From Candidatus Hadarchaeales archaeon (GTDB lineage: Archaea > Hadarchaeota > Hadarchaeia > Hadarchaeales > Hadarchaeaceae): a stretch of DNA of 64,000 nucleotides. How positions within the stretch are numbered: the first letter of the stretch is position 1; every line of letters starts with the position of its first letter. The translations under genes were made by a program, and so were the position numbers. The stretch is taken from NCBI GenBank assembly GCA_038872135.1, contig JAVZGN010000003.1, positions 1 to 64,000 of the forward strand, read 5' to 3'. The notes under the pieces were generated by a model that was given only the letters and a program-made list of their open reading frames with translations, made no database searches and was not told where the DNA came from. Positions 1 through 64,000 of this stretch are shown piece after piece.

Positions 1-639
1 TGAAGGCGGAGGAAATCTTTGAAATTCAGGGTTGAGGGTCACGAGATTTCTAAACTGCTGCAACCTGAAGGATGGAATTTTCTTTATCTCCCTCGATATC
101 GCCCAAATGACCCCTTCATCATCGGTGAGGGTGGGCACAATCGTCGTCCGGGCTTCCAGCGGAACTTTTGCATCCATTACAAGTTCTATGCTCGCTCCCA
201 CTTTTTCGACAATCTCCTCTTTTGCCCCCGTAGCCCTCTTATACAGCTCAGGGTTACTCAATGGAGCTTTCACATCCACGGCCACAAAATCAAGGTGAGG
301 AAGAAGAAGCTCAAGTGCTTCCGGTCTTGTAGCATTTGTCTCTATGGCCCTCTTCAGCCCAAGCTTCCCGGCATCCTTGAGGAGCGTCAGGGCGGCCTCC
401 GGCTGAAGGAGGGGCTCGCCGCCGCTGAGAACAACAGCAGTCACTATCGGCTCAGATTTTTTCACTTGCTGGATCACCTTCCTCACATCCACAGTCTCCC
501 CTCTTCTGCAATCGATGGTGTCAACATTCTGGCACCATGGACATCTGAGGTTACATCCCTGGAAAAAAATCACAGCAGAAATGTTCCCGGGCCAGTCAAT
601 GGTTGAGAGCTGGCTAATTCCTGCCAAGCGAAATTTCAC
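1..639 (-). CDS. nrdG: Anaerobic ribonucleotide reductase activating radical SAM protein (runs off window start)
   Basis: Manual translation from GTG at 639: MKFRLAGISQLSTIDWPGNISAVIFFQGCNLRCPWCQN (CxxxCxxC). GTGA overlap with the nrdD stop. Absent from the ORF track. Confidence 0.93.
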   Translation of the reverse strand, partial: MKFRLAGISQLSTIDWPGNISAVIFFQGCNLRCPWCQNVDTIDCRRGETVDVRKVIQQVKKSEPIVTAVVLSGGEPLLQPEAALTLLKDAGKLGLKRAIETNATRPEALELLLPHLDFVAVDVKAPLSNPELYKRATGAKEEIVEKVGASIELVMDAKVPLEARTTIVPTLTDDEGVIWAISREIKKIPSFRLQQFRNLVTLNPEFQRFPPPS

Positions 640-2555
640 GATAACGCCCTCAAGCTTATTTTTTCATCGTATTCCTTCCTTTCCCGGAACTCCTCCTGTT
701 TTCCTGTGTGCCAGTTTTGAACTGGCCTGTAGTATCCAACTATCCTCGAGTAGACTTCCGCTGGCTCCCCACATCTGGGGCAGTTGAAGTGCTCCCCGCT
801 CAAGTAACCATGGTTCATGCAGATCGAGAAAGTTGGGGTAATCGTGAAATAGGGTAGCCTGAAGTTCTCGGCAATCTTCCTCACGAGGAGCCTGCATCCC
901 TCAGAGCTGCTCACAGCCTCTCCAAGAAAAACATGCAATACCGTCCCCCCATTGTATAGAACCTGAAGATCATCTTGGTGTTTTAAGGCTTCAACAACAT
1001 TGCTGGTATATCCCACAGGGAGGTGAGTGGAATTTGTGTAGTATGGGACCTTTTTCCCGGCTGTTATTATCTTGGGATAGCGCTCTTTATCCAGCCTCGC
1101 CAGGCGGTGGGAAGCGCCCTCTGCAGGTGTAGCCTCCAAGTTGTAGATGTTCCCCGTTTCATTCTGGAATTCCACCAGCTTTTCCCGCATGAACTTAAGC
1201 ACCTTTATGGCGAACTCTTTCCCATCATTCGTCTCAATGCCTTTCCCGAGAAAGTTGAGGCAGGCCTCATGCATCCCCACTAGGCCTATGGTGGAAAAAT
1301 GAAATTTTAGAGTTTTTAAATAGTGAGCAGAGAAGGGAAGGAATCCTTTTTTCATGTTTTCCTCCACCAGCTTCCTCTTTATCTCGAGGCTCTTTTTTGC
1401 CAACTCCATCAGGCGCTCCAAACGCTCGAAAAACTCGCTCTCTTCCTTGGAGAGGTAGCCGATTCTCGGCATGTTGATGGTAACTACTCCAATGGACCCC
1501 GTCTTGTCAGCGTAGCCAAAGAAGCCACCATATCTCCGGTGGAGCTCGCGGAGGTCGAGCAAAAGCCGGCAACACATCGATCTGACCTCCCTTGGATCTA
1601 TCCCTCCTTTGATGCAGTTCTGGAAATATGGAACACCAAATTTTGCGGTCGTCTTAAACAGAAGCTCTGAGACATCGGAGTCCCAGTCAAAGTCCTTTGT
1701 TATGTTGTAGGTAGGGATTGGGAAGGTGAAAATTCTTCCGCGCATATCTCCTTCATACATCACATCCAGAAAAGCCCGATTTATGAGGTCAACTTCTGGC
1801 TGGTAGTCTCCATAGGTATCATCTGTTGGTTTTCCTCCATAGATGACGGGCTCATCCTTCATATCCTCGGGCACCTTGAGTTCAAATGTGATGTTTGTGA
1901 ACGGCGTTTGCCCTCCCCATCGAGAAGAGATGTTCAGGTTGTAAATGAACTCCTGCATTGCCTGCTTAACCTGCCTGTAGCTCAGACCATCTTTTCTTAC
2001 GAAGGGGGCGAGGAAGACATCCGGGCTGTTTACAGCCTGAGCCCCAGCCCATTCATTTTGCATTGAGCCGAGAAAATTTGAGATCTGGAGGAGGGCCGAT
2101 GAAAAGTGCTTTGGCGGGGAAGACTCGGTTTTTCCTGGGATGCCACTGAAGCCGTTGAGGAGAAGGTCCCGGATGCTCCATCCCGCGCAGTAGCCGACTA
2201 TTCCAAACTGGAGGTTGTGAATGTGAATGTCGCCGTCTATGTGAGCTCTGGCGATGTCTTTCGGGTAGATTTTTGATAGAGTGTACCTTGCGATCATCTC
2301 TCCTCCAGCCTGGAGCAGCAGTGATGAGAATGAGTAGGAGATGTTCGCATTCTCTTTGACCCTCCAGTCCCGGATGCCAATATAATCATCGATGAACTTC
2401 TCAGGGTCTATAAGATGGTGGTCCCCTTTCGGCGCTTCCTTTGTCTTGATGGAAACCTTCCAAAGGCATTTCGGGCAGCTGGCGTAGTACTTCCCTTTCC
2501 CCCGGTAGTTCCAGGAGTAGCCGCAGTGCCTGCATTTAAGCCACATCACTTTCAT
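636..2555 (-). CDS. nrdD: Class III anaerobic ribonucleoside-triphosphate reductase, no ATP cone, N-terminal CxxC..CxxC Zn ribbon
   Basis: YCAGWS, finger loop SMCCRL, LEATPAEG, C-terminal CxxH..CxxC and glycyl-radical motif SRIVGYYRP; followed by nrdG. Confidence 0.96.
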   Translation of the reverse strand: MKVMWLKCRHCGYSWNYRGKGKYYASCPKCLWKVSIKTKEAPKGDHHLIDPEKFIDDYIGIRDWRVKENANISYSFSSLLLQAGGEMIARYTLSKIYPKDIARAHIDGDIHIHNLQFGIVGYCAGWSIRDLLLNGFSGIPGKTESSPPKHFSSALLQISNFLGSMQNEWAGAQAVNSPDVFLAPFVRKDGLSYRQVKQAMQEFIYNLNISSRWGGQTPFTNITFELKVPEDMKDEPVIYGGKPTDDTYGDYQPEVDLINRAFLDVMYEGDMRGRIFTFPIPTYNITKDFDWDSDVSELLFKTTAKFGVPYFQNCIKGGIDPREVRSMCCRLLLDLRELHRRYGGFFGYADKTGSIGVVTINMPRIGYLSKEESEFFERLERLMELAKKSLEIKRKLVEENMKKGFLPFSAHYLKTLKFHFSTIGLVGMHEACLNFLGKGIETNDGKEFAIKVLKFMREKLVEFQNETGNIYNLEATPAEGASHRLARLDKERYPKIITAGKKVPYYTNSTHLPVGYTSNVVEALKHQDDLQVLYNGGTVLHVFLGEAVSSSEGCRLLVRKIAENFRLPYFTITPTFSICMNHGYLSGEHFNCPRCGEPAEVYSRIVGYYRPVQNWHTGKQEEFRERKEYDEKISLRALS

Positions 2556-2644
2556 TTACTACCTACCTACATAAATATCTTTCGAGGGTGGTGAAAACTG
2601 AGTTATCTTTTTACCCTCCAGAACAAATGGTAATATGCAATGAA

Positions 2645-2927
2645 GGGACAGCCCCGCAGGAATCGAGAGCTGGCGTGAAATCCATGAACGCCGGTGCATC
2701 ACTGCGGGAACACTGGAGCTTCCCACCGAGAGTTCACGCCACTCAACGGGTCCTCTGGGGAGAAAGTGGCGGAGCGTCTATCGATGACCCGAGAGCCAAC
2801 CCTGGTGTGAAACAGGTGGGGGCCCCCGAGAAAATCCCGCCATCGAGGGTTAGCGGGATGAGTAATGCCGGTTCGGCTTTCCAAGATTCCCGCTGTTAGT
2901 TGTGCCGGGGACATCGGGGGCCACTTT
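2645..2927 (+). ncRNA. Candidate large structured non-coding RNA, family unknown
   Basis: About 61% GC by hand count (2641-2920) in an intergenic gap. Complementary segments include 2671-2679/2733-2741, 2821-2829/2914-2922, 2834-2840/2853-2859, 2747-2752/2786-2791 and 2659-2664/2885-2890. An AT-rich TATA-like element lies upstream at about 2603-2613. Confidence 0.55.
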
Positions 2928-2938
2928 ACCCAAATAGA

Positions 2939-3361
2939 TTATGGCCGGTGCTTTTTCACCAACCTTACCTTTACGTGAAGGACATCGTCAGCGTCCAGCA
3001 GAGTAAGCCTCCCAAGGCATGCTTTCTGTTTGTCAAATCTAAGATAAATCGTATTTGATCTATCCATAGCTTCTATTTTTCTCGCCACTGTTTCAAGTCC
3101 CCTTTCGTCCAGCTTTCTGATGATATCGTCAAACCAACTCTTAGCGATTTTCCTCCCGCGAGCCTCGGCCGAAAAAATTATTATCGGATTTTTGTGATAT
3201 CCCTCCACCCTCTTTTTGACTATGTCGACGCCTTCCGGAAGGAGCAACTGCATGGCATTCATCACTTTGTTTTCATCCTCAGTGGCATGACAGAAGGTTT
3301 CGAGCCTCACGAAGATAGCATCGTAGTCATCGATGTTGGCCATGTGCCTGCTATCTCCCAC
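2939..3361 (-). CDS. RNA-binding protein, archaeal exosome/RNase P-associated family (COG1325-like)
   Basis: FCHATEDENKV, GYHKNPI and YLRFDKQKA motifs. Confidence 0.85.
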   Translation of the reverse strand: MGDSRHMANIDDYDAIFVRLETFCHATEDENKVMNAMQLLLPEGVDIVKKRVEGYHKNPIIIFSAEARGRKIAKSWFDDIIRKLDERGLETVARKIEAMDRSNTIYLRFDKQKACLGRLTLLDADDVLHVKVRLVKKHRP

Positions 3362-4280
3362 GTTTGAATAAAAATGCCATCACGGCTTTCTGTCCATGTA
3401 GCCGGTTTTCCGCCTGATCAAAAACAACAGAGTTCGGGCCATCGATGACATCCGCCGTGACCTCTTCTCCCCTGTGCGCCGGAAGGCAGTGCATGAATAT
3501 CGCATCTTTCTTCGCCAGCGAGAAGAGCTGTGAATTTACCTGGAATCCCGCAAAAGCCTGCATCTTCACCTCCCTCTCAGCCTCCTGCCCCATTGACACA
3601 AACACGTCGGTGTAGACGACATCAGCCCCGCTCACAGCAATTTGAGGGGCGTTCGTTATCTCAACAGTGCTTCCACTTTTTTCCGCATTCTCTTTCGCTG
3701 TTGCGATGATGTCAGCCGGCGGCTCATAGCCCTTGGGACAGGCAGCGACGATGTCCGCCCCCATCAAGCTACAGCCTAGGATGAGGGAATTGCAGACGTT
3801 GTTTCCATCGCCGACCCACGCAACTTTTACATCTTTCAACCCTCCCTTTTTCTCCATTATCGTCATTAGGTCGGCAACAGTCTGGCAGGGATGCTCACGA
3901 TCGCTCAAGGCATTTATCACCGGAACCGAACTGTTTTTCGCGAGCTCCTGAAGATCCGAATGCTTTCTTACTCTCGCCACTATCCCGTGGACATACCTGC
4001 TGAGGGTGTGTGCGGTGTCGGAAATCGTTTCGCCCCTGCTCAATTGCAGTTCTTGAGAACTCAGGAAAAGTGGAGTGCCACCCATTTCTGTTATCCCCAC
4101 CTCAAAGGAAACTCTGGTTCTGGTTGATGGTTTTTCAAATATCAGCGCAATCGTCTTTCCCTTCAGCTGTCGGGACATCACCCCTCTCGCCCTTTCCTTT
4201 TTAAATTTTAACGCATCCTTCAAAATTCCTGACAGCTCCTTGGCCTTCAGATCACCGATTCCGAGCAAATCCCTCTTCAT
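3351..4280 (-). CDS. argF: Ornithine carbamoyltransferase
   Basis: FEKPSTRTRVSFE, HPCQ, VSMGQE, FMHCLPAHRGEE; start set at MKRDLL. Confidence 0.96.
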   Translation of the reverse strand: MKRDLLGIGDLKAKELSGILKDALKFKKERARGVMSRQLKGKTIALIFEKPSTRTRVSFEVGITEMGGTPLFLSSQELQLSRGETISDTAHTLSRYVHGIVARVRKHSDLQELAKNSSVPVINALSDREHPCQTVADLMTIMEKKGGLKDVKVAWVGDGNNVCNSLILGCSLMGADIVAACPKGYEPPADIIATAKENAEKSGSTVEITNAPQIAVSGADVVYTDVFVSMGQEAEREVKMQAFAGFQVNSQLFSLAKKDAIFMHCLPAHRGEEVTADVIDGPNSVVFDQAENRLHGQKAVMAFLFKRGR

Positions 4281-4326
4281 TTTATCACCAGAATTTTCAG
4301 CAATCTCCATATAAAGCTTCTTTCTT

Positions 4327-5232
4327 TCATTCCCCGGTGGGACTGCTCTTCTCTTCCGCCTCCTCCGCTTCAAACAGGTCTATTTTCTGCATCATTTCCT
4401 TGACCTTGGCCATGAGCTTCTCCTGACTTTCATCCCTCGCAACCTCATGGATCCCCTTGAAAATTCCATCAATGGCGGTTGCCCCCCACGCCACATATTC
4501 TCCCGTGCTCTCATCAAAACCTACGATGATCCCTCTTTTTGGCTTGTCTTTCTCCAGCTTCCAGAACTGTGCCGGCATGTCTGGATAGGTGATGACTCTT
4601 GACCATCCCAAGGGCCACCAGCCGATGAGCGAGAATTTCATCCCCTTCGCCTTGGTCATAAGCGTCTCATAGTCGATCTCCTCCTGTGGTGCAAAGGTCT
4701 GTCTTTTTGGGACTGGGGTGACCAGCACAGCTTGTTCCACTTTCCTCGGGACTATTGATGGAAACTTTTCCTTTGGTCCAGCTTCCGGTGGTTTTATCAT
4801 TCCCATTGGAACTATGGTGGGCACTGGCGTTAGAGTAGAGACAGTTGTGTCCTCGGTGGAGGATACCAGCTTCACTATTTCTGGTTTCCTCCTGATTTTG
4901 CTGAAAACACCAGCTGCTTTAACCGGTGTTGGCCTCTGAACTGCCGGAGGAGGAGCAATCACAACTTGGCCTGGTGCAGGCTTTACTGGCAGCGACCCGG
5001 ATCCTGCTGGTGGAGAAGACTGCGATGGGACGGGGGGAGCCACCTCAATCTCCTCTACCCTAACCCTTGGGAAAAACATGGAAATCCCAACAATGGTGAA
5101 AATTGCTAGAGAGATGGAAAAAGCCACCAATTCCATCGCCTGAGACGTGCTCTCAACTAAAAATGAAAAAAACACTAGGAGTACTTCTATGCACAAGATT
5201 ACTCCAAATCCCAGCTTGAGAAGCCTCTGCAA
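4327..5232 (-). CDS. Hypothetical membrane-anchored protein with Pro-rich linker
   Basis: Two N-terminal hydrophobic helices, Pro/Ser/Thr-rich region, then a small globular C-terminus; fits the operon orientation. Confidence 0.7.
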   Translation of the reverse strand: MQRLLKLGFGVILCIEVLLVFFSFLVESTSQAMELVAFSISLAIFTIVGISMFFPRVRVEEIEVAPPVPSQSSPPAGSGSLPVKPAPGQVVIAPPPAVQRPTPVKAAGVFSKIRRKPEIVKLVSSTEDTTVSTLTPVPTIVPMGMIKPPEAGPKEKFPSIVPRKVEQAVLVTPVPKRQTFAPQEEIDYETLMTKAKGMKFSLIGWWPLGWSRVITYPDMPAQFWKLEKDKPKRGIIVGFDESTGEYVAWGATAIDGIFKGIHEVARDESQEKLMAKVKEMMQKIDLFEAEEAEEKSSPTGE

Positions 5233-5277
5233 GCTCTCAGTTCAACTTCTCTACGGCGCCAAATATTCTTTTTGGTT

Positions 5278-5454
5278 TCATGGGAAGCGGATGGCACCAT
5301 TGGGGCAGGAGACCTCGCAAGCCCTGCACTCTATGCAGTCCTGAGGTCGCGCAACCACAGCTTTTCCATTTACTATATCAAAGACATTAGCTGGGCAGAC
5401 CTCTTTGCATGCTCCCGCGCCCTTACATTTGGCCAGATCAACTGTTGGCGGCAT
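5278..5454 (-). CDS. Dicluster ferredoxin (58 aa)
   Basis: Manual translation MPPTVDLAKCKGAGACKEVCPANVFDIVNGKAVVARPQDCIECRACEVSCPNGAIRFP; TGATG overlap with rps17e. Confidence 0.92.
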   Translation of the reverse strand: MPPTVDLAKCKGAGACKEVCPANVFDIVNGKAVVARPQDCIECRACEVSCPNGAIRFP

Positions 5455-5648
5455 CAATCACCCCTATTCTGTTTTAAAAGGGTAGTTATATACCCTGCGA
5501 TTTTGTTTCTCATTGTCTTGCTCACATGGGAGATAAGTTCATCAAGGACCTTTTTATTGTGAGAGAAATCTGTGGTAAATTTGTCCGGGTACTGGCTGAT
5601 GATGTTCCTGGCCACCCTCTTTATGAACAGTGCTCTCACCCTTCCCAT
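5454..5648 (-). CDS. rps17e: 30S ribosomal protein S17e
   Basis: MGRVRALFIKRVA..FTTDFSHNKK..SKTMRNKIAGYIT. Confidence 0.96.
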   Translation of the reverse strand: MGRVRALFIKRVARNIISQYPDKFTTDFSHNKKVLDELISHVSKTMRNKIAGYITTLLKQNRGD

Positions 5649-7009
5649 GCTCCCATCCCCATCCATTGGTCCCTTGAGTAATTAAAACATACTTTTAATA
5701 TCTCTTCCACCCTTTTGACCAATTCTTGGGGGGTCTCTGCCAGCAGCCTTATCATCGGCTCCTTTCCAATGCTCCCTCTGTCATAGATGACATCTGGCAC
5801 CCCGCCAAATTTTTTTATTGCCTGCTCAGTGCCCCAGATCATGGTTTTTGTTCCTTTTGGTTCATTCCTCCTTTCAAAGGTGCTTATTTTCAATCCAAGT
5901 TTTTTGCAGGCAGCAAGAATTTCCCTGGAGTATTTTATGTTCAATCCAGCTCTTATTCTTGGGTCATGACGGTGGGCGGTGAGAACAAAATTTGCCACAT
6001 GCTCCGACCCCCCGAGTTCTGGAAATCCTGTTAGGAGGGCAGCGTCCCCCCGGCGAATAATCCTTCCGGAAAGTCCAACCACTTCTGCTCTGCTTCTGGC
6101 CCAAGGGAGAGCCATAGCCAGATTTGAGCCCACTTCAGGAATTAAAGCACAGAAATTTTTCATCTTGGTCAGGGCCTTCGCAGCTTCCCACACCTCTCGC
6201 ATGGCTTTTCCTTCCTCTGCCGAAAGCCACAGCTGTGCGCCAGGGTTAACAATTGCCACCCCCCGCCCCACCTTTACCCTTCTCTCAATAGCTGATTCAA
6301 TGAATTTTTTCGCGCTGGCAACGGCATCAGGAAGCTCAAGCCCTTTTGCCAGTTCTGCCGTGATTGCAGCAGAGAATGAGCAGCCAGCCCCATGAATTTT
6401 TTCGTCGGTTATTCTCCTTCCAGTGAACCTGTGAATTTTTTTGCCATAGAACAATACGTCGACAGCTTCTTTTCCAGGCAGATGCCCACCTTTTATGAGT
6501 ACAGCTTTTGGCCCCAGAGAGGCTATTTTTCTAGCAGCGTTTTCAGCATCCTTGGGCGAGGTTATTTTTTTTCCGAGGATTTTCGAAGCTTCATCGACAT
6601 TTGGCGTGACGAGGGCAGCTGTCTCAATAAGCTTGAGGAGGGAAGGAAAAGCATCCCCCCTCAAAAGCTGAGAGCCAGAAGTGGCAACCATGACTGGATC
6701 GACGACGAGTTTCAGCCCATGTCGCTTCACAGCTTTTTCCACCACTTCTATCTCTGCGGCGCTCCACAGCATCCCCGTCTTGCACCACTCAACATTAAAC
6801 TCTGTCAGGACTGCCTGGAACTGTTTTTCTATCATCTCGGGGGGGACCTCCAGCACTTCGAGTACGCCTCGAGTGTTCTGGGCTGTTACCGCCGTCAACA
6901 CAGAGAGACCGTGAACACCGAGCGCCGAAAAGGTTTTTATGTCTGCCTGAACTCCTGCGCCCCCGCAAGAGTCGGAGCCTGCAATTGTCAGCGCACACGG
7001 AATCTTCAA
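5636..7009 (-). CDS. thiD: Bifunctional HMP/HMP-P kinase and thiamine-phosphate synthase (ThiD-ThiN fusion)
   Basis: LTIAGSDSCGGAGVQAD, VDPVM and HGAGC in the N-terminal part; ThiN domain LIPEVGSNL..PDVIYDRGSIGKEPMIR. Confidence 0.93.
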   Translation of the reverse strand: MKIPCALTIAGSDSCGGAGVQADIKTFSALGVHGLSVLTAVTAQNTRGVLEVLEVPPEMIEKQFQAVLTEFNVEWCKTGMLWSAAEIEVVEKAVKRHGLKLVVDPVMVATSGSQLLRGDAFPSLLKLIETAALVTPNVDEASKILGKKITSPKDAENAARKIASLGPKAVLIKGGHLPGKEAVDVLFYGKKIHRFTGRRITDEKIHGAGCSFSAAITAELAKGLELPDAVASAKKFIESAIERRVKVGRGVAIVNPGAQLWLSAEEGKAMREVWEAAKALTKMKNFCALIPEVGSNLAMALPWARSRAEVVGLSGRIIRRGDAALLTGFPELGGSEHVANFVLTAHRHDPRIRAGLNIKYSREILAACKKLGLKISTFERRNEPKGTKTMIWGTEQAIKKFGGVPDVIYDRGSIGKEPMIRLLAETPQELVKRVEEILKVCFNYSRDQWMGMGAWEG

Positions 7010-8256
7010 CTTCTCACCCCCATCAGGTAGGTTGGAAATGCCTGTACGATTTTCACATGCAGATGCTCGCCCAGTTCTCCTTCCTCGACTATCGCAGGCT
7101 TGTAGTTCATTGCCCGGAGAATCTTTCCCCCCTTTTCACCCTCCTCTGTTAGAAAGCCGTCCAAAATTTTTCCGAGGTATCTGCGGTTTTTCTCCAGCCC
7201 TATTTTTCTGCAGAGGTCTGAAAGAACCCTGGATCTCCCCGCGATCTCTCGCCCATCAACCTGCTTGAATTTTGAAGCCGCTGTCTTGGGCATTGGAGAG
7301 AACTTTGAAATGTTGGTCTTGTCGGGCTTTATCTTTTCTATCAACTCACAAGTCTTACGGAACTCCGCCTCCCCTTCCCCAGGGAAGCCGACGATAACAT
7401 CTGTGCAGAGGTAGAGGTCGGGAAATTTTCTGTAAAACCTCTCGACGATGTCGAGGAATTGATTTGCGGTGTAATCCCTTCCCATTTTTTTCAGGATTTC
7501 ATCGCTCCCGCTCTGAACCGGGATGTGCAGAAACTTGTAAATTTTCTCCTCGGAGAAGACATCCAGGAGATCTTCGGCTATATCAACGACATTTTTCGGG
7601 TTCATCATCCCAACTCTGATCCTGAAGCTGCCGTCTATCTCCACAAGTTTTCCCAAGAGTTCCGGGAGGCTACCACCACAGTCCCGACCGTATGCCGCAG
7701 TGTCCTGGGCTGTGAGAAGGATTTCCTTATACCCTTCTTTTACCGCTTCTTCCACCTCTTGGCATATCTTTTCCTGACTGAAGCTTTTCAAATCTCCCCT
7801 CGCAAATTTCACTGAACAATAGGTGCATTGGGAATTGCAGCCCTCGGCAATCTGCACAATTGCGCTGACCTTCCCCTGCCGCAGCTTTGGATACTCCACC
7901 TTTTCAGCTGAGTGGTCGAAAGTAGCACCTCCATTTCCAAAAATTTCATAAAATTTCCACAACTCCCTGCATGATATCGTCTGCCCTCCGAAGCCAAGCT
8001 TTCTCATGGCTTCACCGTCTACCAAGGGGAGGCATCCGGCGACCAGAACATCTTTGCCAGTTTTCTTCAGCTCCTCTATCCGCCGGAGCATTTTCCTGTA
8101 GGTGGCACCCTTCACCGCGCAGGTGTTTATTATTACCATGTCCGCTTCATCGAGCCTTTCCACTACCTCATGCCCGCACTTCGTTGCAATTCCGCAAATT
8201 ATCTCTGAATCTCCCTTGTTCATCGTGCAGCCATAGGTTTCGCAGTATACCCTCAT
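7006..8256 (-). CDS. tRNA t6A37 methylthiotransferase (MiaB/e-MtaB-like radical SAM)
   Basis: ETYGCTMN, INTCAV, GCNSQCTYC, HIPVQSGS, DVIVGFPGE; C-terminal TRAM-like region. Confidence 0.9.
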   Translation of the reverse strand: MRVYCETYGCTMNKGDSEIICGIATKCGHEVVERLDEADMVIINTCAVKGATYRKMLRRIEELKKTGKDVLVAGCLPLVDGEAMRKLGFGGQTISCRELWKFYEIFGNGGATFDHSAEKVEYPKLRQGKVSAIVQIAEGCNSQCTYCSVKFARGDLKSFSQEKICQEVEEAVKEGYKEILLTAQDTAAYGRDCGGSLPELLGKLVEIDGSFRIRVGMMNPKNVVDIAEDLLDVFSEEKIYKFLHIPVQSGSDEILKKMGRDYTANQFLDIVERFYRKFPDLYLCTDVIVGFPGEGEAEFRKTCELIEKIKPDKTNISKFSPMPKTAASKFKQVDGREIAGRSRVLSDLCRKIGLEKNRRYLGKILDGFLTEEGEKGGKILRAMNYKPAIVEEGELGEHLHVKIVQAFPTYLMGVRS

Positions 8257-8328
8257 CGATATTCCCTCGATTTCTGAGGTTAAATCTAAGCTTGGTATTT
8301 TAAACTCATGCGACTATTTGGCATTAGC

Positions 8329-9081
8329 ATGAAAAAGATTCAAATGACGGTTGTGCAGATAGACAACTACGGCCCATGGACGGTGACCCCGGAGCCGAAA
8401 AGGGAGGCGGAGCTCCAGCATCTGCAGGCCGATCTCTTCGCGAAACTTTCATTGATGTTTGGGGAGCTGAAGGGGCTGATTTTTCTCGCAAGGCATGACA
8501 ACATGATCGGTATTACCAATGGAATTTCTCTGGATGACCATAGGGAAATCCAGAAAAAGATTGCTCGGGATTTCCCGGTAACTGTGAGCATGGGCGTTGG
8601 AACCGGGTGGACTGCATATGAGGCGCTGGTTGCGGCCAGCCTCGCACTCCAGGCGTGTGGCAGCTCCCGGGCGCCAGAAAGAAAAGGAGCGCTCGGGGGA
8701 AGAGTTGTGGAAAAACCTGACGAGGATTTTGTGCAGATTGTTCACATGGACATTAATCATTCCACTCTTCTTACCGATGCACAGCCGATTTATGATACTC
8801 ATCTCCTCATCCAACGGGCATACCTCTCCCTCGCAAGGCTTCTGCTGGAGAAAAAAGCAGTTGTCCTCTACGCTGGAGGAGACAACTTCATCGCTGCGGC
8901 CAATGGTGTCACAGAGGCGGAGATATCTGAGGTTTTGATGAATGTCAAGCGGGAAACTGGAGTTGAACTGAAGGCCGGGATTGGCGCTGGGGCAACGGCG
9001 GAGGAGGCGGCAAAAAGAGCAGCGCAGGCCCTTCAGGAGATAAGAAGGGAGAACAACAGGCGCAGGATAGCCGTTCGCTAA
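8329..9081 (+). CDS. gch3: GTP cyclohydrolase III
   Basis: QIDNYGPWT..REAELQHLQA, HMDIN, YAGGDNFI, LKAGIG. Confidence 0.9.
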   Translation: MKKIQMTVVQIDNYGPWTVTPEPKREAELQHLQADLFAKLSLMFGELKGLIFLARHDNMIGITNGISLDDHREIQKKIARDFPVTVSMGVGTGWTAYEALVAASLALQACGSSRAPERKGALGGRVVEKPDEDFVQIVHMDINHSTLLTDAQPIYDTHLLIQRAYLSLARLLLEKKAVVLYAGGDNFIAAANGVTEAEISEVLMNVKRETGVELKAGIGAGATAEEAAKRAAQALQEIRRENNRRRIAVR

Positions 9082-9273
9082 TTCTTCGGTTATGTGTTAG
9101 AAAGCAACCCCCATTTTCTGAGTTCGGTGTGGCCTATCCCTGGATTCACTTAGATATTGGCAATCCGTGATTTAGTCCCTCATTATTGGAACTGGTTTTC
9201 ATCTCCTGCTCGCAACAGTTAATTTTAAGCGGGTTGAATAACTTTTTTATACTATCGAATACAATATTTATTC

Positions 9274-9843
9274 ATGCTAGAAGCAATCATTGGCTCGAAG
9301 ACCAGAATCAAAGTTTTAACTCTATTTTTGCTCAACCCAGATAGAAAGTTTTACGTTAGAGAACTCGCGAGGAAAACAGGTAAGAATATCAACTCTATTC
9401 GAAGGGAAGTTGGAAAATTGGAGTCTATAGGTCTATTGAGGAGCGAGAAAGTAGGTAACCTCAAGTATTTCGTGGTAAATAAAAAAATGCCGATATACCA
9501 AGAGCTGAGAAGCATGGTTTTGAAGACAGAGGGGGTGAGTGAAATCCTGAGAGAAAATTTGTCTAAACTCGGCGAGGTGGAAGCAGCATTCATCTACGGC
9601 TCATTCGCGAGTGGGGAAGAGCACTCGAAGAGCGATATAGATCTCATCATTGTCGGGGAGGTCAACGAAAGAAAACTGATTCCATTAATTAGGAAGTTGG
9701 AAGGGCAGCTTTCGAGAGAGATAAACTATACTTTGTTCAGCTCGTCAGAGTTCAAGTCAAGGATGAGGAAGAAAGACCCGTTTATCACAAATGTTTTGGA
9801 AGGCAAGAAAATTCATATTCTCGGTGAACCCAGTGAAATTTGA
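9274..9843 (+). CDS. HTH plus minimal nucleotidyltransferase (MNT) antitoxin
   Basis: N-terminal wHTH (FYVRELAR..IRREV); YGSFASG..SDIDLII. Confidence 0.9.
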   Translation: MLEAIIGSKTRIKVLTLFLLNPDRKFYVRELARKTGKNINSIRREVGKLESIGLLRSEKVGNLKYFVVNKKMPIYQELRSMVLKTEGVSEILRENLSKLGEVEAAFIYGSFASGEEHSKSDIDLIIVGEVNERKLIPLIRKLEGQLSREINYTLFSSSEFKSRMRKKDPFITNVLEGKKIHILGEPSEI

Positions 9844-10273
9844 AGAGCTAGAGAGGGAAGGCCTAATAAAGGGCCTGCCGGTGAACAAGAAGAAAGTGAA
9901 GGATTCTTTCCAACTCGGCGAGCGTGATCTAAAACTCGCGGGAAAAATTCTGGGTGAAGACAATGACTGAGCATTTTCGATCGCATACAATTCTATGCTT
10001 CAAGCCGCGCGGGCGCTGATGTCCTCTTATGGTTATAGGCCTGCCGGCGAGGCTCAGCATGTATCTGTGGTGAAGTTTATTGAGGCATGCCTGGGCAGAA
10101 AGCTTGCGGATGTTGTCAATGCATTTGACATGATGAGAAGGAAAAGACATCTCGCCGTTTATGAACGCGCCGGTGCAATATCTGAAACAGATGCTCGCAA
10201 TGCAATTCTATGGGCGAAACAACTCCTAAATGAAGTAGAAAAGATTTTGAGCGCTGGTGGTTTTCTCCGGTGA
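9833..10273 (+). pseudogene. HEPN-domain toxin with in-frame TGA at 9968-9970
   Basis: GTG 9833 MKFEELERE..EDND*AFSIAYNSMLQAARALM..RRKRHLAVY; frame continuous across the stop, where homologues typically have Trp. Confidence 0.85.
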
Positions 10274-10341
10274 TTTTGATTCTCTAGAGTGGCATTGTAA
10301 AGTCACCTAAACCCGCGCATACACAATGAATTTCACGGTAG

Positions 10342-10435
10342 TGGGGTCGCCGGGATTTGAACCCAGGTCACCAGCTTTTCTGCGCCTTTCGGCGTCCCAA
10401 AGCTGGCAGGATAGACCAAGCTACCCCACGACCCC
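10342..10435 (-). tRNA. tRNA-Pro(TGG) with 19-nt canonical 37/38 intron
   Basis: Cloverleaf GGGGTCG..CCAGC TTTGGG[ACGCCGAAAGGCGCAGAAA]A GCTGG..GGTTCAAATCC..CGACCCCA; no encoded CCA. Confidence 0.95.
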
Positions 10436-10462
10436 GCTAAACAATGCTACTTCCTGATAAAA

Positions 10463-11650
10463 TCACTTTCCTTTCAGCCTGACCACAAGCTCTTTCTCCA
10501 GCCAAGCCACTGGGACATCGGGCACGCTCACCTTGGTTGTCCGCCCCCTCTGCCCAGGCCCGGAGAGCTTTAGCCCCACGAGACCAAGCCCCTCCAGCCT
10601 CTTGAGCCTCTCCCAGAGCTTGGTGTGGGAGAGCGGCTCCTCCCCATATTCTTCACATGCCACATGGTAGCTTTTTTCCACATCCCCCATGATGAGATAG
10701 GCCTGCCTTGTTGTCTTCATCCTCCTCGCCACCCCCAGCAAAATCAGCTTCTCGTGTAGCTCGAGCTCATCCAGAACCTCCTTCTTTATCTCGGGGTAAA
10801 CATCTGCCTTGGCTTCTCTGGCGTGCTCGGGGAGAACCGTGTCTTCCCCATCCCTGTCGGCAATCAAGCCGGCCTTCCAGAGGAGCTCGAGGGCAAACCT
10901 AGCGTTCCCAGACCTCCCCGCGATTTCCGCTATCAATGCAACAGTTTCTGGGTCGACAGCCCCCGGCCGGAATGCATCGGGAATTCTCTTGTTCATTATG
11001 TCTTCGAGCTGCTTGGGGGTATAGTTGGGGAGGTTCAGGACGTTGTGGAGAAAGGTGCTTCTGGTGGGAGCGTCTAGCCTGTAAAGGAAGCTCTGATCTC
11101 TGGATATGGTGATCAGGCCCACCCTGCTTTTCTCCCCGCTTTTCTCACCTGCCCTGGTTAAAAGGTAGATGAGATCTGGACCGTTGAGCTGCACAAAGTA
11201 GTCTGCCTCATCCAAAACCAGGAGGAGATATCGATCGTGCGCCGTTAGGTATGCAAAGACCATCTCCAGCAGCTTCTCGGGGCCAAGACTTGTGTACGGC
11301 CAGCGGGGGTTGTAGTGCTGGGCTAGCTTTGCGCAAATGGGGTGGGCCCTCCTTTCAGTCCTGCAGTTGATGTACATGAAGTCCAGGGCCAGTCCTCTTT
11401 CCTTTGCCAGCCCCTCCAGCTCACTCCCGAATTTCAGGCTGAGGACAGTCTTCCCAACGCCGATGTTTCCGGTGATGGATGCTTTTTGGCTCGCTTTGTT
11501 TTGAAGGAGTGGCCTGAAGACCTGTGCAAGCCACCTGAGTTCTTTCTCCCTGTGGACGAGAGTTGGAGGAATGTAGTCTGGGAGAAGCTTGCTGGCGTCG
11601 ATGAAAACACTCTTTCTATGGAGCTCTTCTTCTATGATTCGTCTGGCCAT
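10463..11650 (-). CDS. cdc6: Orc1/Cdc6 replication initiator
   Basis: LLPDYIPPTLVHRE, Walker A GNIGVGKT, Walker B LVLDEAD, GNARFAL, C-terminal wH GQRGRT. Confidence 0.93.
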   Translation of the reverse strand: MARRIIEEELHRKSVFIDASKLLPDYIPPTLVHREKELRWLAQVFRPLLQNKASQKASITGNIGVGKTVLSLKFGSELEGLAKERGLALDFMYINCRTERRAHPICAKLAQHYNPRWPYTSLGPEKLLEMVFAYLTAHDRYLLLVLDEADYFVQLNGPDLIYLLTRAGEKSGEKSRVGLITISRDQSFLYRLDAPTRSTFLHNVLNLPNYTPKQLEDIMNKRIPDAFRPGAVDPETVALIAEIAGRSGNARFALELLWKAGLIADRDGEDTVLPEHAREAKADVYPEIKKEVLDELELHEKLILLGVARRMKTTRQAYLIMGDVEKSYHVACEEYGEEPLSHTKLWERLKRLEGLGLVGLKLSGPGQRGRTTKVSVPDVPVAWLEKELVVRLKGK

Positions 11651-11680
11651 TTTTCCCCAGCAGAAATGTTGGTTTTAATC

Positions 11681-12889
11681 TCAATAAGAGTTGCGCCGCT
11701 TGAACGCAAACTTCACGAGAACCGGCGAGACGATGCTCGTTACCAGCACAACCAGAACTGTCATTGAATAAAGTGCCTGACCGACGGCTCCAGCCTGCAG
11801 CCCCACCGAGGCCATGATCAGCGCCACCTCAGCCCTCGGCATCATCCCAACCCCAACCTTCAGTGAATCGCGTGGGCTGAAGCCGCTGAGAAGCGCCCCG
11901 CCGCCGCAGCCCAAGATTTTGTCGAACATGGCGATGGCGAGGAATCCGATTGCAAGAAGACTCACGTTCAGAAGTGCTGGGAGATCCACCTCCGCCCCAG
12001 CGAGAACAAAGAAAATCGGAATGAAGAATCCATACCCCACCGTTGAAACCTTTTCTCTGAGCAAGGCCCCCATCGGGGTTTTTCGAGCCATCATCCCCAC
12101 CAGGAACGCTCCGGTTATTGCTGCGATGTGGACTTTTTCCGCGAGTGCCGAGACGATAAAGGTGACGGCCAGGGCGCCAGAAAGAACCACCTCTTCTGCC
12201 CTGAGTCTGCCGAGATATGTGATGATTTTTGGTATAAGCCTGAATCCAGCGATTCCAGCGCACAGGAAGAAGGCCGCCATCAGCGCCAGAATTTGAGCCA
12301 CGTCCAGCACAGATACGCTGGCTGTGGCAACGCCAGCGAGAATGGTGAGGGCAATGATGCCGAAGACATCGTCGATGACAGCGGCCCCAAGGATTGCGAT
12401 ACCTGGTTTTGAGTGGAGCTCGTTGATTTCTAGGAGGGTCCTGACCGTTATTCCGACGCTGGTGGCCATGAGGACTCCGCCGGCGAAAGCCGCTTCAAGT
12501 AGGCCCCACCCGAAAAGGGACGCAGCTCCAAACCCCAGAGCAAAGGCTGTGAGGGCTCCAGTGGCTGCGATCACCGAGGCTGGCTTTCCAGCCTTCCTGA
12601 ACTCTTTCACATCCACTGAGAGACCGGCTAGGAAGAGAAGCAAAATGATCCCTATCTGAGAGAGCATGCCCGCGACCTTTCCAGCTGGCGATGATGGATC
12701 GAGGCAAAGCGGGAGACCTAAAATTTGCGAGGAGAGCCACCCCGCCACCGATGGGCCGATTAAGATCCCAGCGATGATCTCACCAACTACAGCTGGCTGT
12801 TTTAATCTCGAGAATATCGCCCCCCCAACTTTTGCCGCTATCAGGATGAGGGCGAGGTATAGGAGAAGCGAAGATAGTTCAGCTTCCAT
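11681..12889 (-). CDS. Cation:proton antiporter (CPA2/NapA family)
   Basis: QPAVVGEIIAG, ATSVGIT, AAVIDD, GMMPRAEVA; many TM helices. Confidence 0.92.
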   Translation of the reverse strand: MEAELSSLLLYLALILIAAKVGGAIFSRLKQPAVVGEIIAGILIGPSVAGWLSSQILGLPLCLDPSSPAGKVAGMLSQIGIILLLFLAGLSVDVKEFRKAGKPASVIAATGALTAFALGFGAASLFGWGLLEAAFAGGVLMATSVGITVRTLLEINELHSKPGIAILGAAVIDDVFGIIALTILAGVATASVSVLDVAQILALMAAFFLCAGIAGFRLIPKIITYLGRLRAEEVVLSGALAVTFIVSALAEKVHIAAITGAFLVGMMARKTPMGALLREKVSTVGYGFFIPIFFVLAGAEVDLPALLNVSLLAIGFLAIAMFDKILGCGGGALLSGFSPRDSLKVGVGMMPRAEVALIMASVGLQAGAVGQALYSMTVLVVLVTSIVSPVLVKFAFKRRNSY

Positions 12890-12899
12890 AGCCCTTCAC

Positions 12900-13367
12900 C
12901 TACTTCAAGAGCTTGTAGGCCTGGATGATGTCTCTCAGGTGGACGAGCCCCACAAGCTTTTTCCCCTTCACAACCGGGATCCTCCTGAGCTTGTGGATCC
13001 TCATGAGCTCCAGCGCATCTCCGACTTTTGCATCGGGCTTTACCGTTATCGGATTTTCTGTCATTATATCCTCCACCTTTTCTGCGCTCGTTTTCATGAG
13101 CTCCTTTATGCTCGCGCTTCCGACGAGTTTGTCGGGGAGGCGCGGGCAGAGGACATGCAGGATATCACTCTCTGTGACTATTCCCAGGAGGTTCAGGTCT
13201 TTGTCCACAACGGGGAAGCATGCGTCTATCTCCCCGAGCATTCTTTCGATGAGCCCGGTTATCGTGGTGTCTGGTTTGACGGTTCTCGGGCGGCGGTTCA
13301 TTATCTCCTCGACTTTCATTTCCGCAAGCCTTCGCGAAATTGTAACGATTTTTTCGGGCATCACCAC
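12900..13367 (-). CDS. CBS-pair protein
   Basis: Two CBS repeats (FPVVD..LLGIVTESD; IPVV..LVGLV); start may be ATG 13319. Confidence 0.9.
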   Translation of the reverse strand: MVMPEKIVTISRRLAEMKVEEIMNRRPRTVKPDTTITGLIERMLGEIDACFPVVDKDLNLLGIVTESDILHVLCPRLPDKLVGSASIKELMKTSAEKVEDIMTENPITVKPDAKVGDALELMRIHKLRRIPVVKGKKLVGLVHLRDIIQAYKLLK

Positions 13368-13644
13368 TCCATCGCTTCCAGTGTTCTTTAGGCTTTTGTG
13401 CGGGGGTTAAATTCCACAAGCGGTGCCCTTCAAATAAGCCTTTGGCCTTTTAGCCTAATCCGTTATAATTCATTCTGGAGGCTGGCTCGGGACGAGACAG
13501 GATTGAAAACCTCGTATGCATTGCGAATACAAAATGTGATGCGTTTCTTTTCCTCCAGCCCTAGCCAATGTATCACAATAAGAGGCCGTCATCCAGTGAT
13601 TGGGCGGATTGAAACTTTTTGCTTAAACGATATTGAAACATCTA

Positions 13645-15279
13645 TCAAAAATTCCAAATTTTAGGAGCAAAAGTTGCAAATTTTATCTGTCTTCTTTGAA
13701 TCTCTTTCTTTCCCCATTTTTTGTAATTCCACAAACTCTTTGTAATCTCAAAAGCAGATTTTTTGAATTCATTTCGCTTAGTTTGAAATCCATCATTTTT
13801 TACTCGCCGATTATACTCTCTACCGATCAATGTCAAATTTCCTAACATCTTTACTACTTTCTCGTCATGATTTGGCCAGTCGCGGCTCGGTTTTTTCGGC
13901 ATCACATGTTCGATTTCCACTTCTATTCTACCCACTGGTTTTTCTCTTGCAGCAGTTCTTCCCGCTATGTATTCTTCTATCTTTCTGAGGAGATGCTTAG
14001 CTACTGGTGTGGATAATTCCGTTAATAGCTCGAAGTTTTTTTGAAACTCCATATCGGATGGGCACATTTTCTTAGCTTCCTCTTTAATTTGCGCCAAGGT
14101 TTTATCAACATTTTTCGATTTTCTCAGCTCGATAGCCCATTCAGAATATTTCCGTTCCAGGAGGTTGGGGTTTCCCTCCCCTACTATCAAGTATCTAACA
14201 GCAATCGTATCGCATAAGTTTATCACGCTCTCAAGATCGATATTTTTAGATTTAGCAGAGAGCATTAGCGGAAGGTGCTGAGAGATCCCCATCTCTCGGA
14301 AATCTATTAGGTCGTTCCCATAAGGATCTTCCATCGCCGGGTATAACAGTTCGACATAAAAATCGGCCTCTTTTTGTAAATCTCTCGCAAATTGAAAAGG
14401 ATCTTTTTTTGTCTCCAAATATCTTACTATTTCCCCATAGAGCTTTCGTTGAGTTACCACTCCAAAGTTTGAAAGCCAAAAGTGCCTTAAAAATTTAGAA
14501 ATATCGATACCGTTCTCTCTAAGCGTCTTTTCAATCGCGGCCCAAATGGATTCCATATCTCTTTGTTTTCTACTTCGTTCTGCAAGAGCTAGAAGTTTAT
14601 TTTTCACGAGGTCTGCTACCGAAAGCTCAACTCCTCTAGTGTTTAAAACTTCGAATATAGTAAACGGATCGCTCCCCTGCCCAACAACGACAGCAACACA
14701 GACTACCTTTTCTGTTAGAAAATCTGCAAATGCAAAGAGTTCTTTGTTTTCTATTCTGCTAAATTTATCTTTCATAAATTGGTATAGTTCCTTTAGGATG
14801 TTTTTTTGTGGTCTCCCGCGCCTTCTAATCGGAGTAAATTCCGATCCTTTGCCCTCGCGCAGGTACTGTAGATACTGTGTTTCAAACCGCCCCTCTGGTG
14901 GCTGAAATATAATCATTTTTTCTCCTGTCAATTTTTCTATTTCAATGTATTCAGAAATCTTCTTGGCTTTATCCTCTAAATTTCTTTCTTTCAAAACATC
15001 TCGCAATGCTATTAAAGTGAGTGTGATTGTCCACAATCTTTGTTGACCGTCTATTATGCTTCTGAGGCTTTTACCTTCGTCTTTGAAAACCATAGCACCT
15101 AAAAAATATTCTGGCTCTTCCCCTTTGAATGCGGAGTATATGTCATCCCAAAACTGGGTATATTGCTCCTCCTTCCACGCATAAGGGCGTTGAAAAGGTG
15201 GAACTCTATATTGCACTCTCAGCAGATCCGAAATACGCTGCACGCGAGCCTCTTCTAGTATCTTCTCTTCCATTTTCAT
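13645..15279 (-). CDS. DUF262 + DUF1524 (HNH) GmrSD-like modification-dependent restriction nuclease
   Basis: VPPFQRPYAW, IIDGQQRL, IFEVLNTRG; C-terminal EIEHVMP..LGNLTL..N. Confidence 0.9.
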   Translation of the reverse strand: MKMEEKILEEARVQRISDLLRVQYRVPPFQRPYAWKEEQYTQFWDDIYSAFKGEEPEYFLGAMVFKDEGKSLRSIIDGQQRLWTITLTLIALRDVLKERNLEDKAKKISEYIEIEKLTGEKMIIFQPPEGRFETQYLQYLREGKGSEFTPIRRRGRPQKNILKELYQFMKDKFSRIENKELFAFADFLTEKVVCVAVVVGQGSDPFTIFEVLNTRGVELSVADLVKNKLLALAERSRKQRDMESIWAAIEKTLRENGIDISKFLRHFWLSNFGVVTQRKLYGEIVRYLETKKDPFQFARDLQKEADFYVELLYPAMEDPYGNDLIDFREMGISQHLPLMLSAKSKNIDLESVINLCDTIAVRYLIVGEGNPNLLERKYSEWAIELRKSKNVDKTLAQIKEEAKKMCPSDMEFQKNFELLTELSTPVAKHLLRKIEEYIAGRTAAREKPVGRIEVEIEHVMPKKPSRDWPNHDEKVVKMLGNLTLIGREYNRRVKNDGFQTKRNEFKKSAFEITKSLWNYKKWGKKEIQRRQIKFATFAPKIWNF

Positions 15280-15339
15280 TTCATTTCCTCTCAAAATTTA
15301 TATAACCCTTATTGTGCCATTCGAATGAGTCGCCATGTA

Positions 15340-15890
15340 GGGCCTTGGCCCAACTTCTACAATCCATTTTGGAGCTGGCTGGGGATGAGATGGGGTTGAA
15401 AAACACATGGGAGGTGATCAACCATGTCGGAACTTTAAGAGTTCCTAACACGTGTTGTCCCGTATGCGTTTGGTTGGAGAGCACAAAAAGTTTTCGAACG
15501 TAATTAAAAGCCAGCTGCAAGTTTTTGCCTGCTACTCCTACATGCTAGGCCGAGCTTCGAGCAAACTAGCAGGCTTCTGGCAGACATTAAGAGGTGTCTG
15601 ATGCACTGCGATGGAAAGCCTGTGCTCGTCAGCGATGGCGGTCCTTGGTACAGGTGGCCGGCAAAGAGGCTTTGGCTGAAGCCCATGGTCGTCTCTGGCG
15701 GGATCAGAAGCTACATCGAGCGTTTCTTTGAAACTTTCAAGGACAGGATCAGAGCATTTGACTGCTTCTTTCCAACCAGCGGGACTGAAAGCGTGCAACG
15801 GTCTTGTTATGCACTCGCGTTTTTCTACAACCACTGCCGATGGCATCAATCGATGAGAAAACCACCATCCGGTGGCGTGGGCGGTTTGAA
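15340..15890 (+). mobile_element. Degenerate IS6-family transposase remnant
   Basis: C-terminal DDE fragment LVSDGGPWY..RSYIERFFETFKDR..FFYNHCRWHQ; RBS GGAGGTGA and ATG 15424 followed by an early TAA; right end not found. Confidence 0.75.
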
Positions 15891-15965
15891 ACTTACGGAA
15901 GTGTTTATTTTTTGGGTAGTCCCTGTGTGAGATCTTTTCTATCGACATATACTCTGTTTTCCCGC

Positions 15966-16118
15966 TCATTTCGACTGCGAGTTCTTCTTCACCCATTCTC
16001 CCAAAGCTTCCACGATAGCATTAGTAAGGAAACCTTTTCGGGCTCCAAATTTTTTTACCGCTAGCTGTCTTAACTTTTCCTCAAGTTCATCGGGAATCCT
16101 GAGATTTAGTTGTCCTAT
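15966..16118 (-). CDS. Small ribbon-helix-helix DNA-binding protein (ATA start, or pseudogene)
   Basis: (M)GQLNLRIPDELEEKLRQLAVKKFGARKGFLTNAIVEALGEWVKK; GGAGGGG upstream of ATA; in-frame TAG further upstream. Confidence 0.65.
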   Translation of the reverse strand: MGQLNLRIPDELEEKLRQLAVKKFGARKGFLTNAIVEALGEWVKKNSQSK

Positions 16119-16217
16119 CCTTATCCCCTCCTTGAAAGATATCTACATTTCTTCTTTTCTTCTGGATAGGCTTAAAATGTTTTCTGAAAATGGATGTGAG
16201 AAAACTCAGACCTGGCC

Positions 16218-16871
16218 GTGGTGAGCTTGAAATTCGAAACTGTAGAGAAAAAAATAAGAAAATTGGGTGTGGGCGAAGAGATGGAACTATACACTTCTGA
16301 GAATTGTTCACGGATATATGTTAGAAAACCAGAGAAAGTGCCAAAGCGCTTAGTCCGAAAAATACCGCCAGAATTGAACTTTCAGATATTTCTCAAGATA
16401 CCAGAAAAAGAAGAGTTCAGACCTAATCATCTCCGGGTTTTAATTGATTATCATTTAAAAAAGAAAAGCAGGCCAGAACTTTTCAGGCCTCTTATTTCAT
16501 CTGTGGAAAAAATTTATGCGGGCGAAGATCCAGACATATTGCTAAAAGATTTTGACACATACAATTTTCCAATGCAAATAGACCCACTCGATATCACCTT
16601 CTATTTGACACAGCTTTTCATGGTTGAGCAGAAAATAACTTGGGGTGAAGGTTCGGGCCAAGAAAGCAACTATGATCCACCCCACTTATTTTTTATGGGG
16701 TATCTCCGGATGGTATTTGACGATGCACAAGAGATAGACAAGATATGCTGGGGTGCTGCTAATAGAAATCCGCCACAAGCTCGGTATACAAAATACGACA
16801 ACAAAAAAGGGAAGGAATATAAAGAAGATAAAAGTCCCTTTTGGTGGTTAACCGCTAAACAAATGGAATAG
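16218..16871 (+). CDS. Hypothetical protein in defence islet (candidate restriction endonuclease)
   Basis: Intact 217-aa AT-rich ORF with no family recognised; near a DNA methyltransferase. Confidence 0.7.
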   Translation: MVSLKFETVEKKIRKLGVGEEMELYTSENCSRIYVRKPEKVPKRLVRKIPPELNFQIFLKIPEKEEFRPNHLRVLIDYHLKKKSRPELFRPLISSVEKIYAGEDPDILLKDFDTYNFPMQIDPLDITFYLTQLFMVEQKITWGEGSGQESNYDPPHLFFMGYLRMVFDDAQEIDKICWGAANRNPPQARYTKYDNKKGKEYKEDKSPFWWLTAKQME

Positions 16872-17502
16872 TGGAAGAGTAGAAAAATCGTGGGAAGCTC
16901 AAATTACACGTGCCCCGACTTAAAAACAAAAAGATATTCATGAGCAAGCAAAGAAGATCGTTTTTGATAGCTCTACCCACCCAGTACTTTGTGCATTGGC
17001 AATTCGTTGGATCTTAAGATCTCTTTCAGTACAACACCAGCGTCGAGAAATGCTCTAAAAACTTCAAACCCCAAGGGAACCACATGTTGGTTTCTTCCTA
17101 GATCTCCAATTAAACTGCACAAATTGCGCTTGATTCAAGAACCCCTAAAATCGCGGCTATTGTGTTGAGGATTGGCGAAAATCCGACAAAAGAGATCGTG
17201 GGAGTAGGATAACTGACTGGAATTGGGATAGTTTTTGTGTTTATTACCGGTTTGAATAATGGAGTTGCTAACATGAATAAAGATGATTGATGAGGATGGA
17301 ACCTTGCACAGCTATACTGTCAATGTGATTGTAGCGAAAGAAGAGGCTTTATCTGTTAGTGTAGCATTTGACGGAGCCGTAATGCTGCTTGGTATGTGTT
17401 CTTCGTTCTAGCAAGTTGCCATCCATTTAAAGTTCCATAATTTCGAGATTCGTTTTTATTCTTACTCCTCTCTAGGTGTTTGCTGCCTTTAAGATGTGAG
17501 TT

Positions 17503-18411
17503 TTATTCCTTGTTCCACCATTTTATACTATCCTTAAACTGACTTAACTTCTCGTTCTTACCGGGTTTTCTAAAAACATACAAATGCTCGTGAGCTATAA
17601 GCAGAAAATCGTATTTACCCCTCCATTTTTCTCTTGTGGATTTCATTTTCCATTGCATTTTGATTATATCTTCGCGAAGGATGAAGCCAGCGTCCAAAAA
17701 TGATTGTAGAACTCTCAGGGCGATAGGAACGAAATGCTTGTGTCTCCTGGTGTCTCCTATGAGAATTGCACAGTGTTTGTTAGGCTTCAATACACGATAG
17801 CTTTCCTCCGCAATTTTGTACATTTCCTCGGCAAACTCTGTAATGTTATGCACGCTGGAAAGGTCTCCCTCCACGCGTTGGTTGGAATATGGGATGATAC
17901 TTGCGTAAGGAGGGTGAGTAGCGATTAAGTCGACGCTTTCGTCCTCAATCAAGTTAAGGTTGCGGGCATCGCCAATATAAGTCTTAATCTCGGGCTCTTC
18001 ATATTCTTCATTAAAAGGCTTATATTCGAAATCCAATCGATTGCGCATAACCATCACCGCATCAGGATTAATGTCCACACCGATCCCCCGTCTTTGAAGC
18101 AGTTTACACTCTACGAGGGTAGTTCCAGAGCCAGCCATCTGGTCGAGAACTAAATCGCCTTTTTTTGTGTAGCGTAGAATCAGATTGCGAGGAATATAAG
18201 GGGACCAATTTCCACGATAATTGCCAATGTGAGTTGCCCAATCGCCTCTATCTGGAAACGACCAAACTGTGGTAGTCTCAAGGGTAAAATCTTCTGGGGC
18301 AAACTTCGTAATTTCATGTTTCTTTGGCAACGGGACCTTAACATTTTCGATAATTACATGGTCATGTCTTTCTAAGAATTTTAGATAATCTTCATAGGTT
18401 ACTTCTTCCAT
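17503..18411 (-). CDS. DNA amino-methyltransferase (N4-C/N6-A)
   Basis: TTVWSFPDRGDWATH, VLDQMAGSGTT (SAM binding), THPPY (catalytic); start set at MEEVTY, although the ORF is open to 18606. Confidence 0.88.
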   Translation of the reverse strand: MEEVTYEDYLKFLERHDHVIIENVKVPLPKKHEITKFAPEDFTLETTTVWSFPDRGDWATHIGNYRGNWSPYIPRNLILRYTKKGDLVLDQMAGSGTTLVECKLLQRRGIGVDINPDAVMVMRNRLDFEYKPFNEEYEEPEIKTYIGDARNLNLIEDESVDLIATHPPYASIIPYSNQRVEGDLSSVHNITEFAEEMYKIAEESYRVLKPNKHCAILIGDTRRHKHFVPIALRVLQSFLDAGFILREDIIKMQWKMKSTREKWRGKYDFLLIAHEHLYVFRKPGKNEKLSQFKDSIKWWNKE

Positions 18412-18706
18412 CGGCCTATAGCTTTTGGATGTCATTTTACCATCTCTCGTCTTCATCCAACTATGAGCATCGACACTTTCATCGAAAGACTCGTTTGCTG
18501 TTTTTATTATCTTATAGCGCATGAAGTCAGCCAACTTCTCCCCTAAGTATTTTGGGCGGAGGCTCTTTATAAGGAAGTAGTTTTTCAAATCGCTCATAGA
18601 CAACATCCATCGACTTCAAAACCCGGACTGAAGAGATTTTTTCTGGCAACAGGAGATTACCTGTCGTACGGAAATCCTAAGAGCCCAATTTTACCTTTTG
18701 AGCTCA

Positions 18707-18794
18707 TGGTGCGGGGGAGGGGATTTGAACCCCTGAACTCCTTCGAGACCAGATCTTGAGTCTGGCGCCGTTGACCTGGCTTGGCTACCCCCGC
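18707..18794 (-). tRNA. tRNA-Leu(CAA)
   Basis: 88-nt cloverleaf with long variable arm, CCAGA CT CAA GA TCTGG, encoded CCA. Confidence 0.96.
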
Positions 18795-18840
18795 AATTGA
18801 AACTTTTTTCCGCAGATTAATAAGTTAAAGCGGCGAAAGG

Positions 18841-20013
18841 ATGTTTCAAACGGGCAAGGCCTTCGAGCACATAGACAGGCTCTCCTATGAGATAGGCCCA
18901 AGACTTGCAGGGACCAGAGGGGAGCGCATGGGGGCAGATTATGTTCAGCAGCAGTTCAACGAGATGGGTCTCAAGCCGGAAATTCACCCCTTCACCTTCG
19001 TGAGTAGATGGTTGAAGAGAAAGGTTGCAGCGGTTGTCCTTTCAGCGGCCTTTCTTCTCTCTCTGGTCCTCTCCCCGCTGGTTTCCCTCATCCTCTGGGC
19101 CATTGCCTGCGCCAGCTGGTTTTTTCTTGATTTCCTCCTCCCAAGAAGAAAGAGCCAGAACATCGTCGTCAGGGTCGGTGATAAAAACGCTGAGAGAAGG
19201 GTTGCGCTTATGGCCCACATTGACACCGCCCCCTGCGGAAAAAGGGTTCATCCATCGGTAAAGATAATTGCGCCTCTCCTCGTCATAATTTTCCTCACAC
19301 TCCTTGCCGTCCGCCATTTCTATGGTCTCTCCAGATGGGAAGTGATTTGGCTCATCTGCGGAGCGGCAATCTTTCCTCTAACGGCGATGATTTTCAACAG
19401 CGGGAGGATAGGGAAGGTCTCCCCAGGCGCCAATGACGATGCCGCAGGTGTCGCCACCCTTTTAGAAGTCGCGCGGGCCTGGAAGGGAATCCTCCCCCAA
19501 AAAACTGAGGCCCTTTTCATCGTGACGGGGGGTGAGGAGGAAGGGCTCAAGGGTGCGAGATCCCTGGTCAGGGAAGGAACTGTCCCAAGAGACACTTGGA
19601 TTCTAAATCTCGATGGAATAGGGTTCGGCTCCCAGATGTACATCCTGGAAGGCAATGGGATAATTTTTCCCACCACCACAGACAAGGAAGTGAACAAGAT
19701 TCTCATGGAGGCGGCTGAGAGGGCGGGAGCCAAGCCAAGATACTGGTGGGCCCCCCTTGTGCGCCACGACCACATCCCTTTTGCGAAGGCGGGCTACAGA
19801 GCTACAACAATGACCTTCGACACCCCCTCCGAAAGACCCTGGAGATACTCCCGGCTCTTCAAGCTCCAGAACGCTAGGACGAGAGAATATCCGCACATCC
19901 ACCAGATGGAGGATCTCCCGGAAAAGCTCGATCCAAAGACAGTGGAGCTGGCCGGAGCAATTGCAATAGAGTTTTTAAAATCTGCGGGCGGAATAGTTCA
20001 GGCGGTAAAATGA
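18841..20013 (+). CDS. Membrane M28-family peptidase
   Basis: GPRLAGT, MAHIDT, GANDDAAG, GEEEG, NLDG, DH; internal TM helices. Confidence 0.85.
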   Translation: MFQTGKAFEHIDRLSYEIGPRLAGTRGERMGADYVQQQFNEMGLKPEIHPFTFVSRWLKRKVAAVVLSAAFLLSLVLSPLVSLILWAIACASWFFLDFLLPRRKSQNIVVRVGDKNAERRVALMAHIDTAPCGKRVHPSVKIIAPLLVIIFLTLLAVRHFYGLSRWEVIWLICGAAIFPLTAMIFNSGRIGKVSPGANDDAAGVATLLEVARAWKGILPQKTEALFIVTGGEEEGLKGARSLVREGTVPRDTWILNLDGIGFGSQMYILEGNGIIFPTTTDKEVNKILMEAAERAGAKPRYWWAPLVRHDHIPFAKAGYRATTMTFDTPSERPWRYSRLFKLQNARTREYPHIHQMEDLPEKLDPKTVELAGAIAIEFLKSAGGIVQAVK

Positions 20014-20501
20014 AGATTGGAGTGATGTCCGACACCCACGACAGGATCGATGCCGTCGAAAGAGCAGTAGATTTTTTCAATGGAGAAAATGTCGAGCACG
20101 TCCTCCACGCCGGGGATCTCGTTTCCCCATTCGTCGCCCCGAGGTTCTCCAGGCTGAAGGCAAAGCTCTACTATGTGTGGGGGAACAACGAGGGCGACAG
20201 AGAGTTCATCACCACAAAGTTCTCGGAGATCGGGGTGAAGCCTTTGGGAAATTTCGCATCGCTGTTCCTTGGTGGCAGGAAAATCGCCCTTCTCCACGGA
20301 ACCCACGAGGAAATCGTCGGCGCGCTTCAGAGATCCAAGCTCTTCGATGTGATCGTCCGCGGGCACACCCATCGGGCAGAGGTGAAGACTGGGGAGACCC
20401 TGGTGATCAACCCCGGCGAGGTCTGCGGGTACCTCACAGGCAGAAAAACGGTGGCTCTCCTAGATCTCTCAGCACTCTCGGCGGAAATCGTCGAGATATA
20501 G
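20010..20501 (+). CDS. Metallophosphoesterase (MJ0936/YfcE family)
   Basis: SDTH, HAGD, GNNE, HG, GHTH, NPG. Confidence 0.92.
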   Translation: MKIGVMSDTHDRIDAVERAVDFFNGENVEHVLHAGDLVSPFVAPRFSRLKAKLYYVWGNNEGDREFITTKFSEIGVKPLGNFASLFLGGRKIALLHGTHEEIVGALQRSKLFDVIVRGHTHRAEVKTGETLVINPGEVCGYLTGRKTVALLDLSALSAEIVEI

Positions 20502-20543
20502 ATAACTTTTAACGGAAAGGCACAAAATCGGCTTGGTGGAGAA

Positions 20544-21533
20544 GTGATAGAGCTCTTCATCCTCATCGTGGGCTTTTTTGTAGCTTGGAACATTGGCGCC
20601 AACGACACGGCAAACCATGTCGGCGTGGCCGTCGGAAGCAGGATCCTCTCCTACAGGAGGGCCATCGCTCTCGTGATAATCTTTGTTATCCTCGGGGCCA
20701 TCCTCGAGGGTTTTAAAAACATGCAGACGGTTGGGAAGGGGATAATAATCCCGGGACCAAGCGGCGTCAACCCCCTCAAGGACGTTCCCCAGGCAGCCCT
20801 CTCTGCAATGCTCGCGGCCAGCATCTGGGTCTTCATTGCCACAGTTCTAGGGCTCCCCATTTCAACTTCCCAGTCGATGGTCGGCGGGGTGATCGGCGCC
20901 GGTCTTGTGATAACGATGGCGCATCCAGACATCGGCGCAACCATCCAATATTCAAAGCTTGGGGCGATCGCCGTCTCCTGGGTTCTGAACCCATTACTCG
21001 CCGCGCTTTGGGCCCTCCTGATATCAAAAGCTGTGACTCAGCTCCTCAGGAGGATAAAGAACATCGTCCTCTTCAACCAGGTTCTCTCAGCCCTCGTGAT
21101 CATCGCCTCCGCCTACAGCGCATATGTGATGGGGGCCAACGATGTGGGAACATCAACGGGAGCGATCTACGGGAGCCTTGGCGGTTCAATGGAGCTTGTA
21201 GCATTTTTCGGTGCGGTTGCCCTCTGCGTTGGAACCATCACCTTCAGCAGGCGGGTCATTCACACAGTTGGGACGGGGATAACTGAACTCCACCCAGCAA
21301 CAGCTTTCGCCGCACAGTTCGCCACAGCCCTCACCGTCTGGTCTTTTGTCCAGTTTGGCATGCCCGTCTCTACATCTCAGGCGATTGTGGGGGGAGTGGC
21401 TGGAGCAGGTCTAGCAAAGGGCGCGGGAATGGTGAGCAAGAAGAAGCTTTTCCAGATATTCACGGCGTGGGTTGTGACGCCACTGGTCGCATGCGCCCTC
21501 TCCCTTGGCTTCGGGTGGTTGCTGCTGAGGTGA
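20544..21533 (+). CDS. Inorganic phosphate transporter, PiT family
   Basis: Two GANDxA/G motifs and two PxSTSQ motifs. Confidence 0.92.
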   Translation: MIELFILIVGFFVAWNIGANDTANHVGVAVGSRILSYRRAIALVIIFVILGAILEGFKNMQTVGKGIIIPGPSGVNPLKDVPQAALSAMLAASIWVFIATVLGLPISTSQSMVGGVIGAGLVITMAHPDIGATIQYSKLGAIAVSWVLNPLLAALWALLISKAVTQLLRRIKNIVLFNQVLSALVIIASAYSAYVMGANDVGTSTGAIYGSLGGSMELVAFFGAVALCVGTITFSRRVIHTVGTGITELHPATAFAAQFATALTVWSFVQFGMPVSTSQAIVGGVAGAGLAKGAGMVSKKKLFQIFTAWVVTPLVACALSLGFGWLLLR

Positions 21534-21538
21534 TTGGG

Positions 21539-21685
21539 ATGGAGAGCTGGGAAATCCTCTACATCGGCGTCCTTCTAATCGGCCTTTTGCTGGGGTGGTT
21601 AATTTCACCATACATCGGCGCAGCTTTTGTATGGGGGCTTGTGATTCTCCTAGAATTTCTATTTTCCAGAAAGGCTAAGCGGTGA
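21539..21685 (+). CDS. Small two-TM membrane protein
   Basis: MESWEILYIGVLLIGLLLGWLISPYIGAAFVWGLVILLEFLFSRKAKR directly after the PiT gene. Confidence 0.55.
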   Translation: MESWEILYIGVLLIGLLLGWLISPYIGAAFVWGLVILLEFLFSRKAKR

Positions 21686-22382
21686 TGGTCATCGCCAGGA
21701 TTGTCATCGAGTCGCTCATGTCTTCAGCGCGGTCTGTGATGTTCCCAAACCTTCTTATAAACTCGATGAGTTGGAAGACGCTGAGGGGGTCAAACAACTT
21801 CTCCAGCTCATAAATGTCGTTGATGAGTGATCCCTCGATCAGATCGACCTGATGCTCTAGGTTGTCAACATCTCTGGCTTTTCGCAGGGCATCGTCGATG
21901 TTGGCGGTTAGGGCCTCAACAGCTTCCTGAAGGAGCTCAACAGTTTCTGTTGTGGTTCCGGCCATTTTCCTCAGCCTGTCCTTTATGTCTTCGATTTTCC
22001 TGCTCTTTTTTCCAGCCTTTTTCAGAGCATCGAAAAGCTGCTTTCTTATCAAAAGAACCCTCATCGCCCCCTCAGCAGTGTCCGCCACCCTATCAAGCCT
22101 TTCAGCGAGCCAGGCTAGGTCTCCACGGAAGGCCGGGAGGAATGCTCCCTGGCTCAGCATTGCTATGAAATCCCTTCGCCCGCCGTCGGCTTTTGTCTCA
22201 AGCTTCGACAGCTCCCTCCCGAGACATTCGGCCTTCTTGATGTCACCGTCAGTGAAATAGGCCTTGACCACCTCCTCAAATTTCCTAACGACCTCTGTGA
22301 CAGCTTTTGCATTGTTTTTCAGAATTTCAAGTGCTTTCTGTTCGTTTTTCCCACCAATAATTGAAACGGCGAATACTTCCAA
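21675..22382 (-). CDS. DUF47/PhoU-like phosphate transport regulator
   Basis: LETKAD..AFLP, LDRVAD, LEHQVD, ITDRAED; adjacent to PiT. Confidence 0.88.
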   Translation of the reverse strand: MEVFAVSIIGGKNEQKALEILKNNAKAVTEVVRKFEEVVKAYFTDGDIKKAECLGRELSKLETKADGGRRDFIAMLSQGAFLPAFRGDLAWLAERLDRVADTAEGAMRVLLIRKQLFDALKKAGKKSRKIEDIKDRLRKMAGTTTETVELLQEAVEALTANIDDALRKARDVDNLEHQVDLIEGSLINDIYELEKLFDPLSVFQLIEFIRRFGNITDRAEDMSDSMTILAMTITA

Positions 22383-22401
22383 GGGAACACCTTCAGGGTT
22401 A

Positions 22402-22941
22402 TTATACCTCCTTCTTATAAAAACTTACCCTCCTCGGTTTTCTCAAGAGCTTTGATCCACACACCTCGCACTCTCTCTTCGTGGGTAGATACCACTTCTT
22501 GCAGGCCACGCAGTAGCCTCTCCAGATGAACCTGGCTTTTATTCCCTTCATCACTACACTCCTGCATCTTATGCCCAGAGAAACCGCAATGTTCTGAATA
22601 GCATAATCATCGGTCAGCAACATCCCATCCTCCCGGTGGTCAAGGGCTAGGGCGAGCAGTCTAATATCTGTGGTCGACAGGCGATCCCCAGTTTTCCTCA
22701 CCTCCTCCTCAACCCTGTTGAGGGACTCCGGCGAAGGCTCCCTTATTTTTATTTTTTCAGAAGCAATCGCTGCCTCCATCTTCAGCTTGGTGAGAGTTGC
22801 CCTGGCTTCCTCAAGAACCTCTTTGACAGTGAGGATTTCTGCCGTCGACATTGAGGGAGTGAACCCCCCGATGATGGCGGAAGTGTCCAGGATGAAAATC
22901 TTTAAAGCTTTTCCCTCAGCGATGAATAGAAGTCCCTCCAA
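22402..22941 (-). CDS. nob1: Nob1-like rRNA processing endonuclease (PIN + Zn ribbon)
   Basis: ILDTSAII, LSTTD, TDDYAIQN, CxxC..CxxCG; exact start uncertain. Confidence 0.88.
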   Translation of the reverse strand: MEGLLFIAEGKALKIFILDTSAIIGGFTPSMSTAEILTVKEVLEEARATLTKLKMEAAIASEKIKIREPSPESLNRVEEEVRKTGDRLSTTDIRLLALALDHREDGMLLTDDYAIQNIAVSLGIRCRSVVMKGIKARFIWRGYCVACKKWYLPTKRECEVCGSKLLRKPRRVSFYKKEV

Positions 22942-23690
22942 GCGTAAAATCTCGCTTTCCTTTCAGATCTTGTAACGGCGATTTTCTCCCCGCGCACAAG
23001 TTTGCCGGCGATTTTTCCGTCCACAAGCACGATGGCATCTCGATTGTCTCTCGTGGGCTCAATCAACACCTCCTCCTCCGCAGGAATGACCATCGGCTGA
23101 AAACTTCTCCCACACGGACAAATTGATGTCAGAACCATCCCATCGATTTCCGGAGCCACTATCGGCCCATTTGCAGCAAGAGAATACCCTGTGCTCCCAG
23201 TTGGCGTCGCCACAATAAATCCATCCCCAACAACTTCACCGAGGTCTCTCTCTCCAACGCTCACCCTCAAAGCCACAGTTTTCCCGGTTTTCGCAGAGAT
23301 CACACAAACCTCGTTTAGGGCATCCGGCAGCCTCCTCCCTTTCAGGATAGATTTTAGCATCATCACCTCCTTGAGTTCAAGTTTTCCAGATATCATCTCT
23401 CTCACAGCCTTTTCCATCTCCTTCGGCTCAACCTGCGCGAGGAAACCCCTTCCGCCGAGATGAATTCCAAGGATAGGGGCACCGCGGGCGACGGCTACAG
23501 CGCGTAGCACCGTTCCATCCCCGCCAGCGGCAATCACAGCATCGAGCTTTCCCGCGGCTCGGGAACCCTGCGCAAGCTTTTCCGCCAGCTCCCCCCCAAT
23601 CACGATCTCATGACCCTTCAAGAGAGCCACAAGTTTTTTAGCAACCTTCACAGTTTCTCTGTCTCCATGCCCGATAATCATTATCCGCAT
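22902..23690 (-). CDS. nadK: NAD kinase
   Basis: GGDGTVL, GFL, ALNE, DGFIVATPTGSTGYSLA. Confidence 0.93.
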   Translation of the reverse strand: MRIMIIGHGDRETVKVAKKLVALLKGHEIVIGGELAEKLAQGSRAAGKLDAVIAAGGDGTVLRAVAVARGAPILGIHLGGRGFLAQVEPKEMEKAVREMISGKLELKEVMMLKSILKGRRLPDALNEVCVISAKTGKTVALRVSVGERDLGEVVGDGFIVATPTGSTGYSLAANGPIVAPEIDGMVLTSICPCGRSFQPMVIPAEEEVLIEPTRDNRDAIVLVDGKIAGKLVRGEKIAVTRSERKARFYAWRDFYSSLREKL

Positions 23691-23789
23691 GCTCCCTCCA
23701 TAATCTACCCCGCCGGCGTTTAAAACATGAACCAGCCCAGCAGCACCATCTTTTTAAAACCCCGGAGGTTATGAAAAAGAGGTGGAGAG

Positions 23790-24185
23790 ATGGCAAGAGA
23801 AGTCACCGAAGTCGGGAAATTGAAGGAGGGAAGATTCATAATAATTGACAATGAGCCATGCAGGATAGTTGGCTTCACAACTTCCGCTCCGGGAAAGCAC
23901 GGGCACGCTAAGGCCAAGATCGACGCTATCGGGCTTTTCGACTCACAGAAATACACGATCGTCCGCCCGACCAGCGCCACAATTGAAGTTCCTGTGATCG
24001 AAAGAGGAAGTGCGCAGGTCCTAGCGGTTGTTGAAAATAACGCCCAGCTGATGGACCTTGTGACCTATGAAACCTTTGAACTCCCGATTCCGATAAACCT
24101 CAGGGGAGAGGTCAAAGAAGGCGTGGAAGTCGAGTATATCCAAGCTCTTGGAAGAAGAAAAATAGAAAGAGTAAAAAGTGGTTAG
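23790..24185 (+). CDS. eif5a: Translation factor aIF-5A
   Basis: SAPGKHGHAK hypusine motif. Confidence 0.97.
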   Translation: MAREVTEVGKLKEGRFIIIDNEPCRIVGFTTSAPGKHGHAKAKIDAIGLFDSQKYTIVRPTSATIEVPVIERGSAQVLAVVENNAQLMDLVTYETFELPIPINLRGEVKEGVEVEYIQALGRRKIERVKSG

Positions 24186-24203
24186 AGTTTTGCTGGAAGC
24201 TGT

Positions 24204-24368
24204 TTAAACGTCACAGCCCCTCAGAGTTTTTCTGCCGTTGGCCTTTGCCCTTTCGATAGCTCTCTTGCATCTTCTCTGAATGAGCGCATCGAGTTCTGTG
24301 AAGAAGTCCTCGCTCGCCCTCATGCCCTTCAGCAATCCTCTAACAGCAGATTTCACGATGTACGCCAT
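24204..24368 (-). CDS. Short histone-fold protein (face-to-face/HTkC-like type), 54 aa
   Basis: Manual translation MAYIVKSAVRGLLKGMRASEDFFTELDALIQRRCKRAIERAKANGRKTLRGCDV; GGAGGTG RBS; RAxxxGRKT..D histone signature. Confidence 0.88.
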   Translation of the reverse strand: MAYIVKSAVRGLLKGMRASEDFFTELDALIQRRCKRAIERAKANGRKTLRGCDV

Positions 24369-24469
24369 ATCTACACCTCCATTATCGGTGTAGCATTAAC
24401 TCGCGGCTATTTAAAATTATGGAGAAGGGTCCTTTACGAGGATTTGACTCGTTCATCAAGCTACCTCAG

Positions 24470-24766
24470 TCATAGAAAGAAAGAGCCCCCGGCAACAGGC
24501 GGGAATATGGCCACGCTGTCTCCATCTTTCAGCTTTGTGTCTAACCCATTCATAACAGCAATCGCCTGTCCGTTGACAAAGATGTTCGTGGCGGTTCTGA
24601 GTTTTTTTGTCCCCGGCTCCTCATAGAGGAGCTTGGAGAAATTTTCTCCAAATTTTTCCACGAGGATGTCCAAGAGCTCTCCAACCGTTTTGGCGCCGGG
24701 AATCTCAAGCTGGCCGGTTCCAGCGGCCTCTCTGAAGTTGGCGAAAAGCCGGACCGTTATCCCCAA
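24470..24766 (-). CDS. MoaD/SAMP1-like ubiquitin-fold sulfur carrier with C-terminal extension
   Basis: VRLFANFRE..IFVNG..LKDGDSVAIFPPVAGG-SFFL. Confidence 0.9.
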   Translation of the reverse strand: MGITVRLFANFREAAGTGQLEIPGAKTVGELLDILVEKFGENFSKLLYEEPGTKKLRTATNIFVNGQAIAVMNGLDTKLKDGDSVAIFPPVAGGSFFL

Positions 24767-24773
24767 AAACCAC

Positions 24774-24995
24774 CTACCTCCCGGAAATTTTTTTATTCAA
24801 ATCTTCGATGAGAGCCTTGGAATCTATCCCATACGCCCGCGCAACCTCGCCTATCTTCAGCTCTCCGATTTCCATCGCGGCCATTGGGCAGAAGAGGCAC
24901 GGAAGGCGGTATTTCTGAAGGATTTCAACGGCCCCCGGATAGCTCATTACCTCCTGGAGGGTTGTCTCTTCGGTTATTTCATTCTGTTGAGTCAA
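24774..24995 (-). CDS. DUF1858-like protein
   Basis: ITEETTLQEV..YP..CLFCPMAAME..YGID. Confidence 0.75.
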   Translation of the reverse strand: MTQQNEITEETTLQEVMSYPGAVEILQKYRLPCLFCPMAAMEIGELKIGEVARAYGIDSKALIEDLNKKISGR

Positions 24996-25302
24996 ATATC
25001 CACCTCAAGTAATCATTACTGCCCTCAGCAATATTAAATGCTACTATCGCTGGCACCTCATAGGAATGTAGCTCTTTGATCCTCGAGATGATTTTCCTCA
25101 CCAGCTCACTCCTAGTTTTCAGGATGACCGCAAATTCTTTCGCCTTCTCAACTTTTCCTTTCCACCGATAAACGGAGGAGATGGGGAAGATATTTGCGCA
25201 TGCTACAAGCTTCTCAGAAACAAGGGTTTCTGCGATTTTCCCCGCTTCGCCCCAGCTGCCGCAGGTTGTATAGACCACAGCAAAAGCCTTTTTCGCCATC
25301 AC
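24979..25302 (-). CDS. cutA: Divalent cation tolerance protein CutA
   Basis: LVACAN..SVYRWKG..HSYEVP. Confidence 0.93.
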   Translation of the reverse strand: MMAKKAFAVVYTTCGSWGEAGKIAETLVSEKLVACANIFPISSVYRWKGKVEKAKEFAVILKTRSELVRKIISRIKELHSYEVPAIVAFNIAEGSNDYLRWIFDSTE

Positions 25303-25368
25303 TGAAAAATCTCCACTGGCGGTATAAAAACAAGCTCTTTAACCCTTGAGGAAAGTTTTTGGGAGAGA

Positions 25369-25803
25369 ATGAATTGGGTGGTTTTCCTTCTGAGCCTCGT
25401 CCCTTTCCTTGAGCTCAGGGCAGCCATCCCAGCGGCTCTTCTCGCTGGTTACGACCTAGCGTTTGCATTTACCATCTCTACCATCCTCAACCTCCTTGTG
25501 ATTCCCATCGCCTACCTTCTCCTCGATGCAATCGTCCCGCCGCTAAGGAGGAAGATGGAGATCGTGGGGAGAATTTACAGATGGTCGGAGAGGAGGGCAA
25601 AGAAGAGGAGGGGCATCACCCTCTTCGGGCTTTTCCTCTTTGTAGGAGTTCCACTGCCAGGCACAGGCGCTTACACCGGGACGCTGGTGGCCCATGTTCT
25701 GGGACTAAAGCGATGGTGGGCAGCGGCCTCCATCTCAGCAGGCGTCATCTTTGCGGGATCAATTCTCTCGGCCTTGATCCTTTTTGGAGTTTTGATCATT
25801 TGA
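25369..25803 (+). CDS. Putative small multidrug export protein (COG2426-like)
   Basis: PFLELRAAIP, FVGVPLPGTGAYTG. Confidence 0.85.
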   Translation: MNWVVFLLSLVPFLELRAAIPAALLAGYDLAFAFTISTILNLLVIPIAYLLLDAIVPPLRRKMEIVGRIYRWSERRAKKRRGITLFGLFLFVGVPLPGTGAYTGTLVAHVLGLKRWWAAASISAGVIFAGSILSALILFGVLII

Positions 25804-25984
25804 AATCGCTGTCTGGAAAATCAGTGACAGTGACGACAACCACCAGAATAATGACAGCTAGCACAAGTTTTTCGTTTACAATCAAAATCGATGGTTAATG
25901 GTAGCCTGAGTTCTTACCGAATTTGGCGAACTCCGCCCTCGAGCCCAGAGTTTTAAACCGAAAGAGGCAGAGTATTTTGAGTTC

Positions 25985-26419
25985 ATGACGTGGGAGTGCA
26001 AGCCCGGAAAATCGATTGTGGCGCGCCTACCGTATGGAGAGGACATCATAAAGTCAATCACCTCTGTGGTGAGAGAGAAAAAAATTTCCCTCGCCCACTT
26101 CACGGTTGTCGGTGCGCTGAAGAGAGCAAAGATAGCCTATTACGACCAGGGAGCGAAGGAATATAAGGTGATTGAGATTCAGAGCCCTCATGAAATCGTC
26201 AGCTGTACAGGCAACATTTCAGTCTACAAGGGTGAGCCCTTCGTTCATGCCCATGTGGTTCTCGCCGATCACCAGGGTTTCACAAGGGGCGGGCATCTTC
26301 TAGAGGGAACGATTTTCGCCGCAGAGCTCCACCTCCAGGAACTGGAGGGACCGAGGCTCGAGCGTTCCCCGGACAAAACTACTGGCCTTGTACTTTGGAG
26401 GGAGGAGAGATCTCTGTGA
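25985..26419 (+). CDS. PPC/DUF296 domain protein
   Basis: EIVSCTGNIS..FVHAHV..GGHL. Confidence 0.88.
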   Translation: MTWECKPGKSIVARLPYGEDIIKSITSVVREKKISLAHFTVVGALKRAKIAYYDQGAKEYKVIEIQSPHEIVSCTGNISVYKGEPFVHAHVVLADHQGFTRGGHLLEGTIFAAELHLQELEGPRLERSPDKTTGLVLWREERSL

Positions 26420-27648
26420 GCGAGTTTGACCTTGTGATAAAAAACGCCCGGCTCAGGGAAGACCCGGCAAAACTTTTCACGATCGGGATTAGGGATGGGC
26501 GAATTGCCAGGATCTCCTCAGAGAAATCCTCAGGAGACAGAGAGCTCGACGCAAATGGCTGTCTCGTCACAGAGGCCTTCGTCAATCCCCACCTCCACAT
26601 GTGCAAGGTCTACACCCTGAAGATGATCGGGGAGGAGGCCATCAAGCTCTATCAGACGCCGGAAATGGGTACGGCGATGACGGCAATTGAGGTGGCCTCC
26701 GAGGTGAAGAGGAGGTATGATGCAAGCTGGATCTACGAGAATGCCAAGCGGGCGCTGATGCTCGCCCTAAAGCATGGGGTTCTCCACATCAGGGCATTTG
26801 TCGACACAGACACGAAGGCAAAGCTCGAAGGGATTAAGGCCCTCCTCAGGCTGAGGGATGATTTCAAGGATTTTGTGAAGATTCAGGTTGTTGCCTTCCC
26901 CCAGGATGGTGTTGTGAGAGATCCCGGGGCAGAAGAGATGGTGAGGAAAGCTGTGGAGATGGGTGCAGATGTTGTTGGCGGCATCCCCTGGATAGAGTTC
27001 ACAGATGAGGATGCTAAGAAACACGTTGACCTGATGTTCGACATCGCGAAAGAGTACAACAGGGATGTTGCGATGCTCACCGATGATGCGGGGGACGCCG
27101 GCCTGAGGACAACAGAAATGCTCGTCAGAAGAGCGATAAAGGAGGGATGGAAGGGAAGGGTTGAAATCTGCCACGCGAGGGCCATGCAGCTCTACCCCGA
27201 CCCCTACTTCCAGAAGCTTGCGGGCCTCCTGAAGCAGGCAGATGCGGGGGTTGTCTCAGACCCTCACACGGGCCCCCTCCACGCAAGGGTTCGGGAGCTT
27301 CTCAACGCAGGGGTGACAGTGGCCCTTGGGCAGGATGACATCGCAGACGCTTATTACCCCTACGGGAGGAACTGCATGCTTGAGGTGGCCTTCCTCGCCT
27401 CACACCTCCTCTGGATGACGACCTTCTCTGACATGGAGACCCTTTACAACATGATAACGAGGAACCCGGCCAAGATCTTGAGGGTCGATGGTTATGGACT
27501 CAGGGAAGGGTGCCGGGCTGATCTCGTTGTTCTAGGTGTTGAAAGCGTGTGGGATGCAATCGCCACTCAGGCCATCCCAAGATTCGTTGTGAGTGGCGGA
27601 AGGGTTGTTGCAGAGACCCACGAGACAACAGAGTATCATCTGAAATAG
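26416..27648 (+). CDS. Cytosine deaminase-like amidohydrolase
   Basis: FVNPHLH, VAFPQDG, VGGIP, ALGQDD..YYPYG. Confidence 0.85.
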   Translation: MSEFDLVIKNARLREDPAKLFTIGIRDGRIARISSEKSSGDRELDANGCLVTEAFVNPHLHMCKVYTLKMIGEEAIKLYQTPEMGTAMTAIEVASEVKRRYDASWIYENAKRALMLALKHGVLHIRAFVDTDTKAKLEGIKALLRLRDDFKDFVKIQVVAFPQDGVVRDPGAEEMVRKAVEMGADVVGGIPWIEFTDEDAKKHVDLMFDIAKEYNRDVAMLTDDAGDAGLRTTEMLVRRAIKEGWKGRVEICHARAMQLYPDPYFQKLAGLLKQADAGVVSDPHTGPLHARVRELLNAGVTVALGQDDIADAYYPYGRNCMLEVAFLASHLLWMTTFSDMETLYNMITRNPAKILRVDGYGLREGCRADLVVLGVESVWDAIATQAIPRFVVSGGRVVAETHETTEYHLK

Positions 27649-27663
27649 CCGCGGGGTATTGAG

Positions 27664-28776
27664 GTGTTCTTCCACCTCATCCTGACCTCTGAGTGCAACC
27701 TTCAGTGCAGCTACTGCCATGGAGAGGCTGTAGAAACTATCGGGGAAAATTTTGGATTTGATGTCGACTATTCTCTCCCCCCGAGAATCACCTACGATAT
27801 TTGCGAGCTGAAAAAATTCTGTGAAAAAGATCCCGAGTGCTCAGTGATTTTCTATGGGGGGGAACCTCTCATCTGCATCGAGGAGATGATGAGAGTGATG
27901 GATGAGGTAAAAGCGAAAAATTTCCTCCTTCAAACGAACGGGATTTTTCTGCACAAGCTCCCGCCGGAATATCTCAGAAGGCTCCACACAATCCTTGTGT
28001 CGATTGATGGTGGTGAAACAGTCACCGACCGACACCGTGGAAGAGGATGCTGGAAAAGAGTTATTGAAAATCTGCGGCTGACGAGAGAGAAGGGATTTGA
28101 AGGGGAGATAATTGCAAGGATGACGGTGATGGAGGGCGTCGACATTTACCGGGAGGTGAGGTGGCTCGTTGAAAATGACATCTTCCCATTCTCCTCTGTT
28201 CACTGGCAGCTCAACGCCGGCTTCTGGAGGGACTTTTCCAAAAGAAATTTTGAGAGGTGGATTTTGGAAAGCTACAATCCTGGAATTGAAAAGCTGGTTT
28301 CATGGTGGGTGGATGTGATGGAGGAAGGGAGAGTTTTGAAACTCTACCCATTTCTCGGGGTGGCTGCCTCGCTCCTTCTTTCAGAAAAGAGCAGGCTGCG
28401 GTGCGGGGCAGGATGGGCAAACTATGCTATCCAGACAGACGGTTACATCATCCCCTGCCCGTGTATGTGGGGAATGAAGGAGTTCTACCTTGGCCACATA
28501 TCTTCGAGCCACCCCCTAAAGCTGCGTGAGGTCGGTGTTGGAGCCCCATGCACCTCCTGCGATGTTTTCGACATTTGCGGCGGGAGATGTCTTTACGCGA
28601 ATGTTGTGAAGGCTTGGGATGAAAAGGAATATTCGGTTGTTTGTGAATCGGTCAAAAGAATGATTGGGGCACTGCAGGAAAAGTTGCCGGAGATAAAAGA
28701 GCTGATTGAGGCTGGTAGAATAAAGATGGACGATTTCAGTTATATGAAGTTCAACGGGTGTGAGATAATCCCATGA
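27664..28776 (+). CDS. Radical SAM/SPASM protein (AF0577/TIGR04084-like)
   Basis: CNLQCSYC, FYGGEPL, CGAG, IPCP, CTSC..CGGRC. Confidence 0.8.
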   Translation: MFFHLILTSECNLQCSYCHGEAVETIGENFGFDVDYSLPPRITYDICELKKFCEKDPECSVIFYGGEPLICIEEMMRVMDEVKAKNFLLQTNGIFLHKLPPEYLRRLHTILVSIDGGETVTDRHRGRGCWKRVIENLRLTREKGFEGEIIARMTVMEGVDIYREVRWLVENDIFPFSSVHWQLNAGFWRDFSKRNFERWILESYNPGIEKLVSWWVDVMEEGRVLKLYPFLGVAASLLLSEKSRLRCGAGWANYAIQTDGYIIPCPCMWGMKEFYLGHISSSHPLKLREVGVGAPCTSCDVFDICGGRCLYANVVKAWDEKEYSVVCESVKRMIGALQEKLPEIKELIEAGRIKMDDFSYMKFNGCEIIP

Positions 28777-28789
28777 GTGAAACTCCAGC

Positions 28790-29980
28790 TTAAATCCAGC
28801 CCCTTGCGGCCATTGTGTCTGATAGCCTCATTGCCGCCACTGAAAGAGCAGCCTTTCTCATAGAAACCCCGCGCCTTGCAGAAAACTCGAGGACTTCATC
28901 AAAAACTTCCAGAAGCGCCCCCCTGATGGTCTTGAAAGTTTCCTCCTTCTTTGTCCTTGTCCCAGATTTCCCCTTCCTCCACTCATCATAGCTTGCAACC
29001 ACTCCTCCCGCATTTGCAAGGATGTCCGGGATAACAGCCACTCCTCTCTTTTCTAGGATTTCGTCCGCCCCTTTAGTTGTCGGACCATTTGCACCCTCCA
29101 CGATGAGCTTGGCTCTTACTTCCCCGGCATTTCTCTCTGTAATAACATCCCCAACAGCGGCGGGAATCAGAATGTCAACATCCAGCTTCAGCAGCTCCTC
29201 ATTTGTTATGAGCGCCCCAAACCCCGCAACACTTCCAGTCTTCGCACAGTATTTCCTCAGCTCCTCAATTTTCAGCCCATTTCTGTCAATAACCCCCCCT
29301 CTGGCATCGCTCACGGCAACAACTTTCGCCCCTTTTTCAGAGAGAAAGGTTGCCGCCCAGGAACCAACATTTCCAAAGCCCTGAATTGCAACCGTCATCC
29401 CAGAAATTTCCTCCTTGAGAAACTCTTTTGCGGCCCTCTCGCAGACCGCTGAAACCCCATAGCCTGTGGCCTCAAGCCTCCCAGGCAGCCCCCCAATCCC
29501 GATTGGCTTCCCGGTCACAGACTCCCTGATATGAGTTTCGCCGAAGATGTCCGCCATTTCAGAAGGTCCCGTCCCGAGATCAGGCGCGGGCACATAGTTC
29601 CCCGACACAAGCTCATACCTTATCTCATGCGCAAAACCATGCATGATGATTGCTTTCGCCTCTCTCGGGAGGCTGCTGTCCGCCACTATCCCTGCTTTTG
29701 CCCCTCCAAAGGGAAGGTCCATCAGAGCATTTTTGTATGTCATAAGCTCCGCCAGCCTAATCGTCTCCTCCAGAGTAACATCTTTCGACATCCTCACCCC
29801 TCCCTTATAGGGCGGTCCCCTCGCCATGCTGTGGTAAACAAGGTATGCGTGGATAACCCTGTAGCCTGTGGGAAGATGCCGTCTCAGCCTGAAGTGGATG
29901 ATTCTGTCCGGCTCGCTCAGAAGAAAGACAGCTTTCTCAGGCAGCTCAGCGAGGCGAATAATTTCTTCGTCCAGCAGCAT
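28790..29980 (-). CDS. Glu/Leu/Phe/Val dehydrogenase (glutamate dehydrogenase-like)
   Basis: KGGVR, MTYKN, GGAKAG, PAPD, ATGYGV, QGFGNVG, EGANGP, NAGGV. Confidence 0.9.
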   Translation of the reverse strand: MLLDEEIIRLAELPEKAVFLLSEPDRIIHFRLRRHLPTGYRVIHAYLVYHSMARGPPYKGGVRMSKDVTLEETIRLAELMTYKNALMDLPFGGAKAGIVADSSLPREAKAIIMHGFAHEIRYELVSGNYVPAPDLGTGPSEMADIFGETHIRESVTGKPIGIGGLPGRLEATGYGVSAVCERAAKEFLKEEISGMTVAIQGFGNVGSWAATFLSEKGAKVVAVSDARGGVIDRNGLKIEELRKYCAKTGSVAGFGALITNEELLKLDVDILIPAAVGDVITERNAGEVRAKLIVEGANGPTTKGADEILEKRGVAVIPDILANAGGVVASYDEWRKGKSGTRTKKEETFKTIRGALLEVFDEVLEFSARRGVSMRKAALSVAAMRLSDTMAARGWI

Positions 29981-30011
29981 CCGAGAAACTTGATTTTACA
30001 GGAATATTAGC

Positions 30012-30671
30012 CTATGGGTGGAGATATCTGGTTGGGTCTGGAATTCCAGCTTTTTTGAACGCCATCTTCCTGTTGTTGCAGGACTCGCAGTGCCCGCAGT
30101 GATATTTTCCGTCCCGATAGCAACTCCAGGTAACTTCCAAGGGCACGCCAAGCTCTCTAGCAAGCTTCAGGACCTTGAACTTCGGTAGCCCGGCAAGAGG
30201 ATTTTTTACCTCTATCTTCTTCTCAGTTCCAAGCTGGATCGCTTTGGTCATGGCGGCCGCAAATTTTCGCCTGCAGTCGGGGTAGAATTTTGCATCGTCG
30301 AGCTGTGGTCCATAGAATATTGCGTCCGCCCCAATTCTCTCAGCATATGCAACGGCGATGGAAATCATTATCCCATTTCTGAAGGGGACAATCACGGCGG
30401 GAGTGAATCTTGATGGCATTGGGATGGTTTTGTCCGTTAGCGCTGTAACTCCGGGGCCGTAAAGGTCTTTCAGAAATGAGATATCTACAATTTTGTGCTC
30501 TCTAGCTCCAAGCGCTTTTGCTATTTTCCTTGCGCTCTGAATCTCTCTCGATGCCAGCTGCCCGTAGTCGAAGGTCAGACAGTGTATCTCGTAGCCCTCC
30601 CTCTTCGCAACAGCGGCAGCAGTTGCGCTATCGGGACCACCAGAGATAAGACAAACAGCCTTTTTCATCAT
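30012..30671 (-). CDS. queC: 7-cyano-7-deazaguanine synthase
   Basis: SGGPDS, FDYGQ, VPFRNG, YPDCR, TWSCY..CGHCESC. Confidence 0.94.
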   Translation of the reverse strand: MMKKAVCLISGGPDSATAAAVAKREGYEIHCLTFDYGQLASREIQSARKIAKALGAREHKIVDISFLKDLYGPGVTALTDKTIPMPSRFTPAVIVPFRNGIMISIAVAYAERIGADAIFYGPQLDDAKFYPDCRRKFAAAMTKAIQLGTEKKIEVKNPLAGLPKFKVLKLARELGVPLEVTWSCYRDGKYHCGHCESCNNRKMAFKKAGIPDPTRYLHP

Positions 30672-30731
30672 TCAGATTTGGTAACCACTGTTTAAAGTTT
30701 TTAACTTCCCAAACCCTGTTTACTCGAGAAG

Positions 30732-31556
30732 ATGGAAAAGTACGCTGACCTCCACGTCCACACGAGCTTTTCAGACAGCATATACTCTCCAGAGGAGGTT
30801 CTCAGGAAAGCAAAGGAGGCCGGGCTGAGCGCTGTTGGAATCTGCGATCATGATTCTGTGAAAGGGATTGAGGAGGCGGTGAAGCTCGAGGAGAAATATG
30901 GGGTGGAAGTCATCCCCGGGATTGAGATGAGCACAGAGCTCCACAACCAAGAAATTCACATCCTCGGCTACTTCTTCAACTGGAGGGATCCCGGTTTCAA
31001 AGCCCTGCTGAAGACAATCCAGGAGGTGAGACTCTGGAGGGCGGAGCTGATAGTTACAAAGCTTCAGGGGCTCGGCTTCAACTTAGAGTTTGATGAGGTG
31101 AGGAAGGAGGCAAGTAGCGAATCCATTGGAAGGCCCCACATAGCAAGGCTGATGGTAAAGAAGAAGTATGTGGAAACCGCCGATGAAGCTTTTGAGAAAT
31201 ATCTGCGCGCTGGGGCCCCCGCCTATGTTGGAAAGTATGAGATGCTGCCAGAGGACGCCGTCAGAAAAATAAGGGAGATGCAAGGGATCCCAGTCCTGGC
31301 CCATCCGAAGTTCTCCGTGATGCCAGAGGATGAGTTTGAGCGGCTGGTGAGGCTGGGGCTGATGGGCGTGGAAGTTTATCACTCAAGGCACTCTCCCGAG
31401 GAGTCTGAGCAGTACCTGAAATTGGCGAGGAAGTATGGTCTTCTGGTCACCGGAGGGAGCGACAGCCATGGAGAGGAAGATCCAATAGGGTGCGTGAGGG
31501 TTCCCTACTCGCATGTAGCCGAGCTCAAAAAGGCTAAACTGAGTCTCCTGGGTTGA
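30732..31556 (+). CDS. PHP-domain protein (TrpH/YciV-like)
   Basis: DLHVHTSFSD, CDHD, HILGY, GRPHIA, AHP, GGSDSHG. Confidence 0.9.
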   Translation: MEKYADLHVHTSFSDSIYSPEEVLRKAKEAGLSAVGICDHDSVKGIEEAVKLEEKYGVEVIPGIEMSTELHNQEIHILGYFFNWRDPGFKALLKTIQEVRLWRAELIVTKLQGLGFNLEFDEVRKEASSESIGRPHIARLMVKKKYVETADEAFEKYLRAGAPAYVGKYEMLPEDAVRKIREMQGIPVLAHPKFSVMPEDEFERLVRLGLMGVEVYHSRHSPEESEQYLKLARKYGLLVTGGSDSHGEEDPIGCVRVPYSHVAELKKAKLSLLG

Positions 31557-31561
31557 TGTAA

Positions 31562-32251
31562 ATGAAAAGGCTAAAAGTTAAGGCTGTGATTTCTGATCTC
31601 GACTGCACCCTCGTGTATACTCTCAAAAGATTTTTTGATGTTTTCAACGATGGGCTGGTAAAGCGCGGGATGAAGCCACTTCCACTGGAATTATTTTTCA
31701 AGCACTTTGTGGACGATACGCTGGACAACATCATAGCCCCTCCCTCTGAGCCGGGGAGAGAGGAGAAGCTTCACGAGTTCTGGATGGAGTTCCTCTGGAA
31801 ATACAGGGAAGAGGACCCAGGAGCTGTGGTGATTCCCGGGGTTCTGGAAGCCCTTGAAGAAATCAATAGAGCAGGAATTCCAATTGCCGTGATGACGAGC
31901 TGTATAGTCCCGGTGGGGCGGCTAAAGAGGGAGCTGGAGCGCCTCGGAATTGGGAAATATGTGAAGGCCACGGCTACCGCCCACGATGTCCTGGAGAGAC
32001 TTGAGAAAGGGAACCACTTCTGTAAGGTTGACATCATAAGGCTGGCGGCCGAGAGGCTAGGCATCCAGCCAAAAGATTGCGTGGTTGTGGGAGATTACTG
32101 GAATGACATCAGAGATGGAAAAAAAGCCGGGTGCAAAACAGTAGCCGTTCTTACAGGACTCATGAGGAAAAAGCTCCTTCAGAAGTATGGTCCAGATGCA
32201 GTTATTGAAGGCTTTGCCGACCTTCCAGGGCTCCTGGGGTTAAGAAGATGA
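31562..32251 (+). CDS. HAD-superfamily hydrolase
   Basis: SDLDCTL, K motif, VVGDYWND. Confidence 0.88.
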   Translation: MKRLKVKAVISDLDCTLVYTLKRFFDVFNDGLVKRGMKPLPLELFFKHFVDDTLDNIIAPPSEPGREEKLHEFWMEFLWKYREEDPGAVVIPGVLEALEEINRAGIPIAVMTSCIVPVGRLKRELERLGIGKYVKATATAHDVLERLEKGNHFCKVDIIRLAAERLGIQPKDCVVVGDYWNDIRDGKKAGCKTVAVLTGLMRKKLLQKYGPDAVIEGFADLPGLLGLRR

Positions 32252-32589
32252 GAACGATCAACGGGACAACATTTGGTAGCATAACTGTGGACGGCAGAAC
32301 ATATAACCACGATGTGTGGCTTTTTGTCACCGGAGAGTTGAGGAAACGCGACAGAAATCATGAATTCACCATCGATGAATTTGTGATGCTTCTCGAAGGC
32401 GGGCCTGAGGTAGTCGTTGTCGGAACAGGGCAGGCCGGATGCGTTAGGGTGGAGGACGAAGTAAGGGAGGAGGCCAAGAGAAGAAAAGTAGAACTCTTAT
32501 GCTTAGAAACGCCAGAGGCCCTTAAAGTTTACAACAGGGTAGCGGTAGCGAAGAGAAAGGTTGCGGGAGCATTCCACGTGACCTGCTGA
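32248..32589 (+). CDS. Mth938-like domain protein
   Basis: FGSITVDG..VVVGTGQ..TPEA..YN..FHVTC. Confidence 0.9.
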   Translation: MRTINGTTFGSITVDGRTYNHDVWLFVTGELRKRDRNHEFTIDEFVMLLEGGPEVVVVGTGQAGCVRVEDEVREEAKRRKVELLCLETPEALKVYNRVAVAKRKVAGAFHVTC

Positions 32590-32597
32590 GGTGAAGG

Positions 32598-33164
32598 ATG
32601 GTAAGAGCATTTGTGGCGGTAAAAATCAGCGATGAGGTAAGGCGGAAGCTGGTGGAGGTCCAGGGGGCGCTGGCAAAGGCGGGGGCGGAGCAGAAGCTGG
32701 TAGAACCGGAAAATCTACATCTCACGCTGAAATTTCTCGGGGAGGTGCAGCAGGAAAAAATTAGGAGGATTGCAGAGAAGGTGAGCGAGGCTGTGGCTGG
32801 GACGGAACCCTTTGACATTCACGTGGCTGGGATAGGAGCTTTTCCCAGCATCGGCTATGCGAGGGTCGTCTGGGCCGGGATGGCTGAGGGAAGCGAAAAG
32901 GTGGCGGAGGTACAGAAGAAGATAGATTCCGCTCTCACCTCCGTTGGGTTTTCGCCAGAAAGGGATTTTCACCCCCACATCACCCTCTCCCGCGTAAAGT
33001 TCGTGAGAGAAAAGGCGAAGTTTGTCGAATTTTTGAAGGAAATGGCAAAAGCTGATTTTGGGGTTACCAGAGTCGACTCGGTGAGTTTGGAGCAGAGCAC
33101 ATTGACTTCAAAGGGACCCATTTATTCAACCCTTGCCAAAGTTGAGTTACAGAGCTTGCGATGA
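32598..33164 (+). CDS. thpR: RNA 2',3'-cyclic phosphodiesterase / 2'-5' RNA ligase
   Basis: Two HxT motifs (HLTLKFLG, HPHITL); GPIY. Confidence 0.93.
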   Translation: MVRAFVAVKISDEVRRKLVEVQGALAKAGAEQKLVEPENLHLTLKFLGEVQQEKIRRIAEKVSEAVAGTEPFDIHVAGIGAFPSIGYARVVWAGMAEGSEKVAEVQKKIDSALTSVGFSPERDFHPHITLSRVKFVREKAKFVEFLKEMAKADFGVTRVDSVSLEQSTLTSKGPIYSTLAKVELQSLR

Positions 33165-33205
33165 TCTTATCGAAGAAATTTTGACATGTTCAAATTTTGA
33201 GAAAA

Positions 33206-33364
33206 TGGCGCCGGGGGGAGGACTCGAACCTCCGACCGCTCGGTTGCTGCATCCGGAATGGTCAGCCTTCAGAGATGGAGGCTCGCTCTTCATCCGCTCC
33301 CGGTTTTAACAGCCGAGCACTCTACCTACTGAGCTGTCGGGCCACCCAAAGGTGGAACCCCGGC
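33206..33364 (-). tRNA. tRNA-Asn(GTT) with two introns (8/9: 33336-33356; 37/38: 33245-33306)
   Basis: Removing the 21-nt and 62-nt segments gives an exact 76-nt cloverleaf GCCGGGG TA GCTC..CTCGG CT GTT AA CCGAG..GGAGG TTCGAGT CCTCC CCCCGGC G CCA; both junctions form BHB motifs. Confidence 0.88.
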
Positions 33365-33404
33365 ATCCCGGCACCAATTGTTTCTCAATCAAACTTCTAT
33401 AAAC

Positions 33405-34166
33405 CTATTTCCGAGCCAGCCGCTTTAGCCCTCTAGCCATCAAGGAGAAGGAGCTCCTGAGGTTTTCCCTGTTGGAAAAATTTTTCACGATTCTTTTCAG
33501 GACCCCTTTTGGAAGTTTTCTGAGTTTCTCAGCCTCCTTGACCATCAGAGGCATCGCCCTCACAATGTTATCAACAATGGTTATGTCGGCCGCCCTGGAC
33601 GTCCTTGACATCGGGTTTAGATCAACTGCGATCACACTCTTTCCAAGCCTCTTCAGCGCCTCCGTCCTGTCCCCATCCTCTAGAGGCACAAGAACAACAT
33701 CGGCCGCAAGAATCCCTCTCCTGTCGACTTTCCTCCTGTGGCTCTGGATTTCGGGGATTCTGGCGGAAAACTTATGGTCAGCCCCAAGCACATCTCCCGC
33801 TCCATGCCTTTTCAACCAGCCAACGATTTTCTTCTCCCTCTCAGCAGAGCCATGGAAGAGGTTGACCTCAAGGGGTGCCCCAGTGATTTTTGAAAGTTTA
33901 ACGAGTTCTCTTGGGACGAGAGCCGCAGCATTACCGTTAACGGAGATCACCGGCCGTCTGGCGAGAAGGAGCTGTGCAACCGCTGCTTTCACCGCTTTCC
34001 TGGCAAGGGGAGTTGTTTTTTCCCCCAAAAGATAGTCGAATGCTTCACCTCTCCCGTGGGCGGCGAGCCCTTCTGGCACAACCAGCCCCCTCCTGAACCC
34101 CTCTGCAAGCCTTTCCCTTATCCTCAGAGATTCTGCCCTTGGATGGTCGGGAGAAACCCAGCTCAT
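33405..34166 (-). CDS. 4-phosphopantoate-beta-alanine ligase (archaeal phosphopantothenate synthetase)
   Basis: HPRAESL, AHGRGEAFDYLLGE, ISVNGN, VPLEDGDR, DLNPMSRT. Confidence 0.93.
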   Translation of the reverse strand: MSWVSPDHPRAESLRIRERLAEGFRRGLVVPEGLAAHGRGEAFDYLLGEKTTPLARKAVKAAVAQLLLARRPVISVNGNAAALVPRELVKLSKITGAPLEVNLFHGSAEREKKIVGWLKRHGAGDVLGADHKFSARIPEIQSHRRKVDRRGILAADVVLVPLEDGDRTEALKRLGKSVIAVDLNPMSRTSRAADITIVDNIVRAMPLMVKEAEKLRKLPKGVLKRIVKNFSNRENLRSSFSLMARGLKRLARK

Positions 34167-34224
34167 CGAAGAACCCATTGGCAGCCACCCAAAAAGCTTT
34201 TTGAATACTCCGAGTGACTAAGAG

Positions 34225-34890
34225 ATGGATGGGATGAAGGAATTGGTGCTCCCGGGGATTGCGCTGGTGATAGCAATTGTGGCGGTTGGGCTGGCGATTG
34301 CGATGGGTCCTTTGGGTATCGCTCTGGCCTTGGCGACATTGGGGGTTGCAACTGCTGTAGTCTACCAGTACACCTCAGTCCCCCCTCCAAGGAAGGAAGA
34401 GATAATCCTCGAGGATTTCTCATGGTGGGCCGACATCGGAGAGCCAGGAGCATCTCTGAGAGCCCTAGACCCGCCAGACCCATACATAGCATCCCAGATA
34501 GTTTCCTCAGATATGGGGATTCTGGCGAAAAACTCAGATCTTCTCTCGAAGAGGCTCTCGCTTCTTGAGGACAGAATTGAGTTTCAGGGCCTTTATGCGG
34601 GAGTCCTCTCCAAAGATGTAGAAAATGTGACAAACGCTCTCTCTGGGATGATTGCAACCCTCGCAAAGACAAGAGCCATTCCAGCAGACATGACAAAAAA
34701 GATGGATGAACAGGCCGCCATCCTCGACAGGATCGCCAACAAGCTTTTTGAGTTTGAGAAGGGGAAGTCTGAGGTTGTGAAGATTTACATCGATCCCCTG
34801 AGGAGGGCCGCGGAAAAACTTTCTAGCGACCTGAGGAGCGGCGCCGCGAATATCCTGAAGTTTGAAAAGCGATCGGCTCCACCGGGGTAA
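34225..34890 (+). CDS. Hypothetical membrane-anchored helical protein
   Basis: Two N-terminal TM helices, then an amphipathic helical region; stop lies 2 nt before the EF-1alpha ATG. Confidence 0.7.
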   Translation: MDGMKELVLPGIALVIAIVAVGLAIAMGPLGIALALATLGVATAVVYQYTSVPPPRKEEIILEDFSWWADIGEPGASLRALDPPDPYIASQIVSSDMGILAKNSDLLSKRLSLLEDRIEFQGLYAGVLSKDVENVTNALSGMIATLAKTRAIPADMTKKMDEQAAILDRIANKLFEFEKGKSEVVKIYIDPLRRAAEKLSSDLRSGAANILKFEKRSAPPG

Positions 34891-34892
34891 AC

Positions 34893-36155
34893 ATGGAAAA
34901 ACCCCACATCAACCTAGTTTTCATCGGGCATGTGGATCACGGGAAGTCGACGCTCGTTGGCAGGCTACTTGTTGACATGGGAGTTGTGAAAGAGGAGGAT
35001 GTGAAAAAGTTCGAGGCGATGGGTGACAAGGGGAAGTCCTTCAAGTTTGCGTGGGTGATGGACAGGGAGAAGGAGGAGAGGGAAAGAGGATTGACAATAG
35101 ACATCGCCTACCAGAAGCTTGAAACCTCGAAAAATTTCATCACAATCATAGATGCTCCAGGCCACAGGGATTTCGTCAAGAACATGATCACCGGGGCAAG
35201 CCAAGCCGATGCCGCAGTCTTGGTTGTTGCGGCCGACGACGGGATAATGCCGCAGACTAGGGAGCATGCGGCCCTCGCTTTCACCCTCGGGGTAAACCAG
35301 TTGATCGTGGCGATAAACAAGATGGACCTGGTTGGTTTTGCGCAGAATGTGTATGAAAAGATAAGGGGAGAGACCCTCACGCTTCTCTCCAGCATAGGGT
35401 ATAAAAATGCTGAGGAGTTTCCGATCGTTCCTATTTCGGCCTTTCATGGGGATGGTGTTACCACACCAAGCAGAAATCTCACCTGGTATAAAGGGCCAAC
35501 TCTTCTTCAGGCACTTGAAACTCTCGTTGAGCCCGAGAAGCCAATTGATAAACCCCTAAGAATCCCCATCCAAGATGTCTATTCGATAACCGGAGTTGGA
35601 ACGGTGCCCATCGGGAGAGTTGAGACTGGGGTTTTGAAGGTTGGAGATACAGTAGTTTTTGAGCCGGCCGGCGTGCGGGGGGATGTGAGGTCCATAGAAA
35701 TGCACCACCAGCCGATTCAAAAGGCCGTGCCCGGGGACAACATAGGGTTCAATGTGAGGGGTGTTTCAAGAGAGCAGATTTCTAGAGGGGATGTTGCAGG
35801 ACATCCTGAGAATCCCCCCAGGGTCGCAAGAGAATTTACTGCTAAGGTTGTAATCCTCTCCGCCCCGACGGAGATTTCCCCGGGATTTACACCCCAGTTT
35901 CACTGTCATGCCGCCAACCGCCCTGGAACAATAACACAAATCCTTCAGAAAATCGACCCTAGAACCGGAGCAGTTGTGGAGGAAAATCCAAAAAGCCTTA
36001 GAAAGGGAGATGCTGGAGTTATCAAGGTGATGCTGGCAAAGCCCATGGTGATAGAGAAGGCCAGTGAGCTCTCAGAGCTAAGCAGATTTGCGGTGAGGCA
36101 TGGTGGGCAGACGATAGCCGCCGGCCTTTGCGTCGATCTTGTACCGGCAAAGTGA
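34893..36155 (+). CDS. tuf: Elongation factor 1-alpha (possibly a divergent paralogue)
   Basis: GHVDHGKST, ERERGLTID, DAPGHRDFVKNMITG, NKMD, PIQDVY; domain III atypical. Confidence 0.88.
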   Translation: MEKPHINLVFIGHVDHGKSTLVGRLLVDMGVVKEEDVKKFEAMGDKGKSFKFAWVMDREKEERERGLTIDIAYQKLETSKNFITIIDAPGHRDFVKNMITGASQADAAVLVVAADDGIMPQTREHAALAFTLGVNQLIVAINKMDLVGFAQNVYEKIRGETLTLLSSIGYKNAEEFPIVPISAFHGDGVTTPSRNLTWYKGPTLLQALETLVEPEKPIDKPLRIPIQDVYSITGVGTVPIGRVETGVLKVGDTVVFEPAGVRGDVRSIEMHHQPIQKAVPGDNIGFNVRGVSREQISRGDVAGHPENPPRVAREFTAKVVILSAPTEISPGFTPQFHCHAANRPGTITQILQKIDPRTGAVVEENPKSLRKGDAGVIKVMLAKPMVIEKASELSELSRFAVRHGGQTIAAGLCVDLVPAK

Positions 36156-36267
36156 AAATTCAAAGCGAACATCTCATGAAAGGACAAATTTCACGGTTTC
36201 AGAAACCCAACAGCATCTCCTAAATATTTATACACTTCAACCCCTCACTTTCTGTGGAGGTAATTAA

Positions 36268-37092
36268 ATGGTAGACAAACTTCTGGAGCTGTTTGACACA
36301 AAGAAAGTGAAAATCTATGACCTTTCGCAGCCGCTCGGAATCCACACCCCATTCTGGCCCTACTACCCGCCATTTGAGATGAAGTACTTCAAGAGGAAAC
36401 CAGAGCATGGGGTGAACGCCCAGTACATCCAGACATCCCTCCACATAGGCACCCACTTGGACGGCCCGAGACACTTCTTGACGAGAGGGAAGACCATCGA
36501 CCAGGTACCGATCGAGTGGGCGTGCGGTCCAGGGGTAATCGTAGACCTCACAGACGAGATGGATGACCTCGCCATCTACACCCCAGAGATGATTGAAAAG
36601 CGCGTGGATGTTAAGGATGGAGATATCCTCATTCTCCACACTGGCTGGCACAAGTATGGCTACGGTGGTTCGGAACCTGACGAGGAGCGCTACATTCACT
36701 ACCACCCGGGAGCTGACAGAAGGATGGTTGATTGGCTGATAAAGAAGAAGATCAAAATCTGGGGAGTAGATGCAGTTTCCACCGACCACCCAATGAACCT
36801 TCCAATTGGCCGCTTTTTGGGCAAGGGGACCTTCGGCCACTGTGAGAGGGTGAGAGCACTTGCTGAGAAAAAGTTTGGCAAGGAAAATGTGGACAAGCTG
36901 TTCCCGCCAGAGGACTACCAGCTCACCCACAATGCACTCTTCCCGAAGGACTGCATCCACCTCGAGAACCTTGGAGGGCAGATCTCAGCCCCAGAACTCC
37001 AGAACCGCAGATGCGTGATCAGCTGCCTGCCGGTGAAGTTTGAGGGTGGGGAGTCTGCCTGGGCGAGAGTAGTTGCAATGATCTCAAAGTGA
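36268..37092 (+). CDS. Cyclase family metal hydrolase (kynurenine formamidase-like)
   Basis: HIGTHLDGPRH, ILHTGW, GVDAVSTD, ENL. Confidence 0.88.
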   Translation: MVDKLLELFDTKKVKIYDLSQPLGIHTPFWPYYPPFEMKYFKRKPEHGVNAQYIQTSLHIGTHLDGPRHFLTRGKTIDQVPIEWACGPGVIVDLTDEMDDLAIYTPEMIEKRVDVKDGDILILHTGWHKYGYGGSEPDEERYIHYHPGADRRMVDWLIKKKIKIWGVDAVSTDHPMNLPIGRFLGKGTFGHCERVRALAEKKFGKENVDKLFPPEDYQLTHNALFPKDCIHLENLGGQISAPELQNRRCVISCLPVKFEGGESAWARVVAMISK

Positions 37093-37108
37093 TTGCTCAA
37101 AGCAAAAT

Positions 37109-38893
37109 TTATTTTTCTTTTTTTGCTTCTTCAACCCAGGCAAACTTCTTTTGCAGGGTTTTGGGGTAAATCTTTTTCCAGTCGTAACCGATTTCTCCGG
37201 CCCAGATGGCGTAAACTCTCGGGTCTATGTAGCTCTTCAGGGATGTCCCTAGGTTATAATCTCTGGTTTCCCTGGCTAGTTTTAATTTCAATTTTGCGCT
37301 TTCTATCTTTTTCTCCATCGATTCAATTCTTCTTTTCATCTGCTCTTTCAGCTTGGTTTTTCTTTCGGAAAACTCCTTCCTGGAATTATCTATTCGCTTT
37401 TTTTCCTCTTTCATTCTCTTGAGCAGCTTCGAAACCATCTTTCTGTTCTTCCGCCTTCTTGCCTCCTCCAGCTTCTTCTCAATGATATTCAATTTCTCCC
37501 GTCTCTGGGCGATTTTTGTGTCAAACTTTTTCTCAAGCTCCTTCTCAGCCACGACAAACTTCTCCTTCAGAGCCTCCAGCTTCTCTCTCATCCCCCTCAA
37601 TTTCTCCTCCTTCTTTTCCATCGACTCCCTCCAGTTCTTTGGCAGCTTTCTCTTGTGGTGGCATTCAATTGCGGCCTGAAGGTTGGCCATCGTCGCCACA
37701 TACTTCTTCATCTCCTCTGGGCTACTTTTCTCAATCCCGCTGCGGGAAAGAAAGTCAGAGACGACTTTTGTCGCATGGTAAGTTCGGAAGACCTTGGCGG
37801 TCAATCCCGGCATGGCCTCATTCAAAAATTCATTCACAAGTTCAGATCTCACCCCGTCAAAAATTTGCTCCCGCGGCCCCTTCATAAAACTTCTAATGTT
37901 CTCGATCACTTGAGCCGGGAGTTCCACCTCTTTCACCCATCTCACAGAATCCTTCCCAAGAAAGTCGAATGTTACTCTTCCATCACCGCCAATCTTCACA
38001 TGAGAACCTCTCAGGGTAGTCGCTCCAACTGTGTCCGCCTCATCCTTGTCCTTCTCATCCCCCACCCTGAACTTTAATGTGTCAATGAGATACGCTACTG
38101 TGGCTATTTTTCTTCTCAGGGGGTCCTCAGCCGTCAGCCCCTTCCAGATGTGCTCCCTGACTTTAGGCAGATACTCCTCAAGCTTTCTTGCAGTGTCAAA
38201 CTTCTCTCTTTCCCTTATCTGTCTGAGGGCTGCACTTTCAGCTATCCATACATATTTCATCTTCCCTGTCAGCTTGTCCCTCCATTTTGCGACCCAGAGA
38301 GCGTTTGGATCAAATTCTACTCCTCCCCAGGGTTCTCCCGTCGGCGTCGGAGGGGGATCGCATGAAAGATTCAAAATGATATCGGAATATTTGACCCTTG
38401 GCTTCCATCTTCCCCTGAGAGGATGTTTTCCCCGTCCCATGAAGATGCAGGGCGGCTCAACCATATAATTTCCTATTTCGACTTTTTCCCCGTTAATTAT
38501 CGCATACCCATACTTCTCCTTTTTCTCTTCCCTCGCCCTCTTCCTCTCCTCGGCCAGCCTCTTTTTCTCTTCCTTTGTCATTTTTTCCTTGGCGATTTTT
38601 TGCTCATCAACCCATCTGATGATTTCTGAAAAATCGAAGTCCTCGGGAGACACCTCCTCCTGAATCCCAAGAGCTTTGGAAAAATCGCTGAAAAAATTCC
38701 TGACGAAAACAGGATCTTTAACATAGTCGGTTCCAAGCTTCTTCACCCATGCCACGGCCATCTCCTCCTGCTCGGGGGTAAGGGCTATCCGTTTACCGCG
38801 GTACCTTATTTTGAAGCCGATTGGCTCATACTCCGGGATGAGAACACCATTGTGCTTTATCTCCCAAATTCTCGCAGGCCACAGCTTCTTCAT
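37109..38893 (-). CDS. DNA topoisomerase IB, eukaryote-like long form
   Basis: EPPCIFMGRGKHPLRG, FRVGDEKD, DTVG, FLGKDS, AKVFRTY, CHHKR, long coiled-coil linker, GTSLKSYIDPR with catalytic Tyr. Confidence 0.94.
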   Translation of the reverse strand: MKKLWPARIWEIKHNGVLIPEYEPIGFKIRYRGKRIALTPEQEEMAVAWVKKLGTDYVKDPVFVRNFFSDFSKALGIQEEVSPEDFDFSEIIRWVDEQKIAKEKMTKEEKKRLAEERKRAREEKKEKYGYAIINGEKVEIGNYMVEPPCIFMGRGKHPLRGRWKPRVKYSDIILNLSCDPPPTPTGEPWGGVEFDPNALWVAKWRDKLTGKMKYVWIAESAALRQIREREKFDTARKLEEYLPKVREHIWKGLTAEDPLRRKIATVAYLIDTLKFRVGDEKDKDEADTVGATTLRGSHVKIGGDGRVTFDFLGKDSVRWVKEVELPAQVIENIRSFMKGPREQIFDGVRSELVNEFLNEAMPGLTAKVFRTYHATKVVSDFLSRSGIEKSSPEEMKKYVATMANLQAAIECHHKRKLPKNWRESMEKKEEKLRGMREKLEALKEKFVVAEKELEKKFDTKIAQRREKLNIIEKKLEEARRRKNRKMVSKLLKRMKEEKKRIDNSRKEFSERKTKLKEQMKRRIESMEKKIESAKLKLKLARETRDYNLGTSLKSYIDPRVYAIWAGEIGYDWKKIYPKTLQKKFAWVEEAKKEK

Positions 38894-38970
38894 ACTCCCA
38901 TTCAGAAAAGACCTCGGCTTCTTATACTCTTTTGCCGGCGTGCGTGTCTATAGATCCTCTCAAACTGTGC

Positions 38971-39447
38971 TCATTTTCTAATTTCCCTTGCTGCATCCAA
39001 AATTGCATCGATTATCTGCCTGTAGCCTGTGCACCTGCAGAGAATTCCTCCTATCGCTTCCTTCACCTCTTCTTCAGTCGGGGCGGGATTTTCTCTCAAG
39101 AAAGCTTCGGCCGCAAGTATAAAGGCAGGCGCGCAGAACCCACACTGGACCGCCCCATGCTCGATGAACTTCCTCTGAACGGGAGTAAGCTGACCATCCT
39201 TTGCAAGGCCTTCTACCGTTGTCACCTCTTTTCCATCGGCTTCTACCGCCAGCACTAGGCAGGACTTCACCGGGACTCCATCAACCAAAACTGTGCAAAG
39301 ACCGCAGTCCCCCCTCTCGCACGCGCATTTCGGCCCAGTTATCCCAAGGTCCTCCCTCAGAAATCGCAGAAGGGTGCGGTTGGCCTCTACCTCGGCCACA
39401 AATGGCTCGCCGTTGACTTTCAGAGAAATCCTGTGCCTAGACATCAC
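38971..39447 (-). CDS. Xanthine dehydrogenase family 2Fe-2S subunit
   Basis: CERGDCGLC, SC, QCGFC, CRCTGY. Confidence 0.94.
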   Translation of the reverse strand: MMSRHRISLKVNGEPFVAEVEANRTLLRFLREDLGITGPKCACERGDCGLCTVLVDGVPVKSCLVLAVEADGKEVTTVEGLAKDGQLTPVQRKFIEHGAVQCGFCAPAFILAAEAFLRENPAPTEEEVKEAIGGILCRCTGYRQIIDAILDAAREIRK

Positions 39448-40298
39448 TTCACCCCAAGAAGCTCCTTCAGCCCCCTCTCCACCAAGACTCCTGCCATGTG
39501 GAGTCTATACTCTCTGCTCGCCCGCACATCAGAGATCGGGGAAATCTTTGCACGAACAGTCTCCACAGTCTTCTTGATTTTCTCTTCCACCGAGCCCTCC
39601 TCCCTAAAAATCTTTCCAACCTCCTCGATTAAAATCGGGGTTTTGTAAACCGATGAAAGGGCTATTCGAACATCTCTCCCGCCGTCGGCCACCAGCAGTG
39701 CAACCCCAACAACAGCGAGATCCTCACCCCTCGTCCTTCCCCACTTCAGATATCTCCCAACGCTTTCTTTTGGCGGCTCTGGAATGATAACGGCTGTGAC
39801 CAGCTCATTTGGTCCAACGATCGTGCGCTTTACCCCCACAAAAAACTGCCTGATGGGAACTCGGCGCACCCCGGCTTTCCCCGCAACCTCCACCTCAGCG
39901 TTGAGGACAAGAAGAGCTGGAGCCGTGTCTGCCGCTGGCGAGGCGTTGCAGATATTCCCCACCAGCGTTGCCCTTTGCCTGAGGATGGGATCTGCAAGGA
40001 CCCTGGCGGCGTCCCAAAGAACATGAAACTTTTCTCTCACGATCTCGCTCTTGAGAAGCTGGGCAAGAGTAGCTGTTGCACCGATTCTGAGCCCCGCCCT
40101 CTCAGAGTAGGAAATCTCACCGAGCTCTTCCACCCCTTTTAAATCTATAACGTGTTTCGGCCTGAGAATTCTATCTCTCATCAGGACGAAAAGATCTGTG
40201 CCACCGGCAAAAACCTTTGCTTTCTCCCCATACATTTCCAGCAGCCCAACTGCCTCTTCAACAGTGCTGGGCCTGTGGTAATCGAATTTCGTCATCAT
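39444..40298 (-). CDS. Xanthine dehydrogenase family FAD subunit
   Basis: AGGTDL, ATLVGNICNASPAAD, PISDVRAS. Confidence 0.94.
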   Translation of the reverse strand: MMTKFDYHRPSTVEEAVGLLEMYGEKAKVFAGGTDLFVLMRDRILRPKHVIDLKGVEELGEISYSERAGLRIGATATLAQLLKSEIVREKFHVLWDAARVLADPILRQRATLVGNICNASPAADTAPALLVLNAEVEVAGKAGVRRVPIRQFFVGVKRTIVGPNELVTAVIIPEPPKESVGRYLKWGRTRGEDLAVVGVALLVADGGRDVRIALSSVYKTPILIEEVGKIFREEGSVEEKIKKTVETVRAKISPISDVRASREYRLHMAGVLVERGLKELLGVK

Positions 40299-42610
40299 CT
40301 TCTTTCCCTACTCAACTTTTTCCAGATCCTCTCCCTCGACAGCGGGAGGTCAAAGAAATCTACGCCCACAGCATCGTAAATGGCGTTTGCCACTGCCGCT
40401 GCAACTCCTATGGTCGGGTGCTCGCCTATCCCCCTCGCCCCATAGGGAGCGTTACGCTGGGGATTTTCTATCAAGATCGGGACAAATTTTTCCGGGATGT
40501 CTTGGCTCCTGAAAATTTTATAATCGGTGAGGTTGTTGTTCAAGAGCTTTCCTTTTTCATCAAAGATAAACTCCTCCATCATTGTTGTCCCGAGACCCTG
40601 AACAACCCCTCCGTAAATCTGCCCCTTCACAAGCAGCGGGTTCAGGGCCTTCCCGAGGTCCAGCGCCGTTACTATTTTCAGAATTCTCAAATCCCCAGTT
40701 TCAGGATCAACCTCCACTTCAGCTCCCTGAGCACCGAAGGTCCACATCAGGGCTGGTCTCCCCTGCCCAGTCTCGGAATCTAGAAATGTCAGGCCTTCTG
40801 CGGTATAGTATCCATATCCAAGGAGCGGCCCCTTTATTCCTCTCCCATCTGGCAGGATCCCGGCGGTTGCGATGGTGGCAAAAGAAACGCTCTTCTCAGG
40901 CTCCCTCTTCACATAGACTTTCCCACCGCCAACCTCAAGCCCCGTCACCGGTACTCCAAGGAGAATGCTAGCGGTTTCCTTCATCTTGTTCTTTAGATCT
41001 TCGATTGCCATCAGGACAGCATTTCCATCCATGAAGCTTCCCCGGCTCGCGACAGTCTGCCAGGAGTAGGGGGAAGTGTCTGTGTTTCTTTCCCTCACAA
41101 CGTCAACTTGCTCCAAGGGGATTCCAAGACCTTCCGCGACCATCTGGGCAAAAGCCGTTTCAGTTCCCTGTCCCATCTCAGTGAGTCCTAGGGAAAGGAC
41201 TACTGTCCCATCTTCGTTCACCTTCACGATAGCGGAGGAAGAAGTGTAAGAGGGCATGGCCGGACACTTCCACAGAGCCGCTATCCCGATTCCCCTGAAT
41301 TTCCCTTTTTTTTCACCCCACCCAAGCTCCTTTGCAACTGCAATGAGACACTGATCAACCCGCCCACAGTCTTCCGCGAGCTTTTCTCCCGTCGGGGTTA
41401 TCTTCCCCGGAAGTGCAGCATTCTTCAACCTGAATTCCAGTGGATCCATTCCAATTTCCCTAGCTACTATATCCATCTGGCGCTCTGTTGCCCAGTGAAA
41501 CTCCACATGACCGAAGCCTCTGTAAGCCGTCCCATATGGATGATTTGTGTAAACAGTGATGCTGTCGCACTTCACATTTGGAATATCATATGGCCCAGTG
41601 CATGCGTACCCTCCAGCCCTTCCAACATTTACAGCATAATCCGCATATGCTCCAGAGTCCCAGATGTAGAGAATTTCTTCAGCAGTGATCCTTCCATCTC
41701 TTTTAACGCCAGTTTTTATCTTTGCATACATCCCCTGTCTTACTGCTGCTGTGTTAAACTCCTCTTCCCTCGTCATCGTTAATTTCACCGGGCGGCCGCC
41801 GGCTTTCTTTGAGAGGAGGACCACGAGAGGCTCCCAGTGGAGACCTGCTTTTCCCCCAAAACCCCCACCGATGAATGGAACCCTGACTGTGATTCTGCTG
41901 GTGGGGATATTCAGACCAGCGCTCAGAAGATGCCTCACCGCGAAGGGCGACTGGGCGCTCGTCCAGACAGTTATGTGGCCATCGGGACCCCACTGCCCAA
42001 TGCTTATATGAGGCTCCATCTGGACATTCTGGACCATCGGCTGGCTGAACTCATTCTCCACAACAACATCTGCCTCTTTAAAACCCTTCTCAACGTCCCC
42101 TTTCCTCAGCTTAAAGTGGTTGGCTATGTTTGTTCCAGGTTTTGGATAGATGAATGGGGCGTGGAAGTATTCGCCGAGATCCTCGTGAACAAGCGGAGCT
42201 CCTTCTTTTAAGGCTTCCCTAGGATCAAAAACCGCCGGGAGCTCCTCATATTCGACCTCGACGAGTTCAACCGCATCCTCAGCAATTTCCTCTGTATCCG
42301 CCGCTATCGCAACAACTGGTTCTCCAAGATATCTCGCCTTTTTTCTCGCCAGCACATATTTGTCAGACATATAAATTCCAAATCTGTAAGGAAGTTCTGC
42401 CCCTGTGAGGACGGCCCTGACCCCCGGCAGGCGCTCCGCCCTGGAGGTATCGATCTTAACTATTCTCGCATGGGCGTATGGGCTTTTGAGAAGGCGTGCA
42501 TAGAGCATCCCGGGGAGCTTTATATCAGCGGTGTAGATTGCGCTCCCAGTAACTTTTTCAACGGCATCTATGCGGGGAACTTCCTTGCCCACATACCTCG
42601 GTCCTTCCAT
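40295..42610 (-). CDS. Xanthine dehydrogenase family molybdopterin subunit
   Basis: GGGFGGK, AYRGFG, EMGQG, GQIYGGVVQGLG, RGIGE; start set at MEGPRYVG. Confidence 0.94.
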   Translation of the reverse strand: MEGPRYVGKEVPRIDAVEKVTGSAIYTADIKLPGMLYARLLKSPYAHARIVKIDTSRAERLPGVRAVLTGAELPYRFGIYMSDKYVLARKKARYLGEPVVAIAADTEEIAEDAVELVEVEYEELPAVFDPREALKEGAPLVHEDLGEYFHAPFIYPKPGTNIANHFKLRKGDVEKGFKEADVVVENEFSQPMVQNVQMEPHISIGQWGPDGHITVWTSAQSPFAVRHLLSAGLNIPTSRITVRVPFIGGGFGGKAGLHWEPLVVLLSKKAGGRPVKLTMTREEEFNTAAVRQGMYAKIKTGVKRDGRITAEEILYIWDSGAYADYAVNVGRAGGYACTGPYDIPNVKCDSITVYTNHPYGTAYRGFGHVEFHWATERQMDIVAREIGMDPLEFRLKNAALPGKITPTGEKLAEDCGRVDQCLIAVAKELGWGEKKGKFRGIGIAALWKCPAMPSYTSSSAIVKVNEDGTVVLSLGLTEMGQGTETAFAQMVAEGLGIPLEQVDVVRERNTDTSPYSWQTVASRGSFMDGNAVLMAIEDLKNKMKETASILLGVPVTGLEVGGGKVYVKREPEKSVSFATIATAGILPDGRGIKGPLLGYGYYTAEGLTFLDSETGQGRPALMWTFGAQGAEVEVDPETGDLRILKIVTALDLGKALNPLLVKGQIYGGVVQGLGTTMMEEFIFDEKGKLLNNNLTDYKIFRSQDIPEKFVPILIENPQRNAPYGARGIGEHPTIGVAAAVANAIYDAVGVDFFDLPLSRERIWKKLSRERR

Positions 42611-42691
42611 CCTTCCACTCACACTTTTCTCCAATCGTTTAAAGTCTTTACCGAGCGCCGAGATTTCCACAGAGCGTGCCAGCAATGTTTT

Positions 42692-42931
42692 CTAAAGCAT
42701 CCGGGCAGGATTTCTCCCCGTGCCTCCATCAACGGTCGGCACCAGCACTATTTCATCCCCGCTTTTCAGAACAGTTTCTGCGGTGGCCGGGACTCCATTT
42801 ACATTTATGAGAGCTATGGAGGCCGGATGGTACTTCAACTTCTCCATGAGATCTCTCACCATAGCTCCATCTCCAATTTCCACTTCTTCCCATCCCTTGC
42901 TAGCGGCCAGCCGCACCCTGACTTTCATCAC
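42692..42931 (-). CDS. ThiS/MoaD-like ubiquitin-fold protein with C-terminal extension
   Basis: INVNG..LKSGDEIVLVPTVDGG-TGRNPARML. Confidence 0.8.
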   Translation of the reverse strand: MMKVRVRLAASKGWEEVEIGDGAMVRDLMEKLKYHPASIALINVNGVPATAETVLKSGDEIVLVPTVDGGTGRNPARML

Positions 42932-42995
42932 TAAAACTTCTCCAAGGATTAATAAGTTAGTTTTTTAAATGTCTCGGCGGATTTCAAGTGAGAGC

Positions 42996-43466
42996 ATGAA
43001 AATCGCCATCCAAGGGCTCGGTGAAGTCCCAGTTCCGATTGTCCTGGTGATGGAGAATGAGAAGCCCGATATTTCCCACATAATCTGCTCCCAGTATCAG
43101 CTGAGGCATGTGGCCACTGAAGCCGGATATTCAAAACCGAACAAAGAGGTAATCGATGAAGCTGCGGGAAGGCTTGGGATAAATGTTCAGTATCACGTCT
43201 GCGATGTTTTCAGCCCTCAAGAAGTTGGAAGGGTTATCGGAGATATCTTGGAAAAAATTGATACAAAAAATGATGAATTGATCATAAACTACACCGGTGG
43301 GAGCGCCGTGGTGAGACTCCTCCTTGGGACAGCAGGGATCATTTCCTCCACCCTGATGAAGGCGAAAGTGGTTTATGCAATAAGGTATCCCTCCGGAATT
43401 GTAAAGACAGAGGATCACACGGAAGCCCTCAGGGACATCTTCAGGCGTCTTTCGATAATTCCATGA
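42996..43466 (+). CDS. Stand-alone CARF-like Rossmann domain protein
   Basis: Beta1 motif IQGLGEVPVP, KPD, CD.F, IINYTGGS, VVY; no effector domain. Confidence 0.65.
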   Translation: MKIAIQGLGEVPVPIVLVMENEKPDISHIICSQYQLRHVATEAGYSKPNKEVIDEAAGRLGINVQYHVCDVFSPQEVGRVIGDILEKIDTKNDELIINYTGGSAVVRLLLGTAGIISSTLMKAKVVYAIRYPSGIVKTEDHTEALRDIFRRLSIIP

Positions 43467-44707
43467 GGCCGATGGCTTTGCTTCTGCGCGAGTTCAAATG
43501 TCTGAAATGCGGAAGAGTTTTGAAACCTGAAAGGAACCTTTATGTCTGCACAGCCTGCGGTGGGAAGATAGAAGCAGTTTACGATTATGAGAAAATCAAG
43601 CTGGAGAAAAAACATCTAGAGAAGCGCGCGCCAGGTGTCTGGAAGTACAAAGAACTCCTGCCGGCAGAAAAAAGGGTGACGCTTGGGGAGGGAGGAACCC
43701 CCCTTCTAAAGAGCGGGAAGCTTGCCGAAGAACTAGGATTGAAGAACCTCTACCTGAAAGATGAAACGAGAAATCCCACCGGCTCCTTCAAAGACAGGAT
43801 GATGGCCGTCGGAGTCTCAAAGGCGGTTGAGTTTGGGGCGGAGGCTGTCGTGACTGCTTCCAGCGGCAACGCTGCGATTTCGCTGGCCGCTTATGCAGCA
43901 AACGCCGGCCTCACCTGCTATGCATTCGTCCCAGCGACGGCTCCAGAAAGCAAGATTGCACAGCTTTCAATGCACGGGGCGAAAGTCGTGAAGGTCGCCG
44001 GGAGAAGGAGAGGGGATCCAACCTATGAGATGATGATCGAGGGATGGAAGAGGTTTGGGTGGCACCCGATTCCCAGCGCGGGAGCATTCAATCCCTACCA
44101 CTGGGAGGGAATAAAAACACTTTCCTATGAGGTCTGTGAGTCCCTCGGATGGAATTCTCCAGACTGGATTTTTGTGCCGACGGGAGCCGGGACCCTCCTT
44201 TCCGGTACCGCAAAAGGATTCTTTGAATTCCAGCACCTCGGTCTCATAAAAGATCTCCCGAGGATCGTATGCGTTCAAGCAGCTGGCTGTGCTCCTTTAG
44301 TTAATGCTTTCAAGAAAAATATTCCTCCAGAAAAGATAGAGACCTGGCCAAGCCCAAAGACAGTTGCGGGGGGATTGATCGATCCATATCCATGGGACGC
44401 CAACACAGCGTTGCCGGCGCTGAAAAAAACGGGAGGAACTGCTGTTGCGGTCACTGACAGAGAAATTCTGGAAGCAGAAAAATCGCTTGCAAGAAAAGAG
44501 GGAATTTTCGCTGAGCCATCTGGAGCAGCCGGAATTGCTGGGTTAAAAAAGCTTCTTGAGGAAGGCCTGATAGAAAAATCTGACATTGTCGTTGTCGAGA
44601 TAACTGGAGCGGGCCTGAAAGACATAAAAACTGCGATGAAAATTTCCGAGCCCCCAACAACCATCAAGGGCAATCTTAAAGATCTGGAAAATATTCTTAC
44701 GGCCTAA
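43463..44707 (+). CDS. thrC: Threonine synthase family PLP enzyme
   Basis: N-terminal CxxC..CxxC, LGEGGTPL, NPTGSFKDR, ASSGNA, VPTGAG, EPSGAA. Confidence 0.9.
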   Translation: MRPMALLLREFKCLKCGRVLKPERNLYVCTACGGKIEAVYDYEKIKLEKKHLEKRAPGVWKYKELLPAEKRVTLGEGGTPLLKSGKLAEELGLKNLYLKDETRNPTGSFKDRMMAVGVSKAVEFGAEAVVTASSGNAAISLAAYAANAGLTCYAFVPATAPESKIAQLSMHGAKVVKVAGRRRGDPTYEMMIEGWKRFGWHPIPSAGAFNPYHWEGIKTLSYEVCESLGWNSPDWIFVPTGAGTLLSGTAKGFFEFQHLGLIKDLPRIVCVQAAGCAPLVNAFKKNIPPEKIETWPSPKTVAGGLIDPYPWDANTALPALKKTGGTAVAVTDREILEAEKSLARKEGIFAEPSGAAGIAGLKKLLEEGLIEKSDIVVVEITGAGLKDIKTAMKISEPPTTIKGNLKDLENILTA

Positions 44708-44708
44708 A

Positions 44709-44828
44709 TCACCCGAGTCTCCCCAGCTTTCGCTGCTTTATCCTGCGCATTTTTCTCCTCATCCTCTTCCTGACCCATTTCCACCTCATCCGCCTTCTCT
44801 TCTTCCATTTCCTAGGCCGCTTTCCCAT
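44709..44828 (-). CDS. rpl41e: Ribosomal protein L41e (eL41/eS32), archaeal long form
   Basis: Manual translation MGKRPRKWKKRRRMRWKWVRKRMRRKMRRIKQRKLGRLG. Confidence 0.88.
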   Translation of the reverse strand: MGKRPRKWKKRRRMRWKWVRKRMRRKMRRIKQRKLGRLG

Positions 44829-44890
44829 AAAGCACCAACATCCAATCTGAGAGCTGTATTAAAACCTCTATGGAAGCTCGATGTTGAGTG

Positions 44891-45487
44891 TTACTTTGCG
44901 CAGCGGAAGAGGAAGAGCTCTTCAAATGGAAGCTTCTTCTGCAGAAAGTTGAATTTCAGCCCAGAGAGTTTTAGCATTTGGATGGTTTTCGGGATGTCTG
45001 ACAAAGAGGATTGCACAAAAACCGCGCGCCCTCCTAGCTCCAAGTGCTCTGGGAATTCTTGGAGAAATCTCTCGATGACCCTCCTTCCATCGACGCCGCC
45101 ATCCCAAGCCTTTTCCAGCCATCCTCCCTTTGCTTCCTCGGGATCGGTGGGCAGATAGGGAGGATTGAAAATTATCTGGTTAAAGCGTTCCCCCTTCACA
45201 GGTTTGAAGAGATCCCCGATCCTGAAATCAATTTTTCCGTCAACTCCATTCGCCGCGGCATTTCTTCTTGCACACTCTATGGCTACTGGGTTTATATCTG
45301 TGGCAACTACATTTCCCCCTGCTTTTGCTGCGATAACCGCTAGCATCCCACACCCAGTTCCCAGCTCAAGTACTTTCTCTCCAGCCCTGACCTCAAGATT
45401 CTCCGCGAGAAAAAATGTGTCCTCCGCTGGCTCATAGACATCTGGAAGAACTGAGAACCGTAGCTCCCTCCAATAAACAATCTTCAC
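44891..45487 (-). CDS. HemK2/MTQ2-family protein methyltransferase
   Basis: VYEPAEDTF, LELGTGCG, FNPPYLP, GGVDGR; start set at GTG 45487. Confidence 0.9.
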   Translation of the reverse strand: MKIVYWRELRFSVLPDVYEPAEDTFFLAENLEVRAGEKVLELGTGCGMLAVIAAKAGGNVVATDINPVAIECARRNAAANGVDGKIDFRIGDLFKPVKGERFNQIIFNPPYLPTDPEEAKGGWLEKAWDGGVDGRRVIERFLQEFPEHLELGGRAVFVQSSLSDIPKTIQMLKLSGLKFNFLQKKLPFEELFLFRCAK

Positions 45488-45509
45488 TTCTGGGGCAGGA
45501 GCTGGAGGT

Positions 45510-46028
45510 TCACATGAACTTCCTGTAAATTCTTTTGAGTTCTTCCTCAGCACTTTCATGAACGGCCACGAGCGAGATGGCAGTTTTTTCCACACTTTCA
45601 TTAAAGATGAAGGGGGTTGTTGCTTTCTTCTCAAGCTCCTTGAACTCTCTTATCAGACGGATCGACTCCATTACCTCCCTCTCGATTATATTGAAATATT
45701 TCGCGCCATTGAACTGCTTCTGGGGAGGAGCCTCTGCAGCGGGAGTTTCTTTCACCATCGGCCTTCCGAGTACCCTTTCAACAAGGGGTCTGATATTCTC
45801 GGTTTCTTCTTTCATCTTTTCCCTCGTTGCTTCAAGCTGGGTCGCCCACTCAGTCAGGCTTGTTTTTCTCGTCCTCATGTATCTTTCATATGCTCTACTG
45901 AACTTCTCCATTGCCACCAAATAGTCGTAAAGTCTACGTATGTATTTGGAGGCAACGGCCTCCATGGGTGCTGGTTTCTCCGCTTTTTTTGCCCCCGCCT
46001 TTGGCTGAGTCTTGGCGGCTTTTGCCAT
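45510..46028 (-). CDS. Hypothetical helical protein
   Basis: 172-aa ORF with Lys/Ala-rich N-tail and amphipathic helices; TATA-like element upstream. Confidence 0.65.
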   Translation of the reverse strand: MAKAAKTQPKAGAKKAEKPAPMEAVASKYIRRLYDYLVAMEKFSRAYERYMRTRKTSLTEWATQLEATREKMKEETENIRPLVERVLGRPMVKETPAAEAPPQKQFNGAKYFNIIEREVMESIRLIREFKELEKKATTPFIFNESVEKTAISLVAVHESAEEELKRIYRKFM

Positions 46029-46110
46029 CGATAAAACTGTTTCCCCGGCTTTAAATCCATTTCCGGAAAAGAGTGAAAACCCTTTTTTGACCGGAGCGAA
46101 TGTATTGTTG

Positions 46111-46188
46111 GCGGCAGTAGTCTAGCTTGGTCTAGGACACGTGCCTGCCACGCACGTGACGCGGGTTCAAATCCCGCCTGCCGCACCA
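46111..46188 (+). tRNA. tRNA-Gly(GCC)
   Basis: GCGGCAG..CGTGC CT GCC AC GCACG..GGTTCAAATCC..CTGCCGC A CCA. Confidence 0.96.
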
Positions 46189-46295
46189 CAAAAGATCATG
46201 AGAAATCTCCGCCTATTATTCCTAACAGTTATATTAAAAGCAAAAATATAAATAATGGGATTATCATCAGTATTGTTGATCATGGAGGAGAAAAA

Positions 46296-47801
46296 ATGGC
46301 CGAAATTCAAAGGTCTGTGGAGGAGATAAATGAGAAGATCCGGCGCGGTGATGCCGTCGTAGTGACTGCAGAAGAAATGGCAGCGTTAGTCAAAGAAAGA
46401 GGCGTCACAAAGGCTGCAGAAGAGGTTGATGTTGTGACGACTGGGACATTTGGACCGATGTGCAGCTCTGGTGCATTTCTCAACTTCGGCCATGCAGATC
46501 CTCCCATCAAGCTGGGGGGAGGCGAGATATATCTAAACGATGTGCCGGCATACGCCGGGCTCGCCGCCGTCGATACCTATATCGGTGCCACATCCATCTC
46601 CAGAACCAAAGGCTTGGAGTATGGTGGAGGGCATGTGATAGAAGATTTGGTTCGCGGTAAAGAGATAGAGCTACGAGGCACCGGCTACGGGACAGACTGC
46701 TACCCGAGAAGAGAAATAGAAACCACGATCACGATCCACGATCTCAACCAGGCAATTTTCTGCTCCCCCAGAAACGCCTACCAGCGTTACAATGCAGCGA
46801 CAAACTCACGCAATGAAATAATCTACACCTACATGGGGACCCTTTTGCCAAATTTTGGTAATGTAACATTTTCTGGGTCTGGTGTGTTGAGCCCGCTAGG
46901 AAAGGATCCCGACTATAAGACGATTGGAATTGGAACTAGGATTTTCGTGGGCGGTGGTCAGGGCTACATTGCTTGGGAGGGAACCCAGCACAATCCCCAG
47001 GAAGCTTTTGGGACGATTACGGCGATTGGCGACTTAAAGCAAATGAACCCCAGATATCTGCGTGGTTGCACCATCCACAAATATGGGACATCCCTTTTTG
47101 TTGGAATAGGAATTCCGATTCCTGTGCTGAATGAAGAAATCGCTAGAAAAGCTGGCACAGATGAATCCGAAATAAAAACACGCATCCTGGACTATGGGGT
47201 TTCCAGAAGGGTTAGGCCAGTCGTCCGAGAGGTTTCATATGCAGAGCTGAGAAGTGGGAAAGTTGAAATAGGTGGAAAGGAAGTGCCGGTGAGCCCTTTG
47301 AGCAGCTTCAAGATGGCCAGGGAGATTGCAAATATTCTGAAGCGGTGGATAGAGAAAGGAGAATTCTTCTTGACAGTCCCAGTTCAGAGGCTACCAATGG
47401 AAAGAGCATTTAAACCGATGAAGCAGACGGCTCCCGTAAAATTTGCAAAAGAGGCAATGACTCAGGAAATCGTGACGGCCAGACCAGAAGACCCCATAAC
47501 TCTCGCCGCCAAGATTTTCGCGGAGCGAGGGTTCGATCATCTTCCAATCACAGATCACTCGGGAAAGCTTGTGGGAATAGTGACTTCATGGGATGTTGCC
47601 GTATCTGTTGGAACTGGCAAGAAAAAATTGGCCGAAATAATGACTACTAAAGTCATCACAGTAAATGAGAACGAAACGTTAGACGCTGCTATAAGGAAAC
47701 TTGAAAAATTCAAAATCTCTGGAATGCCTGTGGTAGACGAAAGTGGGAGGCTTAAGGGGATCATAACCGCGGAGGACATAGCCAAGCTATTGGGGAGGTG
47801 A
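46296..47801 (+). CDS. L-aspartate semialdehyde sulfurtransferase (homocysteine synthesis; DUF39 + CBS pair)
   Basis: VDVVTTGTFGPMCSSG, YGGGHVIEDL, TDCYPR, RNAYQ; C-terminal CBS repeats. Confidence 0.9.
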   Translation: MAEIQRSVEEINEKIRRGDAVVVTAEEMAALVKERGVTKAAEEVDVVTTGTFGPMCSSGAFLNFGHADPPIKLGGGEIYLNDVPAYAGLAAVDTYIGATSISRTKGLEYGGGHVIEDLVRGKEIELRGTGYGTDCYPRREIETTITIHDLNQAIFCSPRNAYQRYNAATNSRNEIIYTYMGTLLPNFGNVTFSGSGVLSPLGKDPDYKTIGIGTRIFVGGGQGYIAWEGTQHNPQEAFGTITAIGDLKQMNPRYLRGCTIHKYGTSLFVGIGIPIPVLNEEIARKAGTDESEIKTRILDYGVSRRVRPVVREVSYAELRSGKVEIGGKEVPVSPLSSFKMAREIANILKRWIEKGEFFLTVPVQRLPMERAFKPMKQTAPVKFAKEAMTQEIVTARPEDPITLAAKIFAERGFDHLPITDHSGKLVGIVTSWDVAVSVGTGKKKLAEIMTTKVITVNENETLDAAIRKLEKFKISGMPVVDESGRLKGIITAEDIAKLLGR

Positions 47802-47805
47802 AACG

Positions 47806-48210
47806 ATGAAAAAAAGATTTCTTTTGCGGTATTCTCCAGCGAGAGCCGCGGAGCCTATTCTCTCCTGGGTGATAAAGGAAACCGGGGTGCTTTTGAACAT
47901 CTTGTACGCAGAGTTCCGCACGCAGGGAGGGGAAATACTGATTGCAACAGACGCTCAACCCGAGGAGATACAGAGAGTCGTGGATCTTTTCCGGCAAAAG
48001 GGTGTGGAGATTCTCGAGATAAAAGAAGCAATCCGACTAGACCGGGAGTCCTGTGTGGACTGTGGTGCCTGTCTCTCCCTCTGCCCCACAAGAGCCCTCT
48101 ACATGGATGATGAGAAATCCGTCTGCCTCGATGAAGAGAAATGCATCTACTGCAAGCTCTGCGTGCCGGCCTGTCCTGTGCGGGCGCTTGCAGCTCCAAA
48201 GTTTGAGTGA
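47806..48210 (+). CDS. NIL-domain 2x[4Fe-4S] protein (sulfurtransferase partner)
   Basis: LNILYA, CVDCGACLSLCP, CIYCKLCVPACP. Confidence 0.9.
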   Translation: MKKRFLLRYSPARAAEPILSWVIKETGVLLNILYAEFRTQGGEILIATDAQPEEIQRVVDLFRQKGVEILEIKEAIRLDRESCVDCGACLSLCPTRALYMDDEKSVCLDEEKCIYCKLCVPACPVRALAAPKFE

Positions 48211-48998
48211 TCTCCATGCATGAAAAGACTTGGATGTTTAAAGAAACAAGATTGAGGATAAAATGCGACATGAAAGAAGCGATAGATGTAGCAATAGACG
48301 CCGCATTTAGAGCTAGGTGGGAAATAGAAAAAACCATCGCCCGATATCCTGAGTTTAGATGGTCGTTAATGCCGATTGAAATTCCAGGAAACCATCACAG
48401 AGTTGTAGAGCTCATGTTAAAAGCTGGAAAAATTGCTGATGTTGGGCCTTTTGCAGCGGTGGCTGGTGCAATCTCGCAAGTAGCCATGGAAGCAGCCCTT
48501 GAAGCTGGGGCAACCGACATCATCGTGGAAAATGGGGGAGACATTGCGCTAGCCGGTAGCCGAGAGTTTCGAGTGGGAATTTTTGCCGGCGAAAGCACAA
48601 GCTCTCTCGGCTTCCTCGTCAGACCTGAGGAGTTGCCCTTGGGTATATGCACGAGTTCTGGAACAGTGGGACATTCCATAAGCTTTGGGGATTCAGACGC
48701 CGTGGTAGTTGTGGCTAGAGAAGCTTCCATCGCAGATGCGGCGGCAACTTCTATTGGCAACGCCGTCAGAGGAGAAAATTTGTCTCAGTCTATCCATCTC
48801 GGGCTTGAGAGGGCGAAAAAAATCCCAGAGATCTTTGGATGCTTGGTGATAAGAAAAAATCAGATTGGAGTGTGGGGGAAATTGCCAGAGCTGATCACAA
48901 GTTCTGAATCAAAAGAGATTTCCCACACAATTTCAATGTATCAGAAGTATGCTCCGCCGGCCTTCTTATTTTCGGCACCCAAATCACTATATTTATAG
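48207..48998 (+). CDS. UPF0280/ApbE-like sulfur assimilation protein
   Basis: VGPFAAVAGAI, VENGGDI, GICTSSGTVGHSISFG, ADAAATSIGN. Confidence 0.9.
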   Translation: MISMHEKTWMFKETRLRIKCDMKEAIDVAIDAAFRARWEIEKTIARYPEFRWSLMPIEIPGNHHRVVELMLKAGKIADVGPFAAVAGAISQVAMEAALEAGATDIIVENGGDIALAGSREFRVGIFAGESTSSLGFLVRPEELPLGICTSSGTVGHSISFGDSDAVVVVAREASIADAAATSIGNAVRGENLSQSIHLGLERAKKIPEIFGCLVIRKNQIGVWGKLPELITSSESKEISHTISMYQKYAPPAFLFSAPKSLYL

Positions 48999-49163
48999 AA
49001 TTTGTAGATGTTACCGGTGAGTTTCTTGCCCAGGAGAAAATACGGCCACATGGTTCACGCCTTGCCACAACCACCGCCGCCCGAGAAATGCAGATTTTGT
49101 AAGCTCGGCCGGTTTTGTCCATACCACTCGAAAGGCTACCAAAAACCAGCCAAGTGAAATGGG

Positions 49164-50126
49164 CTATTTTTTAAGTGCACAGAAGTGGGCGAGCATCGCT
49201 TCAAGCTGGATGCGCTCGTTCGCCCCCATTGCTATCCTGAATGAGAAATCTCCAACCTTTTCGATGAGCTCCAGCTTTTTCTCCTCCGGCACCTGAAGAG
49301 CAAAAATTTCCCTGTGCACTTGAGCGAGAATGTCTTCCCCCGCCAGCCCCTGCTCTAGGAGAAGAGAGTAAAGCTTCTCCCTCGCCTGCTCAAACTTTCC
49401 ATCCAGAGCCAGCGTGAGCATTTGCCTCACATCCTCCGGCCTCGCCATCGCAACCACCTCATAGATGGTTTTTTCATCAATTTTTTTCTTCACCGTTGCA
49501 GCTGCCTGTAGAATGTTTATTGCCCTCCTCATGTCACCCTCAGAGAGCTCGGCAATTGCCTTGTATGCCTTTGGATCAATTGTCAGGCCCTCCTCCTTCG
49601 CTATCCTCTTTAGCATCTTTTGTATGTCCTCTTCACCAAGTTTTTTAAACCTGAAAACCGCGCATCTCGATTGGATAGGTTCTATAATTCTGCTCGAGAA
49701 GTTGCAGTCTAAGATGAACCTGCAGATGTTAGAATACATCTCCATCGTCCTCCTCAAAGCATGCTGGGCATCCGCTGTGAGGGCATCTGCCTCGTCAAGG
49801 AGGATGAGTTTGAATGGGACATCTCCCATCGCAAGCCTCCTCGCGTAATCCTTCACCTTGGTCCTGATGGTATCTATCCCCCGCTCATCTGAGGCGTTGA
49901 GCTCGAGGAAGTTCTGCCGCCACCCCTCTCCAAAAAGCTCGCGGGCTATGCAGAGAGCAGCAGTTGTTTTCCCCGTCCCGGCTGGTCCCGCAAAGAGAAG
50001 GTGGGGGAGCGATTTCTTTGTCACAAAATTCTGTAGCCTAGAAACAATTTCTGTCTGCCCGACCATCTCCGAAAGCTTTTGTGGTCTATATTTCTCGACC
50101 CAGACGTCCTCCTCTCCTACCACCAT
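49164..50126 (-). CDS. rfcS: Replication factor C small subunit
   Basis: WVEKYRP, GPAGTGKTT, ELNASDERG, LDEAD, IQSRC; no intein. Confidence 0.96.
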   Translation of the reverse strand: MVVGEEDVWVEKYRPQKLSEMVGQTEIVSRLQNFVTKKSLPHLLFAGPAGTGKTTAALCIARELFGEGWRQNFLELNASDERGIDTIRTKVKDYARRLAMGDVPFKLILLDEADALTADAQHALRRTMEMYSNICRFILDCNFSSRIIEPIQSRCAVFRFKKLGEEDIQKMLKRIAKEEGLTIDPKAYKAIAELSEGDMRRAINILQAAATVKKKIDEKTIYEVVAMARPEDVRQMLTLALDGKFEQAREKLYSLLLEQGLAGEDILAQVHREIFALQVPEEKKLELIEKVGDFSFRIAMGANERIQLEAMLAHFCALKK

Positions 50127-50261
50127 ATCCCCCAAATTTCTCGCATCACGCTTAAAAATGGATTTTGGATGTGAGTGGCGCCGGTTTCGAACATTTGAGA
50201 TTGGAGTCCGAAAGCTTCCTGGACTGATATTTTAAAGGAAGAGTTCAGATTAAGTTGTGCT

Positions 50262-53228
50262 ATGATAAAACCTGCAGAGAAATCTTACAATGCCCCAAAG
50301 ACGGAGAAAGAGATCCAAAGCTGGTGGGAAAGGGAAAGAATCTACGAAAAGGTGAAAGAGTTGCGCAAAGATGGGCAGCCCTGGTACTTCCTGGATGGCC
50401 CCCCCTACGCTAGTGGAGCCATTCATCTCGGAACCGCATGGAACAAGATAATTAAAGATGTTATTCTCAGATACAAGAGCGCCCGGGGCTTTAACATTAG
50501 GCGACAGCCTGGCTGGGACTGTCATGGATTGCCAATAGAGGTCAAAGTCGAGGAGAAGCTGGGCATTACCTCAAAGAAGGAGATAGAGGGAAGGATAGGG
50601 ATAGCTGAGTTCATCAACAAGTGTAAGGAGTGGGCAATGGAGCATGTTAGCGTCATGACTTCTCAATTCAAGCGGTTGGGCGTCTGGATGGACTGGGACT
50701 CCCCCTACATCACCTTCAGGAATGACTACATCGAGGCTGCTTGGTGGACGCTGAAAAAGGCCTATGAAAAAGGGCTGATGAAAAAATTCATGAGGGTCAT
50801 TCACTGGTGCCCCAGGTGTGAAACGGCATTGGCTGAGCACGAGGTGAGAGGGGAGTACTATGATGTTCGGGACCCGTCCATCTATGTGCGGTTCAAGATA
50901 AGAGGAAAGGAAAATGAATATCTCCTCGTGTGGACGACCACTCCATGGACCCTCCCCGCGGACATGGCTGTCTGCGTTCACCCAGCCTATGAATATGCGA
51001 AGGTGAAGGTTGGTGAACAGACATACATCTTGGCGTGGGGGCTTGTGGACAGGGTGATGGCCGAGCTAGGAATTTCTGACTATCACGTCGTTGAAGTTAT
51101 CCTTGGGAAGGAGCTGGAAGGGATCCAGTATGAGCATCCGCTCCTTGAAGAGGTTCCAAAACAGCAGGAATTCATTCAGCATCATAGGGTGATTCTCGGA
51201 GAGCATGTGACGTTGGAAGAGGGAACGGGGTGCGTCCACACGGCTCCTGGCCATGGTGAAGAGGACTTTGAGGTTGGCCAGAAATACAATCTCCCTGTTT
51301 TTTCACCCGTGGCCCCCAACGGAACTTTCACCCAGGATGCAGGGAAGTATGCGGGAATTTTTGTGAAAGAAGCAGATCCCACAATAATTCAGGACCTCGC
51401 AAAGAAAGGGGTTCTAATGAAGGGCGGAACAATAGTTCACTCCTATCCCCACTGCTGGAGGTGCAAGACGGCCCTCCTCTTCAGAGCAACCGAGCAGTGG
51501 TTCATTGTTGTGAAGGATATGAAAAAGGAAATCTTGGAGAAGAACGCAAGAGGAGTGAGGTGGATTCCCCAATGGGTTGCCACGAGATATGAGAATGGAG
51601 TAGCATCGGTTGGAGACTGGTGTATCTCCAGGCAGAGGTACTGGGGAATTCCTCTTCCCATCTGGGTGTGCGAGAAGTGTGGGGAAATCACAGTGGTGGG
51701 TGGAATGGAGGAGCTAAAAGCCCTTGCGCCGGGGACTCCATCCGACCTTGATCTTCACCGCCCTGCTGTCGATGAAATAACTTTCCCCTGCAACTGCGGT
51801 GGAAAGAAGCGGAGGGTTCCAGATGTCCTCGATGTGTGGTTTGACTCCGGGGTAGCCTCCTGGGCGAGTTTGGATTATCCAAAGAAGGAGATGGAAAGAT
51901 GGCCCGCAGACTTCATAACTGAGGGAGAGGACCAGGTCACAAAGTGGTTCTACAGCCAGCAGGTTCTCTCGGTGGTCGCTTTTGGAGATGTCCCCTACAG
52001 AACTGCTCTCATGCATGGATTCGCCCTGGATGAGAAGGGACGAAAGATGTCGAAATCCCTTGGAAATGTTGTCGAGCCTGAGGAGGTTGCTGAAAAGCTT
52101 GGTGCTGATGTCCTGAGGTTCTACATGCTCTCAGCGACCCCAGTGTGGGAGGATCTAAAGTTCAGTTGGGAGGGCGCTAGGACGGTTGAGAGGCTTCTGG
52201 GCATTCTGTGGAACATCCATGTCTTCGCCACAACCTATATGGCCCTCGATGGATTTGATCCCGGGAAAGTCGATCCAGAAGAGATCCAAGGATATTTCTC
52301 CCCCGAGGACAGATGGCTGCTTTCGAGAATCAACACGGTTGTTAGAGATGTAACAGCGGCACTAGAAAATTTTGAGCTTCAGGAGGCCACAAGGGTCCTC
52401 GCTAACTTCATCGTCGAGGACCTCAGCCGCTGGTACATAAAGCTCATTAGAAACAGGGTGTGGATAGAAAAAGAGGATCCAAGGAAGATTGCCGCATATG
52501 TTGTGCTTTATCAGACAATGCATGTTCTCATGAGACTTCTTTCACCATTCATGCCCCACATTACCGAAGTCATCTATAGGGATCTCGTGAGGTCGGTGGC
52601 ACCATCCGCCCCGGAAAGCGTCCACATGCTACCATGGCCGGAGCCCGATGAAACTGTGATTGACAAGGAGATTGAGCGGGGGATGGAGATGGTGAAGAGA
52701 TTTGTGGAAACTGGAGCGAGGCTGAGGCAAGAATCTGGTCTGAAGCTCCGATGGCCTGTGAGAAGGGTTATTCTGAGGGCTTCTAACAAGGACGACAAAA
52801 GGCTTCTGCTGAGGCTAGAAGATCTTCTCAAAACACAGCTCAACTGCAAGGAGCTAACAATTCTCGGTCCTGGAGATGCCCTTCTATCGCTGGCTGGAGG
52901 AAAGTTCAAGTCATCGGAAATTGAGGGAGGGAAGATAACAATTGACCTAGAAAGAGATGAGGCGCTGCTCGCCGAAGCCATGGCAAGGGAAGTTGTGAGG
53001 AGATTTCAGGTGATGAGGAAGGAGATGGGGCTCGAGATGGAGGAGAGGGTGGATGCGGGGATTGTCGGGGAGGAGGATGATATGCGGCTCCTATCCACCC
53101 AGCAAGACTATATCAAGAGAGAAGTGAGAATAAACAATTTAGATTTTGGCAAAGAGCTTCCAGCTTCATTTAAGAAAAAGTGGAAGATCGATGAAAAGGA
53201 ATTTCTCTTATGTCTGAAGAAGCTCTAA
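50262..53228 (+). CDS. ileS: Isoleucine-tRNA ligase
   Basis: DGPPYASG, HLGT, PGWDCHGLP, WTTTPWT, GTGCVHTAPGHG, WCISRQRYWG, KMSKS. Confidence 0.96.
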   Translation: MIKPAEKSYNAPKTEKEIQSWWERERIYEKVKELRKDGQPWYFLDGPPYASGAIHLGTAWNKIIKDVILRYKSARGFNIRRQPGWDCHGLPIEVKVEEKLGITSKKEIEGRIGIAEFINKCKEWAMEHVSVMTSQFKRLGVWMDWDSPYITFRNDYIEAAWWTLKKAYEKGLMKKFMRVIHWCPRCETALAEHEVRGEYYDVRDPSIYVRFKIRGKENEYLLVWTTTPWTLPADMAVCVHPAYEYAKVKVGEQTYILAWGLVDRVMAELGISDYHVVEVILGKELEGIQYEHPLLEEVPKQQEFIQHHRVILGEHVTLEEGTGCVHTAPGHGEEDFEVGQKYNLPVFSPVAPNGTFTQDAGKYAGIFVKEADPTIIQDLAKKGVLMKGGTIVHSYPHCWRCKTALLFRATEQWFIVVKDMKKEILEKNARGVRWIPQWVATRYENGVASVGDWCISRQRYWGIPLPIWVCEKCGEITVVGGMEELKALAPGTPSDLDLHRPAVDEITFPCNCGGKKRRVPDVLDVWFDSGVASWASLDYPKKEMERWPADFITEGEDQVTKWFYSQQVLSVVAFGDVPYRTALMHGFALDEKGRKMSKSLGNVVEPEEVAEKLGADVLRFYMLSATPVWEDLKFSWEGARTVERLLGILWNIHVFATTYMALDGFDPGKVDPEEIQGYFSPEDRWLLSRINTVVRDVTAALENFELQEATRVLANFIVEDLSRWYIKLIRNRVWIEKEDPRKIAAYVVLYQTMHVLMRLLSPFMPHITEVIYRDLVRSVAPSAPESVHMLPWPEPDETVIDKEIERGMEMVKRFVETGARLRQESGLKLRWPVRRVILRASNKDDKRLLLRLEDLLKTQLNCKELTILGPGDALLSLAGGKFKSSEIEGGKITIDLERDEALLAEAMAREVVRRFQVMRKEMGLEMEERVDAGIVGEEDDMRLLSTQQDYIKREVRINNLDFGKELPASFKKKWKIDEKEFLLCLKKL

Positions 53229-53231
53229 GCC

Positions 53232-54578
53232 TCAAATGTATTTCTTCACTCCTTCAAGCAAGACAACTTTGAGTTCCTCGAGCTCCTCCTGGCTCCTAGC
53301 TTCTGCCATTACTCTGGCCTTGGGCTCTGTCCCCGAGACCCTTGCAAGAACCCAGCTTCCATCCCTTCTGTGAATCCTCAGCCCATCAACCTCCAGGATA
53401 TCTTTTACATCCGTTATTTTTTCCAGAAGATATTTTTTCATTCCGACCATGAACTCCCGCTTACGATCGTCCGGACACCTCAGATCCTGATGAAACATTG
53501 GGTAATCTGGGACTCTTTCTCTGAAAATTTCAGATATCGGCTTTCCGGCTTTGGTTACTAGTTCCACAAGTTTTGCGGCACCGAGGATTCCGTCCGCCCA
53601 GTCTCCAAACTCTCGAAAGACGAGTTTTCCCGGCTCCCCCGCAAAACATGCCCCATGTTTGAACATCTCTTCTGTGAACCTCCCAAGCCCCGTCCTCACA
53701 GTTTTCCCCCCTGCCCTGGCCACCACTTCCTCAATTGCCACCGAGGTATTCACGCTGGTGACGACCACTCCACCACGACTTTTCCTCACAGCCTCCTCAG
53801 CAAAAATTGCTATCAGAGCATCATGCTTAATGAAGTTTCCCTTTTCATCTACCGCAGCAACTCTGTCTGCATCTCCGTCGTGTGCGATCCCGAGATCCGC
53901 CCCGACATCTTTCACAACCCGCATGAGATCTGTGAGGTTCCAGGGCTGGGGCTCAGGTGGCCTTCCGGGAAAGTGGCCATCGTGGTGAGAATTTATCGTC
54001 ACAACTTTGCACCCCAGCTCCCTCAGGAGAACTGGAGTGACCTGCGATGCCGCCCCATTCGCACAATCAACCACTACTTTGATCTCCCGCTCCACCTTCA
54101 CTTGATTCTTGATTGCTTCGATGTACGGAGGAATTGCACTATGAAAGTGAAGGTTACCAATGGAATCCCATGAAGCTGGCTGTGGCTGCTCATCCAAAAC
54201 CAGTCTTTCCATTTCAATCTCATCCTCTGAGGTGAATTCTCTCCCATCTCCATGATAAAATGCGATTCCATTATCGGGGGGAGGATTGTGAGATGCTGTA
54301 ATCATCGCCCCAGCGCTGGCTCCCAACCTTCTGGTCGTGAAGGCCAAGCAAGGTGAAGGAACAATTCCAATTTCTACAACATCTGAACCCCCAGAAAGGG
54401 CTCCAGCGGTAAATGCTCTGAGAAGCATCTCCCCAGATGTTCTTGCATCTCTTCCAACAACAATTTTTCCACGATTGGTTTTTCTTGAAATCGCGAGCCC
54501 CAGCCTAAGCATAAGCTCCGGAGTTACCTTAGTTGAAATTGGCCCCCTTATCCCCCGCGTTCCAAAAAGCCGCTTCAT
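53232..54578 (-). CDS. glmM: Phosphoglucosamine mutase / phosphomannomutase family
   Basis: LFGT, ITASHNP, DGDADR, RVSGTEP. Confidence 0.85.
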   Translation of the reverse strand: MKRLFGTRGIRGPISTKVTPELMLRLGLAISRKTNRGKIVVGRDARTSGEMLLRAFTAGALSGGSDVVEIGIVPSPCLAFTTRRLGASAGAMITASHNPPPDNGIAFYHGDGREFTSEDEIEMERLVLDEQPQPASWDSIGNLHFHSAIPPYIEAIKNQVKVEREIKVVVDCANGAASQVTPVLLRELGCKVVTINSHHDGHFPGRPPEPQPWNLTDLMRVVKDVGADLGIAHDGDADRVAAVDEKGNFIKHDALIAIFAEEAVRKSRGGVVVTSVNTSVAIEEVVARAGGKTVRTGLGRFTEEMFKHGACFAGEPGKLVFREFGDWADGILGAAKLVELVTKAGKPISEIFRERVPDYPMFHQDLRCPDDRKREFMVGMKKYLLEKITDVKDILEVDGLRIHRRDGSWVLARVSGTEPKARVMAEARSQEELEELKVVLLEGVKKYI

Positions 54579-56417
54579 TCATTCACCTAGCAACTCTGGG
54601 ATCTGGAGTTCAATTAATTTTTCTTTTTTCGGCACCCCATTCTCACCCCATCCTCTTACTTGGTAATAGTCATCCAGCATTTTTCCGAGATTTTCTCTTC
54701 CGATGTTTTTTCCTGGCAACTCGGGCGTAGATTCTTCCAACAGCCTTGGAGGAAGCGTATCATCTTTCCTAGAGATTCCATCTCTCACGGCTATCAACCT
54801 CTCAACATTGTATATCCTTTCCCCAGTCCTTACAAGCTCTTGAGCGCTGAAATTCCATCCCGTCACGAGGGCCAGAATTCTCCGCATTTCTTCTACCCCT
54901 ATGCATCTGGTAGCGAAGACGCATACTCCCATGGAATCCACAACAGCTCTGACATTCTGAAGTTCTGCCACCAGCTGTCCCTTCCCCTCCGTGGAAAATC
55001 TATCATATTTTGGTGTTAGAATTTCAACTCCAATCGTCCAAGCTTTCAGATGACATCCTCCTCTGCAGGAAGTGGCATATGCCAGAGCCATTCCCCAGGC
55101 GCCTCTCGGGTCGTATGCAGGGATTTCCAGCCCTTTCACGTGTATTGCAAATCTCTCAGCGCCTCTTCCGATCTTTTCTGCTGCTCTCTTTACTCCCTCC
55201 GCGAGCAGATCTCCCACCCCATCTCTTCGGGCTATTTTCTCAATCATCGGCACTAGCGCTTCATGATTTCCAAATTTCAGATCCAGCCCCACTTCCTCTT
55301 TTTTCAAAAGTCCTCTTTCAAAGCACTCCATTGCAAACCCAATGACATTTCCGGTGGAAATAGTATCCAATCCATAAACATCGCACCAGAAGTTGGCGGC
55401 GGCAATTGCGTCGAGCCTCCCAACCCCGCACTGCGCCCCAAAGCTCCAAATCGTCTCATATTCTGGCCCATCGATCGTAATTCCTTTATATGGGCCATTG
55501 TCAATTGTGCTATATTTTCCACTTGCGATTGAGCATGCATAACATGCGGTATCCCTTTTGACTATCGTTTCCCTCATCTTCTCCGCCCTTAGCTCATCTG
55601 CAAATTCAAATGCCCCCCGCTGAAAATTCTTGGTGGGCCACATCTTTGCTTCATTTATAGGTCCGACAAACTGCGGGGTTCCCCATCTCGAGAAATTTTT
55701 CACCAGCTCATTTGTCTGGATATTCCTCGTGAGCTCTTTCGCGAATTCCACCAACCCTTCTTCATCTGCAACTTCTATCTTTCCATGTCCCCTCACAGCA
55801 ACTGCCTTGAGATTTTTTGAACCCATTACTGCTCCAATTCCTCCTCTCCCAAGAGATCCTCCCCTTCCGCCGTGAGCCACATCCACTTGGATTGATGCAA
55901 ACCTTACGAGGTTTTCCCCTGCAGGACCGATGCTGGCGATAGATGTCTTTTTATCCCCGAGTTCTCTCCTTATCTCCCTTTCAGCTTCATCAACATTTTT
56001 TCCCCAAATGCCGCTCGCATCCTCGATCTTCACCTCTCCGTCGGCAACAAAAATCCAAGCGGGGTTTTTCGCCCGGCCGGTAATGATAATCCCATCAAAA
56101 CCTGCAAACTTTAGCTCCGATCCAAAGAAGCTTCCGGCCGACGAGCAGAGGTATGTACCTGTTAACGGTGATTTCGTCACGGCTTCCCACCTCGCACACC
56201 CCGAGAGTGGCGTTCCAGTCGCAGGCCCGGTAAGAAATATCAGCGGATTTGAGGGCGAAAATGGATCGATGCGCGCGCCGGTTTTCATGTAAAGGATCGC
56301 CGCCCCGAGACCTCTCCCTCCAAGAAATGCCCGTGCAAGTTTTTCTGGAGTCTTTCTCTCCAATACCTCTCTATCAGAGAGATCTACCTCGAGAATTTTT
56401 CCCGCATAGCCAAACAT
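54579..56417 (-). CDS. aor: Tungsten aldehyde:ferredoxin oxidoreductase family protein
   Basis: LGGRGL, KSPLTG, IGPAGE, GAVMGSKNLKA, CYAC, GPEYE, GLDTIS, YDPRG. Confidence 0.92.
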   Translation of the reverse strand: MFGYAGKILEVDLSDREVLERKTPEKLARAFLGGRGLGAAILYMKTGARIDPFSPSNPLIFLTGPATGTPLSGCARWEAVTKSPLTGTYLCSSAGSFFGSELKFAGFDGIIITGRAKNPAWIFVADGEVKIEDASGIWGKNVDEAEREIRRELGDKKTSIASIGPAGENLVRFASIQVDVAHGGRGGSLGRGGIGAVMGSKNLKAVAVRGHGKIEVADEEGLVEFAKELTRNIQTNELVKNFSRWGTPQFVGPINEAKMWPTKNFQRGAFEFADELRAEKMRETIVKRDTACYACSIASGKYSTIDNGPYKGITIDGPEYETIWSFGAQCGVGRLDAIAAANFWCDVYGLDTISTGNVIGFAMECFERGLLKKEEVGLDLKFGNHEALVPMIEKIARRDGVGDLLAEGVKRAAEKIGRGAERFAIHVKGLEIPAYDPRGAWGMALAYATSCRGGCHLKAWTIGVEILTPKYDRFSTEGKGQLVAELQNVRAVVDSMGVCVFATRCIGVEEMRRILALVTGWNFSAQELVRTGERIYNVERLIAVRDGISRKDDTLPPRLLEESTPELPGKNIGRENLGKMLDDYYQVRGWGENGVPKKEKLIELQIPELLGE

Positions 56418-56450
56418 GCTATCACCCATCACCTACATCAAAAATAAAGC

Positions 56451-58142
56451 TTACTTGTGGGCATATATCCCAATTACTTCCGGGGTGATTTTTTCTATCC
56501 TAACAAATCCAAATCTTTCCAGTTGTACAACTGCCCCTGGCTCAAGCCCAGCTATGGCTGGCTCGGCAAGCCCGCGAGAGGAACTCCCATCCGGGAAAAG
56601 CACCTCCATTGGGAGGGCGGCTTTCGACACCCACTGAAACTTCGGCACGTCGATCACACCAAGTCCAAAGAACTCGCCCTCAAGGATTTCGCCCTTTTTT
56701 GTGAGCCTCACATTCATAAGATCCTTCAGCCTGAAGATATCTCCCTCTTTCAGCCCCTTGAGATCGTCCCATGAAACATGAAAGACCATTCTACCATCAT
56801 CGATCTCTAGCGGGATCACCCTCTCCCCCGCCTCCGGATCGCTTGGATGAAGACGTAGCTTCACTTCTTTTATCACTGGAAATCCGGAGACGACGAGCTT
56901 TCTTGGATTAGCAACAAAGAAGTAGCGCCCGGCTTTTTTGTCCAAGATCTTCCTATTGTAGGAGTAGAGGTTCTCCCAGCTTATTGAGGAGTCTACTAGG
57001 GTTATCCCTACATCTAAAATCAGTTGCCTTATGGCCTCTGGGGATATTCCCCTTCTCCTCAACGCCGCAATAGTGGCAAGCCGGATGTCATCGTAGCCGA
57101 AAATTTTCCCCTCTTTTATTTCCCTGACTATTTGGGATTTGCTGAGGGGCGCCCCGGGAACATTGAGCCTCCCATATTGAATTGCAATCGGATATTCCCA
57201 GCCAAAATGTGCGTAGAGAGTGCGTTGTCTTTCCTCATTCACCTCATGCTCTTTCCCGCGCAGGATGTGTGTTATCCCCATTAAATGGTCGTCAATGGAA
57301 ACGGAAAAATTGTAAAGGGGCCACACCAAAAATTTTTTGCCCACCCTTGGATGCGGCGTTTTGACCACCCTTAAAGCTGGCCATTCTCTAACAGCGGGAT
57401 TTGGATGGCTCAAATCTGTTTTGATTCTCACCACAGCCTCCCCCTCGTTGTAGTCCCCGGCGATCATCCTCCTCCACCTTTCAAGGTTTGTTGATGGCGA
57501 AAGATCGCGGCAGGGACATGGTTCTCCCCGATCCCTGTGAAATTTGAAATCTTCAGCGGGGCATGTACAAACATATGCCTTCCCCTCTTTCAGAAGCAGC
57601 TCTGCATGGTCATAGTAAATCTGAATCCTATCCGACTGAACATGCTCCTCATCCCAACTCAGTCCCAGCCACCTCAGATCTCGCTTTATCAGCTCATACA
57701 TCTCCGGAAGAACATTTTCAGGGTTTGTGTCCTCAAATCTCAGGATGAACTTTCCCCCATACTTCCTCGCGTACTCATGGCTCAGGATTGCGGCCCGAGT
57801 GTTCCCGAGATGAATGGGGCCGTTTGGGTTGGGAGCAAATCTCGTCACGACCATCTTGCCCTTTTCTACCCCGGGGAGCTCTGGAAGTCCTCTCATCTTT
57901 TCTTTTTTAATGAGCTCGACCTTTCCGACCTCCTCCATCCTCCTCTCTTGCTCTTCCGGAGGGAGAGAGTTCACCTCATTGACGATTTCGTCGATCATCG
58001 CCTTCAGCTCAGAGATTTTGGCTTTCCAGCTTGGGAATTCAGCGATTATCTTTCCCATAACTGCTCCTACATCTGCCATGCCACCATGAGCAACCGCATT
58101 GGCCAGCGCCCACCTCAGAATCTCCACGCGAATGTCTTCCAT
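56451..58142 (-). CDS. gltX: Glutamate-tRNA ligase
   Basis: RFAPNPNGPIHLG, RFEDT, THILRGKEH, LSKS, QLERFGF. Confidence 0.95.
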   Translation of the reverse strand: MEDIRVEILRWALANAVAHGGMADVGAVMGKIIAEFPSWKAKISELKAMIDEIVNEVNSLPPEEQERRMEEVGKVELIKKEKMRGLPELPGVEKGKMVVTRFAPNPNGPIHLGNTRAAILSHEYARKYGGKFILRFEDTNPENVLPEMYELIKRDLRWLGLSWDEEHVQSDRIQIYYDHAELLLKEGKAYVCTCPAEDFKFHRDRGEPCPCRDLSPSTNLERWRRMIAGDYNEGEAVVRIKTDLSHPNPAVREWPALRVVKTPHPRVGKKFLVWPLYNFSVSIDDHLMGITHILRGKEHEVNEERQRTLYAHFGWEYPIAIQYGRLNVPGAPLSKSQIVREIKEGKIFGYDDIRLATIAALRRRGISPEAIRQLILDVGITLVDSSISWENLYSYNRKILDKKAGRYFFVANPRKLVVSGFPVIKEVKLRLHPSDPEAGERVIPLEIDDGRMVFHVSWDDLKGLKEGDIFRLKDLMNVRLTKKGEILEGEFFGLGVIDVPKFQWVSKAALPMEVLFPDGSSSRGLAEPAIAGLEPGAVVQLERFGFVRIEKITPEVIGIYAHK

Positions 58143-58413
58143 TAACTCCACCCGAGTTCTGAGTTCATTTCCTCCTGGATAAAAAAGTCTTTTTGAAAGG
58201 GTGAGGGATTTCGTGCATGAAGTTGACGCAATTCTTTAAGGCGGAGCCTCGGGTTTTGAGCAATACTTTTGTGACTGCCTTCAACCTGAAACTCAGGGCA
58301 TTAAAGCTGTGAAATGCTTGTTTTTGTCATCTGAGCTTTCGATGCCCTGCGCGCATAAGCGTAAGGTTTTTAAGACATACTATTATACTAATCCAGAATA
58401 TTGGTGATGTGAT

Positions 58414-60054
58414 ATGAGCGCTCAGCTTGGTGGTACTCCAGTCCTGATATTGCCGGAAAATGTACAGAGATACATTGGAAGAGATGCCCAGAGAATGAAC
58501 ATCATGGCAGCGAGGGTCATCGCCGAAGCCATAAGGACTACCCTCGGGCCGCGGGGCATGGACAAAATGCTTGTGGACAACCTTGGCGACATCACGATAA
58601 CGAATGACGGCGTCACGATTCTGGATGAGATGGATGTTGAGCATCCCGCTGCTAAGATGATGGTCGAGATTTCTAAAGCTCAAGAGGATGAGGTCGGCGA
58701 CGGGACAACGACGGCGGTGATAATTGCTGGAGAACTACTGAAAAAGGCCGAAGAACTCTTAGATCAGGACATCCATCCAACAGTTATAACCGCAGGGTAC
58801 AGGAAGGCTGCAGAACACGCTTTTAAGATTTTGGAAAAGATGGCCACAAAGATTTCTCCCACGGATGAAAAACTGCTGAAGCAGATAGCGCTAACGGCGA
58901 TGAGCAGCAAGGGTTCGGAGGCGAGGGGAGAAAAGCTTGCAGAACTTTGCGTGAAAGCCGTGAAGCAAATCGTGGAGGAATCCAACGGCAGATTCGAGGC
59001 CGATGTGGACAACATAAAGATTGAGAAGAAAACCGGAGGTGGCTCAGCAGACTCTCAGCTTGTCCAGGGGATAGTTCTTGACAAGGAAGTCGTCCACCCG
59101 GGAATGCCGAAGCGGGTTGAAAATGCGAAAATAGCTCTCCTGAACCTAGCACTAGAGGTAAAGGAAACCGAAACGGATGCGAAAATCAACATAACTTCCC
59201 CAGACCAGCTGAAGAGCTTCTTGGAAGAGGAGAGGAGGATGCTCCAAGACATGGTTGAAAAGATAAAAGCTGTCGGAGCTAATGTGGTTTTCTGCCAGAA
59301 GGGTGTTGACGATATCGCTCAGTACTATCTCGCAAAGGCAAAAATCCTCACAGCCAGAAGGGTGAAAGAATCAGACATGGATAAGCTCGCAAAAGCAACG
59401 GGAGCAAAAATAGTGACAAATCTCAAGGATCTTGATGAGAAGGATCTCGGAACTGCAGCCCTCGTGGAGGAGAGGAAGATAGCTGGGGAAGAGATGATAT
59501 TTGTTGAGGGCTGCAAGGATCCAAAGGCCGTCAGCATCCTCGTCCGCGGAGGAACCGAGCATGTGGTTGATGAGGTTGAGCGGGCCGTTCACGATAGCAT
59601 CTGCGTCATTTCTGCTGCCATCGAGGACGGAAAAATTGTGGGCGGAGGTGGGGCGCCAGAGATAGAGGTCGCCAAAGGTCTCCGGGAATATGCTGACACG
59701 ATTGGTGGGAGAGAGGCTCTCGCGATCAACGCCTTTGCTGATGCGATAGAATGTGTTCCTAGAACCCTCGCGGAGAATGCAGGTCTGGACCAGATAGACA
59801 TTCTAGTTCAGCTTCGGTCGGCTCATGAAAAATCCGGCGGAGAAAACATAGGAATAGATGTGATAAGCGGGAAAGTATTGAACACTCTTGAAAAAGGGAT
59901 TGTTGAACCGCTGCGGGTCAAAATTCAGGCAATCAAGTCTGCAAGCGAAGTGGCTGAGATGATTTTGAGGATAGATGATGTCATCGCCGCAATAAAGCTC
60001 GAAAAGGAAGAAAAAGAGGAAAAGAAAACACAAAGCCCTGAAATGGAATATTAG
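58414..60054 (+). CDS. ths: Thermosome (group II chaperonin) subunit
   Basis: [31 protein letters not shown]. Confidence 0.97.
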
Positions 60055-60091
60055 TTTCTTTGGGGGTCATTGTATATTTCCTCCTAAAAAA

Positions 60092-60286
60092 TTGACAAAA
60101 TATGAAAAGGCTAGAATCATTGGCGCGCGTGCTCTTCAGATATCGATGGGAGCGCCTGTGTTGATAGATCTGCCCGATGGATTGACGGATTCGATAAAGA
60201 TCGCTCTTTATGAGCTGGAGAAAAATGCCATCCCGATTACTGTCGTCAGAAAATTACCTGGCGAGCGTGCGGGAGAAGCTGCTTAG
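60092..60286 (+). CDS. rpoK: RNA polymerase subunit K (Rpo6)
   Basis: [21 protein letters not shown]; start may be the in-frame ATA at 60074. Confidence 0.95.
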
Positions 60287-60356
60287 TGCTCCCATTTATT
60301 TGCGGGTTAAATCGGTGCATTTAATTTGAGACGCGAGAATAATTTCTTGGTGAACT

Positions 60357-61385
60357 GTGGGAGTCCAGCTGGGAGATATTGTCTCCCGCGAAAAAATTGA
60401 ACTCGAGCAGCTGAGGGGGCAGGTCGTATCAGTAGACGCAATGAATTTTCTATACCAGTTCCTCTCCATCATCAGGCAGAAGGATGGAGAACTTTTGAAG
60501 GACACCAGGGGCAGGATAACCTCCCATCTCTCGGGCCTTTTCTATAGGACTGCAAATTTCATTGAAGCTGGAATTCGCCCGATCTACGTTTTTGACGGGA
60601 CCCCCCCGATGTTTAAGAGAAAGACAATCGAGCAGAGAAAAATGATAAGGGAAGAAGCCGCGAGGGAGTGGAAAAAAGCTCTGGAAGAGGGGAGGATAGA
60701 GGATGCGAGAAAATTCGCGCAGAGGGCGGGAAGAGTAGACGAGGAGATGGTTAACCAATCTAAAGAGCTTCTTTCGCTGATGGGGGTTCCGTGGATTCAG
60801 GCACCCGGAGAAGGGGAAGCCCAGGCCGCCCACCTTGTAAAAAAGGGAGATGCGGGAGGGGTTTCAAGCCAGGATTTCGACAGCCTTCTGTTTGGGGCGC
60901 CGGTTCTCATAAGAAATCTCGCAATAACCGGAAGAAGAAAGCTGCCAAGAAAGGACGCCTACATTGAAATCACCCCGGAAATCATCAGGCTTGAAGATGT
61001 CCTGAAATCTTTGGAGATCACCAGGGAGCAGCTTATCGACATAGGGATTCTCATCGGGACGGATTACAACGAAGGGGTGAAGGGAATTGGACCAAAAAAA
61101 GCTCTCGAACTTGTGAAGAAGGAGGGAAGCCTAGAAAAAATTCTAAAAACAGAGATTGGGGAAAAGTTTGAGGTTGATCCCCTTGAGATAAAATCCCTCT
61201 TCCTCAATCCCCCAGTCACCGAAGAATACAAAATTGAGTGGGGCGAACCCGACCAGGAGGGAATAAAAAGATTCCTTTGCGACGAGCATGATTTTTCAGA
61301 AGAGAGAGTTCAGACGGGGATAGAAAAGCTGATAAAGGGGAGACAAAAACTGCATCAGCAATCGTTGGAAAGGTGGCTAGTCTGA
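60357..61385 (+). CDS. fen: Flap endonuclease 1
   Basis: MGV, YQFLSIIRQ, VFDG, EGEAQ, SQDFD, GTDYN, C-terminal PIP box QQSLERW. Confidence 0.97.
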   Translation: MGVQLGDIVSREKIELEQLRGQVVSVDAMNFLYQFLSIIRQKDGELLKDTRGRITSHLSGLFYRTANFIEAGIRPIYVFDGTPPMFKRKTIEQRKMIREEAAREWKKALEEGRIEDARKFAQRAGRVDEEMVNQSKELLSLMGVPWIQAPGEGEAQAAHLVKKGDAGGVSSQDFDSLLFGAPVLIRNLAITGRRKLPRKDAYIEITPEIIRLEDVLKSLEITREQLIDIGILIGTDYNEGVKGIGPKKALELVKKEGSLEKILKTEIGEKFEVDPLEIKSLFLNPPVTEEYKIEWGEPDQEGIKRFLCDEHDFSEERVQTGIEKLIKGRQKLHQQSLERWLV

Positions 61386-62027
61386 TTCCTTCCACCCGTG
61401 GGCTCCTATCACGGGCACAAATGAGCACCCTCCATGCTCTGTGATTTTTGTTCCAGTTTCGGTCTTTTCCACCACCGCCCAAGTTTGAAAGAGATGATGC
61501 TGGCCTAGGGGGAGGCCAATTTTTCCACCGACCTTTAGTTGGTCTATAAGAGGTGGAGGGATTTTTGGGGAACACGCCGTGACGAGGATTCTGTCCCATG
61601 GAGCCTCTTCTGGATATCCGAGCGTTCCGTCACCGACCACAACCTTCACATGAGAATATCCTGCGTCTCTCAGATTTTTTCGACCAAAAGCCGCGAGTTC
61701 TGGGATTCTCTCTACTGTCACGACTTTTCCACTGTTTCCCACAATTTCTGCCAGAAGCGCGGCGTTGTATCCAGAGCCCGCGCCTATTTCCAGCACCTTC
61801 TGCCCGCTCTTCAAATCCAATGTTTCCAGCATTATCGCGATCATGCTTGGTGCAGAAATGGTCTGCCCAAATCCTATCGGGAGGGGGTGGTCCTCATAGG
61901 CTTGTGAGATATATCTTTCGGGGAGAAATTTTTCCCGTGGGACTGTTAGAAAAGCCCGAATGATCTCCGGGGTTCTGAGGTAGCCCCATTGAACTAGGCT
62001 CCTCACGAGCATTTCTCTGTCCATCAC
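61377..62027 (-). CDS. pcm: Protein-L-isoaspartate O-methyltransferase
   Basis: VPREKF, GQTISAP, LEIGAGSGY, APWDRI, FVP. Confidence 0.94.
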   Translation of the reverse strand: MMDREMLVRSLVQWGYLRTPEIIRAFLTVPREKFLPERYISQAYEDHPLPIGFGQTISAPSMIAIMLETLDLKSGQKVLEIGAGSGYNAALLAEIVGNSGKVVTVERIPELAAFGRKNLRDAGYSHVKVVVGDGTLGYPEEAPWDRILVTACSPKIPPPLIDQLKVGGKIGLPLGQHHLFQTWAVVEKTETGTKITEHGGCSFVPVIGAHGWKESD

Positions 62028-62061
62028 AATAATTTTGAGTCGTCCAAATGTAAATAATTTG

Positions 62062-62475
62062 ATGAAGTGGAAAATAGAGGCGAGAGGTCATCCAAGGATC
62101 ACGGCAACTCATCCCACCACATTTATGTTTACTAAGGAAAAAGAGATTTTTGGAAGGGGGAATTGTATAGTTGGTGTTGAGGCTAGTGCCTCGGCGGCGG
62201 AACTGCCAAAAAAACTCAAGCAGTTGCTCCAGCAGGGTAGAAAAATAAACATCATTTTATCTACAGGAAGCTTCTCGGAAAAAGTTGTTGCAGAGGGCGC
62301 AACGACTCTCACTTTCACAAACACCCTAGACGTTGTGGTCAGGAAAAGCGATTATGTGTGCGGTCGGACTGTTGCTATTAAGGCAAATAAAGCGGCGGCA
62401 GATTTTTCCAGAGATTTTGTCGAATATTTGCGAAATCCATCAGTGCGGGTGAGAATGGAAATAGAGGCGATTTAG
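62062..62475 (+). CDS. DUF371 family protein
   Basis: ARGHPRITATHPTTF, CIVGV, VRKS, ANKAAAD. Confidence 0.85.
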   Translation: MKWKIEARGHPRITATHPTTFMFTKEKEIFGRGNCIVGVEASASAAELPKKLKQLLQQGRKINIILSTGSFSEKVVAEGATTLTFTNTLDVVVRKSDYVCGRTVAIKANKAAADFSRDFVEYLRNPSVRVRMEIEAI

Positions 62476-62477
62476 CT

Positions 62478-62927
62478 TCACCATCTTGAGATAAGCAGAA
62501 TGCACGAGATGAAAAATAGAGTGGTTTCGAGCGCAAATATTTTCCTGTTGGTCACATATGTCCAAAAATCATAGGTGAAAATCCCTGGCCCATAAAACTT
62601 CCTGCTAATGGGGTAGAAGAGCATCCTCCCTTTTTCATCCAGAGCGTCCAGAAATATGTGCGTAAAGCCGCCAATCATGAATGAAACAGCAGCCATCGCC
62701 CCAAAGACCGGAAAGATCGCCAGGCCAGTAACGAGGAAGAAAAACAGTGTGTGAAGGATTGTGGCTGCATGAGTTTCCTCAATGGGATTTTCCGGTGGAA
62801 CCTTCCTCAGCAGGATCGGGAGGGCATCGAGGCTGGAAATGTTTGCCCCAATCAAAAGCGCTAGGAGATTGAATTGTGGAAATATCCCGTAGATTATGAG
62901 TGGTACCGTCACATGAGCCAAAATCAT
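62478..62927 (-). CDS. Membrane metal-dependent hydrolase (YdjM-like)
   Basis: AH, D, HTL, THIFLD, LFYP; hydrophobic. Confidence 0.7.
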   Translation of the reverse strand: MILAHVTVPLIIYGIFPQFNLLALLIGANISSLDALPILLRKVPPENPIEETHAATILHTLFFFLVTGLAIFPVFGAMAAVSFMIGGFTHIFLDALDEKGRMLFYPISRKFYGPGIFTYDFWTYVTNRKIFALETTLFFISCILLISRW

Positions 62928-63118
62928 TCTTTCATCTCCCTCCTCAGCTTCGCCAGAACCAGCCACAGATAGGGGAGAAATGGCCCGATTAATAAAAGGG
63001 TGTATATCCCGAGTTCCTTAATCACCAATACTAGGAGAACAAGTCCCATCGTCACCCATGCTGCAATGTAGTGACGGTTCTTCTTTCCCCATTTCTTTAC
63101 ATCTACCCGAACTGTCAT
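62924..63118 (-). CDS. Small two-TM membrane protein
   Basis: 64 aa with two hydrophobic helices; ATGA overlap with the downstream gene. Confidence 0.55.
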   Translation of the reverse strand: MTVRVDVKKWGKKNRHYIAAWVTMGLVLLVLVIKELGIYTLLLIGPFLPYLWLVLAKLRREMKE

Positions 63119-63232
63119 CCGTGAAATCTTTACAGCCCATGTTTAAAGGGTATGTTAATCTTCTTACGCGAATGTTGGGATGAAGGATATAGAAGGATTT
63201 TTATCTCCCAGATGAGGGTTATTATGGAGATT

Positions 63233-63496
63233 ATGGAAGCGCAACCTGAGAAGAAGCTTGTGGGAAAGGTGACACACTACTTCACGAAAATAGGTGTTGG
63301 GGTGATAGAGCTTTCAGACAAACTGAAAATTGGAGACAGGATTTCGATAGAGGGCAGGACAAGCAATTTCCAGCAGACGGTTGAGTCGATGCAGATAGAG
63401 CATAAGAATGTTCAAGAGGCTGGCCCCGGACAAGCGATTGGACTGAAGCTCATCAACAGAGCTAGAGAAGGAGACTTGGTCTTCAAGATTGGCTGA
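63233..63496 (+). CDS. Small beta-barrel protein (elongation factor domain II-like / U32 C-terminal-like)
   Basis: VGKVTHYFTKIGVGVIEL..FQQTVESMQIEH..IGLK..REGD. Confidence 0.8.
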   Translation: MEAQPEKKLVGKVTHYFTKIGVGVIELSDKLKIGDRISIEGRTSNFQQTVESMQIEHKNVQEAGPGQAIGLKLINRAREGDLVFKIG

Positions 63497-64000
63497 GCTC
63501 CCCAAAAAGCTTCTCGTGAATCCGCTCGGCGAGTTCGGAGAAAGCTCTTGCCGCAGATGATTTTGGAGCATACTTGACCACGGGAGTTCCCGCCGTCAAA
63601 CTTTCTCTGACTTTATCGTCTTCTGGAACTGTTGAAAGAATCGGCCAGCCGAGAGATTTCTTCACCTCGGAAATCGGTACCTCGTACTTCTTCCCGCTCA
63701 CCTTGTTTAGAACTGCCCCGAGAACCGGCACTCTATATCTCTCAGCCGCCCGAAAAGCGCGGAGGGTGCTGGCAATAGTCGGGATTTCTGGATTAGTCAC
63801 GATAAGCATCATGTTGCTGGCCTTTATGGCGGAAATTGCTTCCGTCCCAAGGCCCGGGGCCGAATCTATGATGATCAGCCGATATTTGGATCTCAGGGGC
63901 TCTATGCTTTCCTTGAAATCTATCAGCGGGATATCCCCCTCATATCCAAGTGAGCCGGGTATCACATGGATTTTTTCAACAACATGGATTGCCTTTTCAA
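63483..64000 (-). CDS. minD: MinD/ParA-family ATPase, C-terminal part (runs off window end)
   Basis: IIIDSAPGL, IVTNPE, VLNK, VPED..V, P.S.AA.AF. Confidence 0.8.
   Translation of the reverse strand, partial: EKAIHVVEKIHVIPGSLGYEGDIPLIDFKESIEPLRSKYRLIIIDSAPGLGTEAISAIKASNMMLIVTNPEIPTIASTLRAFRAAERYRVPVLGAVLNKVSGKKYEVPISEVKKSLGWPILSTVPEDDKVRESLTAGTPVVKYAPKSSAARAFSELAERIHEKLFGELSQS

Follow-up and report, generated by a model that had tools for sequence, protein, structure and literature searches.

Locus and transcription

Between two minus-strand genes of the window (the whole 64,000-nucleotide stretch of DNA analysed), nrdD and a PF01877 gene, lies a GC-enriched gap (60.8% versus 50.3% genome-wide; Table 1) that the sequence-only reading had described as free of any credible gene. 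Both ORFs in the gap lacked a Pfam match, and in the alignment of homologues codon-phase diversity was flat (0.295, 0.283 and 0.296; permutation p 0.91), giving no sign of coding periodicity; in addition, 459 of the 489 indel runs relative to the window were not multiples of three. On these three results, coding on either strand was rejected. The plus strand folds with a z of −2.45 (3 of 200 shuffles equally good), and the minus strand more weakly, no better than its own shuffles (z −1.43). An AT-rich spacer of 80 nt separates the RNA element from nrdD.

On the plus strand, a TATA-like box lies 26–33 nt upstream of an AUGA, and AT-rich boxes are found at the same spacing in most relatives with a complete upstream flank; by the usual archaeal TATA-to-start spacing, the RNA would start near 2636–2638. 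A metatranscriptome contig is identical to the window over 2722–2923 at a depth of 48, the contig showing neither the ends nor the strand of the RNA, while RNA-library depth is 0 at 2400–2639 (including the 5′ end of nrdD) and at 2928–3100. In most stranded libraries the first mate is antisense to the RNA, and the one piece of strand evidence for a plus-strand RNA is a read pair whose first mate maps to the minus strand. The TATA-like box and the element-confined RNA coverage uphold the earlier proposal of an independently transcribed, conserved and structured plus-strand non-coding RNA divergent from nrdD.

A probable box H/ACA guide RNA with three hairpins

The plus-strand element at ~2636–2927 is very probably a box H/ACA guide sRNA of ~290 nt that comprises three guide hairpins. 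Its best plus-strand Rfam match is HgcG (RF00064; 2603–2918, 22.4 bits, E 3e-4), which also scores highest of all HgcG matches in the 1.08-Mb genome (E 1.4e-4), reappears at the corresponding position in 12 of the 18 loci of relatives (18–31 bits) and is the sole recurrent Rfam match. The HgcG model aligns hairpins 1 and 3 and leaves the middle hairpin unaligned. Since the score is below the gathering cut-off (22.4 versus 77 bits), the RNA is called a distant HgcG relative or analogue, not an Rfam member; at gathering thresholds Rfam finds four tRNAs in the whole window and no family over the structured region. As a test of the novelty claimed earlier, the match cuts both ways, with a significant E-value but a score far under the cut-off. 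As in HgcG-type RNAs, there are three H/ACA motifs and a predicted motif-3 guide for stem-loop 69.

In an H/ACA hairpin, a lower stem of 7–9 bp and an upper stem flank an internal-loop pocket (PMC4652768), and archaeal hairpins of this type carry a K-turn or K-loop with tandem sheared G·A 5–6 nt above the pocket (PMC7991803). In hairpins 1, 2 and 3, respectively, the lower stems (P1) span seven, eight and nine positions (the last with one mismatch), and all stems covary. Each hairpin has a K-turn or K-loop, above upper stems (P2) of 6 bp in hairpin 1 (plus one variable pair) and of 6–7 bp in the other two, slightly long and at the upper bound of that spacing. The ACA box (ACA or ANA) of such RNAs lies just 3′ of the lower stem, with 14–16 nt to the upper stem or to the target U; here the distance from P2 is 15, 16 and 16 nt, or 14–15 nt when the count starts at the first guide base that pairs with the predicted target. 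The window's genome also encodes Cbf5 (459 bits), Nop10 (79.5), Gar1 (44.3) and L7Ae (108), all above the curated cut-offs.

With the HgcG match and all the structural hallmarks of H/ACA, the earlier suggestion of a ribozyme-like or new archaeal RNA class is not sustained. The RNA type is already known, namely the archaeal H/ACA guide, and its enclosing clamp helices are unusual. The finding is useful and mildly unusual rather than a new kind of RNA: curated cut-offs miss a conserved rRNA-modification guide across a whole archaeal class, in which a covariance model could annotate it in most species genomes.

Table 1. Genes, promoter-like box and elements of the plus-strand RNA (positions in the window; P0, enclosing helix; P1, lower stem; P2, upper stem; Kt0, terminal C/D-like K-turn)
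Feature	Position	Strand	Details
nrdD	636–2555	minus	PF13597, E 1e-196
TATA-like box	2607–2614	plus	CTTTTTAC
Kt0, 5′ strand	2636–2646	plus	part of the element; C-stem UGC 2636–2638; bulge A-A-U 2639–2641; sheared GA 2642–2643; NC-stem GG 2645–2646
Hairpin 1	2653–2712	plus	aligns to HgcG hairpin 1; P1 2653–2659/2702–2708; P2 2670–2675/2689–2694; ACA 2710–2712
Hairpin 1, guides	2660–2669; 2695–2701	plus	5′ guide; 3′ guide
Hairpin 1, K-loop	2676–2688	plus	U-GA-AAUCCAU-GA-A
Kt0, 3′ strand	2713–2721	plus	NC-stem CU 2713–2714; GA 2716–2717; C-stem GCUU 2718–2721
Hairpin 2, P0	2722–2727/2815–2820	plus	CCCACC/GGUGGG; 3′ arm directly after ACA
Hairpin 2	2733–2814	plus	P1 2733–2740/2804–2811; P2 2753–2759/2788–2795; ACA 2812–2814
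Hairpin 2, guides	2741–2752; 2796–2803	plus	5′ guide; 3′ guide CCAACCCU
Hairpin 2, K-turn		plus	GA 2760–2761; bulge GAU 2783–2785; GA 2786–2787; apical stem 2768–2771/2775–2778
Hairpin 3, P0	2821–2829/2914–2922	plus	5′ arm GGCCCCCGA; 3′ arm UCGGGGGCC
Hairpin 3	2835–2913	plus	aligns to HgcG hairpin 3; P1 2835–2843/2902–2910 (C·C mismatch); P2 2852–2858/2888–2894; ACA 2911–2913
Hairpin 3, guides	2844–2851; 2895–2901	plus	5′ guide CGAGGGUU; 3′ guide GUUAGUU
Hairpin 3, K-turn		plus	GA 2860–2861; bulge CAA 2882–2884; GA 2885–2886; apical stem 2867–2870/2874–2877
3′ end	2914–2927	plus	hairpin 3 P0 3′ arm, then A and oligo-U tail
PF01877 gene	2939–3361	minus	other flank of the structured gap

Conservation and covariation

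The covariance model recovered the RNA at full length in 56 of the 65 genomes of the class (Hadarchaeota), the order-level and class-level searches covering the identical 65 genomes. Among 22 MAFFT-aligned sequences, 83.1% of cells are paired and 36 of 73 pairs change on both sides, with a structure score of 0.271, slid controls reaching 0.110 at most. Among 42 model-aligned sequences the respective values are 88.7%, 50 of 72 pairs and 0.414 against at most 0.093 for controls; pair counts are inflated in the alignments A2 and A3, as these were fitted to the proposed structure. A 13-mer scan allowing one mismatch was noisy, and exact matches alone were used.

In Kt0, all 52 sequences have the GA on the 5′ strand and 51 have it on the 3′ strand; the C-stem pairs −2:79 and −3:80 and the NC pairs are 100% paired, while pair −4:81 is UA in 24, GC in 8 and UG in 5. 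No C′/D′ boxes or methylation guide were noticed in the element. In hairpin 1, P1 is paired in 98.6% and P2 in 93.4% of cells with compensatory changes (42 sequences), each GA is found in 51 of 52 sequences and the ACA in 50. In hairpin 2, P0 is paired in 93.9% of cells with both-side changes in six of six pairs (42 sequences), P2 has them in six of seven pairs, and the ACA and the 5′ GA are found in 52 and 51 of 52 sequences. In hairpin 3, both-side changes occur in five of seven P2 pairs and the guides are near invariant; the ACA is found in 44 of 52 homologues and its column is empty in five. Tandem GA occurs in 51–52 of 52 sequences throughout, except for the 5′ GA of hairpin 3, where 18 sequences show it shifted by one column. 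Just past P0 of hairpin 3, a short T run is seen in many relatives.

The sequence-only reading had drawn a pseudoknot, in which a helix formed by the 3′ tail crosses two closing stems. When its helices were scored on the 22 aligned homologues, the tail helix (UCGGGGGCC/GGCCCCCGA) was paired in 89.4% of cells, and in 98.1% on the 42 model-aligned sequences, where seven of nine pairs change on both sides; the apical GCCG/CGGC helix also held. The closing stems are complementary in the window, yet only 60.4 and 58.8% paired in relatives, hence not kept. The tail helix is therefore nested, and the pseudoknotted fold fails. Neither AUCCCGC/GCGGGAU (63.8%) nor CUCUG/CGGAG (63.6%) is kept in relatives. 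A supposed 12-bp helix survives as its 6-bp core GGCGUG/CACGCC but not in its remainder, and this core competes with two covarying H/ACA stems; CGGGUC/GACCCG, at 83.8% paired, may be an alternative conformer of hairpin 2. As for two suggested loop–loop contacts, CAUCGA/UCGAUG has a CAUCGA arm that relatives do not preserve, whereas the AGGGUU/AACCCU complementarity is real and lies between the 5′ guide of hairpin 3 and the 3′ guide of hairpin 2; it arises because of their two rRNA targets, and nothing further is needed to explain it.

Predicted rRNA targets

Uridines of the targets are given in E. coli numbering. Hairpin 3 is predicted to guide U1917, and possibly U1915, in the helix-69 (H69) loop of 23S rRNA, with 6 + 6 bp or, in the other register, 4 + 8 bp. 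For hairpin 3, the best match in the 23S of three of three relatives with a 23S gene is the H69 site (UAACUA-UA-ACCCUC), which the 23S of the window's own genome contains as well; by duplex energy, this site ranks 2–3 of 799 uridines in one genome (G010) and falls outside the top 6 of 765 in another (G013).

Hairpin 2 would guide U2554/U2555 in the A loop, and perhaps U2586 as well; its pairing with the A loop (7 + 4–7 bp) comes first among 799 uridines in one genome and among 765 in another. The window, G001 and G003 have a C at guide position 108, and the 23S rRNAs of three genomes from the same genus as the window (G001, G002 and G003) carry G opposite to it; the position is U where the 23S carries A, a guide–target covariation that one genome (G004) breaks. 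The A loop presumably fits the position first proposed for motif 2 of Afu4. For this uncultured lineage, pseudouridines are thus predicted in helix 69 and the A loop, both of them central to 23S function.

For hairpin 1 the predicted target is ambiguous, being either the U2613 or the U2496 equivalent. The U2613-like site (5 + 4 bp) ranks 1 in two of two genomes and the U2496-like site pairs with 3 + 6 bp, both scoring near the scan noise. Hairpin 1 guides of one family (f2; CGAAAGG and GCAUCG) match the U2613-like site with 7 + 5 bp and those of one genus (g15; UCGAGG and GCAA) the U2496-like site with 6 + 4 bp, while in the window's family the 5′ guide suits the U2496-like and the 3′ guide the U2613-like site. 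As the window genome's 23S stops ~500 nt short at a contig end, the targets of hairpins 1 and 2 are those deduced from genomes of the same genus. Under strict pocket rules (pairing from the pocket top), which pass over the H69 site, nothing convincing was found in its own 16S or partial 23S.

Alternative explanations

The same fold might serve some purpose other than guiding the predicted rRNA sites, acting on tRNA or mRNA or as a non-catalytic chaperone of rRNA folding. The ambiguous target of hairpin 1, the location of every ACA inside an internal loop (clamped boxes might even block Cbf5 loading) and the homologues with an empty ACA column in hairpin 3 would all be in keeping with such a role. 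We nonetheless consider it improbable, as the near-invariant guides of hairpins 2 and 3 can pair with 23S sites of universal importance, hairpins in the examined records of the haloarchaea Natrinema, Halolamina and Natronomonas carry the same H69 guide words and fold, and an H/ACA hairpin of Haloferax was shown to guide the H69 pseudouridines (PMC7075261). That the element is a large structured RNA of some new class, or a ribozyme built on a pseudoknotted core, is very improbable: the weakly paired closing stems leave no pseudoknot, the conserved single-stranded parts are all explained as ACA box, K-turn tandem GA or rRNA-complementary guide, and HgcG alone recurs as a family match, even though gathering scores are attained by none of the Rfam families in the region and the RNA, long and rich in GC, is strongly conserved.

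The element lies directly upstream of the minus-strand nrdD, and minus-strand stop-free stretches in the 52 homologues are long (median 90 aa), which could point to a 5′ leader or riboswitch of nrdD or to a small protein gene on either strand. The probability of either is close to negligible. Flat codon-phase diversity, out-of-frame indels and the Pfam nulls speak against a protein; as to a leader, the minus strand folds no better than shuffles, the K-turn, ACA and guide motifs are readable on the plus strand only, the AT-rich spacer intervenes, and RNA depth over the 5′ end of nrdD is zero.

Box C/D sRNAs have C (RUGAUGA), D (CUGA) and C′/D′ boxes, with a 2′-O-methylation guide upstream of D or D′. 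This identity was rejected for the element, where only AUGA(N)GG and NNGA occur, as a terminal K-turn, and no C/D family matches the region.

Enclosed ACA boxes and relation to known guides

For the H/ACA guide, each hairpin would bind one Cbf5–Nop10–Gar1 set through its lower stem and ACA box, and L7Ae through its K-loop or K-turn; the internal-loop strands would then pair with 23S rRNA on both sides of a uridine, which Cbf5 would isomerise to pseudouridine. All three hairpins are enclosed, hairpin 1 by the C/D-like K-turn, hairpin 2 by a 6-bp helix and hairpin 3 by a 9-bp helix. The unpaired ACA is immediately followed by the 3′ arm of a covarying P0 or of the Kt0 NC stem, unlike the canonical box, which stands single-stranded in a 3′ tail or hinge. 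The enclosing helices thus place each ACA in a small internal loop, which in hairpins 2 and 3 faces a purine-rich linker of 4–5 nt. One family has kept the clamp of hairpin 3 and lost its ACA entirely.

We tentatively suggest, at slightly less than even confidence, that Hadarchaeota possess a clamped multi-hairpin H/ACA guide in which every ACA is locked in such a loop; this architecture was found neither in the literature consulted nor in the six non-Hadarchaeota H69-guide hairpins examined. If so, either the PUA domain of Cbf5 reads an internal ACA or the clamp positions Cbf5 instead, and the particle would consist of four L7Ae on three Cbf5 modules. The clamps may stabilise and protect the RNA and might recruit the fourth L7Ae. 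The enclosing helices and Kt0 are relevant to how strictly the PUA domain requires a free ACA tail, a question already posed by evidence that typical guiding can do without the ACA box (PMC7075261).

Three H/ACA hairpins on one ~280-nt transcript are a trait shared with Pf7/Pab40/Afu4 (Thermococcales, Archaeoglobus). According to PMC2377435, which gives the position first proposed for Afu4 motif 2, motif 3 of Pab40 targets stem-loop 69 of 23S, as predicted here for hairpin 3, and motif 2 combines a long 5′ guide strand with two folds in competition, as hairpin 2 does. AACCCU, found in the 3′ guide of hairpin 2, is also part of the HgcG consensus GGGuAACCCu. Unlike in Pab40, the 3′ guide of hairpin 1 fits the Pab40 motif-1 site poorly (3 bp); unlike in HgcG, the Rfam consensus of which has no helix after the ACA boxes, all three are enclosed here, and the terminal C/D-like K-turn sets the Hadarchaeota RNA apart from these RNAs. 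An H/ACA guide that shares one RNA with a C/D-type K-turn element recalls Pab21 (RF00065), in which an H/ACA motif is joined to a downstream C/D sRNA motif on one transcript (PMC4652768; PMC2377435). In the Hadarchaeota RNA, in contrast, the C-like AUGA and D-like NNGA flank hairpin 1 and form the closing K-turn only.

The Haloferax volcanii sR-h45 is a double-hairpin H/ACA RNA, one pocket of which guides both H69 pseudouridines in a UNUN arrangement (PMC7075261); the two registers possible for hairpin 3 at H69 are similar, while the window RNA differs in having three hairpins. A guide-word pattern scan of contigs returned at least 120 matches, many of them chance bacterial ones, and 16 of the matches listed were examined, picked by archaeal title (13 more haloarchaeal ones were left out). 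Five of the 16 gave no H/ACA fold and were taken as chance (Geoglobus, Acidilobaceae and three others). The haloarchaeal records examined share the guide words GAGGGUUA ... GUUAGU ... ACA with hairpin 3, and among the matches listed Natrinema, Halolamina and Natronomonas have both these words and the fold. In these three records, unlike in Hadarchaeota, a free 3′ tail holds the ACA, and the duplex between upstream and downstream sequences has an energy of −4.7 to −10.7 kcal/mol, versus −18.2 to −22.6 kcal/mol in Hadarchaeota.

The RNA element and its locus

The element lies in the 383-nt gap between nrdD and a small 'RNA_binding' gene, and is very probably an H/ACA pseudouridylation guide sRNA. 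The G+C content is 60.8% in its core versus 50.3% genome-wide. Folding energy is −123.7 kcal/mol for the plus strand (z −2.45; 3 of 200 shuffles equally good), and the minus strand reaches z −1.43. In hairpins 1, 2 and 3, respectively, 15, 16 and 16 nt separate the upper stem from its ACA, and the published range is 14–16 nt (PMC4652768, PMC7991803). The genome itself (G000) encodes Cbf5 (TIGR00425, 459 bits), Nop10 (79.5 bits), Gar1 (44.3 bits) and L7Ae (108 bits).

Features of the locus and parts of the three hairpins (positions in the window; in element numbering, position n is window 2639 + n)
Feature	Position	Strand	Sequence or evidence
nrdD	636-2555	minus	PF13597, E 1e-196
RNA element	~2636-2927	plus	
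HgcG (RF00064) match	2603-2918	plus	
Small PF01877 'RNA_binding' gene	2939-3361	minus	Pfam
Hairpin 1, lower stem			CCCGCAG/CUGCGGG
Hairpin 1, pocket strands			GAAUCGAGAG and UGCAUCA
Hairpin 1, upper stem			CUGGCG/CGCCGG
Hairpin 1, K-loop			U-GA-AAUCCAU-GA-A
Hairpin 1, box			A-ACA, 3′ of lower stem
Hairpin 2, lower stem			UUCACGCC/GGUGUGAA, ACA next
Hairpin 2, pocket strands			ACUCAACGGGUC and CCAACCCU
Hairpin 2, upper stem			CUCUGGG/CCC(G)AGAG
Hairpin 2, K-turn	2760-2761, 2786-2787		GA, bulge GAU, GA; small apical hairpin above
Hairpin 3, lower stem			UCCCG-C-CAU/GUG-C-CGGGG
Hairpin 3, pocket strands			CGAGGGUU and GUUAGUU
Hairpin 3, upper stem			AGCGGGA/UCCCGCU, U.U pair next
Hairpin 3, K-turn			GA/CAA-GA; apical stem GCCG/CGGC; ACA box

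Conservation and expression

BLAST against 40 relatives recovered homologues at 68–80% identity. A covariance model derived from the alignment of the window with 21 homologues (22 sequences) found the RNA in 56 of the 65 genomes of the order, which make up the whole class, nearly always at full length (E from 1e-38 to 1e-77 for full-length matches). The RNA is conserved throughout the Hadarchaeota genomes searched, and the sequence-only reading was right in proposing a structured RNA divergent from nrdD. One relative, G012, harbours two full-length copies (G012:C5:61425-61716 and G012:C19:10330-10620; 288.8 and 275 bits).

Independent transcription, as proposed earlier, was likewise borne out. 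In one sediment metatranscriptome, a 232-nt contig (depth 48) that proves neither RNA ends nor strand is identical to 2722–2923, and depth is zero over the flanks (2400–2639 and 2928–3100). A single read pair from one hot-spring metatranscriptome spans ~2688–2910; its first mate maps to the minus strand, which is the usual signature of plus-strand RNA. Two further runs yielded no reads and have no bearing on expression. The sediment contig folds back on itself precisely where the outer helix of hairpin 2 begins, at 2722 (window 2722–2751); faulty assembly may explain this, or it may hint at 5′-end processing.

Competing models of the element

Protein coding at the element was rejected. Neither of the two overlapping ORFs (plus strand, 103 aa; minus strand, 71 aa) has a Pfam match; among 52 homologues variation lacks three-base periodicity (diversity by phase 0.295/0.283/0.296; permutation P value 0.91), and 459 of the 489 indel runs relative to the window have lengths that three does not divide. 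Composition rather than coding therefore accounts for the long minus-strand stretches free of stops.

The competing RNA model was a probably pseudoknotted molecule, possibly ribozyme-like or of a new class. On the 22-sequence alignment, 73.6% of cells are paired under that model, with 21 of 68 pairs changed on both sides (covariation score 0.144 vs 0.080 for the best slid control); under the H/ACA model the figures are 83.1% and 36 of 73 (0.271 vs 0.110 for the best slid control). On 42 covariance-model matches (41 distinct), which were fitted to the model so that their figures lean towards the H/ACA structure, 88.7% of cells are paired and 50 of 72 pairs changed on both sides (0.414 vs 0.093). 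Part of the earlier model survives: the apical GCCG/CGGC helix is real, and so is the pairing of the 3′ tail UCGGGGGCC with GGCCCCCGA (98.1% paired, compensatory change in seven of nine pairs). However, its two closing stems are paired in just 60.4% and 58.8% of cells and are not kept; the tail helix is therefore nested, as the outer helix of hairpin 3, and the pseudoknot falls away. From a proposed 12-bp helix only the 6-bp core GGCGUG/CACGCC is kept; it joins the 5′ strands of the hairpin 1 upper stem and the hairpin 2 lower stem, is mutually exclusive with these two covarying H/ACA stems, and may be a transient alternative pairing. The CGGGUC/GACCCG helix is plausible as another conformer that hairpin 2 can adopt. 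For motif 2 of Pab40, the Pyrococcus three-hairpin H/ACA sRNA, a competition between two folds has likewise been reported (PMC2377435).

The ACA boxes of the H/ACA fold are intact in 50, 52 and 44 of 52 sequences (hairpins 1, 2 and 3), and the tandem GA dinucleotides are kept in 51–52 of 52, bar the hairpin 3 5′ GA, shifted by one alignment column in 18. Five of the 52 homologues, all of family f2 (L031–L034 and L036), have nothing in the ACA column of hairpin 3; there the lower stem abuts the outer helix almost directly, leaving the hairpin ACA-less yet clamped.

Relationship to HgcG

At gathering thresholds, Rfam returned four tRNAs and nothing else in the window. By E-value, the best match within 2500–3050 was HgcG, the Pab40/Pf7 family (E 3e-4), which spans the full model at 22.4 bits, below the cut-off of 77 bits. 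The element is also the top HgcG match of the 1.08-Mb genome (E 1.4e-4; the next ones at E 0.5 and 6.3), and HgcG recurs at the homologous place in 12 of 18 relatives' loci (18–31 bits), where no other family recurs. The model aligns with hairpins 1 and 3 and leaves the middle hairpin unaligned. The element is thus a distant, sub-threshold HgcG relative and not a new RNA class.

The second HgcG-like match in the genome (G000:C2:6819-6899 (−), locus L002) is very weak (10.9 bits, E 0.5) and could reflect either a further single-hairpin H/ACA sRNA or noise. In relative G008, a match to the C/D-box snoRNA family snoZ267 ~160 nt upstream of the RNA (L010:1275-1345 (−); 31.3 bits vs cut-off 43) may be a neighbouring C/D sRNA. 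The tRNA matches at window 10342–10435 (−) and 33217–33335 (−), 94 and 119 nt long, suggest intron-bearing archaeal tRNA genes.

Enclosure of the ACA boxes

In hairpins 2 and 3, the 3′ arm of an outer helix starts directly after the ACA and its 5′ arm lies 4–5 nt upstream of the lower stem, so each ACA makes up the 3′ strand of a small internal loop; the linker facing it is purine-rich (GAGAG and GAAAA in the window). All six pairs of the hairpin 2 outer helix (CCCACC/GGUGGG) covary. Around hairpin 1, an invariant 5′ AUGA (GA in 52 of 52 sequences) and the hairpin 1–2 linker GA (51 of 52) can form a C/D-like K-turn with an N-A-U bulge. Its C-stem pairs −2:79 and −3:80 and its NC-stem pairs G6:75 and G7:74, directly 3′ of the ACA, are 100% paired, and pair −4:81 is UA in 24, GC in 8 and UG in 5. 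For this K-turn to form, the RNA would have to start at ~2636–2638. This inferred start is consistent with a TATA-like CTTTTTAC located 26–33 nt upstream of the AUGA, and most full-flank relatives have similar AT-rich boxes at that distance.

The Rfam consensus structure of HgcG, unlike the window RNA, is without enclosing helices. A species-genome pattern scan with the hairpin 3 guide words gave at least 120 rows, many of them chance bacterial matches; among the matches listed were Hadarchaeota/Hadesarchaea, several Halobacteria, and single Methanothrix, ANME-2 and Methanobrevibacter records. Sixteen of these loci were chosen by title, leaving out 13 further haloarchaeal rows. Pairing between upstream and post-ACA sequence was strong (−18.2 to −22.6 kcal/mol) in four Hadarchaeota records and one titled Hodarchaeaceae, and just −4.7 to −10.7 kcal/mol in six H/ACA-folding hairpins from other archaea; where the downstream letters of these were noted, the ACA is followed by a free tail, T-rich in most cases. 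The other five loci looked like chance matches. The copy in the Candidatus Hodarchaeaceae archaeon record (L170) is near-identical to that of relative G005 and has the Hadarchaeota-type clamp, so the title taxon may mismatch the affinity of the sequence. What appears to be new is that every ACA box is enclosed by an outer helix or K-turn, though the Pab40 and Afu4 (the Archaeoglobus counterpart) structures could show related extensions. The enclosure is well supported by covariation; the function of the clamps is putative.

Predicted rRNA targets

The 23S gene of G000 ends at the contig end (model position 2480 of 2987), therefore the 23S and 16S genes of RNA-carrying relatives were used for the target search. 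Sites are given in E. coli numbering, from which P. abyssi numbering is taken to differ by a presumed offset of 92.

For hairpin 3, the helix-69 loop site UAACUA-UA-ACCCUC was the best 23S match in all three relatives and is also present in the G000 23S; we take the target to be U1917, or U1915 in a second register. Stem-loop 69 is likewise the reported target of Pab40 motif 3 (PMC2377435), and in Haloferax both H69 pseudouridines are reported to be made by a single pocket (PMC7075261). Ranked by duplex energy, this AU-rich site comes only 2–3 of 799 in G010, and in G013 it falls outside the top 6 of 765.

For hairpin 2, the A-loop site AGGGUUG-UU-CGCCC ranked 1 of 799 and 1 of 765 uridines; it is presumably U2554/U2555, which by the offset of 92 we take to match the original proposal for Afu4 motif 2. 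Muller et al. favoured a different site for that motif (PMC2377435), presumably U2586 by the same offset. The U2586 site, GGGUU-UA-GACC, fits hairpin 2 too (5+4 bp), and better in genus g15, where 6 bp form with the 5′ guide GCGGUC. At guide position 108 the window, G001 and G003 carry C, and within the window's genus the facing 23S base is G in G001, G002 and G003. Genera whose facing base is A carry U at position 108; G004, where A faces G, is an exception.

Hairpin 1 has two candidate sites: GGAUGC-UA-UCUU (U2613-equivalent; 5+4 bp), ranked first in both genomes, and UGC-UA-C-CUCGAU (U2496-equivalent; 3+6 bp), which by the inferred offset we take to be the Pab40 motif-1 site. Elsewhere in the order, families show a clearer fit to one of the two sites.

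Among the 23S genes of G001–G003 and G028 (L106–L108 and L118), those of G002, G003 and G028 have C at the position we take as E. coli A2503 (CUCGCUG instead of CUCGAUG), and that of G028 has no U at the 2496-equivalent. The G000 23S (L006, G000:C26:7578-10982) harbours a ~850-nt insertion directly after the helix-69 target ACCCUC, at ~position 2100, and the G000 16S (L004) spans 2401 nt for a 1478-position model.

Follow-up and report, generated by a model that had tools for sequence, protein, structure and literature searches.

A conserved leader copy of the acceptor strand accompanies a predicted bulge-helix-bulge intron at position 8/9 of tRNA-Asn in Hadarchaeota

Introduction

How can a tRNA gene keep an intron whose splicing motif is built from the same strand that has to form the acceptor stem? 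This question is raised by a tRNA-Asn(GTT) gene on the minus strand (33364–33206) of a 64,000-nt stretch of Hadarchaeota DNA (hereafter the window), which appears to contain, besides a 62-nt intron at 37/38, a 21-nt intron between positions 8 and 9. Introns whose motif competes with the acceptor stem present a folding problem, and a conserved copy of the 5′ acceptor strand in the leader of this gene and its relatives looks like a solution to it.

Results

The Window Contains a Single-Copy tRNA-Asn Gene With Two Introns

The window lies on contig 3 of a 1.08-Mb assembly (34 contigs, 91% complete). When both introns are cut out by coordinate, the three exons (Table 1) join to 8 + 29 + 39 = 76 nt with the anticodon GTT, G73 and an encoded CCA. 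This in silico product folds as a cloverleaf with U8 and A9 joined, and its acceptor stem consists of seven G-C pairs. An initial reading of the locus from its sequence alone (the sequence-only reading) had claimed that removal of the two introns leaves an exact 76-nt tRNA, and the splice bears this out. The TATA-like motif TTTATAGA starts 39 nt 5′ of G1 and 31 nt 5′ of the first G of the leader copy described below.

Another intact tRNA-Asn elsewhere in the genome, a possibility left standing by the sequence-only reading, was not found by ARAGORN, Rfam or blast. No other tRNA with the anticodon GTT is present among the 46 ARAGORN genes or the 45 Rfam tRNA matches of this 91%-complete genome, and the sole other blast match to the locus is a T-arm fragment of a tRNA-Met. 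The exons show the conservation expected of a gene in use. Judged in this way, the locus is the working tRNA-Asn(GUU) gene of this Hadarchaeota archaeon, present in a single copy. In the precursor, each of the two introns would be presented in a bulge-helix-bulge (BHB) motif, from which the archaeal splicing endonuclease (EndA) would remove it, and we consider it almost certain that the 8/9 intron is real and spliced by this enzyme.

Table 1. Predicted features of the tRNA-Asn locus, with positions in the window.
Feature	Position	Strand	Basis or remark
TATA-like promoter motif TTTATAGA	33396..33403	-	Read from the sequence; our own crude regular expression
Candidate leader decoy, 10 nt, complementary to the 3′ acceptor strand and G73-C74-C75-A76	33367..33376	-	Comparison and folding
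Decoy core, a 6/7 copy of the 5′ acceptor strand	33372–33366	-	
Spacer from decoy helix to G1, 2 nt	33365..33366	-	1–5 nt in relatives
Exon 1, tRNA positions 1–8	33357..33364	-	
C3–G6, 5′ strand of the BHB central helix	33362–33359	-	Within exon 1
BHB intron at 8/9, 21 nt	33336..33356	-	
Bulge base	33356	-	8/9 intron
Inner stem	33355–33351 and 33346–33342	-	8/9 intron
Loop of the inner stem	33350–33347	-	8/9 intron
CCCG, 3′ strand of the BHB central helix	33341–33338	-	8/9 intron
Bulge bases	33337–33336	-	8/9 intron
Exon 2, positions 9–37 (D-arm, 5′ strand of the anticodon stem, anticodon GTT)	33307..33335	-	A9 at 33335
Canonical intron at 37/38, 62 nt	33245..33306	-	
Exon 3, positions 38–76 (3′ strand of the anticodon stem, variable loop, T-arm)	33206..33244	-	
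3′ acceptor strand	33216–33210	-	Within exon 3; followed by G73 and the encoded CCA

The Gene Is Missed or Truncated by Standard Scanners

ARAGORN reports no tRNA at this locus, either with or without its intron mode, and the Rfam tRNA model aligns to positions 9–63 only (30.8 bits versus a cut-off of 29), which is what the sequence-only reading had anticipated of standard scanners. Unless the 8/9 intron is recognized, tRNA-Asn would seem to be absent from genomes of this phylum. Five genomes of relatives (G013, G019, G024, G025, and G040) have 33–43 Rfam tRNA matches each at E-values up to 0.01, which is less than a full archaeal set. Given these numbers, more hidden tRNA genes are likely, and several tRNA genes in the five genomes are probably concealed by introns.

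Other calls in the genome of the window also deserve comment. At 10341–10435 of the window (minus strand) lies a 95-nt intron-bearing tRNA gene, for which ARAGORN gives an ambiguous four-base anticodon (tggg) by default and Leu(taa) with a 19-nt intron in its intron mode; it is probably a mis-called tRNA-Pro(TGG). Three calls are for tRNA-Ser(GGA), one of them with a 119-nt intron (G000:C1:90353-90565, G000:C2:13082-13168 and 14638-14724), and Arg(TCT), Pro(CGG) and a third CAT tRNA are all uncalled. Some of the intron-mode calls in this genome are likely wrong.

The 8/9 Intron Is Framed by a Conserved Bulge-Helix-Bulge

According to the sequence-only reading, the 8/9 intron is framed by a full BHB with a 4-bp central helix and two 3-nt bulges, and the sequence is exactly as described. 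C3–G6 pair with CCCG in the intron, the 5′ bulge comprises G7, U8 and the first intron base, and the 3′ bulge comprises the last two intron bases and A9. That reading also claimed flanking helices on both sides. The inner helix (CCACC/GGTGG, 5 bp, with a TTTG loop) holds up and shows compensatory changes in relatives; the outer one (G1C2/G10C11) is present, but it is only 2 bp long, invariant and therefore without covariation, and absent from the minimum free energy (MFE) fold.

Orthologous genes were collected from 40 relatives within the same family and order, from a pattern scan of species genomes and from a metagenome scan with the same pattern. The scan of species genomes gave 23 loci, of which 22 have titles that name Hadarchaeota, Hadesarchaea, Hadarchaeum or an archaeon; the remaining one (L053) lacks an anticodon arm, lies in GC-rich sequence and was rejected as a chance match. 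From the first two sources 60 loci were parsed as tRNA-Asn genes (L002–L062, all but L053), corresponding to 45 unique leader-plus-gene sequences, 24 with and 21 without an insert at 8/9. The metagenome scan gave 28 loci, namely two chance pattern matches that are not tRNAs and were rejected (L064 and L090), one gene cut by a contig end (L084, left out of the counts, the leader of which does carry the copy described below) and 25 full genes, 18 of which are new and unique. Pooled, these sources provide 42 unique orthologous genes with 33 distinct 8/9 introns of 15–22 nt.

We applied a strict test for the BHB, in which the central helix had to be complete (four pairs) and the inner helix had to have two or more pairs in register directly after the bulge base. 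The strict 3-4-3 geometry is found in 31 of the 33 distinct introns, compared with 280 of 66,000 shuffled introns (0.42%), and the two introns that fail have a single mismatched pair each. The inner helix ranges from 0 to 5 bp in the relatives, with at least 2 bp in 32/33 introns, and occurs in 13 forms that include double changes (for example CCGC/GCGG versus CTGC/GCAG or CTGT/ACAG), while its loop is free to vary. The 3′ strand of the central helix reads CCCG (27 introns), TCCG (4) or CTCG (1), all of which pair, or ACCG (1), which does not, and the first base of the 3′ bulge is an A in all 42 genes. Five genera (g1, g8, g9, g10, and g11) hold genes with and genes without the 8/9 intron, and the exons are unchanged between them. 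The strict geometry, the covarying inner stem and the conserved central-helix strand and bulge A together read as the signature of a selected BHB and not of an extra arm. The central claim of the sequence-only reading, a tRNA-Asn with a BHB intron at 8/9 besides the one at 37/38, is thus strengthened by the single copy, the recurrence in 42 genes, the compensatory changes and the presence of an EndA gene.

A genome-wide scan for 8/9-type inserts was too permissive in its first version (258 matches). After tightening, nine matches were obtained in the genome of the window, among which tRNA-Asn alone has a true insert followed by a D-arm. In relatives, tRNA-Asn genes are interrupted at two more sites by introns whose BHB geometry is canonical, namely at 22/23 (AGGU with GCCU; L026, L028, L030, L033–L037, L039, L042, L046, and L062) and at 59/60 (UUCG with CGAA; L025, L027, L031, L033, L035–L039, and L046). 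Four introns are present in the tRNA-Asn genes L035/L045, L046, and L068, where the available text of PMC4033280 gives a ‘maximum of three’ for Thermoproteales.

The Intron at 37/38 Contains a Conserved Core

The last six bases of the 37/38 intron (GCAG + CA) form the central helix with C32–U35 and contribute the 3′ bulge. Its core is conserved (window and L003–L089), with a closing stem followed by a C-box-like GAUGAAGA in 47 of 59 genes, 8–9 nt antisense to the T-arm (positions 49/50–57), 6–10 variable nucleotides and a D-box-like NNGA (CUGA in the window). CCUCC is present only in genes whose T-stem starts with GGAGG. Based on these elements, the intron may represent an L7Ae-binding K-turn with a T-arm antisense element. 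As a box C/D guide we looked for a C box RUGAUGA, a D box CUGA, a closing stem and a guide that places its target 5 nt upstream of D/D′. Rfam C/D sRNA families score 11–13 bits on the intron compared with cut-offs of 40–54, and no conserved D′ box follows the antisense stretch. Read as a C/D guide by the N+5 rule, the intron has no conserved target.

The Genome Encodes a Single EndA of Strict Appearance

One EndA gene is present in the genome (178 aa; G000:C14:815-1351), with scores of 115.5 bits for PF01974 and 74.4 bits for PF02778. Its catalytic Tyr, His and Lys align with those of solved EndAs, and no paralog was detected at E-values up to 10 in the 91%-complete genome. Residues 15–177 align collinearly to the alpha4 enzyme of M. 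jannaschii (1a79) with a length difference of two residues, and the 9-residue insertion of the A. pernix alpha subunit is absent. The EndA type, which the sequence-only reading had left to be identified, thus looks like the strict alpha4 type. With such an enzyme, a full BHB would be needed. A strict enzyme fits both the conservation of the full BHB and a need to secure its formation. The RNA component of RNase P is present in the genome as well (162 bits).

A Copy of the 5′ Acceptor Strand Is Conserved in the Leader

In all 42 intron-bearing genes, the leader contains a second copy of the 5′ acceptor strand that ends 1–5 nt before G1. This copy was not mentioned in the sequence-only reading, and it is the more unusual feature of the locus. 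We scored it as the longest stretch of the leader with Watson–Crick or G-U complementarity to the eleven 3′-terminal bases of the precursor tRNA. By this measure, the leader is complementary to the 3′ end over 8–11 nt in every unique intron-bearing gene (24/24 from the first two sources and 18/18 from metagenomes). In the intron-less genes (n = 21), the complementarity is 10 nt in two (L024 and L032), 7 nt in one, and at most 6 nt in the others. As the search patterns did not ask for a leader copy, the intron-bearing sample is unbiased in this respect. Among the 63 unique genes, an intron without a copy is never found and a copy without an intron is found twice, and in each of the five genera that hold both states intron and copy are present or absent together. 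A leader copy matching the gene's own 5′ strand at 6/7 or better is absent from all 46 other tRNA genes of the genome that contains the window.

The seven core positions of the copy diverge from the consensus by 4.1% per site, compared with 42.7% in the 13 nt just upstream, and the spacer between copy and G1 varies in sequence as well as in length. Changes within the copy either are compatible with pairing (C to T, resulting in G-U) or occur at the 3′ end of the decoy in genes where its 5′ extension is longer. The base that precedes the copy is a pyrimidine in all 42 genes.

Two other uses of the leader were considered and rejected. The upstream copy cannot readily serve as the real exon 1, since the base after it is a U in a minority of the genes only, an inner helix is missing downstream of it, and A7 of the window would stand opposite C66 as a mismatch. 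Leader bases do not lengthen the outer helix of the BHB either, since the bases before G1 do not pair with U12–C13.

With the same crude regular expression as above, a TATA-like motif is found 27–34 nt before the first G of the copy, and 29–35 nt before G1 in 14 copy-less genes; in five more genes it detects no motif. Based on this spacing, the transcription start should fall at the copy or a few bases before it. As the motif is spaced to the copy as it is to G1 elsewhere, the copy sits where the ancestral 5′ end sat. The spacing therefore cuts both ways: it suggests that the copy is part of the RNA, but also that it represents the ancestral 5′ end.

GGT or GGC stands directly before G1 in 9 of the 19 genes that lack both intron and decoy (for instance L012, L029, L031, L033, L036, L038, and L039). 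These bases are complementary to G73-C74-C75, and pairing between leader and CCA could extend the acceptor stem of such a precursor to 10 bp. With this flank in 9/19 such genes, the pairing of the copy with G73–C75 may not be selected but inherited; if the copy is the ancestral 5′ end, as suggested, the GGT/GGC flank is explained without selection for pairing to G73–C75.

The two genes with a copy and no 8/9 intron (L024 and L032; 10-nt copy) belong to genus g16 of family f5, and a third genome of that genus (L029) has neither. By their sequences, L024 and L032 look like intermediates of intron loss, and such genes show that a copy in the leader is compatible with maturation. The absence of intron-only genes and the presence of decoy-only genes would give intron loss a directional path.

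The Leader Copy Shifts the Predicted Folding Balance Toward the Bulge-Helix-Bulge

Since the BHB and the acceptor stem both use C3–G6, they are mutually exclusive. We compared the two by constrained folding with ViennaRNA in 24 intron-bearing genes. When the leader is left out, the BHB fold is worse than the acceptor fold in 24/24 genes, by a mean of 8.4 kcal/mol at 37°C. When the leader is included through the copy, the fold with decoy helix and BHB is better than the acceptor fold in 22/24 genes, by a mean of 4.1 kcal/mol at 37°C; at 65°C the mean is 3.7 kcal/mol. With a minimal leader that starts at the first G of the copy, the folds differ little in energy (mean -0.3 kcal/mol, with negative values in 16/24), and the MFE structure contains the full acceptor stem in 6/24 genes. 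The genes that fail with the minimal leader are those with longer GGCGCC-type extensions. Even with the long leader, the MFE structure contains the complete central helix in only 8/24 genes at 37°C and 10/24 at 65°C.

For the precursor of the window itself, the MFE and centroid structures both contain a 10-bp decoy helix, in which the decoy pairs with 33215–33206, as well as the 4-bp central helix and the inner hairpin (z = -3.1). The sequence-only reading had argued that splicing should precede folding and 5′ maturation because the 5′ acceptor strand is sequestered in the BHB; the loss of the leaderless BHB in 24/24 genes agrees with this. In silico splicing at 8/9 does not reverse the balance: the acceptor stem is predicted to remain the weaker helix, with a mean of -4.8 kcal/mol in favor of the decoy helix, and it is possible that a spliced precursor is trapped in the latter. 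For this reason, the model presented below needs the RNase P cut or tertiary folding to pull the exchange of strands.

Discussion

A Decoy Model for Splicing at 8/9

We propose that the leader copy acts as a decoy for the 3′ acceptor strand. The decoy would first pair with the 3′ acceptor strand and G73, with or without the CCA. The true 5′ strand would then be free to form the BHB, in which the conserved 3′ end of the 8/9 intron (CCCG) pairs with positions 3–6. EndA would cut after U8 and before A9, and a ligase would join the ends. With the intron gone, the true 5′ strand could displace the decoy, and RNase P would remove the leader including the decoy, making the exchange irreversible. Mutually exclusive helices combined with a decoy exchange would force an order of events, with splicing at 8/9 first and 5′ maturation second.

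In our view, it is somewhat more likely than not that the decoy occupies the 3′ strand and thereby leaves the true 5′ strand free for pairing with the intron. This function of the decoy is suggested by the association with the intron, the conservation and the folding energies; the model implies that the decoy is transcribed and needed for cleavage, and that the steps take place in the order given. In its full form, the proposal casts the leader copy as a decoy acceptor strand that acts in cis and is indispensable, a built-in RNA chaperone for an acceptor-strand BHB under a strict alpha4 EndA, that hard-wires the sequence of 8/9 splicing, strand exchange and RNase P cleavage; here we see about equal grounds for belief and for doubt.

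In the first alternative, the intron is spliced and the copy is passive, either as a relic of the origin of the intron by a local duplication of the 5′ end or as a linked passenger, with the BHB forming co-transcriptionally. We regard this as unlikely, if clearly worth weighing. Co-transcriptional folding could form the BHB before the 3′ strand is made, leaving the decoy unnecessary, and the energetic advantage of the decoy is nearly gone with the minimal leader. The copy is placed relative to the TATA-like motif as G1 is in copy-less genes, and it often has the GGT/GGC flank seen before G1 in intron-less genes, both as expected of an ancestral 5′ end. As all intron-bearing genes probably go back to a single ancestor, the 42 of 42 are not 42 independent events, and with intron and decoy within 40 bp of each other allele replacement by recombination could move both without a functional link. 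In addition, L024 and L032 show that a copy can exist without an intron. However, a neutral copy should decay, and the copy is held at a divergence of 4.1% per site next to sequence at 42.7%, while the spacer and the intron loops vary freely. Despite its substitutions, the copy can still form 8 or more pairs with the 3′ end in all 42 genes. Deletion between the direct repeats would moreover readily yield intron-only alleles, of which there are none among the 63 genes, while the decoy-only state does occur.

A second alternative keeps the conservation but places its cause in DNA or transcription, with the copy as an initiator or initially transcribed sequence and no role for RNA pairing. The predicted transcription start at or near the copy is compatible with this, and the invariant pyrimidine before the copy would suit a pyrimidine-purine initiator and pairing with G73 equally well. 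Such an element is lacking in the genome's other 46 tRNA genes, however, and a promoter role does not explain why the copy is complementary to the 3′ end of its own gene. We know of no archaeal initiator element with 7–11 conserved GC-rich positions, and consider this explanation quite improbable.

That the mature tRNA retains the 21-nt insert between positions 8 and 9 in the form of an extra arm, or that the gene is a pseudogene, is scarcely credible: in the MFE structure of the leaderless precursor the acceptor stem does form and the insert folds into a side hairpin, but an extra arm needs neither a CCCG-A-N tail complementary to positions 3–6 nor the exact 3-4-3 geometry of 31/33 introns, the insert comes and goes within five genera on unchanged exons, and this is the only tRNA-Asn found, with exons conserved as in a working gene.

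If the decoy model is true, an obligatory decoy would add a new class to the elements of pre-tRNAs and offer a general way for introns to survive in the acceptor region. Once confirmed, it would show how a strict endonuclease tolerates introns at disruptive positions, and it would be a simple case of an enforced order between splicing and processing by RNase P.

Comparison With Known Systems

Archaeal tRNA introns are listed at 20/21, 22/23, 25/26, 29/30, 30/31, 45/46, 53/54, 56/57, and 59/60 in the available text of PMC4090602 and PMC4033280, and the former also mentions, ‘in an extreme case’, a 3/4 intron in Thermoproteales. The available text of PMC8450103 states that tRNAscan-SE 2.0 extends candidates by 60 nt for introns near the ends. 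The view of the sequence-only reading that non-canonical introns are mostly reported from the D-loop to the T-loop therefore does not stand as it was put, with 3/4 named in the one source and end-near introns provided for in the other. Position 8/9 is not among the intron positions named in the available text of PMC4090602 and PMC4033280. A search of the archaeal literature for a tRNA intron at ‘positions 8 and 9’ gave nothing on such an intron as judged from titles and the start of abstracts, with positions written with a slash being inaccessible to a text search.

The 8/9 intron resembles the non-canonical BHB introns of Thermoproteales and others in being, as predicted, spliced by proteins and defined only by a transplantable BHB at its junctions. 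As in those archaea, several introns per gene are possible and standard scanners miss the genes. Unlike here, the broad-specificity (alpha-beta)2 EndAs of Thermoproteales and others accept relaxed motifs, while a strict-looking alpha4 enzyme goes with a full 3-4-3 BHB in our case. The consulted portions of the literature describe no leader copy of the acceptor strand for the BHB introns of other archaea, and we found no description of one in what was accessible of the literature on archaeal tRNA introns, BHB motifs and pre-tRNA leaders.

A precedent comes from the same lineage and the same type of EndA. In the available text of Kaneta et al. (2018; PMC5829648), the alpha4 EndAs of Hadesarchaea (genome YNP_N21) are linked to markedly increased disruption of tRNA genes, which is ascribed to an ‘L3’ loop of the enzyme. 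We did not identify an ‘L3’ loop in the EndA studied here, which differs from the M. jannaschii enzyme by two residues in length, and the available text of that study gives neither intron positions nor a leader element. Asgard archaea, according to the accessible part of a 2026 preprint, likewise have many introns per gene that escape annotators and show enrichment at canonical BHB boundaries; this is a different phylum, its cases in the acceptor and junction regions are set out in a supplementary note, and the word ‘leader’ is absent from the main text.

Permuted and split tRNA genes share with the present gene that sequences outside the mature tRNA are needed for the splicing motif and that the ends are matured after splicing (PMC4033280 and PMC3978253, in the available text). 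In those genes, unlike here, the flanks form the BHB itself; the leader of the tRNA-Asn genes stays outside the BHB and would compete for the 3′ acceptor strand.

In transcription attenuators, anti-terminator and terminator are two exclusive helices that share a strand, and a third segment decides between them. By analogy only, the decoy would work in the same way, with exclusive helices and a deciding third segment. Unlike an attenuator, the decoy switch would not respond to a ligand or a ribosome and would be resolved by irreversible RNA cleavage, and we claim no membership of that class. Set against these systems, the 8/9 intron is of a familiar type. Its position is unusual and perhaps unreported, the lineage was known before for its disrupted tRNA genes, and the conserved decoy strand is the part that we think is new.

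Follow-up and report, generated by a model that had tools for sequence, protein, structure and literature searches.

A conserved structured RNA in the anticodon intron of tRNA-Asn in Hadarchaeota, complementary to the T-arm of its own tRNA and probably involved in its maturation

The intron of archaeal tRNA-Trp guides the methylations Cm34 and Um39 (PMC7994747), and the euryarchaeal pre-tRNA-Trp intron sRNA, represented by that of Haloferax and by sR50 of Pyrococcus, is credited to Clouet d'Orval 2001 and Singh 2004 where these are cited in PMC7994747 and PMC3491384. The elongator tRNA-Met intron of Nanoarchaeum equitans belongs to a single-kink-turn type (Randau 2012, PMC3491384). Outside introns, sR64 of Pyrobaculum aerophilum is predicted, in section 15 of PMC6009581, to target T-stem G51 in 16 tRNA families, and Cm56 in the same organism is made by a C/D particle (Renalier 2005, cited in PMC7912444, section 4.3). 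Kink-turn RNAs in archaeal tRNA introns are known for tRNA-Trp and have been proposed for tRNA-Met, and both are directed to the anticodon arm through the N+5 rule. In eukaryotes, the chaperone-type box C/D snoRNAs (U3, U14 domain A) carry antisense without a D or D' box and hold their precursor unmodified.

The window considered here is the whole stretch of 64,000 nucleotides that was analysed from a Candidatus Hadarchaeales archaeon (assembly GCA_038872135.1, contig JAVZGN010000003.1, positions 1 to 64,000). It contains a tRNA-Asn gene whose anticodon intron is a conserved small structured RNA combining a putative protein-binding kink with complementarity to another part of the same tRNA. 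The intron thus probably helps its tRNA to mature, by a route unlike that of the known intron-encoded methylation guides. The features of the gene, all on the minus strand, are as follows.

33366..33372, minus: GCCGGGA in the leader, repeating the acceptor 5' strand and lying 1 nt upstream of the real acceptor, GCCGGGG (33364-33358) (sequence)
33206..33364, minus: tRNA-Asn(GUU) gene with two introns and encoded CCA (Rfam tRNA match and ARAGORN)
33336..33356, minus: 21-nt first intron near position 8/9, made up of the hairpin CCACC-TTTG-GGTGG and then CCCGAC (ARAGORN and relatives)
33307..33312, minus: anticodon loop 32-37, CTGTTA (sequence and family alignment)
33312-33309, minus: CTGT, 5' strand of the central 4-bp bulge-helix-bulge helix (alignment helix 2)
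33308-33306, minus: TA/A, 5' bulge, with the splice site at the slash (sequence)
33245..33306, minus: second intron, 62 nt, canonical position 37/38 (ARAGORN call and covariance model R1)
33295..33303, minus: 5' strand of the intron stem, CCGGGAGCG, the outer splice-motif helix running into the kink-turn C stem (alignment helix 3)
33303-33300 and 33256-33253, minus: CCGG...CCGG terminal stem (sequence)
33287..33294, minus: bulged strand of the kink-turn, with L1-L3 = G A U (33294-33292), G1b A2b (33291-33290) and AGA (33289-33287) (alignment)
33293-33287, minus: C-box-like AUGAAGA (ATGAAGA) (sequence)
33277..33286, minus: spacer G (33286) and antisense CGAGCCUCC (33285-33277), complementary to tRNA positions 57-49 (alignment)
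33269..33272, minus: CTGA which the preliminary description took as D', peculiar to the window
33262..33265, minus: non-bulged strand of the kink-turn, D-box-like CUGA (G2n 33263, A1n 33262) (alignment)
33253..33261, minus: 3' strand of the intron stem, CCATTCCGG (alignment helix 3 and RNAalifold)
33245..33250, minus: element holding GCAG (33250-33247), 3' strand of the central helix (alignment helix 2)
33246-33244, minus: CA/A, bulge with the 3' splice site at the slash (sequence)
33225..33233, minus: proposed target G49-G57, GGAGGUUCG, the T-stem 5' strand and T-loop (best tRNA match)

The Rfam tRNA match to the gene covers 33217-33335 at 30.8 bits (model positions 9-63), and ARAGORN gives no call for the unedited gene 33206-33364. 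The program recognised the tRNA only when the stretch 33356-33336 was absent: with this 5' intron alone taken out in silico it reported tRNA-Asn(gtt) with an intron of exactly 62 nt at 37/38, in agreement with the preliminary description, which had placed a 62-nt anticodon intron at 33306-33245, and with both introns taken out it reported a 76-nt tRNA-Asn(gtt). The covariance model R1 matched the window at 33245-33305 with 56.3 bits (E 7.8e-12). The splice junctions form an archaeal bulge-helix-bulge motif at 37/38 with a 4-bp central helix, two 3-nt bulges and an intact anticodon loop after removal; across 34 sequences, 93.3% of the cells of the central helix (alignment columns 6-9 with 72-75) are paired. 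No second tRNA-Asn gene was found in the 34 contigs of the genome. As tRNA finders miss the whole gene, tRNA-Asn probably goes without annotation in these genomes.

Conservation was followed through 66 genomes of the phylum, from which 60 tRNA-Asn genes were recovered, and all 60 carry an intron at 37/38 in which the motif is found. In G041 (the lone genome of a second family and order), G002, G006, G008 and G047 no tRNA-Asn gene was found, so these genomes say nothing on the intron, and G042 lies outside the count. By BLAST the region was found in 38 of the 41 genomes of the order, and model R1, built from the intron alone, gave one match apiece in 57 of the 66 phylum genomes. These 57 long-form introns share a covarying stem and a kink-turn (bulge R-A-U, tandem G.A/A.G, AUGAAGA, and NCGA or CUGA on the D side). 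In the 34 aligned sequences the intron stem is paired in 94% of cells, with changes on both sides in 7 of its 8 pairs; its covariation score was reached by 0 of 500 shuffles, and sliding the stem by 1-3 columns lowered pairing to 27-42%. RNAalifold independently returned the same stem and no other, leaving the 34 columns between its strands unpaired. The window's own stem forms 6 of the 8 aligned pairs, with two mismatches (C.C and G.A) beside the kink-turn which are absent in relatives. A pattern scan of genome contigs gave at least 80 loci; among the matches listed, 11 lie in a tRNA-Asn context (10 from Hadarchaeota, Hadarchaeum, Hadarchaeales or Hadesarchaea and 1 from an 'uncultured archaeon') and the other 69 are chance 16-mers. 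The tRNA-Asn of Methanopyrus kandleri also has a 37/38 intron, according to PMC5829648.

The nucleotides that define the kink-turn are invariant, with A at L2, U at L3, G at 1b, A at 2b, G at 2n and A at 1n in all 34 aligned sequences. Around this core, position 3b is A in 31 and U in 2 of the 34, 4b is G in 33, 3n is C in 25, U in 7 and G in 2, and 4n is A in 27, U in 4 and C in 3; the D side reads NCGA in 25 of the 34 and is CUGA-like in few. With its C stem, 3-nt bulge and tandem sheared pairs, the element has the sequence of a standard kink-turn of the L7Ae-binding type and should bind L7Ae; this genome encodes L7Ae (contig C4, 69292-69570), Nop5 (contig C1, 68263-68949) and fibrillarin (contig C1, 67490-68155). 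The ATGAAGA at 33293-33287, the CTGA motifs at 33272-33269 and 33265-33262 and the CCGG stem are all where the preliminary description had placed them. It had also proposed GG/CC flanking the C/D pair; one G-C pair holds (-1b:-1n, G:C in 33 of 34 aligned introns), while the second G is bulge position L1.

The 9-nt pairing to G49-G57 which had been noted earlier is present, with CGAGCCTCC of the intron (33285-33277) forming 9 bp, one of them G.U, with GGAGGTTCG of the tRNA (positions 49-57, 33233-33225). In the window alone it stands at chance level, as 447 of 2000 intron shuffles reached the same 9-bp run with the mature tRNA, and the window-only complementarity is thus not significant by itself; the longest pure Watson-Crick run between this intron and its own tRNA is 5. 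It is conservation among relatives that makes the T-arm match more than chance. Of the 60 introns, 59 retain CGARCCUC, the complement of T-arm positions 50-57, and the 8-bp complementarity is present in 33 of 34 aligned sequences. The sole variable base inside the antisense, A or G, lies opposite U54, and both pair with U. For the conserved block of two relatives, the 8-nt Watson-Crick run of L007 was reached by 27 of 5000 shuffles and the 9-nt run of L012 by 8 of 5000. With kink-turn, stem and complementarity all conserved, the locus is a genuine kink-turn RNA, encoded in an intron and antisense to the T-arm of its own tRNA.

Because the T-arm target is invariant, real compensatory covariation could be tested at one position only, namely position 49, which faces the base after CCUC. 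The combinations of this base with position 49 in the 60 introns were C/G in 16, A/A in 40, A/G in 4 and C/A in 0, so that a C in this place goes with G49 in every case; in G026, position 49 forms a G49.U65 pair, yet the base is still C. On an aEF-2 tree, five independent pairs differ in the base after CCUC, with position 49 changing concordantly in 4, oppositely in 0 and not at all in 1, a contrast which is not significant in a sign test (median p 0.125). Opposite A49 the intron has A in 40 of 40 cases and U in none, so a longer duplex is evidently not under selection in every case. The C of C-type introns could, by eye, also form an alternative AUG/CAU hairpin by pairing with the G of the kink-turn, which is a second possible reason for that C; the hairpin is also, by eye, the sole structure in the introns of family f5. 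This family, found in three genomes, has a 42-nt intron without the D-side strand in which AAGARCGAGCCUC is shown as a hairpin loop; the antisense is thus kept without a kink-turn. The AAGA upstream of the antisense is conserved in f5 as well, there outside any kink-turn, pairs with nothing in the tRNA, and is left unexplained by antisense pairing. In G035 the kink-turn is kept and most of the antisense is lost. The energy of the antisense:T-arm duplex was -14 to -18 kcal/mol, and in 5 of 7 folded precursors the duplex was in the minimum-energy fold or within 4 kcal/mol of it; the folding with enforced duplex is nested, with no pseudoknot in which the intron stem is kept, and serves as a rough plausibility check only. 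An internal AGCCT/AGGCT stem, raised earlier as a competing structure, is predicted by RNAfold in the window and is absent from the RNAalifold consensus. In some relatives only, a purine run upstream of the D side is, by eye, able to pair with CCUC.

The description of the intron as a C/D-like RNA stands as far as the invariant kink-turn and covarying stem are concerned; the definition of a box C/D guide does not fit. The box C/D consensus has RUGAUGA as box C, CUGA as box D, and U:U and G:C at 3b:3n and 4b:4n of stem II (PMC5689011, section 11). In the aligned introns the C side is AUGAAGA, 3b:3n is A:C in 23, A:U in 7 and U:C in 2 of the 34, and 4b:4n is G:A in 26, G:U in 4 and G:C in 3; the window's own stem II, A:U and G:C, is nearest to the consensus. 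No internal C'/D' motif was found, with NNGA at any of the offsets 2-19 after box C occurring in at most 14 of 57 introns, and a conserved D' box was rejected since no NNGA offset is conserved among them. The loop beyond the kink measures 19-21 nt in 32 of 34 and is therefore too short for a second motif with a second guide. The CTGA proposed as D' occurs at that place in this window only (7 of 57 introns have NNGA at offset 15); lying 14 nt after box C, it would point, as had been cautioned, at G49 on the edge of the duplex. Under the N+5 rule, a guide of 10-12 nt directly precedes box D or D' and its fifth nucleotide, counted upstream from the box, pairs with the target base; here such an anchor is lacking, because the antisense adjoins box C, and the stretch immediately 5' of the D side varies. 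For C56 to lie at N+5, D' would have to be at UCMA, a stretch without GA. The suggested analogy to Cm56 guides found no support, and a Pyrobaculum-type guide replacing aTrm56 was rejected: this genome encodes aTrm56 (PF01994, 162 bits), 26 of 41 genomes have it and, in the genera g6-g10, 0 of 10 do; its absence does not track the intron, which occurs with and without it. C56 therefore needs no guide in this genome. Judged by these sequence features, the intron is not a canonical box C/D guide. In Rfam searches of the locus, the tRNA model alone passed, and sR41 and sR47 fell far short of their gathering scores (12.8 bits against 54 for sR41, 11.2 bits against 40 for sR47). Crude genome scans for canonical dual-guide C/D sRNA genes gave 0 in one and 1 weak candidate in another.

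Set against the described systems, the tRNA-Asn intron resembles that of tRNA-Trp in its 37/38 location, its L7Ae-type kink-turn and its antisense to its own tRNA. The tRNA-Trp intron, however, has C/D and C'/D' motifs and two N+5 guides (for Cm34 and Um39) with a target in the anticodon arm, whereas the tRNA-Asn intron has one kink-turn, no D', antisense beside box C and the T-arm as its target; no sequence likeness to tRNA-Trp intron sRNAs was found, the sub-threshold sR41 and sR47 being all that Rfam gives. With the tRNA-Met introns it shares short length (43-66 nt), a single kink-turn or K-loop, antisense directed at its own tRNA, and presence in archaea with small genomes. The tRNA-Met introns, including that of the elongator tRNA-Met in this same genome (contig C5, 32431-32548), have the guide directly 5' of CUGA with N+5 at C34 (by eye), in contrast to the tRNA-Asn intron, where the antisense is 3' of the C-box-like strand and has no N+5 anchor. 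T-stem and T-loop antisense on a kink-turn RNA is a trait of the free-standing Cm56 guide and of Pae sR64, but these are independent genes with canonical D/D' anchors which serve many tRNAs, the Cm56 guide acting where aTrm56 is missing, while the tRNA-Asn element is intronic, tRNA-Asn-specific and without an anchor, and coexists with aTrm56. It is like U3 and U14 domain A in being a kink-turn RNP, here a putative one, with an antisense segment that adjoins no D or D' box; those snoRNAs are long, multi-domain and act in trans on pre-rRNA, the tRNA-Asn intron would act inside the pre-tRNA, and no homology is implied.

The reading which we favour, at a little short of an even chance, is that the intron acts as an L7Ae-bound antisense clamp or chaperone on the T-arm of its own precursor and not as an N+5 methylation guide. 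The ends of the intron form a 7-9-bp stem prolonging the outer splice-motif helix and capped by the standard kink-turn, one base past which the 19-21-nt loop opens with the 8-9-nt antisense to positions 49/50-57; the whole would be an L7Ae-scaffolded, half-sized box C/D-like particle. This particle may pair with the T-arm of its own precursor or, once excised, with that of sister precursors. Through such pairing the T-arm would be kept in place or reshaped for as long as the intron is present, and the intron would serve as a maturation chaperone or checkpoint. Methylation by the intron RNA is possible. More tentatively, the action may be in cis, with L7Ae bending the intron so that the loop folds back along the anticodon/intron helix onto positions 49/50-57. 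With such a clamp in place, pre-tRNA-Asn would not adopt the L-shape before the splicing endonuclease has cut out the intron. Formation and modification of the T-loop and processing of the ends would thereafter be licensed by splicing.

The preliminary description had proposed a guide or chaperone RNA, and the chaperone half of that proposal is reasonable given the kink-turn and the antisense in 59 of 60 introns, whereas the features of a box C/D methylation guide are lacking. A true 2'-O-methylation guide, in which L7Ae, Nop5 and fibrillarin would assemble on the single kink-turn, the antisense would dock on the T-arm and one ribose would be methylated, is in our estimate unlikely. Its target could be A51 by the usual 12-nt ruler from box C, or C56 or U54 under another geometry. 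The prior favours it, because all characterised tRNA-intron kink-turn RNAs (Trp, Met) read as methylation guides, among them the tRNA-Met intron of the same genome with its guide, CUGA and N+5 base facing C34; moreover, the duplex spans guide positions 2-9/10 after box C, the usual D' guide footprint, T-arm C/D guides exist elsewhere (P. aerophilum sR64 and the Cm56 particle; PMC6009581, PMC7912444), and fibrillarin and Nop5 are encoded. Against this stand the antisense on the box C side, where the rule counts from box D or D', the variable sequence 5' of the D side, the short loop with neither D' nor C' box (NNGA at offsets 13-16 in 5-9 of 57 introns), the divergent stem II, the presence of aTrm56, and the f5 variant, which holds the antisense with no kink-turn at all.

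Equally improbable, in our view, is that the intron is a structured L7Ae-bound RNA kept for the order or efficiency of splicing, for circular-RNA stability or for another protein, with the T-arm match functionless. The chance-level complementarity of the window, the conserved AAGA beside the antisense and G035 all agree with such a role, and processing order could matter since tRNA-Asn genes of the group carry up to four introns each. It sits less well with the finding that, of the single-stranded parts of the intron, it is exactly the complementary block which is most conserved (its run being reached by 27 and 8 of 5000 shuffles), that the variable base in this block can always pair with U54, that the base beside the block changes along with position 49 in 4 of 5 independent contrasts and opposes it in 0, and that f5 drops the kink-turn and keeps the antisense in a loop. 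We consider it very improbable that the conserved sequence works in trans, by guiding or binding some other RNA (rRNA or further tRNAs, for example) once the intron has been excised. Archaeal introns can persist after excision as stable circles (PMC7994747), and with G.U pairs allowed the window antisense reaches 9 pairs on tRNA-Lys(CTT) and tRNA-Arg(CCT) and 8 on a second tRNA-Met(CAT) gene (contig C11), probably the initiator. In a comparison with the organism's own rRNAs and tRNAs, as had been proposed, the best antisense match among the 47 tRNA genes was nevertheless the intron's own T-arm (9 pairs, one G.U), and the U facing A51 makes a Watson-Crick pair only with tRNA-Asn-type T-stems. 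An rRNA target was rejected, as the conserved core CGAGCCUCC has no run of at least 9 in the genome's 16S and partial 23S rRNA, and the 11- and 9-nt rRNA runs that do occur fall in the non-conserved linker. Genome-wide, antisense runs of 10 or more pairs also occur, feature assignment aside.

Our literature search by title and abstract found no description of such a tRNA-Asn intron RNA. With 60 of 60 genes in a phylum-level sample, tRNA-Asn is a third host tRNA of intronic kink-turn RNAs, with a different architecture. Should the RNA methylate, its guide geometry lies outside what current rules foresee; should it not, it would to our knowledge be the first candidate for an archaeal equivalent of eukaryotic chaperone-type snoRNAs, working on a tRNA from within that tRNA. 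The cis clamp, if true, would be a splicing-coupled folding checkpoint inside a tRNA and an archaeal kink-turn antisense RNP working without methylation. Either reading would explain the persistence of the intron, and the system is small and testable (a 62-nt RNA, three or four proteins and one tRNA). The motifs recur in the introns of the relatives, with the kink-turn in 34 of 34 and the antisense in 59 of 60; the first CTGA is the exception.

The gene has, beyond the intron first described, a second one of 21 nt (33356-33336). An insertion at this site, about 8/9, occurs in 24 of the 60 tRNA-Asn genes of relatives; its splice phase is ambiguous by 1 nt (U/U), and its bulge-helix-bulge was assigned by eye. 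Two or more acceptor-like copies stand upstream of 25 of the 60 tRNA-Asn genes, and in our reading of the listing such multi-copy leaders belong to nearly all genes with the 8/9 intron and to two genes without it (L023 and L033).

The tRNA-Asn(GUU) gene has the acceptor strands GCCGGGG and CCCCGGC and the T-arm GGAGG-UUCGAGU-CCUCC. ARAGORN made no call on the unedited gene, and the Rfam tRNA model matched only over model positions 9-63 (30.8 bits), because two introns interrupt the gene. When 33356-33336 was excised in silico, ARAGORN returned tRNA-Asn(gtt) with a 62-nt intron at position 37/38, exactly the 33306-33245 interval delimited in the preliminary description, and removal of both introns gave a clean 76-nt tRNA-Asn. 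The 34 contigs of this genome (G000; 1.08 Mb, 91% complete) yielded no second tRNA-Asn gene. The features of the locus are:

33364-33206, minus strand: tRNA-Asn(GUU) gene with encoded CCA (from sequence)
33356-33336, minus strand: first intron, 21 nt, at about position 8/9 (in-silico removal and ARAGORN)
33366-33372, minus strand: GCCGGGA, which imperfectly repeats the 5' strand of the true acceptor, 1 nt upstream of it (from sequence)

The splice motif of the 37/38 intron is canonical: CUGU (positions 32-35) is paired with GCAG near the intron 3' end in a central helix (93% of cells paired across relatives), which has the bulges UA|A and CA|A on its flanks, followed by an outer helix. The intron stem of 7-8 pairs is continuous with this outer helix. 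Both-sided changes were observed in 7 of 8 stem pairs, with 94% of cells paired; the covariation score was reached by none of 500 shuffles, and pairing fell to 27-42% when the stem was slid by 1-3 columns. RNAalifold, run independently, gave the same stem and no other structure. A kink-turn caps the stem, with a bulge R-A-U whose L2 A and L3 U are kept in 34/34 introns, as are G1b and A2b of the bulged strand and G2n and A1n of the other, while the closing pair -1b:-1n is G:C in 33. All the motifs previously described in the intron were verified in place on the sequence, and the proposed C/D boxes hold as a structural element in so far as there is a kink-turn with AUGAAGA as its bulged strand; the D side, however, is mostly NCGA (25/34), with CUGA in only two introns, that of the window and that of the same-genus locus L011. 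The loop between the two strands (19-21 nt in 32/34) consists of one spacer base, then CGARCCUC, kept in 59 of 60 genes, and beyond it a variable, A-rich sequence.

The whole tRNA-Asn gene, used as a BLAST query, matched 38 of the 41 genomes of the order with alignments spanning the intron. A covariance model of the 37/38 intron alone, built from 34 sequences, matched 57 of the 66 genomes of the phylum, with exactly one match each. Among the nine genomes missed, the three of family f5 (G028, G031 and G034) carry a shortened intron, and a tRNA-Asn gene was found in none of five others (G002, G006, G008, G047 and G041); the ninth, G042, was left out. The element is present at 37/38 in all 60 tRNA-Asn genes recovered. 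Among the matches listed, the public contigs with the same intron are labelled Candidatus Hadarchaeum, Hadarchaeales, Hadarchaeota or Hadesarchaea. Introns elsewhere in the gene are sporadic, and 37/38 alone is universal: 20 genes lack any further intron in their 5' half, 20 have one at 8/9, 16 one in the D-loop and 4 both, and 12 of the 60 have a T-loop intron. Up to four introns per gene (8/9, D-loop, 37/38 and T-loop) occur in the phylum, as at loci L036 and L209; D-loop introns measure about 28-31 nt (L025, L027, L029), and T-loop introns, at about 59/60, 24-31 nt (L024, L026, L030). The many non-canonical positions suggest a splicing endonuclease of broad specificity.

CGARCCUC is the Watson-Crick complement of G50-G57 of tRNA-Asn (GAGGUUCG), and its sole variable base, A or G, stands opposite U54, with which both can pair. 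The complementarity to the T-arm first noticed in the window is conserved, although in the window alone the 9-bp run (one G.U) between intron and mature tRNA is not above chance, being found in 447 of 2000 intron shuffles. With the conserved block taken from two relatives, Watson-Crick runs of 8 or 9 nt against their own tRNA arose in 27/5000 and 8/5000 shuffles, and comparison with relatives places the confirmed observation well beyond chance. Among the genome's 47 tRNAs, the best partner of the window antisense is its own Asn T-arm (9 pairs, one G.U); tRNA-Lys(CTT) and tRNA-Arg(CCT) give 9 pairs only if two G.U are allowed, and some other target in trans is very improbable. Nearest-neighbour energies, at -14 to -18 kcal/mol for the duplex, are compatible with the pairing; in a program without pseudoknot modelling, a fold containing it was the minimum or within 4 kcal/mol of the minimum in 5 of 7 precursors. 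The f5 introns (loci L033, L023 and L028; one genus) are 42 nt long, without kink-turn and with no D-side strand at all; what was AUG in the C box is paired with a CAU 3' of the antisense, and in three species the 13 nt AAGARCGAGCCUC are displayed in a hairpin loop. Since the antisense loop is kept there without the D-side strand, it is under selection without the kink-turn.

The base after CCUC was also compared with tRNA position 49: where the tRNA has G49 it is C in 16 genes and A in 4, and where the tRNA has A49 it is A in 40 genes and never C. G026 has G49.U65 as its T-stem pair and still a C in the intron, so the intron base tracks position 49 rather than 65. A quick maximum-likelihood tree of aEF-2 (57 rows, of which 56 had both traits) gave a minimum of 5 changes for the intron base and of 7 for position 49. 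Among 5 independent pairs differing in the intron base, position 49 was concordant in 4, opposite in 0 and without difference in 1; the median p of the sign test was 0.125, and with so few independent pairs the test is unable to reach 0.05. The pattern is suggestive of physical pairing between intron and T-arm. Against pairing, A49 is always faced by an intron A and never U, C-type introns can by eye form an alternative AUG/CAU hairpin in which this C has the kink-turn G as its partner, and the conserved AAGA 5' of the antisense is unexplained by it. That the intron is a structured element whose T-arm match is incidental we regard as unlikely.

The reading of the element as a canonical box C/D guide did not stand. 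No C'/D' motif is present (of 57 introns, no more than 5-9 have NNGA at offsets 13-16 from box C), CTGA 33272-33269, once proposed as D', has no counterpart elsewhere among these introns, and the loop has no room for a second motif together with a second guide. The conserved antisense adjoins box C, whereas under the N+5 rule the five bases are counted off from box D or D', and the sequence beside the D side is variable. Archaeal box C/D kink-turns are described as having U:U at 3b:3n and G:C at 4b:4n (PMC5689011), whereas the tRNA-Asn introns have A:C in 23/34 and G:A in 26/34. Judged by these sequence features, the 37/38 intron falls outside the box C/D methylation guides. L7Ae, Nop5 and fibrillarin are nevertheless encoded in the genome, its tRNA-Met intron resembles by eye a single-K-loop guide with N+5 on C34, the duplex covers the usual footprint of a D' guide, and a 12-nt ruler would place the target at A51 in the T-stem, where G51 is the predicted target of the Pyrobaculum guide Pae sR64 (PMC6009581); even so, a true methylation guide is improbable. 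That the intron stands in for aTrm56 in making Cm56, as a C/D particle does in Pyrobaculum aerophilum (PMC7912444), was rejected, since G000 and 26 of 41 relatives encode aTrm56 and the genomes lacking it are not those that have, or lack, the intron. aTrm56 (PF01994) is present in most relatives outside the related genera g6-g10 and was not found in any of the 10 genomes of these five genera (G008-G012, G017-G019, G023 and G024; 79-95% complete), which may have no Cm56 or make it another way.

The original interpretation is supported in part: throughout the phylum this intron encodes a kink-turn RNA that carries antisense to the T-arm of its own tRNA. We tentatively consider it a clamp or chaperone on the T-arm, a reading we put at somewhat under an even chance. 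L7Ae would bind the kink-turn, as its motif implies, and, as conservation and the position-49 pattern suggest, the loop would pair with the T-loop and the 5' strand of the T-stem, either in its own precursor or, once excised, in sister precursors; while the intron is still present, the T-arm would be kept in this alternative pairing. The base nearest the kink-turn pairs with G57 and the farthest with position 49, just five nucleotides away from the anticodon-stem top. This orientation fits a cis interaction, since the two strands would meet if the kink folded the loop back alongside the helix of intron and anticodon stem. Chaperone-type snoRNAs of eukaryotes (U3, and domain A of U14) may come closest in how they work. 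Nearest in kind are the box C/D sRNA in the euryarchaeal tRNA-Trp intron (PMC7994747), the Pyrobaculum free-standing guides against the T-arm and the tRNA-Met intron RNA of Nanoarchaeum, before which, according to that study, functional C/D sRNA was known in tRNA-Trp alone (PMC3491384). The tRNA-Asn of Methanopyrus kandleri is reported to have a canonical intron too (PMC5829648). In the titles and abstracts searched, no paper reported a tRNA-Asn intron with a kink-turn or antisense, nor the tRNA introns of Hadarchaeota.

Two further introns of G000 lie outside the window. The 43-nt intron of tRNA-Met(CAT) (contig C5, 32431-32548, minus strand) contains a GAUGAUG K-loop and a guide upstream of CUGA, with the N+5 base opposite C34, and the 59-nt intron of tRNA-Trp (contig C10, 21210-21344, minus strand) has a single CUGA...GAUGAUGA K-loop with anticodon-arm antisense on its flanks. 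Since crude scans gave no convincing free-standing dual-guide C/D sRNA gene in G000, tRNA introns may hold much of the organism's guide repertoire.

At the tRNA-Asn locus, the 8/9 intron forms a hairpin followed by CCCGAC, which is able to pair with acceptor bases 3-6. By our own reading, the leader acceptor copy is present in nearly all genes with an 8/9 intron, and also in two without it (L023 and L033); it may be a splice-motif helper, a target-site duplication or a decoy. An open frame of 79 codons starting at TTG (33197-33436, plus strand) runs antisense over the entire gene and is most likely spurious; gene callers may annotate it instead of the missed tRNA. On contig C26 (5037-10982, outside the window), the 16S rRNA match covers 2401 nt for a 1478-position model, and the 23S match, in a gene cut by the contig end, spreads model positions 1423-2143 over 1569 nt; these lengths indicate large insertions in both genes, which are probably rRNA introns. 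At 10341-10435 (minus strand), ARAGORN by default gave a tRNA with the 4-base anticodon 'tggg' and, with introns allowed, a tRNA-Leu(TAA) with a 19-nt intron at position 38.
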